From positions 1 through 23,803 of the forward strand of contig JAEOSZ010000086.1 of assembly GCA_016840095.1 (NCBI GenBank): a stretch of 23,803 nt of DNA. Direction: 5' to 3'. Position 1 is the first letter of the stretch. Every line of letters begins with the position of its first letter. The position numbers and the translations under genes are program-made. Source of the stretch: Candidatus Heimdallarchaeota archaeon. Its GTDB lineage: Archaea; Asgardarchaeota; Heimdallarchaeia; Heimdallarchaeales; Heimdallarchaeaceae. This document shows, piece after piece, positions 1 to 23,803 of the stretch. The notes under the pieces were generated by a model, which saw nothing but the letters and a program-made list of their open reading frames with translations, had not been told where the DNA came from and did no database searches.

Positions 1-1854
1 GATTGGGCAGTTACATTATCAGATTGGTTGACACATCGTGGTCAAAGCATAGTAAATTTAGGCTTTCCTTTCCCTTCTTACAGAAAAGGTCAAGAAAAAA
101 TGGTAAAGATAGTTGAGGAAGTCCTATCAAACAAAAATACATTCTTTTGTCAAGCTCCAACGGGTATAGGAAAGACTGTAGGGGCGCTTTATCCTTCGAT
201 TAAACAACTTGAATCCAATTTTGATTCCAAGATTTTCTATTTAACTGCTAAAACAACTACAAGATTTATTGCAGAAGAAACACTAGAAATTTTAAGAAAC
301 ATAGGATTAAAACTCAAATCTGTAACAATAACAGCAAAAGCTAAAATTTGTTTCAAAGAAAAGGACATGTGTGATCCTAACTATTGTGAATATGCTAAAG
401 GGCACTTTAATAGAGTGAATGGCGCAATCAAGGATATTTTTCAAGAAGATGCTTTTACAAGAACAATTATTGAAAAATATGCGAGGAAACACAGAGTATG
501 TCCCTTTGAGTTTTCTTTAGATTTAGCACTTTGGTCAGATTGTATTGTTTGTGATTATAATTACGCCTTTGATCCTAGAGTATTCCTGAAAAGGTTTTTT
601 GCGGAAGAAAAAGGAGACTATACATTTCTTATTGATGAGGCACATAATTTGGTTGACAGAGCAAGAAAAATGTTTTCAGCCGAGATTCTAAAGAAACCTG
701 TTTTAAATCTCAGAAGAAAAACAAAGGAAGAACTTCCAGAACTCTCTAAGATTTTGAATAAAATAAATCAGTATTTTATCAATATCAGGAAAAAATGTGA
801 AACTAGCAAATATAGATACGTTTCACAAAAAGAACTTCCTGATGAAGAATTATTCAAATTACTAAGACGTTTATCAAGTAAAGCTTCTGATTGGCTAGAG
901 CTAAATATCCCTACAGATTATAGAGAAGAGCTAGTGGAATTGTTTTTTGATGTAAGAAATTTCTTACGAACAGCTGAAGATTATGACGATCACTATGTAA
1001 CATACTTCAGAAAATATAGGAACAATGTAATCATTAAATTATATTGTATAGACCCTTCTAAATTACTAAAACAAGCAATAAACAGAGGTAATACTGCTAT
1101 TTTCTATTCAGCAACATTAACACCTATTGATTACTTTGCATATCTTTTAGGTGGGGGGAAGGAAAGTACTAAATTACAGTTACCTTCTCCATTCCCAAGA
1201 GAAAATCTTGCTCTGTTAATCGCAGATCATATCTCTACTAGATACGTAGATAGAGAACAATCTTACAAAGAAATAGCAGATTTAATTCTAAAAACCACCC
1301 AACCTAAAATTGGCAATTATCTAGTTTTCTTCCCTTCATATGAATATCTTGAGAATGTTCTTGAGGAATTCAAAAAAATAAAGAATAACTCTGAACTGAT
1401 AGTACAAACACAAGGAATGCCAGAAGAAGAGAGAGAAGAATTCTTAGATAAGTTCTCAAAATTTGGAAAAAAAACACTCATTGGATTCGCTGTTATGGGA
1501 GGAGTATTTGGAGAGGGAATTGATTTAATTGGAGAGAAACTCTCAGGTGCAGTTGTTGTTGGTGTAGGGCTGCCTAAAATAAGTCTAGAACAGGATTTGA
1601 TAAAGGACCATTTTGATACAACAAAACGAGAAGGATTCCTATATGCATATACATATCCAGGTATGAACAAAGTAATGCAAGCAGCTGGAAGAGTTATTAG
1701 AACTGAAAAGGATCAGGGAGTAGTTTTACTGATTGGTGACAGATATTCAACTACAACATACAAGAAACTCTTTCCAGAAGCATGGCAGGATGTTAAACTT
1801 GTAATAAACAAGAATCAACTATCAAAAATGATTGAAAGTTTTTGGGAAGAGTAA
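1..1854 (+). CDS. Rad3/XPD/DinG-family SF2 ATP-dependent DNA helicase with Fe-S cluster; 5'-truncated by the window edge
   Basis: Q-motif (YRKGQ), Walker A APTGIGKT, Fe-S cysteines (KICFKEKDMCDPNYC...VCPFE), DEAH box, SATL, FFPSY, GEGID and QAAGRVIR. The frame is open from base 1 (DWAVTLSDWLTHR...), so the TTG at 28 is probably not the true start. Confidence 0.93.
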   Translation, partial: DWAVTLSDWLTHRGQSIVNLGFPFPSYRKGQEKMVKIVEEVLSNKNTFFCQAPTGIGKTVGALYPSIKQLESNFDSKIFYLTAKTTTRFIAEETLEILRNIGLKLKSVTITAKAKICFKEKDMCDPNYCEYAKGHFNRVNGAIKDIFQEDAFTRTIIEKYARKHRVCPFEFSLDLALWSDCIVCDYNYAFDPRVFLKRFFAEEKGDYTFLIDEAHNLVDRARKMFSAEILKKPVLNLRRKTKEELPELSKILNKINQYFINIRKKCETSKYRYVSQKELPDEELFKLLRRLSSKASDWLELNIPTDYREELVELFFDVRNFLRTAEDYDDHYVTYFRKYRNNVIIKLYCIDPSKLLKQAINRGNTAIFYSATLTPIDYFAYLLGGGKESTKLQLPSPFPRENLALLIADHISTRYVDREQSYKEIADLILKTTQPKIGNYLVFFPSYEYLENVLEEFKKIKNNSELIVQTQGMPEEEREEFLDKFSKFGKKTLIGFAVMGGVFGEGIDLIGEKLSGAVVVGVGLPKISLEQDLIKDHFDTTKREGFLYAYTYPGMNKVMQAAGRVIRTEKDQGVVLLIGDRYSTTTYKKLFPEAWQDVKLVINKNQLSKMIESFWEE

Positions 1855-1856
1855 AA

Positions 1857-2435
1857 TTAGAGTTCTCCACGTAAATAATGTTGAATAGCTTCTGTTTGAG
1901 TACTCTTAATAATTTCTCTAATCAGAGTCTGAAATGCTTCTTGAACCTGATCACCAAACTTTGCAGAGGTTTCAATATAAGGTATATTATATCCACTCCA
2001 GTTTGAGAGAGCTTTAGCGTATTTTTCACCATATTCTGCAGGAATAGTGTTGTAAATATGTCCACGAAGATCATTTTTATTTCCAATTAAAACTAGTGGA
2101 ACTTTTCTGTTTTGATTATTTTTCAATAATTCTTTAACCCAATCTGCTAGATGTTCATAGGAATCTGGACGAGTTAAATCAAAAACGAGAAGAGCTCCTC
2201 GAGTACCTTTGTAAAAACCTTCGCGAACAGCAGAAAATCGGGGTTGACCAGCAAGATCCCAAATAATTATAGTAACTTCATATTCATCAACGTGAATAAC
2301 TTTGGTTGCGAAGTCTGCACCTAAAGTCATTTGATAATCGCGATCGAATCCTTCACCTAGGAAATTCTTCCTTAAACTTGTTTTTCCGACCGCCCCTTCA
2401 CCGAGTAGAGTAATTTTGAATTTCTTTGTTTCCAG
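1857..2435 (-). CDS. Rab/Ras-like small GTPase (~192 aa, probable CTG start)
   Basis: G1 GEGAVGKTS is encoded in-frame upstream of the ORF-track ATG at 2330. G2 YQMTLGADF, G3 WDLAGQ, G4 NKND and G5 ETSAK follow. The reading frame is bounded by TAA at 2438-2436, and the first codon after it is CTG at 2435. Confidence 0.9.
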   Translation of the reverse strand: METKKFKITLLGEGAVGKTSLRKNFLGEGFDRDYQMTLGADFATKVIHVDEYEVTIIIWDLAGQPRFSAVREGFYKGTRGALLVFDLTRPDSYEHLADWVKELLKNNQNRKVPLVLIGNKNDLRGHIYNTIPAEYGEKYAKALSNWSGYNIPYIETSAKFGDQVQEAFQTLIREIIKSTQTEAIQHYLRGEL

Positions 2436-2678
2436 TTAAGACACCATGCTTTAACTTCTAATTAATACTAGTAATTGAAATCTCTTATATGCCTTTTGGT
2501 TGTTTGAAAATAGACTCTAAACTAATTTCAGTAATTTTTGAAAATTTCCCGACAAAAACTTATGTGCGTATGTTTCCACGCATAAAGGGACAAAATTCAT
2601 CAGTGTTCTTTTCTTGCACTTTTGCATTACATAATGAGAAACTAAATTGCATGATTAAGGATTTCTGCGTTTAGAATA

Positions 2679-3356
2679 TCACTTAGGTTTCATAGCATCA
2701 ATTAATATCTTTAATTGAGAATCAAGCAAATATTCAAAGTATTTATCATCAATATTGGGATGAAGGTACTTATACGGATTTTTTAGACTTGTTTGCCAAA
2801 TTATCGTAGCTATCATCATTGAACACACTTCTGGATCCAAATCATCTCTTAAACCACCTTCGGATTTACATCTCTCAAAATATTCAGTAAAGATAGCAGA
2901 TGTTTCAAGATTAAGAAAATGCTGAATCATAAGTTCAAGTTTTTCCGAGTTTGCTAGTTTTAATTTGGCTCTACCTTTCTGAAGAAAACTGTTAATTTTA
3001 TCTTCTTCTCGAATTATTAACAATATAAGATCTTGATGTTCACTTAGATTCTTTTTAAGAAGTTTACCTATAGCAGGTAAAGCAACTTCTAAATCAGTTA
3101 CCATCACTTTCATCATATCAAAAAGAGTCTCTACTTTTTCCGAGATTATCCTAAATTCAGTTAGAAATATATCATACAATATGGCATACTTGCTTGTGTA
3201 GAACCTATAAAGCAAAGTTTCAGAGATTTTTGCTTCCCGTGCTATTGACCTAATACTGACTGATTCAACACCAAACTCAAGCATCTTTTTTAGAGCAGCG
3301 TGTCGTATAGTTTCTCTTCTTTGATCTTTCATTAATCGTGAACTTGACGAAACCAT
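2679..3356 (-). CDS. TetR/AcrR-family transcriptional regulator
   Basis: N-terminal HTH (RRETIRHAALKKMLEFGVESVSIRSIAREAKISETLLYRFYTSKYAIL) and C-terminal GGLRDDLDPE. ATG at 3356 preferred to TTG at 3365. Divergent from the MMPL gene. Confidence 0.9.
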   Translation of the reverse strand: MVSSSSRLMKDQRRETIRHAALKKMLEFGVESVSIRSIAREAKISETLLYRFYTSKYAILYDIFLTEFRIISEKVETLFDMMKVMVTDLEVALPAIGKLLKKNLSEHQDLILLIIREEDKINSFLQKGRAKLKLANSEKLELMIQHFLNLETSAIFTEYFERCKSEGGLRDDLDPEVCSMMIATIIWQTSLKNPYKYLHPNIDDKYFEYLLDSQLKILIDAMKPK

Positions 3357-3401
3357 TTCCTTCAATGGATATCACATGAATGTTTATATAAGTGTTATTA
3401 T

Positions 3402-3423
3402 ATGTTGTCAGTAGTGACAACAT
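3402..3423. promoter_or_regulatory. Putative TetR operator: inverted repeat ATGTTGTCA-gtag-TGACAACAT
   Basis: Perfect 9-bp arms with a 4-bp spacer, just downstream of TATA-like TTTATATA (3383-3390) and just before the ATG at 3426, inside the TetR/MMPL divergent gap. Confidence 0.75.
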
Positions 3424-3425
3424 GG

Positions 3426-5882
3426 ATGGCAGATAAAGACAACAAGAAGAAAGAAAAAAAGAGGTTCATAGAGAGATATAATGTATTTCTGAATAAATCT
3501 AAAATTTACGTTATTGTTTTCTGGGCAATTTTATTAGGGGTTAGTATATATTTCGGACCAAAGGTCTTCAATACAACAGATATATTCTTTGAGCCACCAG
3601 ATTCTGCTGAAAGTATGATTGCTCAAGACATATTAGCTCAAGAGTTTCCCAGTCTTGCGAATGATACTAGTATAATAATTCTCGTAAGAACAATAGAAAA
3701 CGAGAGTGTTCTGACTCCAGAGATTGAAGGTTATGGTCAAACGATAAACTCCTCATTTGGAGATTTTGAGCAACCAGATTATGTCAAAACATGCCTAAGC
3801 TATTATTTCTTCAAGAGCTTGAACCAAGATGAATTAGCAGCTAATTTTGTTTCAGAGGATCTTCGAACAACTATGTTTGTGATAATGTACAATAGTGCTG
3901 ATGAAGAATTAGAGAAGGATTTTGTTGATTTTATTACTGCAATAGTTCATAACAATGCTCCAGATGAAAATAAGTACAACGTATATATGACAGGAATGCC
4001 TATAGTATACAGAGATTTATTCAGATCAGCAGCTGAAGATATGGCTAGAATGGACGCGATTGTTATTCCTATTGCCTTGGTTGTTCTTGCTTTTGTACTG
4101 AAACGAATGAGATTGATCATTATGCCAATCCTGGCCATAGCTATAAGCACATTTGTCAGTTTTGCGATTTTATATGCACTATCTTTTCTTCTTCCAATAG
4201 TATCCTTTACTCCAAGTATTGTAATGTCTTTAACAATTGCATTAGCAATAGATTATGCTTTATTTCTATTAACAAGATATAAGGAAGAATTGGAAAAAGG
4301 AGAAGAATCAGTTGTTGCCGTTTATACAATGTCTGAACACGCAGGGCACACTATACTTGTTTCTGGGATTACACTCACTATCTGTTTCATTGGTCTGGTA
4401 TTCTTTCCAGTTTCACTTTTATCAACTTTGGGTATTTCAGCAGCCATTACTGTGTTCATGACCCTTGCCACTAATCTTACTTTGGTACCAGCATTGCTAC
4501 TTACTTTCAGGAAATTTTTCTCAAACAATAATTTAGAGAAAAAATTGGAAAGAAGATTTCTTATCTTTAAGAAGAAGATTAACGGAGAGAAAAATACATC
4601 AAATGAACCAACCACTAGATCAGAGAAAATAAGAATAGCAAAAGAAAAACAGAGCAAAAGTACTTGGACAAAGATAACAAAATTCTCCCAGAAGTATGCA
4701 GTTTTCATTATTATTGGAATAATAGCTGTTGCAATTCCTATCTCACTTCAAGTTATGAATATTGAATTAAGTTTGGATTTGAAACTTGGTCTACCCAGAA
4801 ACACTGAACTTTGGGATAGTTATATGGTATTAGACCAGAGTTTCTCAGCTGGACAGTTGGATAGACATTACATAGTAGTTCAAACAGATACTACAAATGG
4901 TATTGCTAGTTCTGAATTCTATACAAACGTGCAAAACTTGATATTAAACCTAACAAGTAAAACGATAATTACGGGAGAAAGCTTTACAAGCATATGTTGG
5001 GCGTCGAATCTCTCCATTCCATGGATGGTAGCACTATATTACCTGCACAACCCATCTTCTAGTGACTTTGCTATGTTATATAATCAAGTTTGGAGAGAAT
5101 ATACTACTCCTGATAATTCAACTACATTGATAGATATAGTTACTCCCTTTGATCCCTATGGAGCTGAAGAAGAACAGTGGGTAAAAAACACTAGAACTAT
5201 ACTAGAGGAATTTGAGAATAGTACTGGATATACTTTATCTTTAGCAGGCAGACCAGTTCAACAAGTCGATGCAAAGATAACTGTATTCAAGCTATTTCCT
5301 GCTATGATTGTTACTGTAATTGTGGTTGTATATATTTTCATTGCAATTATGTTTAAATCCGTGTTTATTCCACTAAGACTTATCTTAACTATAGGACTTA
5401 CAATGAGCTGGATTTTTGGCGTTGCAGTTTTAATTTTTGAAAAAAACATCTTTGATTGGATATCACCTGGAGTTTTGGGGAGTGTAGATGCAATTTATTG
5501 GATTGTTCCTGTATTGACATTCACTGTGGTTTTAGGGTTAGGTTTAGATTACGATATTTTTCTCCTAAGTAGGATTAGTGAATACAGACGTAACAGTTAT
5601 TCTGACAAAGCAGCAATAATCAAAGGTGTTTATAAAACTGGAGGAATTATAACCTCAGCTGGAATTATTATGGCTATCGCTTTTAGTGGTTTGATGCTCA
5701 GTTCTTTGCAAATAATGGTACAAGCTGGTTTCATCCTAACCTTTGCAGTTCTTGTTGATACATTTGTTATTAGAACGATACTTGTTCCTGCAATCATGTC
5801 AATTGCTGAAAAGTGGAATTGGTGGCCCGCAAATATCCCAGAACCTGCAAAAGATGAAAATTGCATGGAAGATGACATCTAA
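3426..5882 (+). CDS. MMPL-family (RND superfamily) membrane transporter
   Basis: Two repeats of TM + extracytoplasmic loop + 5 TM, with AIDYALFLLTRYKEE / AGHTILVSG and GLGLDYDIFLLSRISE / TGGIITSAGIIMAIAF / VDTFVIRTILVPA...WNWWP. Start at 3426 (MADK) preferred because the ATG at 3402 lies inside the operator. Confidence 0.93.
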   Translation: MADKDNKKKEKKRFIERYNVFLNKSKIYVIVFWAILLGVSIYFGPKVFNTTDIFFEPPDSAESMIAQDILAQEFPSLANDTSIIILVRTIENESVLTPEIEGYGQTINSSFGDFEQPDYVKTCLSYYFFKSLNQDELAANFVSEDLRTTMFVIMYNSADEELEKDFVDFITAIVHNNAPDENKYNVYMTGMPIVYRDLFRSAAEDMARMDAIVIPIALVVLAFVLKRMRLIIMPILAIAISTFVSFAILYALSFLLPIVSFTPSIVMSLTIALAIDYALFLLTRYKEELEKGEESVVAVYTMSEHAGHTILVSGITLTICFIGLVFFPVSLLSTLGISAAITVFMTLATNLTLVPALLLTFRKFFSNNNLEKKLERRFLIFKKKINGEKNTSNEPTTRSEKIRIAKEKQSKSTWTKITKFSQKYAVFIIIGIIAVAIPISLQVMNIELSLDLKLGLPRNTELWDSYMVLDQSFSAGQLDRHYIVVQTDTTNGIASSEFYTNVQNLILNLTSKTIITGESFTSICWASNLSIPWMVALYYLHNPSSSDFAMLYNQVWREYTTPDNSTTLIDIVTPFDPYGAEEEQWVKNTRTILEEFENSTGYTLSLAGRPVQQVDAKITVFKLFPAMIVTVIVVVYIFIAIMFKSVFIPLRLILTIGLTMSWIFGVAVLIFEKNIFDWISPGVLGSVDAIYWIVPVLTFTVVLGLGLDYDIFLLSRISEYRRNSYSDKAAIIKGVYKTGGIITSAGIIMAIAFSGLMLSSLQIMVQAGFILTFAVLVDTFVIRTILVPAIMSIAEKWNWWPANIPEPAKDENCMEDDI

Positions 5883-5908
5883 AAAAATAGAATGGAAGAA
5901 AATCTTCC

Positions 5909-6820
5909 CTAGTTCTCTTTTATTGGAAAATAAATAGTAAATGGAATCTTGTTTCCATCACTAATTATAGGATTTGTATTTTCTTCTAAGCATTGATGGT
6001 GACCAAAATCATAATCTTTGCTTTCCTTAATCCATTTCATCAAATCCTGATAGGTTTTCCCTAAATCATCTACCCCTATACAGTTCTTTGTTACGAATAG
6101 TCCTTCTGGAATTGTTTTTACAGTAACTTCATTATCAACTTCTAAATCATCAATGGTCATCCAAAACTCATATCCATAGGGATTGTCTTTATCTATAATA
6201 AACTCTTTAGTTTCTTTGTTAAATTTTGGATCTGGATTATTAAATCCAAATACTCTATGTTTTTCAGGCTTTTCATAAAGACCCAATGGTTCAGCCCAAG
6301 CATACAATTTTGCTCCAGCTTTTGGTTCAGGTTCACCTAGAGATTCTCCCATTGCATGGAATGATACAACTCTCATTTCAGGTAAAGTTACTATTTTGAA
6401 ACTATCTTTTTCAACCATTTTTATATCACTACCTAATATAGTATATTTATTGATTAACGCTTCATAACGTAATCTCAGGGTTTCAAGCTTTTCTTGTTCT
6501 CTGACTTTTATTTCAAGAAAAGATTTTGCAGAACTTGTTAGAAAATCTTCTCCATCAAAAGAAATCTGATAGAATCCTCTTTCTTTTTTTTCAACTAATC
6601 CACAGTCAACCAAAGTTGTAATGTGATTAGCTAGAGATGTTTTTGCAATTCTCAATTTTTCTTGTAAATCACCGAATTCCATTGGTTCTGTTAGCAATCT
6701 TGCTAGAATCTCCAATCGAGTAGGGTGGTCCAATGCTTTATGAAAATTAGAAATATCATCTAAAGATTCGAGAATAAACATCTGAATTGATTCTTTATTG
6801 TGAAAAGGCATGTTACCCAT
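5909..6820 (-). CDS. ArsR-type winged-HTH regulator fused to a GyrI-like effector-binding domain
   Basis: FHKALDHPTRLEILARL...KTSLANHITTLVDCGLVEKKERGFY (ArsR HTH). C-terminal KIVTLPEMRVVSF...FGFNNPDP...YGYEFWM...HHQCLEE...IYFPIKE (GyrI-like). Start uncertain (ATG 6829, 6820 or 6811). Confidence 0.85.
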   Translation of the reverse strand: MGNMPFHNKESIQMFILESLDDISNFHKALDHPTRLEILARLLTEPMEFGDLQEKLRIAKTSLANHITTLVDCGLVEKKERGFYQISFDGEDFLTSSAKSFLEIKVREQEKLETLRLRYEALINKYTILGSDIKMVEKDSFKIVTLPEMRVVSFHAMGESLGEPEPKAGAKLYAWAEPLGLYEKPEKHRVFGFNNPDPKFNKETKEFIIDKDNPYGYEFWMTIDDLEVDNEVTVKTIPEGLFVTKNCIGVDDLGKTYQDLMKWIKESKDYDFGHHQCLEENTNPIISDGNKIPFTIYFPIKEN

Positions 6821-6835
6821 ATTTACCATCTCAGC

Positions 6836-6887
6836 AGTATTCATAAGATTCGGTCGATGAATACTAGAATAGATGAATAGATGAATA
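6836..6887. promoter_or_regulatory. Putative operator: inverted repeat AGTATTCAT-N12-ATGAATACT plus tandem 8-bp GATGAATA repeats
   Basis: Inverted repeat at 6836-6844 / 6857-6865. Tandem units GATGAATA, CTAGAATA, GATGAATA, GATGAATA at 6856-6887, directly upstream of the ArsR-GyrI gene. Confidence 0.6.
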
Positions 6888-7092
6888 AATAAGTTGTGCT
6901 TAAGTTTTTTACTAGACTTCTGCAAGTTCAACCTTCTTCCTTTCACAATCAAATATGAGTCTATACCCTAAAGGAATGATATGTTAAGAATCTTTTTGCT
7001 AAAATCTATGTTGGTAAGTATTGACACTTTTATTTATTTTTCACTATATCTAGTTTAACTTCATCTAACTTCTTTCATACAACAATTTTGCA

Positions 7093-7104
7093 GAAAATTT
7101 AATA
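7093..7104 (+). promoter_or_regulatory. Archaeal BRE/TATA-like promoter (GAAAA-TTTAATA)
   Basis: Purine run followed by TTTAATA ending about 24 nt before the ATG at 7128. Confidence 0.5.
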
Positions 7105-7127
7105 GCATAAGTGGACATAATAGAATT

Positions 7128-7649
7128 ATGAAGATATGGAAATTTGTAGTAGGAATTATTCTTTTTATTGCGCCTATTGGTTTGTATGCAACAAGTTCGA
7201 CAGTTCTCATGCATGCACCTCTTGGAACATTATTATCTGATTCGTCTGGAACAACTTTCGCAGTACATACATTTAGCTGGTATAGTGACAGTGGAAGAAT
7301 AGGATATTTTACTAGTCCACCTAATGCTGCAGGAAATTGGGCTAGTATTTATTTCATGGAAATAGTTGCTTTTATTCCAGTAGCAATGTCAGCAGCTGGT
7401 ATCCTAACGACAATTATTCTTTATGCTATTGCAGTCTATATTGTTTGCAGTATCATTGATAATGAAATTCTCAATTTAATTGCTGATTTGTTAATGATAG
7501 GATGTACAGTTATGAGCATGATAGCATTTTTTGATTTTCTAAATGTTTGGAGTATATTCTTCAATACTAGTGTACCTATCTTTGGTATAATTGCAGGAAT
7601 AGCAGGTCTTCTAGGATTTGCTTTAAGCATCAAAGAAATGAGAAAATAA
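7128..7649 (+). CDS. Hypothetical multi-pass membrane protein (173 aa)
   Basis: N-terminal signal/TM and several C-terminal hydrophobic helices, with a TATA-like box upstream and a T-tract downstream. No family recognised. Confidence 0.75.
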   Translation: MKIWKFVVGIILFIAPIGLYATSSTVLMHAPLGTLLSDSSGTTFAVHTFSWYSDSGRIGYFTSPPNAAGNWASIYFMEIVAFIPVAMSAAGILTTIILYAIAVYIVCSIIDNEILNLIADLLMIGCTVMSMIAFFDFLNVWSIFFNTSVPIFGIIAGIAGLLGFALSIKEMRK

Positions 7650-7661
7650 TACAAATTACCA

Positions 7662-7682
7662 TTTTTTTAAATTTATTTTTTT
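7662..7682 (+). terminator. T-rich archaeal terminator
   Basis: TTTTTTTAAATTTATTTTTTT shortly after the stop at 7649. Confidence 0.5.
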
Positions 7683-7782
7683 CAAATGAAAAGGGTAAAC
7701 AATTGATACTTTACTCTTTGCTGGAAAATTCCACAAACTGAAAAACTAATAAACCCTTTTCCATTCTGAAACTTGATATACT

Positions 7783-9255
7783 ATGTCAAAGGAAAAAATG
7801 AAAGGTATTTCGGTTAAGAAAAGTGAAGACTTTTCTAGGTGGTATACAGAACTACTGCAAAAAGCAGAATTGGCAGATATTCGCTACAATATCAAAGGAT
7901 TTGTTCCTTATAGAGCTTGGGCGTCCATATCAATTAAGAGAATGTATGATAAATATGAAAAATGTCTTGAAAAGAAAGGACACATGCCATTAATTATGCC
8001 AACCTTAATACCGGAGAGAAACTTCTTATTAGAAGCAGATCATGTTGAAGGATTTTCTCCTCAAGTTTTCTGGGTTACTCATGGAGGGGATAAGAAACTT
8101 GAAGAGAGATTAGCATTGAGACCAACAAGTGAAACTGCTTTGTACCAAATGTATTCCCTTTGGATAAGAAGTTATAATGATCTTCCTTTCAAAAGATATG
8201 TACCTGGTCAAGTATTCAGATATGAAGGTGGAGACACTAGAGCTTTCTTTAGAGCTAGAGAATTCCATTGGATAGAATCACATGATGTTTTTGCAACAGA
8301 AGAAGAAGCAAGAAGACAAGTCGTTGAAGATATGGAAACAACTCAGGAAATGCTTGAAGATGAGTTTGCAATTCCAATGATATTCTTCCAGAGACCAGAG
8401 TGGGACAAATTTGCTGGAGCTGTTCATACTTATGCAGCCGACGCTCTAATGGATTCAGGTAGAGTCCTACAATTACCTTCTACTCATCTATTGGGGCAAA
8501 ATTTCTCAAAACCATTCAATGTGACATTCATGGATGAAAACAATGAAGAAAAATATGGGTGGATTACTTGCTATGGTCCAGCAATAAGCAGAATTTATGG
8601 TGCTATGATTGCTCTACTTGGAGATGATCAAGGCTTAGTACTCCCATGGGATTTAGCTCCAATTCAGATTGTTATCATCCCAATTTACAGAGCAGATACT
8701 AAAGAATTAGTGCTAAAGAAAGTAAAAGAACTATCAGAACTAATTGAAATCTTGATAGATGACGTTTACATCAAGCTAGATGATCGAGATTATGTAAGTC
8801 CTGGTGAAAAATTCAATGAATGGGAACTAAAAGGAGTTCCTTTAAGAATTGAGTTAGGACCTAAAGATATCGAAAACGACCAAATTGTTGCAGTTAATAG
8901 AATTACTGGAGAGAAGATGAGAGTTAAACAAGCTGAATTAAACGATTTCATAGAAAACTACTCTAGTAAGTTCACTAAACAACTAAAAGAAAAATATTCA
9001 ATTCAGTTTGAGTCTCAAGTTGAAGTTACTAAAACTATTGATGAAGTAAAGAAAGCAATTGGTGAAAACAAGATAGCTTGTACAGGATTTTGTTCAATTG
9101 ATTTAGATGGAGAAAACTGCGCAGAAATTATTGAAAAAGAGGTTAAGGCTTTCGTACGTGGTAAGAGGGTGGATAAAGAATCGCACAAATTCGAAAAGTG
9201 TGTTGTGTGTGATAAACCAGCTCATGAAACAGTCTATATTGCTCGAAGTTACTAA
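7783..9255 (+). CDS. proS: Proline--tRNA ligase (archaeal/eukaryote-type)
   Basis: FSRWYTELLQKAEL, HVEGFSPQVFWVTHGG, LALRPTSET, motif 2 FRYE...FFRAREFHWIESH, HLLGQNFSKPF, PGEKFNEWELKGVPLRIELGPKD, C-terminal Zn domain and ARSY end. Confidence 0.98.
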   Translation: MSKEKMKGISVKKSEDFSRWYTELLQKAELADIRYNIKGFVPYRAWASISIKRMYDKYEKCLEKKGHMPLIMPTLIPERNFLLEADHVEGFSPQVFWVTHGGDKKLEERLALRPTSETALYQMYSLWIRSYNDLPFKRYVPGQVFRYEGGDTRAFFRAREFHWIESHDVFATEEEARRQVVEDMETTQEMLEDEFAIPMIFFQRPEWDKFAGAVHTYAADALMDSGRVLQLPSTHLLGQNFSKPFNVTFMDENNEEKYGWITCYGPAISRIYGAMIALLGDDQGLVLPWDLAPIQIVIIPIYRADTKELVLKKVKELSELIEILIDDVYIKLDDRDYVSPGEKFNEWELKGVPLRIELGPKDIENDQIVAVNRITGEKMRVKQAELNDFIENYSSKFTKQLKEKYSIQFESQVEVTKTIDEVKKAIGENKIACTGFCSIDLDGENCAEIIEKEVKAFVRGKRVDKESHKFEKCVVCDKPAHETVYIARSY

Positions 9256-9276
9256 CTTCTCCTTTCTATTTTTTTC
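9256..9276 (+). terminator. Pyrimidine/T-rich terminator after proS
   Basis: CTTCTCCTTTCTATTTTTTTC immediately after the TAA. Confidence 0.45.
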
Positions 9277-9293
9277 AAAAAAGTCAAATATCT

Positions 9294-10547
9294 ATGCTCA
9301 ATTTGATTTTTGTGACCAACTTATTAGATAATCGAATACGAGATCTCTTAACATATAATTCTAAGCAAATTCAGATAACCAGAAATAAAATACAACACAA
9401 TGTAAGCTATACAGCACCAAGCCCTGGAACCTATGATCAACAATGGTTTTGGGATTCTTGCCTTCATAGTCTGGTATGGTTAGAATTGGGCGAAGAATCT
9501 AGAGCTTTGCAGGAGATCGAGAGTCTAGTTCTTGGAAAAGGAGATAAGGATTTCATTCCTCACATGATTTTTTGGAAGAAAATTAGGAATATCACTTGGT
9601 GGGTTTTTGATAGATTATATCCAACAGATTTCTATTCAGAGCTAATTCAACCACCGATAATTGGTTATTCTACTATGCAATTAAGTGATAGAGGTGTAAA
9701 TCTTAAAGAAGAAACGATTCTTAATATTAAAACTCATTATCAATATATTTCACAAGTTAGAGATCCAGAAAATATGGGTTTAATATCAATCATTCATCCT
9801 TGGGAAAGCGGATTAGATTCTTCACCTAAATTTGACTTAGAGCTAGCAAATATGAGAAGAATGAGATTTCATCTTTGGAAACGTATGAGGTTCATACTAA
9901 AAGAATCAGCAAGATATGGTTGGAATCAAGATGTAATGTCAAAGAAATGCTCTTTTAGAGTAAAATGTGTTTTAACTAATACTATTCACTCATTAGGTTT
10001 GGCATCATTTAGCAAAGTACTTCTCAAGTACAATCTCAAAGAAGAAGCTTCAGAACTAGAACAAAAATCAAATAAGGTTCTTGAAGGTCTTATAGAGAAT
10101 TCTTGGAATGAAAAAGATGGTTTATTCTATGATTTGAATATGAATAGTAAAAACAACCATCAAATCAAAGTTAATACTATAACTTCTCTTATTCCCTTGA
10201 TGTTAGATATTCCAAAAGACATCAAGAATAGATTACTTAATCATCTTAAAGATGAAAAAGAATATTGGTCAGCATATCCTATCCCAACAGTATCTATGAA
10301 AGAACCTTCTTTCAATCCAAAGAACATTCATCTTCTTTGGAGAGGACCAACTTGGGTTAATACAAACTTCTTCATCTGGATAGGCTTGAAAAAACACAAT
10401 GAAAACAAGATTGCCGATGAACTTGTTTCCAGAACTAGAGACTTGATCAATAAATCAGGTTTTTGGGAATTCTTCAACCCAATTACAGGAGAGGGAGGAG
10501 GGGCAGATAATTTTGGTTGGTCAACATTAGTATTGTTAATGAAATAA
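9294..10547 (+). CDS. GH63/MGH1-like (alpha/alpha)6 glycoside hydrolase (amylo-alpha-1,6-glucosidase/trehalase-like)
   Basis: YDQQWFWDS, IQPP, IIHPWESGLDSSP, WRGPTWVNTN, GFWEFFNPITGEGGGADNFGWS. Exact start uncertain. Confidence 0.88.
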   Translation: MLNLIFVTNLLDNRIRDLLTYNSKQIQITRNKIQHNVSYTAPSPGTYDQQWFWDSCLHSLVWLELGEESRALQEIESLVLGKGDKDFIPHMIFWKKIRNITWWVFDRLYPTDFYSELIQPPIIGYSTMQLSDRGVNLKEETILNIKTHYQYISQVRDPENMGLISIIHPWESGLDSSPKFDLELANMRRMRFHLWKRMRFILKESARYGWNQDVMSKKCSFRVKCVLTNTIHSLGLASFSKVLLKYNLKEEASELEQKSNKVLEGLIENSWNEKDGLFYDLNMNSKNNHQIKVNTITSLIPLMLDIPKDIKNRLLNHLKDEKEYWSAYPIPTVSMKEPSFNPKNIHLLWRGPTWVNTNFFIWIGLKKHNENKIADELVSRTRDLINKSGFWEFFNPITGEGGGADNFGWSTLVLLMK

Positions 10548-10563
10548 GAAGAACATAGAACTC

Positions 10564-11274
10564 CTAAAGCGTTCCATTCATTCTGATGATATATCCAATT
10601 ACAATAAGAAGTTGTCCTGAGATATATGTTAACATTATGATTAAATTGCTAAGTTTAATCTTCTTCACGAATTTCACCATCCCATTGAAAATATCTGAAA
10701 CAGCAAATAACCAAACCCCAAAATAGAGGATTATTGAACCAGCTTGAAATTCAAAACTCCAACTGTTTGGTAGAAACATGAGAGTTGAGCAAATACACAT
10801 TAAGCAAATTATGATTATGTATGCTGTAACATATTTAGTCATATTTCCTGTATACTTTGTCATATATGGGTGCACAAAAGCAGCAGCAATTACAAATGGG
10901 AATGCCAGAAACAGACTCCACCAAACCCATGTTAAATTGATAATAAAAGCTACAACATACATGATATGCCCTATTAGAAAAACTCCAAGACCAACCTTTA
11001 GCCAGAGACGTTTTTTTTCAGGGTCTGGAATCATTAAGAAAATATCTCCAAGAAAACCTAAGCACAATGCTAAAATTAGGAAAATATTGAACTTACTTGT
11101 AGACCAATAAAAAGATACAAAGAAGATTAGTAAAAGTGGAATTAGCAATGGTTTAGTTAAGTATCTTAATAGAATGAAATTGCTTCTTCCAATATCTACT
11201 AGAAATTCTCCCAACAAATGAATCAAGGAAATAGTTACAAATAGCAGGAGTAGAATCAAACTAACAAGTTCCAT
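10564..11274 (-). CDS. YhhN/TMEM86-family membrane protein (lysoplasmalogenase-like)
   Basis: About 8 TM helices with LTKPLL, GDIFL, GLGVFLIGHIMY, FAVSD and TYISGQLLI motifs. Confidence 0.85.
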   Translation of the reverse strand: MELVSLILLLLFVTISLIHLLGEFLVDIGRSNFILLRYLTKPLLIPLLLIFFVSFYWSTSKFNIFLILALCLGFLGDIFLMIPDPEKKRLWLKVGLGVFLIGHIMYVVAFIINLTWVWWSLFLAFPFVIAAAFVHPYMTKYTGNMTKYVTAYIIIICLMCICSTLMFLPNSWSFEFQAGSIILYFGVWLFAVSDIFNGMVKFVKKIKLSNLIIMLTYISGQLLIVIGYIIRMNGTL

Positions 11275-11337
11275 GTTATGTCAGAAGGAAAAAAAAGAAG
11301 GAACTTAAAAAACTATGCTTGGGGATAAAATCAGAAA

Positions 11338-12594
11338 TCATTCTTTTTTCGGAGTTAAATCTACTAACTCATATTCCCTAGAGCCTATCCCTTGTTCATA
11401 AGCACTTGATAACTGAGTCTCTGTTACTAAAGGTCTTGATTCTTCATCTACCCACACACTAAATAGACCTAATTTTTCTTTTCCAGCTTCCATTGCTTCA
11501 AGATTTGGCTCTATGTTGCCCATAGGAGCTCTGATTCCTGTTTCAGCAGGTGATTTTGGCATTCCGGGAGACTTAGTAACTAAATCAACACATACTTGGT
11601 CTATTGCAATGGGATCTTCTGAATAGAATATTCCCAAATCTGGAACAAGTAGGTTCCCACCAGCTGTTGCACAGTCACAGTGGCTTGTAATGTCAATTGC
11701 GATATTGATGTATCTTAATCGGTCTTTACCAACCCCTTTTACTACTCCACCAGCATTATCCATCATTCTTTCAATTTGCTCAATACTTGGAACCCTTTTC
11801 TTTCTAGCGAAAACTTGTTTCTCATCCATCTCTTCAGGTTTAATACCATAATGGCATTTTGAAAAACAAATTAAACAAGCAATACAGTTGTCTGCATCAT
11901 GAACAATTTTGTTATTTTCGTCTAGTGATAAGCACTGAGTTGGACAGATTCTAATACACTTTCCACAACCTGTACAATTATCTGGATTTTTAATATGAAT
12001 ATTGTGTCCTCCACCAAAGTGTGCTCCACCTTTCCCTTCCTTACCAACACATCCAATTCCAAGCTGTTTAAGTGCACCACCAAAACCTGCACCATCATGT
12101 CCTTTGAAACGTGAGACAATCAGAATTTTGTCTGCAATCTTTAGTCCCATAGCTACTGCTACTTCTTTGATGTATTTTCCATTCTCATTGTTTATTCTAA
12201 AAACCTCAGTACCTATAACACCATCATCCATGATCACAGGAGCGTTCATGGATCCACTATTGAAACCATTTTGATTTCCAATATTAAGAAATCCAGGTCC
12301 ATTAGACATTGTATATTCCTTGTTTGCTTCATCCCATCCAAGACCTACACCCTCAGCAACCCAGGGTATTCCTTCAGCTTTTCGAACCAAATCTACAATT
12401 TTTCTGATATACATTGGTCTTAAGTGACGGGTCTGATTTCTACTTCCAAAATGTGTTTTAATTAGAACAATCTCATTCGGTTCTATCCAGTCATTAAGAT
12501 TGACTTCTTCGTGGTTCCATAATAATTCTAGACGGTCTATTAAAGAATCCCCACGAAAAATATCTTCAGTGCTTACCATAACTACTTTTGACAT
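11338..12594 (-). CDS. DUF362-domain Fe-S protein with inserted 2x[4Fe-4S] ferredoxin
   Basis: LIKTHFG, SRFKGHDGAGFGGALKQLGIGC, CTGCGKCIRICP, CIACLICFSKC, HCDC, VPDLGIFYSEDPIAIDQ and GIGSREYEL. Confidence 0.88.
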   Translation of the reverse strand: MSKVVMVSTEDIFRGDSLIDRLELLWNHEEVNLNDWIEPNEIVLIKTHFGSRNQTRHLRPMYIRKIVDLVRKAEGIPWVAEGVGLGWDEANKEYTMSNGPGFLNIGNQNGFNSGSMNAPVIMDDGVIGTEVFRINNENGKYIKEVAVAMGLKIADKILIVSRFKGHDGAGFGGALKQLGIGCVGKEGKGGAHFGGGHNIHIKNPDNCTGCGKCIRICPTQCLSLDENNKIVHDADNCIACLICFSKCHYGIKPEEMDEKQVFARKKRVPSIEQIERMMDNAGGVVKGVGKDRLRYINIAIDITSHCDCATAGGNLLVPDLGIFYSEDPIAIDQVCVDLVTKSPGMPKSPAETGIRAPMGNIEPNLEAMEAGKEKLGLFSVWVDEESRPLVTETQLSSAYEQGIGSREYELVDLTPKKE

Positions 12595-12656
12595 ACAGTT
12601 TCCCCTATTTTTGGAAGATATATTAATCTATTCTAATTTAACGTATTGAAAATTCT

Positions 12657-12671
12657 GAAAAAGCTTATTAA
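12657..12671 (+). promoter_or_regulatory. BRE/TATA-like promoter (GAAAAAGC-TTATTAA)
   Basis: Ends about 22 nt before the ATG at 12693, consistent with a leaderless transcript. Confidence 0.5.
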
Positions 12672-12692
12672 CTCTCAATCTAGCTCTGATTT

Positions 12693-13181
12693 ATGCTCTC
12701 TTTAATTCAGCTCTACTCTATTCTTGAAGAAGAAAGATCAAGAATTCTAGAAAGATTTACAAAAGTAGCTAAAAAGCATTTCATCTTTAAAGAAACAAAA
12801 GGAACTTGGAGTCCTGAGTTACTATTTAGACATATTTTAATGAGCAATTATTGGTTACTACGCAATCTTCCGGGAGGAGAAGAATTAACACCTCCAGCTA
12901 TAGCTCTTAACTCAGGTCAAGAAACAACCAATAACGTAAGTATAGATCATCTCAGGGATGCATTCTTACTTGTTTCTGATGTTATTAAACAACGACTTTC
13001 CTATTTACAAGTTGAAGAAGAGGAAGAGATTATTGAAACTTTCAGAGGTAAGAAACCTCGTCAAACAGTTATTTTGGGATTTATATATCACGAATTAAGA
13101 CATTTAGGTCAAATAACTTGGTTATTCAAAAGATCAACAGGTTGGACTGATAAAGAGATTTATTCAGACAAAAACATATGA
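12693..13181 (+). CDS. DinB/YfiT-family protein
   Basis: WSPELLFRHI and HELRHLGQI metal-binding histidine motifs. Confidence 0.8.
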   Translation: MLSLIQLYSILEEERSRILERFTKVAKKHFIFKETKGTWSPELLFRHILMSNYWLLRNLPGGEELTPPAIALNSGQETTNNVSIDHLRDAFLLVSDVIKQRLSYLQVEEEEEIIETFRGKKPRQTVILGFIYHELRHLGQITWLFKRSTGWTDKEIYSDKNI

Positions 13182-13214
13182 TTTTTAAGTATTTCAACTA
13201 GTGGTTTCTTGCTT

Positions 13215-14276
13215 ATGAAAGACCTTGAATTCATTCCTTTTGATGCAAATACAGCAGATGATAAGCTAATTACGCAGTTTTTTGATATCTTAGATGAGTG
13301 GTTGCTTGAGATGGATCCAACTAGAAGTTTAGTATCTAGGGAATACAGATTGAAAGAAATGCAAGAAGCTCCAGCAAGAAGGACTTATCTTAGGTACCTT
13401 GTTTTTTCAAAAGAACATGAAGAAAATCGACCAGTTGGTTACATAAACATCATGTTTGATTCAGAAATCGCACCAAACTACGAAGAAAACAAAGAAGTAG
13501 CTAATTTCTACATCTTTGTTACTAAAGATCATAGAAGCAAAGGTCTTGGGACACAATTGTTCAAATTCGTAATGGAAAAGACTGATGAGTTAAATAAAAG
13601 TATCATTCAGAGTAATACTGGATTAGAATCAGGTCAGAAATTCTATGAAAAAGTTGATGGGAAAGTTGTTCTCAATTACGGAGAAAACAGATTGTACATT
13701 GATGAAGTTAATTGGGGGTTAATGGAATACTGGAGAGACGAAGGGATTAAGCTATCAAAAAGTGAAAATGTTACTTTGGATACGTATGACATTGTACCAG
13801 ATAGTCTAATTGAGGAATTTGTAAGTCTATATACTGAAACTATGAACCAACAACCATTTGAAGAGTATGCAGGTCGTGCAAAAATTACAGTTGAAAGTAG
13901 AAGAAGTGAAGAAGAAAATAATCGCAAATTGAACTCAAAACTAATCACAATGATAACTAAGGAATCAGATGGATCAATAAGTGGAATTACTGAGCTTCTT
14001 TTTAATCCTGCAATTCCACATAAAATGGAGCAGTATCTAACTGGAGTCAGAGTTAAAAATAGAGGTAGAGGATTGGGAAAATGGCTCAAAGCAAATATGA
14101 TTCTTTTAGTTCGAGATGAATATCCAAGTGTTGAGTATATTTCAACAGGTAATATGGATGCAAATGCACCGATGCTTTCAATAAATGAAAGAATGGGTTT
14201 CAAACTCTTTCAATCTGTTAAATTCTATAGTTTTGATAAAACTAAAGCTAGAAAAATCCTTGAACAGAATAGCTAA
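13215..14276 (+). CDS. Tandem GNAT-family N-acetyltransferase
   Basis: Two acetyl-CoA motifs (FVTKDHRSKGLGTQL and TGVRVKNRGRGLGKWLKA) plus TGNMDANAPMLSINERMGF. Confidence 0.88.
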   Translation: MKDLEFIPFDANTADDKLITQFFDILDEWLLEMDPTRSLVSREYRLKEMQEAPARRTYLRYLVFSKEHEENRPVGYINIMFDSEIAPNYEENKEVANFYIFVTKDHRSKGLGTQLFKFVMEKTDELNKSIIQSNTGLESGQKFYEKVDGKVVLNYGENRLYIDEVNWGLMEYWRDEGIKLSKSENVTLDTYDIVPDSLIEEFVSLYTETMNQQPFEEYAGRAKITVESRRSEEENNRKLNSKLITMITKESDGSISGITELLFNPAIPHKMEQYLTGVRVKNRGRGLGKWLKANMILLVRDEYPSVEYISTGNMDANAPMLSINERMGFKLFQSVKFYSFDKTKARKILEQNS

Positions 14277-14343
14277 CTTTGAGAACTTATTTTGCTTTAT
14301 AGTGTAGACAACACTTTTTTTATAAAATATGCATGCTATTATT

Positions 14344-15111
14344 ATGAATGAAGTTTCGGTATGTTTAACTTTTGATGTAGATGCAGAAAGTGCTCAAATA
14401 AGAAAGGGAGAAGGTCCAGTAAAGATTTCCAAGGGCCAATTTGCAGTACAAAGAGGTATCCCCAGGATTTTAGATCTTTTAAAGAAGTATGACATTAAGT
14501 CTACCTTTTTCGTTTGTGGTTGGGTAGCAGAGAAATACCCTGAGTGTATTCAAAATATAATAGCTGATGGACATGAAATAGCAGCTCACGGCTATTTACA
14601 TGAAGAATTGGATAAACTAGAATTTAATGAAGAAACTATTGTTCATGAACACACAAATCAGATTCTCGAGGATTTAGCAGGTAAAATTAAAGGATTCAGA
14701 GCACCTTACTGGAAATTATCCAAATATACATTGACAATAATAGCAGAAATGGGATATAGCTATGATTCTTCTTTGATGGATGAAGACAGACCCTATGTTT
14801 ATTCAGTTCCTGAATCACCCAAGAATTTAGTTGAATTTCCAGTTGAATGGTATCTCGATGATTGGGTATTATTTGAACAACTACTGCAACCTCCTGCTGC
14901 TGTTTTTGAAACTTGGAAGGCTCAATATGATGCTATTCAAGAAATGAAAGACCTTGAGGATAGTCGTAGAGTTTACACTCTAACTAGTCATCCATCATGC
15001 ATTGGTCATGCCTATAGAATTCAAATGCTAGAAAGACTGATTCGATATATGAAATCTAAGCAAGCGAATTTTTCAAAATTACAACCAATTGCAGCAGAAT
15101 ATCTACTATAA
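14344..15111 (+). CDS. Polysaccharide deacetylase (CE4/NodB, PgdA/PuuE-like)
   Basis: LTFDVD, STFFVCG, HEIAAHGYLHE, GFRAP, YDSSLM and SHP. ATG at 14344 preferred because the TATA-like TTTATAAA (14319-14326) is too close to the ATG at 14329. Confidence 0.9.
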   Translation: MNEVSVCLTFDVDAESAQIRKGEGPVKISKGQFAVQRGIPRILDLLKKYDIKSTFFVCGWVAEKYPECIQNIIADGHEIAAHGYLHEELDKLEFNEETIVHEHTNQILEDLAGKIKGFRAPYWKLSKYTLTIIAEMGYSYDSSLMDEDRPYVYSVPESPKNLVEFPVEWYLDDWVLFEQLLQPPAAVFETWKAQYDAIQEMKDLEDSRRVYTLTSHPSCIGHAYRIQMLERLIRYMKSKQANFSKLQPIAAEYLL

Positions 15112-15139
15112 GAGGTGCAGTTTGTGAGATATGAACCTT

Positions 15140-15874
15140 TCAAAGTTCATACTCTTCTTCAGCTAAGGGTAAAACAGTTTGTCTTTTAGGCATGTAGGAG
15201 TGTCCAAAAGATTTATTCATTAGCAATAATTTTTTTATTTCTTTGGAAATCGGATGGTTTCCAAGTTTGAGTTTAGCTTTCCCTCTTTCGTTACTGCTAC
15301 CAGAAAAACCTTGACTAGTAACTCTAGTTCTGAGGAGTTTGTCATCCTTAACAGTGAAAGAGTGGTTTTCACTGAACTCTTCTTCTACTTCCATTTTAGG
15401 TACTTCAAGTGTAAGCATGAGTTGATTTTCGTGATGCACTGTACACTTCAATGAATTTTCATAATCATCAAAAGTAATATCTGCAACAAATTTTGGATAA
15501 CCAAAAAGATCAACGCCTAATTCTCGAGCTCGTTCTGTTGTAACAGGCAAATGTATAAACTGAGATCCATCAAAGTCTTGTTCTCCATCTCTAAATTTCA
15601 AAGGATAGCCAATACCTACTTCATTATATGGTTCTAATGCAGAAATGTGTTTGTATTCATAAGCTACTATAAAAATCAATGATATTCCAGGAAATGGTTT
15701 AATTATGTCCATCTTTTTTGATGGTAGATACTTCTTTAGTTTCCTTGCTGATACTGGAAAAACAGCTGCAAAACTAAAAACATCAAAATATTTGGCTGGT
15801 ACTTCACCTTTTTCTCCTTTGAAATCTATTTCCTCATACTTAAATTTAGAAAAGAAGTTCTTATCCAATTCCAT
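15140..15874 (-). CDS. Acetoacetate decarboxylase-like superfamily protein
   Basis: AYEY...PYNEVGI and HLPVTTERARELGVDLFGYPKFVADI (GxPK lysine motif). Confidence 0.8.
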   Translation of the reverse strand: MELDKNFFSKFKYEEIDFKGEKGEVPAKYFDVFSFAAVFPVSARKLKKYLPSKKMDIIKPFPGISLIFIVAYEYKHISALEPYNEVGIGYPLKFRDGEQDFDGSQFIHLPVTTERARELGVDLFGYPKFVADITFDDYENSLKCTVHHENQLMLTLEVPKMEVEEEFSENHSFTVKDDKLLRTRVTSQGFSGSSNERGKAKLKLGNHPISKEIKKLLLMNKSFGHSYMPKRQTVLPLAEEEYEL

Positions 15875-15920
15875 AAAATATAGTTTCTCTGTTTAGATTT
15901 ATGAACTTATTCCCAATTTG

Positions 15921-17045
15921 TCATGGTTTATCTAGAACATCATCTATCTTAACTTCTTGAAAATCATTTCGAACAGACCTAATAACAGCTAAACCAATTT
16001 GAAGTATTCTTCGAGCATCTTCAGGATTTATTTCTATCTCTCTATTCTCATTAATACCATTAATAAATTCCTTTGAGCAATTTATAAATGAAGAATTCCA
16101 GTTTGTCTCCATGCTAGTATCAGAATGCCACTCTCCTTGTTCATCAACCCAATGTACTCCTGCTTGTCCTGGAGCAGCATCACCACAATTTTCAAAGAAA
16201 CTACCTGTACAACCGGGAACGAAAATAATTCCTTTTTCTCCAACTATTTCTATATATTCATCACAAGCATAATAGTCAGATTTCATCGGAAGAAACTTAT
16301 GAGTTGAAACATTCCATGTTCCATAATGAGATTTGTTTTTACATGAATACACAACAACAGATGGGGTATCATGTTTCACTACACCTTGAATCTTAAAGTC
16401 TCCTTGCCAGGCTAGAACTGAGTCTATCTCTTCTCCTAGAAATTGTGAAATGATACTATGTTTATGATATCCATCATCAAACAATGTTGGAGAATTATAA
16501 TTCCCTTCCTCTGTAAATCTCCATTTCCATGTTGATAAAGAAACCTTCCACTCAGACAATGCACTCAAACCACCCCACATTCTATAATCAACTCTTTCAG
16601 TTTTTCCAATCACACCTTTGTTGATTAAATCCATAGCAAATTGATAAGGAGGATAAAATCTGAAGTTCTCATAAATCCTGAATTTGACTCTGTTACTTTC
16701 AGTAGCTTCAATCATTCGATCCATATCAGATAAGGTTAAGCAAGGAACTTTTTGAAGTGATATATGTTTTCCAGCTTCAGCAGCTTTAATTGTTTGCTCA
16801 GTATGAAGCTGATGTGGTGTTAAAATCTCTACTGCTTCCATTTCCTCATTAGTAAGAAATTCATCATAATCTGTATAGGTATTTTCAACTTGAAATTCTT
16901 TAGCAACTTGTTGAACCCTCTTCTTATTCTTATCACAAATTGCTACTAATTCTGCTTGTATGTTTTTCTCTTTTTTATAAGCTTCAAGATGTAAGGTACT
17001 AATTCTTCCAAGACCCACTATACCCACTTTGACTGTGTCAGACAT
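15921..17045 (-). CDS. Gfo/Idh/MocA-family NAD(P)-dependent oxidoreductase (374 aa)
   Basis: Rossmann VKVGIVGLGRIS, TPHQLH, AGKHISLQKVP, ENFRFYP and DDGYH. True start is MSDTVK at 17045. Confidence 0.9.
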   Translation of the reverse strand: MSDTVKVGIVGLGRISTLHLEAYKKEKNIQAELVAICDKNKKRVQQVAKEFQVENTYTDYDEFLTNEEMEAVEILTPHQLHTEQTIKAAEAGKHISLQKVPCLTLSDMDRMIEATESNRVKFRIYENFRFYPPYQFAMDLINKGVIGKTERVDYRMWGGLSALSEWKVSLSTWKWRFTEEGNYNSPTLFDDGYHKHSIISQFLGEEIDSVLAWQGDFKIQGVVKHDTPSVVVYSCKNKSHYGTWNVSTHKFLPMKSDYYACDEYIEIVGEKGIIFVPGCTGSFFENCGDAAPGQAGVHWVDEQGEWHSDTSMETNWNSSFINCSKEFINGINENREIEINPEDARRILQIGLAVIRSVRNDFQEVKIDDVLDKP

Positions 17046-17089
17046 CTTGCTCTTCTTAAAATCAACAAATGAAATATTAAAAGATGTTG

Positions 17090-17114
17090 GAAAAAAAAGA
17101 GATAAAGGAGATAG
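17090..17114 (-). terminator. T-rich terminator of the 17117-18238 gene
   Basis: Minus strand reads CTATCTCCTTTATCTCTTTTTTTTC just after the stop codon. Confidence 0.45.
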
Positions 17115-17116
17115 AA

Positions 17117-18238
17117 CTAGGTTATACCAAATAAATTCTGGAAGAAAGGTACGACATCTTGCCAGAAGAAACTCAATAAACCAGAAATCGTTCCAAATGC
17201 AGAATAAACAAAGAGCATAATTGTCTGCCATTTTGAGATGTTTATGCCGAAAATCGCTTCCATTTTTCGTTTGTAAATCTTAATCGGTATATCAATTGTT
17301 TGAAGGATTCTATAATTCTGTTCAAACTCTATTCTCAGATTACTGTCTAAATCTTTTGACCATTTGGTTGGAGTTATAAAGAATTCAACTACGATTTCAT
17401 CAAGCTCAGGATGGAAATATACTATTCTTTGCTGTGGAGCTAAAGCTGCCATATGTCCAATTGCAATAGGTCGAACAATTAGTGTTCCTTGCTCTAAACC
17501 ATGAATTCTAGTTGTTGCTTCAATTACTTTTTCACCCAATTTAGTCACATTCATAGAGAAATATTGTGCAGATTCTTTGTCAACTGTTAATTCCTTAATA
17601 GATACTTTATCATCATATTTATCATCTCTAATCAAAGTAATTTTGAGACGAAAGACTTCATCTAAACACATATTTTTGGGAATCATAATTGATAAGTCTC
17701 TAGAATACCCTATAAATTCCTCAGCTTCTGCTGCTTCTCCAAGAGTTTCTTTACCAAAATCCTCATCTGCTCTAGGTGGAGCTGCCATTTCTAGTTCTTC
17801 TTCAAATTCCTTAGGTTCTAGTATCATCTCTGTTTCTTCATCTACCATTTTAGCTTTCTCTTCGTATTTTGGTGCATGTTCGCTACCAGCTGCAAATGCA
17901 TCAGTAACTCGTTCATAGTGTTTATCTTCTTTAATTTCTTCAATATCACTCATCATTCCGGAACTTGCACGATTTGGAGAGGGTTTACTTGTTTTCTCTT
18001 TCTTAGACTTACCTTTATGTTTACTACTTGCTACAATATAATCTTCTGAATCAGAAATAGTAGCAACAGCTTTTCTTCTAAAAGGACCTCTAGGAATGAA
18101 CGTTTCTCTATCTTTTAAACTAAATAGTCTCTCACCAAAGTCAATCTTCCTTGCAGATATTCCAATTAATAAAGCCAAGAATACTGTAAGTATGAAGATA
18201 GCTCCTAATGTATAAAATAGTGGTGCCAATGACGCCAT
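17117..18238 (-). CDS. Hypothetical membrane protein (N-terminal TM, charged low-complexity linker, beta-rich domain, C-terminal TM)
   Basis: 373-aa ORF with GAGGT and a TATA-like TTTAATT upstream. Hydrophobic termini and an acidic middle region. No family recognised. Confidence 0.75.
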   Translation of the reverse strand: MASLAPLFYTLGAIFILTVFLALLIGISARKIDFGERLFSLKDRETFIPRGPFRRKAVATISDSEDYIVASSKHKGKSKKEKTSKPSPNRASSGMMSDIEEIKEDKHYERVTDAFAAGSEHAPKYEEKAKMVDEETEMILEPKEFEEELEMAAPPRADEDFGKETLGEAAEAEEFIGYSRDLSIMIPKNMCLDEVFRLKITLIRDDKYDDKVSIKELTVDKESAQYFSMNVTKLGEKVIEATTRIHGLEQGTLIVRPIAIGHMAALAPQQRIVYFHPELDEIVVEFFITPTKWSKDLDSNLRIEFEQNYRILQTIDIPIKIYKRKMEAIFGINISKWQTIMLFVYSAFGTISGLLSFFWQDVVPFFQNLFGIT

Positions 18239-18376
18239 AACCTCATAATGTAGATTGTTTTAATTAAAGGTTACGGAGAAAAGAAACATTTTCTTGGAAG
18301 TTATTTTGTCGGATGTTTTACCAGCGTCATACATGAGTATATAAAATTAATTTTTCCTTCTTATTTTAGGTCTAAA

Positions 18377-18706
18377 ATGAAAATGGTGAATGAGAAGGAA
18401 ACGATTTTCATTAATCAATTCGGGGTTCGTTTCAGAAGATGTGATGTTTCAGATTGTATCTACTGTGTAGATAAGTATGAAGTTTCCACGGGTGGATTAA
18501 TGTCTAATAAGAAAGGGACACCTTTCTTCAAAGGAAATGTTTGTAATTGCTCTCCAGATGATCCTATTAGTCTCAGAGAAGCTGCTAAAGTAAGGTGTTA
18601 TCCTATAGAAGAAAGGAAAACTAAATCTGATCATAGTAATCTAGAATTTATTCGTAATCTAAAAAATCAGTACGAAGTAACTCAATGTAAGATTGAAAAA
18701 TCTTAA
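18377..18706 (+). CDS. Small cysteine-rich hypothetical protein (possibly metal-binding)
   Basis: CDVSDCIYC...CNC...C, with a TATA-like TATATAAA about 30-40 nt upstream. Confidence 0.65.
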   Translation: MKMVNEKETIFINQFGVRFRRCDVSDCIYCVDKYEVSTGGLMSNKKGTPFFKGNVCNCSPDDPISLREAAKVRCYPIEERKTKSDHSNLEFIRNLKNQYEVTQCKIEKS

Positions 18707-18734
18707 ATTACGGTCTTGTGAGCTATAATCATCC

Positions 18735-19481
18735 ATGAAAAGAATTGATTTTAAGAATCAAATTTTCCACAAACACATCTTCCTATTTCTCATATTCTCA
18801 TCTTTTCTATGGATTATTTTGATGGGTTTAGCAATACATCATTATCCTGGTGGAAGCTTTGGAGATCCAACAACTGAAGGATTCAGTTTTTTTTACAATG
18901 CAATAAGTGATCTAGGAAGGTTCATTGCAACAAATGGAGAACCTAATACAGCTTCCAGAGTTCTTTCAATTATAGCTATAAACATTGTGAGTATATGTTC
19001 AATCTTATATTTTTCTTTCATCTGGATTTATTTCCAAGATAGAAAAGCAACAAAGTGGTTAAGTCTTATTGGAAGTGTAAATGGTGTTGCTTGCTCTATT
19101 TGCTATATTTTGTTATCATATGCTGCAGCAGATGCAGTATATCCTTATCATAAAAATCTTCTAACTATTTTCCCAGCATTTTTCTTCATTTCAGTTGTTT
19201 TCTATATGATAGTTTTTTACATGAACAAAGATTTTCCAAGGATAAATGCTGATTCCTATGCAGTTTTAATAGCTGCAGCAGTTGCATTTATAATAACCTT
19301 AATTGTAGGATTTGTTCAAGGTGGAGATTTAGATAGAATAGGTCGTAGAGCAGGTAATACACTATTTAATTTTGTACAGATATTTGTTTATAGTCTTCAA
19401 GGAATTGGAGCATATATTTATATTCAACGTCAAGGCAAAAAAGAACCAGTGTTGGAAGATGCAAAAGAACAAGTTGCTTAA
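18735..19481 (+). CDS. DUF998-like multi-pass membrane protein, paralog 1
   Basis: YPGG...FFYNAISDLGR...NGEPN motif and about 6 TM helices. Confidence 0.75.
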   Translation: MKRIDFKNQIFHKHIFLFLIFSSFLWIILMGLAIHHYPGGSFGDPTTEGFSFFYNAISDLGRFIATNGEPNTASRVLSIIAINIVSICSILYFSFIWIYFQDRKATKWLSLIGSVNGVACSICYILLSYAAADAVYPYHKNLLTIFPAFFFISVVFYMIVFYMNKDFPRINADSYAVLIAAAVAFIITLIVGFVQGGDLDRIGRRAGNTLFNFVQIFVYSLQGIGAYIYIQRQGKKEPVLEDAKEQVA

Positions 19482-20169
19482 ACTAATTTTCATTGGTGTA
19501 GCTGTTGTTTCAATTGTGTCAAATCTACTAATGGGTTTAGCAATCTACTTCTATCCTGGAGGTAATTTTATTGACAATATGGAAGAAGGATTTGGTACTA
19601 TTTATGGTGCTCTGAGTGACTTAGGTAGAGTTACAGCTTACAATGGAGAATCAAACCTTGTTTCAAGAGTTTTGTATACTTCTGCTATCAGTATATTATC
19701 TATTGCTGTAATGATTTTCTATAGCATAATCTGGAAATTTTTCCAAGAAAGGAAATCAACCAAGTGGCTGAGTATTATAGGTTCTTTGTTCGGTGTTACA
19801 CAGAGTATTTTATACATGGTTTTTGCATTTTCTCCAGCAGATATAGCTTTTTCCAGACACATAATGTTAATTTATGTTTCTCCAGGTTTCTTAATAGGGT
19901 CAATTTTAATTTATACAATTGTATTCTTTATAGCTAAAGATTTCCCACGAATTAATGCATATTCATTTTTTGCTTTGATAATAATTGCTGTAATGTTTGC
20001 TACAGCTGTAACTATAGGTTCAATCAGAAAAGATGCAGACATACTTATGTTTCATGCAAGTAGAAGACTTGGACATACATTATTCAATTTCATAGTAACT
20101 TTCAACTATGGAATACAAGCAATTGGTGCACACTTACATGTCAAAAAAACATTTAGAGATAAGAAATAG
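19459..20169 (+). CDS. DUF998-like multi-pass membrane protein, paralog 2
   Basis: YPGG...LSDLGR...NGESN, collinear with paralog 1. Start MQKNK at 19459 inferred from that alignment, giving a 23-nt overlap. Confidence 0.75.
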   Translation: MQKNKLLKLIFIGVAVVSIVSNLLMGLAIYFYPGGNFIDNMEEGFGTIYGALSDLGRVTAYNGESNLVSRVLYTSAISILSIAVMIFYSIIWKFFQERKSTKWLSIIGSLFGVTQSILYMVFAFSPADIAFSRHIMLIYVSPGFLIGSILIYTIVFFIAKDFPRINAYSFFALIIIAVMFATAVTIGSIRKDADILMFHASRRLGHTLFNFIVTFNYGIQAIGAHLHVKKTFRDKK

Positions 20170-20207
20170 GGAAAAAACTCTTAAAATCAAAGTAAATCTA
20201 AAATAAT

Positions 20208-20876
20208 ATGACCTTAGCACTAGTTGAAATGCATAGCAACGAGAAAGACATTAACACGATAATAGCTTTCATCAAAGAACACATTCCCTATTACGGTTAT
20301 AAAATAAGAAGTTCCAAAGATGAATTTCTAGAGCATTATTCCCTGCGAATATCTAAGGAGATGTATCGCTGGGTCATCAATTTTGATATAAGGCTGGATA
20401 GAACAGGAAATCTAGTAAAAGCAGAAATTTCTAGGCTAGAACCTTTTATATTAGATAAGAAAATCATAGAACAATTCCAAAGAAATCAAAATCGAAATCA
20501 AGATAGACCTTCAATGTCTTTATGGAGCATCTTATGGAGAAGCTGGTGGATCTACTTAATTGTCAGTTTTGTTGGGTCAATGATATTAAGTTTCTTTCCA
20601 TGGGTAAACAGATCAATACAAAATTTTGGTTATGCTTTAATGGGTATACTAGGGTTTGTTATCCTTGTATTTGTTGCAGGCATATTTTATAATCGTCACC
20701 AAAGAAATAATGAATTGGAAAAGGTCCAATCACTAAAGAAGGATTTAGAACAAATAATTGAAAGCATTGATGACACAAAACCAAAAGAAAATATCATTTG
20801 CTGGTCATGTTTTGTAGAAGTACTACCTGAGAAAAGAAAGTGTCCAAACTGTGGAGTTGACCTAGTAAAAGTCTAG
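20208..20876 (+). CDS. Two-TM membrane protein with C-terminal zinc ribbon
   Basis: Soluble N-domain, two hydrophobic helices, coiled-coil-like stretch and CWSC-x9-CPNC. Confidence 0.75.
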   Translation: MTLALVEMHSNEKDINTIIAFIKEHIPYYGYKIRSSKDEFLEHYSLRISKEMYRWVINFDIRLDRTGNLVKAEISRLEPFILDKKIIEQFQRNQNRNQDRPSMSLWSILWRSWWIYLIVSFVGSMILSFFPWVNRSIQNFGYALMGILGFVILVFVAGIFYNRHQRNNELEKVQSLKKDLEQIIESIDDTKPKENIICWSCFVEVLPEKRKCPNCGVDLVKV

Positions 20877-20886
20877 GATAAAATTC

Positions 20887-20916
20887 AAAAAGAAAAAAGA
20901 AAGAAAAAAGAAAGAA
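20887..20916 (-). terminator. T-tract terminator of the SPFH gene in the convergent intergenic gap
   Basis: Pure purine run on the + strand (AAAAAGAAAAAAGAAAGAAAAAAGAAAGAA), which is a T/C tract on the minus strand right after the stop at 20918. Confidence 0.55.
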
Positions 20917-20917
20917 T

Positions 20918-21901
20918 TTAGTACTTGTATCCACAGTTTCCACAGAACTTTGCGTCAGGTGAGTTTTTAGCGCCACATTCAGTACAGAATTTAATTTTGC
21001 CACTTTTCTCATCGTCTGTAGGATCTCCACAATGAGCACAGAATTTTGCAGCAGGTGAAACTTTGTTCTTACATTGATTACATTCAATGAAAGCAGCTTC
21101 AACTTCACCTTTCTTCTCAAGTTTATCAGCTTGTTTTATTTCGCCTTTTGAGAAGAGATTGTTTATCATTACTGCACCACCAAGACCACCACCGCCTTCA
21201 GGCATTTTCTCAACTACTTTTGCCATACCAGCATATTGTTGGACTTGACCAGCGGATACTCCAGATCTCATCCAGAACAATCGATCTCTGTATTCTGGAG
21301 TTGTATCGATTCCTCCGAATTTAAGAGTCTTGAGTTTTATTCCGAATTCTTTGAGATCACCTGCAACTTCACCTTCTATGAAGTCTGATGTTTTACCCAA
21401 GTTCGACATCACATCTACAATACTTTTTTCTGAAAGTTTGCTTATAACTGATTCAACTATAAAAGTTCTGAAGAATTCATTAAAAGCTGCTGTAGTGTAA
21501 ATGTTTCTGTTCCCTGCAATTTCGAAAACAAACTTTTGGATATCATCAATCTTATAGAAATAATCTCCAAAGAATTGCAATGGTGCTAATTCTTGTGTTT
21601 GTGATCGCCCTCCGAATTTTCCTTGAAAGTCTGCGAGATTGACAAAAATCACTTGACAATTGAATGGGCTTTTGTCAAATCCTACTATTCTTGACAAGAA
21701 AGTTGTCAAAAGTGGAATATTCTTAGTTTTCATGAAATGTCTTCCACCCTTGAGTACATCATAAACGACTGAATCTTTTATGAATACTGCAACTTGGTTT
21801 GGAAGGACATTAACCTGATCTCCCCAATTGATAGTATCACGAGGATGTCTGTACATTATTTCGTCGCCTCTTCCTAGGGGCCACTCCAATACTTCTACCA
21901 T
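20918..21901 (-). CDS. SPFH/Band-7 domain protein (YdjI / 'virion core protein' subtype) with C-terminal double zinc ribbon
   Basis: INWGDQVNVLPNQVAVFIKD...GGRHFMKTKNIPLL...SPFNCQVIFVN...FGDYFYKIDD...FGIKL, a Gly-rich linker, then CNQC/CAHC/CTEC/CGNC. GAGGT SD upstream. Confidence 0.88.
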   Translation of the reverse strand: MVEVLEWPLGRGDEIMYRHPRDTINWGDQVNVLPNQVAVFIKDSVVYDVLKGGRHFMKTKNIPLLTTFLSRIVGFDKSPFNCQVIFVNLADFQGKFGGRSQTQELAPLQFFGDYFYKIDDIQKFVFEIAGNRNIYTTAAFNEFFRTFIVESVISKLSEKSIVDVMSNLGKTSDFIEGEVAGDLKEFGIKLKTLKFGGIDTTPEYRDRLFWMRSGVSAGQVQQYAGMAKVVEKMPEGGGGLGGAVMINNLFSKGEIKQADKLEKKGEVEAAFIECNQCKNKVSPAAKFCAHCGDPTDDEKSGKIKFCTECGAKNSPDAKFCGNCGYKY

Positions 21902-22055
21902 AATATTACCTCTTTGATAATTTAAATATAACCTCTAAACGGTTCTATTTCAAAATATTGTAAACCATGCTTTTAAAGGTATTTAATGAGGGAATTTGGA
22001 CACAATGTTCTTCCCGATATTGAAAAGCTAATGAAATGAATGAATTTAGTCTCTT

Positions 22056-23639
22056 TTACTCTTTCAGATTTGTGTCCTTTCCACAAAATGTGCAAAACTT
22101 TGATACAGATGAAATCTTCTTTTTGCAGTTGTTACATGTAGAGTATTCTGAGTCTTTTTCTGGTTTTTCTTGTTCCTCTATATCTTCTTTACTAACCTCA
22201 TCAGGCTGCTCGATTTCTTCCAATTTATCAAGATTCACTCCTTCAGATACTGTTAACTCATCCTTTGGTTTAGTTATCTCTGTTTCCACATTTTCTATTA
22301 AAGTTGGTTTAAACTCTTCAATTTCGATTTTCTTTATTTCTTCTTTGCAAACTGGGCATTTAGGATTAAACCTTATCCAAGTTTCTAGATGATTTACATG
22401 ATAGATATTATCACATGAATTACATCTTGAAATAGCTACTTCTCTCTCAACTATATTGTTACAGATTAAACATCTAGGAATATCTTTCTTACAATGCCAA
22501 CATTCTCGGTTAGTAATTGGGTTTGGTCTAAGGCAATTTGGGCATCTTGTCAATCCTTTTCTACGCAATAGATTCTTCGTTTTTTGACCAGTTTTGTACA
22601 GAAATATCCTTGCTTTACTTACATCTTCTCCAAAATGTTCTCTCCAATCTAATATTGGTTTAACAATTGCTACACCACAGACCAAAGCTGACATTGCAAT
22701 TCTTATTTCCATTTCTAACATATTCAAGAGAAAGAACAAAGCAATTCCAAAAGCAAACAATATTAGATAATTTCTAACAAATATGAATTTAAAAGCATCA
22801 CCTATCCAAGTAAAAATTGCTTTCAACTTAGCTTTGACCCATCTAACCATTCGCTTGAATCGTTCAGGATCATAGAGCATCTTAGCTAATTTGACTATCA
22901 GACTAGGTAGATATTTAATACCTCTCCAAAGAGATTGGAAGAAAGTAGCAATTATTTTACCTATATCCTTCATTATCTCTGCTAGCTCTTCTCTTAGGTG
23001 TATTATGATATTAATCAGTATCAACCCCCCACCTATCAAATAGAAGTATACAGCATCAATCCAAATAAAAACATCTAGAGCTGTAAGAACTATAACAGCT
23101 ATCCCTGCAAGAGTTAACAGATTCCAAGGAGATAGAATTAATTTCCACTTAATCCTCTTTAACATCCTTTTCAATGATTCACCGATTCTTCGGAATAATT
23201 CCAGTATCTTTTCATTCAGATCATATGCTTCAATGAAAAATCCAAAAATAATCAGTAGAACTCCAAAAGCCATTATTATGAAGAAAACATAATCCTTAAC
23301 TGTAAAATCTTCATTTCCAAAAGTGAATATGTAAATCAATGTAGGTAGAGCTAACATGAAGAATCCAAGATAAGCTGTTATTGCTCCTAGAACGAAATAT
23401 TCTATTCCTTTTCTCTTAATTCGTCGAAGAATCAAAGCAAAGAAGAGAATTAAGAAACCAGAAACCAGTACTCCTATGAATAGCATGAACAGCCATTCTT
23501 TTGTCTCATACATTCCAGTAATTCCTGTGACCATAGTGCCAAGTAGACCAATTATACCGACAATGAGTCCTATCCACATTGTAGTAAGTGCTGGAGTTTT
23601 TTGTTCTATGAGTTCCTTATCAAGATGTTTCTCGTTCAT
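22056..23639 (-). CDS. Multi-pass membrane protein with zinc ribbon + RING finger + zinc ribbon (putative membrane E3 ubiquitin ligase)
   Basis: About 8 hydrophobic helices, CPNC...CWHC, RING CLIC-x12-CNSC-x4-H-x2-H-LETW-x6-CPVC, acidic linker, CNNC...FCTFCG. ATG at 23639 has GGAGGTG upstream and overlaps the upstream stop (ATGA). Confidence 0.82.
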   Translation of the reverse strand: MNEKHLDKELIEQKTPALTTMWIGLIVGIIGLLGTMVTGITGMYETKEWLFMLFIGVLVSGFLILFFALILRRIKRKGIEYFVLGAITAYLGFFMLALPTLIYIFTFGNEDFTVKDYVFFIIMAFGVLLIIFGFFIEAYDLNEKILELFRRIGESLKRMLKRIKWKLILSPWNLLTLAGIAVIVLTALDVFIWIDAVYFYLIGGGLILINIIIHLREELAEIMKDIGKIIATFFQSLWRGIKYLPSLIVKLAKMLYDPERFKRMVRWVKAKLKAIFTWIGDAFKFIFVRNYLILFAFGIALFFLLNMLEMEIRIAMSALVCGVAIVKPILDWREHFGEDVSKARIFLYKTGQKTKNLLRRKGLTRCPNCLRPNPITNRECWHCKKDIPRCLICNNIVEREVAISRCNSCDNIYHVNHLETWIRFNPKCPVCKEEIKKIEIEEFKPTLIENVETEITKPKDELTVSEGVNLDKLEEIEQPDEVSKEDIEEQEKPEKDSEYSTCNNCKKKISSVSKFCTFCGKDTNLKE

Positions 23640-23803
23640 TTCTTCCACACCTCCTCTATCTGGTCTGCAAGTTTTTTAGACCTACCAGTTCTTAGTTTCT
23701 TAAGCTCTCCACGCCATCGTAGAATTATTATCGCCACAGAAGCCATAACTATCAATCCTCCTCCTATAAACATCATAATTGGTACGGAAAATCCATCTGG
23801 AAA
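23636..23803 (-). CDS. 3' end of an upstream membrane protein (partial; not in the ORF track)
   Basis: Open frame from the window end: FPDGFSVPIMMFIGGGLIVMASVAIIILRWRGELKKLRTGRSKKLADQIEEVWKK*, with TGA at 23638-23636 overlapping the next ATG. Confidence 0.75.
   Translation of the reverse strand, partial: FPDGFSVPIMMFIGGGLIVMASVAIIILRWRGELKKLRTGRSKKLADQIEEVWKK

Follow-up and report, generated by a model that had tools for sequence, protein, structure and literature searches.

A conserved membrane-protein gene pair with a RING-like finger and an independent SPFH gene in Heimdallarchaeia

The DNA analyzed here, called the window, has a length of 23,803 nucleotides and represents the entire contig C77 of a Heimdallarchaeota MAG, so that nothing lies beyond position 23803. 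A sequence-only reading had described three genes on its minus strand, encoding a partial membrane protein, a RING protein with about eight transmembrane (TM) helices, and an SPFH protein with a double zinc ribbon, and had proposed that they form an ERAD-like module. The three open reading frames were confirmed and are listed with their domains in Table 1, together with a fourth gene outside this group, encoding p373. The RING protein is called the TM-RING protein in the following.

Table 1. Features of the window and their positions
Feature	Position	Strand	Remarks
Large polytopic membrane partner gene, 3' end, 55 codons	23636..23803	-	Cut off by the contig end
TM-RING protein gene	22056..23639	-	527 aa, ATG start overlapping the upstream stop (ATGA)
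TM-RING membrane domain, 8 hydrophobic helices	22650..23594	-	AF2 model
TM-RING zinc ribbon 1, CxxC-x10-CxxC	22491..22544	-	Four invariant Cys; directly precedes the RING
RING-like cross-brace finger, C-x2-C-x12-C-x2-C-x4-H-x2-H-x10-C-x2-C	22347..22472	-	
TM-RING terminal zinc ribbon	22083..22136	-	After a disordered acidic linker
RING-SPFH spacer, 154 bp	21902..22055	-	Holds the conserved upstream block of the SPFH gene
Soluble SPFH protein gene	20918..21901	-	Band_7_1 domain 21278-21853; double zinc ribbon 20930-21082
p373, 373-aa two-TM protein	17117..18238	-	Outside the three genes

The proposed coupling of the RING gene to the upstream membrane-protein gene was borne out. The ATG of the TM-RING gene overlaps the TGA of the partner gene, with the motif GGAGGTG just upstream; a GTG at position 23648 represents an alternative start. 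The partner fragment is 82% identical to the C-terminus of an 858-aa protein from genome G012. Full-length partner orthologues have 700-938 aa and about 14-21 TM helices, and they are built from repeats of about 95 aa that consist of an amphipathic helix and a TM hairpin. In all loci of the genus, and in 7 of 7 loci from other families, the RING gene directly follows the partner gene, and the stop codon of the one overlaps or abuts the start codon of the other. Family f5 has the same two-gene layout with a RING-less second gene; these relatives keep the pair and the ribbon that follows the TM domain, and their cytoplasmic region is a different one. The conserved unit is the pair alone, i.e. 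a giant, repeat-built polytopic protein followed by the TM-RING protein, and it is kept throughout the order.

Searches of Pfam and NCBIfam yielded no family for the upstream partner or its distant relatives. Profile-profile comparison of the upstream proteins of the genus with the distant ones resulted in a probability of 92% over 97 columns. When the upstream protein was compared with the RING protein by the same approach, 29 columns around the last TM helix were aligned with a probability of 81%, which is insufficient to call the two proteins paralogues. An AF2 model of the 858-aa partner, calculated from 20 sequences, had a mean pLDDT of 61 and a pTM of 0.28. This was too poor for a fold search, and nothing beyond the all-helical repeat architecture was taken from it.

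In the AF2 model of the TM-RING protein, the eight TM helices are paired into four hairpins, whose outer loops are 3-9 residues long; long, basic amphipathic helices lie between the hairpins. The loops contain 37 basic residues on the side of the RING versus 1 on the opposite side. From this bias, the finger is predicted to face the cytoplasm, and a cytoplasmic location is likewise predicted for both termini. A profile of the TM domain did not match any PDB sequence, Foldseek with the full model gave no match to the membrane domain, and a feature search of the ESM Atlas with the TM domain gave no usable match. A wide VIA-align search with the full model yielded generic helical matches only, with Z up to 9.6, and HRD1 (9uav_B; Z 8.8, rmsd 5.9) was level with unrelated helical proteins. 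An atlas fold search with the full model revealed only a resemblance of the zinc modules to IFT121/IFT144.

The finger contains eight zinc ligands in cross-brace spacing and in the order C4-H-H-C2, and across 30 sequences each of them is either invariant or conserved to at least 90%. The pattern is unusual in that the canonical His4, the fourth ligand, is replaced by Asn and an invariant Cys three residues before C3 substitutes for it. Residues I392 (between C1 and C2), W421 (after ligand 6), and P429 (after C7) are also invariant or at least 90% conserved, and the residue following the last Cys, C8, is K, H or R in 29 of 29 intact fingers (Lys in the window protein). The roles of these positions, with the Ile, Trp, and Pro at the usual E2-contact positions, follow established structural knowledge of RING-E2 complexes. 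One homologue, from genome G025, has lost four ligands, namely C1, C2, and both His. The window protein scored under the gathering score of the Pfam model zf-RING_2 (21.7 bits versus 27.3; another run: 27.2), and many orthologues carry a precomputed PF13639 match. The best PDB sequence matches of the finger were RING-H2 E3s (Arkadia, E 1.2e-5), and the RINGs of synoviolin and gp78 were also matched. The AF2 pLDDT over the finger was 84-90, and Foldseek with the predicted model resulted in TM scores by target for the finger of 0.74-0.84, with an rmsd of 2.0 A to RNF165, and of 0.59 to the gp78 RING. The assignment as a RING is based on the Pfam matches of the orthologues, the PDB matches to RING-H2 proteins, the invariant ligands, and the predicted fold, and not on the Pfam score of the window protein.

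The ubiquitin machinery, the absence of which from the genome would have spoken against the sequence-only reading, is present. The genome contained four matches to UQ_con, two to ubiquitin, three to ThiF (two Ub-E1-E2 clusters, on contigs C118 and C159), and three to CDC48_N, and it thus has ubiquitin, E1, E2, and Cdc48, the last of which is general in archaea. Genes for Ub, E1 or E2 were not found near the RING pair in any of 24 loci. The RING fold, the invariant ligands, the E2-contact residues, and the genomic ubiquitin, E1, E2, and Cdc48 make it plausible, at the level of sequences and models, that the TM-RING protein is a membrane-embedded RING E3. RING E3 activity has been demonstrated experimentally for archaeal and Asgard proteins (PMC5654768; bioRxiv 10.1101/2023.07.25.550441).

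Alternatively, the finger might be a structural or protein-binding zinc module without E3 activity, and the pair might form a membrane complex for scaffolding, shaping or transport that has a lineage-variable cytoplasmic head. We regard this explanation as rather unlikely. The RING-less f5 relatives, which retain the pair and the post-TM ribbon, and the ligand-poor G025 homologue show that the two membrane proteins can occur as a pair with no RING, so that the core role of the pair may be something other than ubiquitin transfer. In addition, the tandem of ribbon and RING is similar to the C-terminal zinc modules of IFT121/144 and GATOR2, which are non-catalytic, the 24 loci lack a ubiquitin-gene context, and TM hairpins, amphipathic helices, and minimal outer loops would suit a scaffold. 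However, 29 sequences conserve the Ile, Trp, and Pro at the E2-contact positions as well as a basic residue behind the last Cys, none of which would have to be retained in a finger with a purely structural role, and the nearest matches in both sequence and fold are active RING-H2 E3s.

The SPFH protein is composed of a Band_7_1 domain (E 1.3e-20, 74.4 bits versus a cut-off of 24), a Gly-rich linker, and a C-terminal double zinc ribbon (DZR, E 1.1e-9, 38.7 bits versus a cut-off of 27.3), the eight Cys of which are invariant in 26 sequences. A TM or hydrophobic segment was sought in the protein and not found. It had been suspected that this SPFH protein belongs to the soluble YdjI-like subtype and is not an erlin, and the Band_7_1 domain and the missing TM segment agree with this classification. 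By analogy with YdjI of B. subtilis, the protein probably acts at the membrane via a membrane-protein anchor. In three genera (g1, g10, and g13), the gene for p373 lies close to the SPFH gene, and among the neighbours downstream on the same strand it is the one that persists most; in the window, four plus-strand genes separate the two. Neither Pfam nor NCBIfam assigned p373 to a family. It is p373, and not the RING protein, that represents the best contextual candidate for the anchor.

A caveat of the sequence-only reading was that the gap of 154 bp in front of the SPFH gene may contain its own promoter. Comparative alignment of the genus loci did identify a conserved, promoter-like block there. 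The spacer contains a Shine-Dalgarno-like AGAGG (21909-21913) and a TATA-like TTTAAAA (21971-21977). Each of the 17 genus loci has the sequence TAGAACC (21941-21947 in the window) exactly 30 nt further downstream of this TATA-like element. The block travels with the SPFH gene and is kept in all 17 loci, regardless of which gene precedes it.

Same-strand adjacency of the RING and SPFH genes is confined to one genus, in which it is direct in 7 genomes, and genes for GT2, FTR1 or MFS proteins are inserted between the two in 5-6 genomes of the same genus. In G003, G006, G013, and G015, the adjacency is obscured by contig breaks. Three genomes (G120, G182, and G234) contain a full-length TM-RING gene and an SPFH gene on different contigs, and in G043 the SPFH gene and a match to the TM domain, which is partial only, are also on different contigs. 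SPFH genes without a TM-RING gene were found in G007, G011, G065, G109, and 3 of 3 genomes of family f4, although the completeness of the compared MAGs is 63-94%, which weakens such absence calls. The SPFH proteins are 53-85% identical in genomes where TM-RING was not found, and closed genomes of the Heimdallarchaeum type have the SPFH gene only. Conversely, 8 genomes of the sister family f3 have the RING pair without SPFH, and the two nearly exclude one another in this family. The neighbourhood comparison across relatives, which had been suggested as a check, thus showed that the RING-SPFH adjacency is not conserved, and this largely refutes the three-gene module. The conserved upstream block, the inserted genes, and the separate phyletic patterns show that the SPFH gene is an independent neighbour of the RING pair and has its own promoter-like region.

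One feature is shared by the two proteins in a subclade. The terminal ribbon is present only in the four closest TM-RING orthologues, and it is absent from most orthologues that still adjoin SPFH. In G012, it is 55% identical to the SPFH linker and ribbon (E 6e-16), compared with 41% for the window protein. Within the window genome, an SPFH origin is marginal, with 35.4 bits versus 34.3 bits for other ribbons. Because the G012 match is clear, we accept, on sequence similarity, that the terminal ribbon represents a copy of the SPFH linker and first ribbon. This hints at some link between the RING protein and SPFH in the subclade of the four closest orthologues.

Such a link would fit one ERAD-like, ubiquitin-dependent system for membrane-protein quality control that is encoded by the three genes. 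In this system, within the genus at least, SPFH would act as a scaffold or hand substrates over to the RING ligase. The direct same-strand adjacency in 7 genomes and the presence of Ub, E1, E2, and Cdc48 would also fit. Nevertheless, we consider this explanation improbable. Adjacency does not occur outside of the genus, even in the genomes that have both genes, and within the genus it is interrupted; a conserved promoter-like block belongs to the SPFH gene itself; the two genes are distributed independently of each other among the genomes, up to the near-exclusion in f3; and the SPFH protein is a soluble Band_7_1 protein and not erlin-like. A Derlin was not found in a DER1 search, although the control matched nothing anywhere. 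Complex prediction for the RING protein and SPFH gave no answer (score 0.00 in both runs), which speaks neither for nor against binding. Of the original proposal, the polytopic RING protein that is coupled to a membrane protein in a genome with a ubiquitin system has stood, whereas SPFH as a third component has not. Highly improbable is a YdjGHI-like arrangement without ubiquitin, in which the ribbon-bearing RING protein would anchor the soluble SPFH as YdjG/YdjH do for YdjI: soluble SPFH proteins of the YdjI type do need membrane partners encoded alongside (PMC8581546), and the ribbon module is common to both proteins in the subclade, but SPFH is well conserved where TM-RING was not found, p373 is the steadier neighbour, PspA_IM30 gave no match above its cut-off in the genome, which is 89% complete, and most orthologues next to SPFH lack the terminal ribbon.

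Taken together, we think it fairly probable that the locus contains two distinct units, which adjoin one another in this genus only: a conserved membrane RING pair, a candidate membrane-embedded RING E3, and a separately promoted YdjI-type SPFH gene. The giant partner and the 8-TM RING protein would be translated together via the overlapping stop and start codons and would form one membrane complex. At the cytoplasmic face, the RING would recruit the charged E2 of the eukaryote-like ubiquitin system of the organism, and ubiquitin would be passed to membrane or membrane-proximal substrates that are chosen by the membrane domains. The soluble SPFH protein would perform its membrane work via an anchor protein, as is the case for YdjI of B. 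subtilis.

Polytopic RING ligases are central to protein quality control at the eukaryotic ER and organelles, and Heimdallarchaeia are the archaeal group placed closest to eukaryotes. We tentatively raise the possibility that a membrane-embedded RING ubiquitin ligase made of two subunits is conserved in an order of Heimdallarchaeia, and that its membrane fold would be unrelated to Hrd1 or Doa10. If true, the tagging of membrane proteins with ubiquitin by polytopic RING ligases arose, or independently arose, before or outside of the eukaryotic ER. In the literature searched, archaeal RING E3s are described only as small soluble proteins of ubiquitin or ESCRT operons. The TM-RING pair provides a tangible way to test whether the ubiquitination of membrane proteins is older than the endomembrane system. 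The tempting analogy between SPFH and ERAD is unsupported and has been removed, and p373 offers a different candidate partner for the YdjI-like SPFH in these archaea.

The SPFH analogy had been drawn with Erlin1/2-RNF170 and HflK/C-FtsH, in which an SPFH protein is found beside a membrane quality-control enzyme. However, Erlin1/2 and HflK/C are membrane-anchored and caged with the enzyme, whereas the window SPFH is a soluble protein whose gene is promoted separately and occurs independently of the RING gene across genomes. Another counterpart is YdjI/SamI of the PspA-YdjGHI operon of B. subtilis, a soluble SPFH protein that requires membrane proteins and has the same architecture, i.e. a Band_7_1 domain, no TM segment, a low-complexity linker, and a C-terminal zinc finger (PMC8581546). 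The window SPFH differs in that its neighbours are not YdjG/H homologues, its ribbon is double, its promoter-like element is of the archaeal type, and the genome has no PspA over the cut-off.

For the RING protein, the small RING protein of Caldiarchaeum and the Helarchaeial RING E3 are archaeal precedents from genomes that also have eukaryote-like Ub, E1, and E2. The C4HC3-like arrangement is reported to be typical of prokaryotic RINGs (PMC11354881), and RINGs of this kind have shown E3 activity in vitro (PMC5654768; 10.1101/2023.07.25.550441). The Caldiarchaeum and Helarchaeial proteins are small, soluble, and encoded inside ubiquitin or ESCRT operons. The TM-RING protein, in contrast, is polytopic, comes with an obligate partner gene for a second membrane protein, and has no ubiquitin gene nearby. 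With Hrd1/synoviolin and gp78/AMFR it shares the layout of an N-terminal eight-helix domain and a cytoplasmic RING behind it, the use of His as ligands 5 and 6, a RING that matches in sequence and fold, and a second membrane subunit alongside the ligase. No homology was detected between the membrane domains of TM-RING and Hrd1: the PDB profile search was empty, and HRD1 was tied in Z score with unrelated helical proteins. The window finger also differs in its C4-H-H-C2 order, the Asn at the canonical His4, and the extra zinc ribbon before the RING. Finally, the partners of Hrd1 are Hrd3 and Der1, whereas the partner of the TM-RING protein is, instead, the giant repeat protein.

The contig C77 makes up the entire window and belongs to a 3.44 Mb, 89% complete MAG; the relatives retrieved with the window's proteins were Candidatus Heimdallarchaeota or Heimdallarchaeaceae. 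The sequence-only reading had described three minus-strand genes at one end, and all its observations were confirmed, i.e. the open reading frames, the ATGA overlap, the 154-bp gap, and an SPFH domain followed by a double zinc ribbon. However, its proposal that they form one ERAD-like, ubiquitin-dependent quality control module was not supported. The best reading is that of two units, a conserved membrane pair and an independent YdjI-like SPFH gene. The other genes, encoding an XPD-type helicase, a Ras-like GTPase, MMPL, ProRS, and others, are unrelated to either unit. In the Ras-family ORF, the match to the Pfam profile begins no earlier than position 31, and thus the P-loop region precedes the first ATG. 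Orthologues of the GFO/IDH/MocA oxidoreductase aligned from residue 63 onward only, and therefore its true start is probably downstream of the listed one.

Features of the window and RING-less pairs of family f5 (TM, transmembrane)
Feature	Position	Strand	Remarks
Membrane-protein gene, last 55 codons	23636-23803	-	ORF
527-aa RING-like protein gene	22056-23639	-	ORF; ATG overlaps upstream TGA (ATGA); GGAGGTG in front
327-aa SPFH protein gene	20918-21901	-	ORF; 154-bp gap after RING-like gene
Four-gene block between SPFH and 373-aa gene	18377-20876	+	109-aa Cys-rich protein; two ~6-TM proteins; 222-aa protein
373-aa protein gene	17117-18238	-	N- and C-terminal TM helices; acidic disordered region
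GFO/IDH/MocA oxidoreductase ORF as listed	15921-17231	-	115-nt overlap with 373-aa gene
Ras-family GTPase ORF	1857-2330	-	
RING-less f5 pairs	L109-L112		genomes G222, G265, G231, G098

It is the first two genes that form the conserved unit. The upstream gene is present in full in a close relative, G012, where it encodes 858 amino acids with about 16 TM helices, built of ~95-aa repeats that each comprise an amphipathic helix and a TM hairpin; no family could be assigned to this protein. The upstream gene directly precedes the RING gene in every locus of the window's genus that holds the latter. In other families of the order, RING homologues of 403-532 aa were immediately preceded by proteins of 501-731 aa with 11-20 TM helices, and stop and start codons overlapped or abutted (7/7 loci for both); these upstream proteins gave a weak alignment to their counterpart in the genus (hhalign probability 92%). 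A phylum-wide search of 301 genomes with the membrane domain of the RING protein alone retrieved full-length relatives only in the window's order (families f1 21/28, f2 1/1, f3 8/11, and f4 0/3). In family f5, the first ~130 positions of this domain matched 6-7-TM proteins of 745-1412 aa; the gene before them encodes a polytopic giant of 1111-1285 aa and ~24-27 TM, and again its stop codon overlaps or abuts the next start. The f5 proteins kept the ribbon after the membrane domain and lacked the RING, showing that the membrane pair is older than its RING head. They also carry a repeated ~35-residue motif, G-[KR]-F-P-D-[FY]...Y-S-E-L, and a terminal ribbon.

The zf-RING_2 score of the 527-aa protein was under the Pfam threshold (21.7 versus 27.3 bits), and many orthologues have a Pfam RING match. 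When 30 family members were aligned, among them sequences of other families with 19-24% identity, the eight ligands (C-x2-C-x12-C-x2-C-x4-H-x2-H-x10-C-x2-C), the four Cys of the preceding ribbon, and an Ile, a Trp, and a Pro at the positions that contact the E2 in RING E3s showed at least 90% conservation or were invariant. An Asn occupies the canonical fourth ligand position, and its role is taken over by an invariant Cys located three residues ahead of C3; K, H, or R directly follows the last Cys in 29/29 intact fingers. The top PDB sequence matches were RING-H2 ligases, namely Arkadia (E 1.2e-5), RNF165, and synoviolin. The AF2 model (mean pLDDT 76) superposed on the RNF165 RING with TM scores of 0.74-0.84 and an rmsd of 2.0 Å, and also on the gp78 RING. 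Alignment and model indicate that the RING finger is real. In the f2 homologue of G025 (L040:1238-2836), C1, C2, and both His are gone, and the remaining four Cys are still present, as is the Trp. The loops contain 37 K+R on the side of the N-terminus and the RING versus one on the opposite side, which predicts a cytoplasmic finger; the outer loops comprise only 3-9 residues.

The second subunit of the pair is a candidate membrane-embedded RING E3, and the chances for and against E3 activity seem to us about equal. The main rival explanation, suggested by the pair's RING-less relatives, takes the finger to be a structural head carried by a membrane scaffold. Experimentally, E3 activity has been shown for archaeal and Asgard RING proteins (PMC5654768; bioRxiv 10.1101/2023.07.25.550441); a polytopic archaeal RING protein was not described in the literature searched. 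The window's genome contains four UQ_con, two ubiquitin, and three ThiF matches, with two compact Ub-E1-E2 clusters on contigs C118 and C159, as well as three CDC48_N genes, so that a lack of ubiquitin machinery does not speak against the sequence-only reading. With 16 RING loci, the window's protein is one among many RING proteins of this genome. Its own Ub, E1, and E2 proteins had no match within 295 kb of TM-RING loci, and a Cdc48 homologue lies ~2.7 kb from the pair in one locus (L040, G025).

Adjacency, a promoter-like block, the phyletic pattern, and the evolutionary rate all argue against SPFH as a third module member. RING-SPFH adjacency is confined to the genus and interrupted even there: the order is direct in seven genomes, a GT2 glycosyltransferase gene of the opposite strand, or an FTR1 permease or MFS transporter gene, is inserted in 5-6 others, and another gene precedes SPFH in L055 and L063. 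None of ~20 SPFH loci examined outside the genus had a RING neighbour. In same-family genomes of other genera that have both genes, these are on different contigs (G120, G182, and G234 with full-length TM-RING; in G043, the TM domain matched only in part). About 85 nt upstream of the SPFH ATG are conserved in 17/17 genus loci, irrespective of the upstream gene, and contain TTTAAA(A/T) exactly 30 nt before (T/C)AGAACC and a Shine-Dalgarno-like (A/T)GAGG at -12 or -13. This spacing would be that expected of an archaeal TATA box and transcription start, and the earlier suspicion that the 154-bp gap holds its own promoter was thereby strengthened. The conserved leader of ~40-48 nt could contain a regulatory site. 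Past the TAGAACC block (21941-21947), on the side of the SPFH start, lies a second TATA-like sequence, TTTAAAT (21920-21926, minus strand), which relatives do not conserve. SPFH occurs without TM-RING in G007, G011, the single-contig genomes G065 and G109, and 3/3 f4 genomes; eight genomes of f3 and the one of f2 carry the pair but not SPFH, and within f3 the pair is missing from the two genomes that do have SPFH. This pattern is consistent, although single absences are soft because MAGs are incomplete. Within the genus, SPFH proteins are 81-91% identical, versus ~50% for the RING protein.

One feature is shared by both units. Only in the four closest orthologues does the RING protein end with an acidic linker followed by a ribbon (22083-22136 in the window). 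This tail is 55% identical to the SPFH linker and first ribbon in G012 (56 residues, E 6e-16) and 41% in the window, where the match is only marginally better than to other ribbons. The tail is a copy of the SPFH segment, generated by a recent local duplication; the two proteins may or may not share a partner through it.

A homologue of the 373-aa protein, which has no family match, is the steadiest neighbour of SPFH. Its gene follows that of SPFH directly or closely, on the same strand, in genera g10 and g13 and in most genomes of the window's genus, G007 and G011 without RING among them. Four plus-strand genes intervene in the window. Two encode tandem ~6-TM paralogues (ORF overlap 19372-19481; weak Frag1/DRAM/Sfk1 match), single-copy in relatives; the 222-aa protein, with two TM and a terminal zinc ribbon, was not seen in relatives' loci. 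In distant Heimdall lineages (L074, L076-L081, L083, L084), the SPFH orthologue has a different conserved neighbourhood: upstream lie genes for an HTH protein and a divergent 330-aa ThiF-family (E1-like) protein, downstream one for an M24 peptidase.

Both units resemble known systems. The finger's ligand pattern, C4-H-H-C2, comes close to C4HC3, the arrangement that prokaryotic RINGs are reported to have (PMC11354881). The Hrd1-like layout is real; however, the membrane domain matched no PDB entry by sequence, and by fold it gave only helical hits of a generic kind (an HRD1 chain with a Z of 8.8 was tied with unrelated proteins), so that the likeness is one of layout and not demonstrated homology. 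The SPFH protein (Band_7_1 E 1.3e-20, double zinc ribbon, no hydrophobic segment) shares the architecture of B. subtilis YdjI, i.e. Band_7_1, no TM, a low-complexity linker, and a C-terminal zinc finger, which bears out its assignment to the soluble YdjI-like subtype. No PspA reached the cut-off in the window's genome. Soluble YdjI requires the membrane proteins YdjG and YdjH for membrane arrival and PspA recruitment (PMC8581546); the 373-aa protein, as the most persistent SPFH neighbour across three genera, is a candidate membrane anchor for the archaeal protein.

Follow-up and report, generated by a model that had tools for sequence, protein, structure and literature searches.

The membrane RING gene and its neighbours

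The window (the whole stretch of Heimdallarchaeota DNA analysed, 23,803 nucleotides) contains, close to the contig end, a gene for a polytopic membrane protein with a RING finger. The features discussed here are listed below, and all of them are on the minus strand.

23636..23803 (-): upstream partner gene, last 55 codons; cut by the contig end, its stop overlapping the start of the RING gene
23648..23654 (-): ribosome-binding site GGAGGTG, 8 nt ahead of the ATG and within the 3' end of the upstream gene
22056..23639 (-): gene for the membrane RING protein, ATG to stop (22056-22058), 527 aa (from the open reading frame list, start context and homologues)
22650..23573 (-): membrane region, residues 26-333 (from hydropathy, DSSP of the models and charge bias in 28 sequences)
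22590..22661 (-): juxtamembrane helix after the last hairpin, highly conserved (alignment A1)
22491..22544 (-): zinc ribbon 1, C369-x2-C372-x10-C383-x2-C386, invariant across the family
22347..22472 (-): RING finger, residues 393-434, C4-H2-C2 with I395, W424 and P432 invariant, followed by K435
22149..22343 (-): acidic linker, residues 436-500, low confidence
22077..22148 (-): zinc ribbon 2 (C-terminal), C505/C508/C519/C522, specific to a sub-clade
20918..21901 (-): SPFH/Band-7 protein with a double zinc ribbon, downstream, 154 nt away (from Pfam and synteny)

An open reading frame, 22056..23648 (-), begins with a GTG and encodes 530 aa. Translation probably starts at the ATG (23639-23637), which forms an ATGA overlap with the TGA of the upstream gene. 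The resulting 527 aa fit the span 22056-23639 given in the initial annotation. Residue numbers refer to the 530-aa translation (P0001), and numbering from the ATG is obtained by subtracting 3. The protein has 32 homologues at E<=1e-132, and the gene is real and conserved. Its members occur in a single order of Heimdallarchaeia. The 23.8-kb window has no gene for E1, E2 or ubiquitin.

The upstream gene, which was absent from the initial annotation, is an obligate partner. Its product in relatives is a polytopic repeat membrane protein of 600-900 aa, and it ends 1-4 nt inside the start of the RING gene in all 11 loci that have a full-length homologue. The same coupling is seen at loci whose RING proteins share just 22-25% identity with the one in the window. 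Throughout the family, translation of the RING gene is coupled to that of a large repeat membrane protein. Searches of Pfam and NCBIfam with the partner and with the membrane part of the RING protein gave nothing credible (the one match being SLATT_5, at 16.4 bits versus a cut-off of 60), and the partner had no usable match in the ESM Atlas. The partners of near and distant family members are homologous with a probability of just 44% over the C-terminal 150 residues; conservation is shown for position, size and coupling only. When the membrane part of the RING protein is compared with the partner by hhalign, the probability is 36% and reaches 54% at best, in the region of the last hairpin. This similarity is suggestive of the two being paralogues, without establishing it.

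The downstream neighbour displays a different pattern. The gap between the RING gene and the SPFH gene contains TATA-like AT boxes, and the SPFH gene is a neighbour only in the window's own genus, where two of the six loci have it shifted by 1.8-2.7 kb. By synteny, it is absent near distant homologues of the RING protein. A three-gene, ERAD-like module that includes the SPFH protein was considered and rejected as a conserved unit. Membrane proteins with a zinc ribbon as their C-terminal tail are common in this locus, examples being the open reading frames 20208-20876 and 20918-21901.

The membrane region and the comparison with Hrd1 and gp78

Hydropathy gives eight hydrophobic segments (26-44, 56-74, 90-108, 121-139, 177-195, 200-218, 295-313 and 315-333), which pair into four hairpins. 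The AlphaFold2 secondary structure agrees, and the approximately eight transmembrane helices that had been proposed ahead of the RING are borne out. Amphipathic helices rich in K/R (146-171 and 219-291) lie between the membrane hairpins. In the juxtamembrane helix, K330, P331, W335, R336, G340, E341, S344, R347, L350, Y351 and K352 are invariant in alignment A1.

The mean number of K+R residues in 28 sequences is 5.0, 8.3, 15.1 and 9.4 for the successive cytoplasmic loops and 1.2, 0.8, 0.2 and 0.6 for the outer loops. This positive-inside charge bias is family-wide and therefore places the RING on the cytoplasmic side, not the extracellular one. In the predicted topology that these features establish, four membrane hairpins anchor the RING protein and both its N- and C-terminus are cytoplasmic.

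Residues 1-365 gave nothing credible in Pfam or NCBIfam, and residues 4-365 had no usable match in the ESM Atlas. A profile of the membrane part found 69 proteins among 1.84 billion representatives, and those with source names are all from Asgard archaea. Distant relatives of the N-terminal four-helix module terminate in ribbons without a RING.

The domain order, a multi-pass membrane part and then a cytoplasmic RING that is close to the RING-H2 type in sequence, is like that of Hrd1/synoviolin and gp78/AMFR, and presumably the logic, ubiquitylation at the membrane surface, would also be the same. The Hrd1/gp78-like layout first suggested for this protein is correct in this respect, but it does not extend to the membrane part, where homology is not detectable. 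For example, the membrane-part profile (A2) had 0 matches at E<=10 among PDB sequences, though synoviolin chains were in the set. Foldseek with the membrane-only model gave a best match at E 0.23, which was not Hrd1 (the matches are channels and GPCRs with TM-scores <=0.27); the global confidence of the models is low, with a pTM of 0.37 for the membrane-only model and 0.35 for the whole protein. The whole model had Foldseek matches to the ribbon and RING only. In a wide fold search with VIA, the best Z was 9.6 for the whole model and 9.4 for the membrane-only model, the matches being hairpins, BAR domains and designed bundles. HRD1 (9uav_B) appeared at Z 8.6 (126 aligned at an rmsd of 6.0 A and 6% identity, helices 1-4 only). 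Designed helical bundles and BAR domains score equally, and the value is under the noise level that the tool states for helical proteins.

Other differences from Hrd1 and gp78 are the order of the RING ligands (C4H2C2 versus C3H2C3), a different obligate partner and the helix of ~35 residues plus a zinc ribbon that separate membrane helix 8 from the RING. DER1 (PF04511) also had no match at E<=0.01 in the genome, whose completeness is 89%; control genomes likewise gave none, which leaves this search without a positive control. As far as these tools tell, there is no detectable relationship of the membrane RING protein to Hrd1.

The RING finger and its zinc ribbon

The RING reads C393-x2-C396-x12-C409-x2-C412-x4-H417-x2-H420-x3-W424-x6-C431-P432-x-C434, which is exactly the position and ligand spacing first reported. 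None of the eight ligands (C393, C396, C409, C412, H417, H420, C431 and C434) varies among the 28 sequences; their order is C4H2C2 and not C3H2C3, and the pattern is kept in full-length homologues at 22-25% identity. Among the aligned sequences, conservation of this pattern is far beyond chance. The ligand order had been called atypical; it is not special in this genome, since C-x2-C-x4-H-x2-H-[LMI]-x2-W is found in 6 of the 17 RING matches, including the one in the window, and a CC variant in 5 more. In the alignment to Arkadia, C412 corresponds to ligand 3 and the position of the ligand-4 His is the invariant Asn414. C409, which sits three residues ahead of the usual third ligand, is the likely substitute.

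The best match of the family profile is RNF165/Arkadia (E 1.9e-9), followed by EL5, RLIM and RNF38. The Pfam family zf-RING_2 (PF13639) is annotated on many orthologues and was matched at E<=0.01 by all 12 of the members scanned, the best at 7.8e-9; the window's own protein scores 21.7 bits as a whole and 26.6 bits for the domain, with the curated cut-off at 27.3. AlphaFold2 models the RING region with a pLDDT of 81-85. Foldseek superposes the modelled RING on RNF165 with 1.3-2.0 A over 46-51 columns and a TM-score of up to 0.83 (for example, 5d0m_C, RNF165, at 1.3 A over 46 columns, and 5ulk_C at a TM-score of 0.83), and on the gp78 RING (2lxh) with 2.6 A over 50 columns. Profile and model together predict a genuine RING-type finger with the cross-brace fold. 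The RINGs of synoviolin and AMFR are also matched by the RING profile, at E 3e-5 and 1.4e-4.

The resemblance to the C4HC3 RING of listerin/Ltn1 that had been pointed out is real at the profile level (E 2.7e-5). The two share the spacing CxxC-x4-H-x2-(C/H)-L-x2-W-x6-CPxC, but the sixth ligand is His in the window's RING and the remainder of the protein is unrelated.

I395, W424 and P432 are invariant, which is consistent with the earlier suggestion that the Trp and the CPxC form part of an E2-binding surface. Position 435, directly after the last Cys, is K in 17 of 28 sequences and H in the other 11. In the RING E3 of Caldiarchaeum subterraneum (srfp), the changes I30Q, W58A and R69A impair ubiquitylation (PMC5654768). 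These required Ile, Trp and Arg/Lys positions are kept in the membrane RING protein, the Trp-to-Arg offset being identical (11) and the Ile-to-Trp distance being 28 in srfp and 29 here. The Caldiarchaeum protein also has an extra Cys on record at the third-ligand position (PMC5654768), the counterpart here being C409.

As in the archaea with known RING E3s, the genome also encodes a eukaryote-like E1, E2 and ubiquitin: above the Pfam cut-offs, it has 4 matches to UQ_con, 2 to ubiquitin and 3 to ThiF. The E1/E2/RING cascade of an Asgard archaeon (Helarchaeia) is active in vitro (bioRxiv 10.1101/2023.07.25.550441). However, srfp (PMC5654768) and the Helarchaeia RING E3 (bioRxiv 10.1101/2023.07.25.550441) are small, soluble and encoded in ubiquitin operons, whereas the window's protein has 527 aa, eight helices and a zinc ribbon before the RING, and its gene is coupled to that of a large membrane partner outside the ubiquitin operons, which are on contigs C118 and C159. 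One of these operons encodes a membrane protein of roughly six helices with a RING-like tail.

The RING had been described as flanked by zinc ribbons. The N-terminal ribbon directly precedes it and is universal, with C369, C372, C383 and C386 invariant in 28 family members; the C-terminal one is found in just 4 of the 28 aligned sequences. The latter has Pfam matches to Zn_ribbon_3/Zn_Ribbon_1 below the cut-off, and it shares 37.5% identity over 56 aa with the adjacent SPFH protein, whose ribbon it resembles. In the linker ahead of it, residues 451-500 have a pLDDT of 29-44, and most relatives have this linker short or absent.

A CxxC...CxxC ribbon directly before a RING is also found in GATOR2/SEACAT (WDR24, WDR59, MIOS; Sea2-4) and in IFT-A (WDR19/IFT144, IFT122), a tandem that does not figure in the initial annotation. 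The whole-module profile (A5, positions 3-75) matches WDR19 (1.4e-5), MIOS (3.5e-5), WDR24 (4.5e-5), WDR59 (1.8e-4) and IFT122B (4.6e-4). In Pfam, zinc_ribbon_16 (PF17034) is found in 4 of 12 members and zf-RING_16 (PF17120) in 7 of 12. The Foldseek matches to IFT-A, GATOR2 and the SEA complex span both the ribbon and the RING (for example, 8fh3_C, 2.9 A over 83 columns). The eukaryotic modules follow a beta-propeller and an alpha-solenoid in soluble proteins, while the module in the window's protein follows a membrane domain; residues 1-365 consist of membrane and amphipathic helices only, and no beta-propeller or alpha-solenoid was found ahead of the ribbon and RING.

Possible functions of the membrane RING protein

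We consider it somewhat probable, from the sequences and models, that the protein is the RING subunit of a membrane complex that is made of two proteins and specific to one Heimdallarchaeia order, and that it acts as a membrane-bound ubiquitin ligase. The RING protein and its repeat membrane partner would assemble in a fixed proportion. The RING would recruit a ubiquitin-charged Asgard E2 through its Ile/Trp/Pro surface, with Lys435 at the linchpin position, and ubiquitin would be passed to membrane-proximal lysines of the partner, of the RING protein itself or of client membrane proteins. The ubiquitylated targets would then be marked for extraction, degradation or sorting. The protein would work on the same principle as the polytopic RING ligases of eukaryotes, with a membrane domain that is unrelated as far as the tools tell. 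The initial annotation had inferred a prokaryotic membrane-embedded E3, and the RING-type finger, its predicted cytoplasmic side and the cascade genes agree with that, but kinship of the membrane part with Hrd1 was not recovered. Several observations were counted against a ligase: the window's protein taken alone is under the zf-RING_2 cut-off, the gene lies outside the ubiquitin operons, the ribbon and RING tandem matches the modules of WDR19, MIOS, WDR24 and WDR59, and the ligand geometry at C409/Asn414 is unusual, with His at the linchpin in 11 of 28 relatives.

The GATOR2/IFT-A-type tandem makes a non-catalytic, structural reading possible, though we regard it as fairly unlikely. By analogy with SEACAT/GATOR2 and IFT-A, the ribbon and RING would be an assembly domain and not a catalyst, making RING-RING or ribbon-RING contacts between copies or with the cytoplasmic loops of the partner, and the real function (membrane shaping, scaffolding or transport) would reside in the hairpin-repeat membrane parts. 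The profile, Pfam and Foldseek matches to the GATOR2, IFT-A and SEA modules are what such a protein would show, as are the obligate coupled partner gene and the location outside ubiquitin operons. For RINGs of this kind in the yeast SEA complex, a structural role is documented, and whether they also act in ubiquitylation is left undetermined in that work (PMC9646525). However, catalytic RING-H2 ligases are matched better, by four orders of magnitude, and the residues needed for catalysis in the archaeal RING E3 are kept. A structural role is also compatible with ligase activity, and WDR24 itself has been proposed as an E3, which is disputed.

It is quite improbable that the zinc modules bind nucleic acid, a small ligand or a non-ubiquitin partner and that the protein is a membrane-tethered regulator or sensor. 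Ribbon tails are common on membrane proteins in the locus and in the genome, and the ribbons without a RING in distant relatives of the four-helix module fit this idea, but the finger is RING-like in both sequence and model, and its invariant surface is of the E2 type and not a basic nucleic-acid-binding one. Very improbable is a true Hrd1/gp78 homologue, an archaeal forerunner of the ERAD ligase/retrotranslocon with helices that form a protein-conducting path and a RING that marks emerging substrates: the domain order, the synoviolin and AMFR RING matches and the HRD1 match in the wide fold search favour it, but the membrane part, its all-Asgard named relatives, the noise level of that match, the low pTM of the membrane model, the intervening helix and ribbon, the DER1 search and the restriction of the family to one order all speak against it.

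ER-associated degradation, receptor down-regulation and organelle quality control all depend on membrane-built ubiquitin ligases, and such ligases are considered eukaryotic. No description of a multi-pass membrane RING protein in Asgard archaea was found in the literature searched, and soluble archaeal RING ligases have already been reconstituted. The value of the present family is limited by its occurrence in one Heimdallarchaeia order, by a membrane domain that has no eukaryotic counterpart and by a ligase role that is predicted. Nevertheless, a conserved coupled membrane pair with a cytoplasmic RING is an expressible candidate for asking if membrane ubiquitylation predates the eukaryotes, and the link of its ribbon and RING, in profile and fold, to the tails of GATOR2 and IFT-A proteins bears on the origin of those eukaryotic modules. 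A broader proposal, which we consider unlikely, is that the coupled pair is an Asgard-specific membrane ubiquitin-ligase machine, made of a hairpin-repeat scaffold and a RING subunit, and that its ribbon and RING represent the prokaryotic stock of the protocoatomer-derived ZnF-RING modules (GATOR2/SEACAT, IFT-A and perhaps HOPS/CORVET). If this were true, ubiquitylation at the membrane surface and the coat-type RING junctions would share an archaeal origin.

The RING gene and its zinc-binding tail

The window is contig C77 of a metagenome-assembled genome of 3.44 Mb that is 89% complete. Judged by the source names of its nearest homologues it belongs to the Heimdallarchaeaceae (Asgard archaea), and the window's other genes are consistent with an Asgard source, including a Ras-family GTPase, an XPD-type helicase and a prolyl-tRNA synthetase with a ProRS-C_1 C-terminal domain. 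In the ATG-started GTPase ORF (1857-2330, minus strand) the Pfam Ras match begins at profile position 31 at residue 2, so the P-loop region is missing from the ORF as drawn, whose true start must be upstream.

Features at the window's end
22056..23648, minus strand: ORF of the RING protein, 530 aa counted from GTG
23636-23803, minus strand: remnant of the upstream partner gene, last 55 codons before the contig end

The RING gene likely starts at the ATG at 23639, which shares the sequence ATGA with the stop of the upstream gene, has GGAGGTG 8 nt before it and agrees with the start in most aligned orthologues. Residue numbers refer to the 530-aa translation.

Behind the last membrane helix, an invariant juxtamembrane helix (KPILDWREHFGE...LYKT) leads into a zinc ribbon (C369-x2-C372-x10-C383-x2-C386) and then into the RING, whose ligand spacing is identical to that read in the initial annotation. 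Across 28 relatives no ribbon or RING ligand varies, and neither do P391, I395, N414, L421, W424, R426 and P432; the ligand pattern is also kept in 22-25%-identical full-length homologues that belong to a different family within the order. The description of the RING as flanked by zinc ribbons holds across the family only on its N-terminal side; the acidic linker and C-terminal second ribbon occur in just 4 of the 28 aligned sequences. This second ribbon (22077-22148, minus strand) resembles that of the adjacent SPFH protein (20918-21901, minus strand) with 37.5% identity over 56 aa, and in a relative (locus L047) with 54% over 50 aa, which suggests that the SPFH neighbour's tail may have been duplicated locally onto the RING gene.

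The RING pattern had also been called atypical, and within this genome it is not. There are 17 zf-RING_2 matches in the 3.4-Mb genome (loci L007-L023), 11 of which exceed the Pfam cut-off, and most have His as the sixth ligand (H-x2-H-[LMI]-x2-W). Six, this protein included, read CxxC-x4-H-x2-H-[LMI]-x2-W, and five more carry a CC-x4-H-x2-H variant; a crude hydropathy count puts at least one hydrophobic helix in 12 of the 17 open frames. Another ribbon+RING tandem ends a protein of ~650-690 aa on contig C45 (L059:876-2828, minus strand; zf-RING_2 27.8 bits) that has a partial N-terminal PCI-domain match (28.8 bits, residues 2-37); in a phylum-wide search, its module was also matched by proteins of 686-699 aa from many Asgard genomes.

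In an HMM alignment to Arkadia, C412 is canonical ligand 3, H417 and H420 are ligands 5 and 6, and the invariant Asn414 occupies the ligand-4 His position. The fourth ligand is therefore probably C409, which lies three residues ahead of C412 and is likewise invariant; the zinc sites are probably one Cys2His2 and one Cys4. For the reconstituted Caldiarchaeum cascade, a shift of C3 and H4 has been noted, together with an additional Cys ('C3B') as a possible ligand of the second zinc; the RING E3 mutations I30Q, W58A and R69A impair ubiquitylation there (PMC5654768). The Trp-to-Lys offset here equals the Trp-to-Arg offset of that E3 (11), and the Ile-to-Trp offset is 29 here and 28 there; I395 and W424 never vary, and position 435 is K in 17 of 28 sequences and H in 11. 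The residues on which archaeal E3 activity depends are thus present in this RING.

The best matches to a ribbon+RING profile are catalytic RING-H2 ligases, RNF165/Arkadia (E 1.9e-9) and then EL5, RLIM and RNF38, and the modelled RING superposes on RNF165 at 1.3-2.0 Å. Listerin (2.7e-5), whose resemblance had been noticed by eye, synoviolin (3e-5) and AMFR (1.4e-4) follow. The main rival to a catalytic role is that the RING is purely structural, which we regard as unlikely. It draws on the observation that the profile over the whole tandem also matches C-terminal modules of IFT-A and GATOR2 proteins.

Ribbon+RING profile matches among IFT-A and GATOR2 proteins
WDR19/IFT144: E 1.4e-5
MIOS: E 3.5e-5
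WDR24: E 4.5e-5
WDR59: E 1.8e-4
IFT122B: E 4.6e-4

Several family members match Pfam zinc_ribbon_16 and zf-RING_16, and IFT-A, GATOR2 and SEA-complex chains take the top Foldseek ranks, WDR19 chain 8fh3_C aligning with the model at 2.9 Å over 83 columns. In the yeast SEA complex such RINGs form heterodimers and 'clearly play a structural role', while any function in ubiquitylation is given as undetermined (PMC9646525). WDR24 has been proposed as a ligase, and this has also been questioned. That the zinc modules serve some other function seems distinctly improbable.

The membrane anchor and the coupled partner gene

Hydropathy identifies eight hydrophobic segments within residues 26-333, and AlphaFold2 models show the same helices, paired into four hairpins whose outer loops are short; long amphipathic helices rich in K/R lie between the hairpins. 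In hairpins 5-6 and 7-8 the modelled opening helix is just 14 residues long, so these hairpins may cross the membrane or merely dip into it; since the segments are paired, the termini share one side in either case. Averaged over 28 sequences, K+R counts are 5.0, 8.3 and 15.1 in loops 2-3, 4-5 and 6-7 and 9.4 in the segment after helix 8, compared to 1.2, 0.8, 0.2 and 0.6 in loops 1-2, 3-4, 5-6 and 7-8. This strong and conserved bias places the zinc domains in the cytoplasm, as the initial annotation had supposed for the RING. Four hairpins, then, anchor the protein in the membrane, and its ribbon+RING faces the cytoplasm.

Searches of Pfam, NCBIfam, PDB sequences and the ESM Atlas gave no match to the membrane part. 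A profile of this part only found 69 proteins out of 1.84 billion representatives, of which ~35 are full-length family members; the others (370-1412 aa) have only the first four helices in common, and 7 of the 10 scanned with Pfam terminate in a zinc ribbon or ribbon+RING. Every match that carries a source name is Asgard (Hermod-, Hod- and Promethearchaeota labels). The initial annotation had likened the domain order to that of Hrd1; homology of the membrane part to Hrd1 failed at the sequence level, and fold searches, made with a model of low pTM (0.37), found nothing over the background expected of helical proteins, HRD1 (Z 8.6, rmsd 6.0 Å, 6% identity, helices 1-4 only) ranking alongside designed bundles and BAR domains; true homology to Hrd1 is very hard to credit.

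Full-length homologues are present in 19 of 24 other genomes of the genus. Three more genera of the family also have them, as do, at 22-27% identity, two other families in the order. They are absent from two closed genomes of a sister genus, and other Asgard classes gave matches at the ribbon+RING level only. A sister-genus genome, G011, has a 201-aa version only (G011:C1:166342-166878; L058:6307-6912, minus strand), with the last hairpin, ribbon and RING at 44% identity to residues 268-446 and without a large polytopic ORF directly upstream; this short version could be minimal or the product of truncation.

In all 11 extracted loci with a full-length homologue, the gene directly upstream encodes a protein of 600-900 aa (one cut to 365 aa by a contig end) with 9 to >17 hydrophobic helices by a crude count, with a 1-4 nt overlap between its stop and the start of the RING gene. 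Across these loci, translational coupling to this repeat membrane protein gene is obligate. The partner is very hydrophobic (I+L+F+V ~47% in window 23636-23803, minus strand, L047:3085-5661 and relatives), has ~100-residue repeats in near relatives (self hhalign E 7e-47) and recurring motifs such as HWW.I.KE.LRL and SRK.VL, and was assigned no family by Pfam, NCBIfam or the ESM Atlas. An hhalign probability of 36-54% hints weakly that the RING protein's membrane part could be a paralogue of the partner.

Downstream, the SPFH/zinc-ribbon gene has 84-91% identity across the genus and is not a conserved neighbour outside it in the loci compared; in the window, a 154-nt gap with TATA-like boxes separates it from the RING gene. 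Convergent with it, ORF 20208-20876 (plus strand, 222 aa) is another membrane protein with a ribbon tail, having hydrophobic helices in its middle and a C-terminal CxxC-x13-CxxC; it matches no family, and the related loci examined contain no homologue. ORFs 18735-19481 and 19372-20169 (both plus strand) form a tandem pair of paralogues with 44% identity over 236 aa; one has a weak Frag1/DRAM/Sfk1 match under the cut-off (25.6 bits). As listed they share 110 nt, and the second therefore probably begins after its TTG.

The ubiquitin cascade and a possible membrane ligase

The genome encodes the remainder of the ubiquitin cascade, which is complete. One of its ubiquitin operons, on contig C159 (L060:1866-7662), has an E2 (UQ_con, 90.6 bits), a JAB deubiquitinase, a 370-aa ORF, a 195-aa membrane ORF, a ubiquitin-like protein and a ThiF-type E1. 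The 370-aa ORF (L060:3204-4316) combines about six hydrophobic helices with a RING-like tail, CIIC...CPNC-x4-H-x2-E...W...CARC (zf-RING_2 20.4 bits, under the cut-off), and thus the operon's own E3 candidate is a polytopic membrane protein.

We lean, by a modest degree, toward a catalytic role, in which the RING protein and its partner would assemble as a membrane complex whose RING would recruit E2~Ub and ubiquitylate the partner, the RING protein itself or client membrane proteins. Archaeal RING E3s and eukaryotic polytopic RING ligases are already known. What is new is an archaeal multi-pass RING protein whose membrane domain is its own and whose partner is obligate; the literature searched described none.
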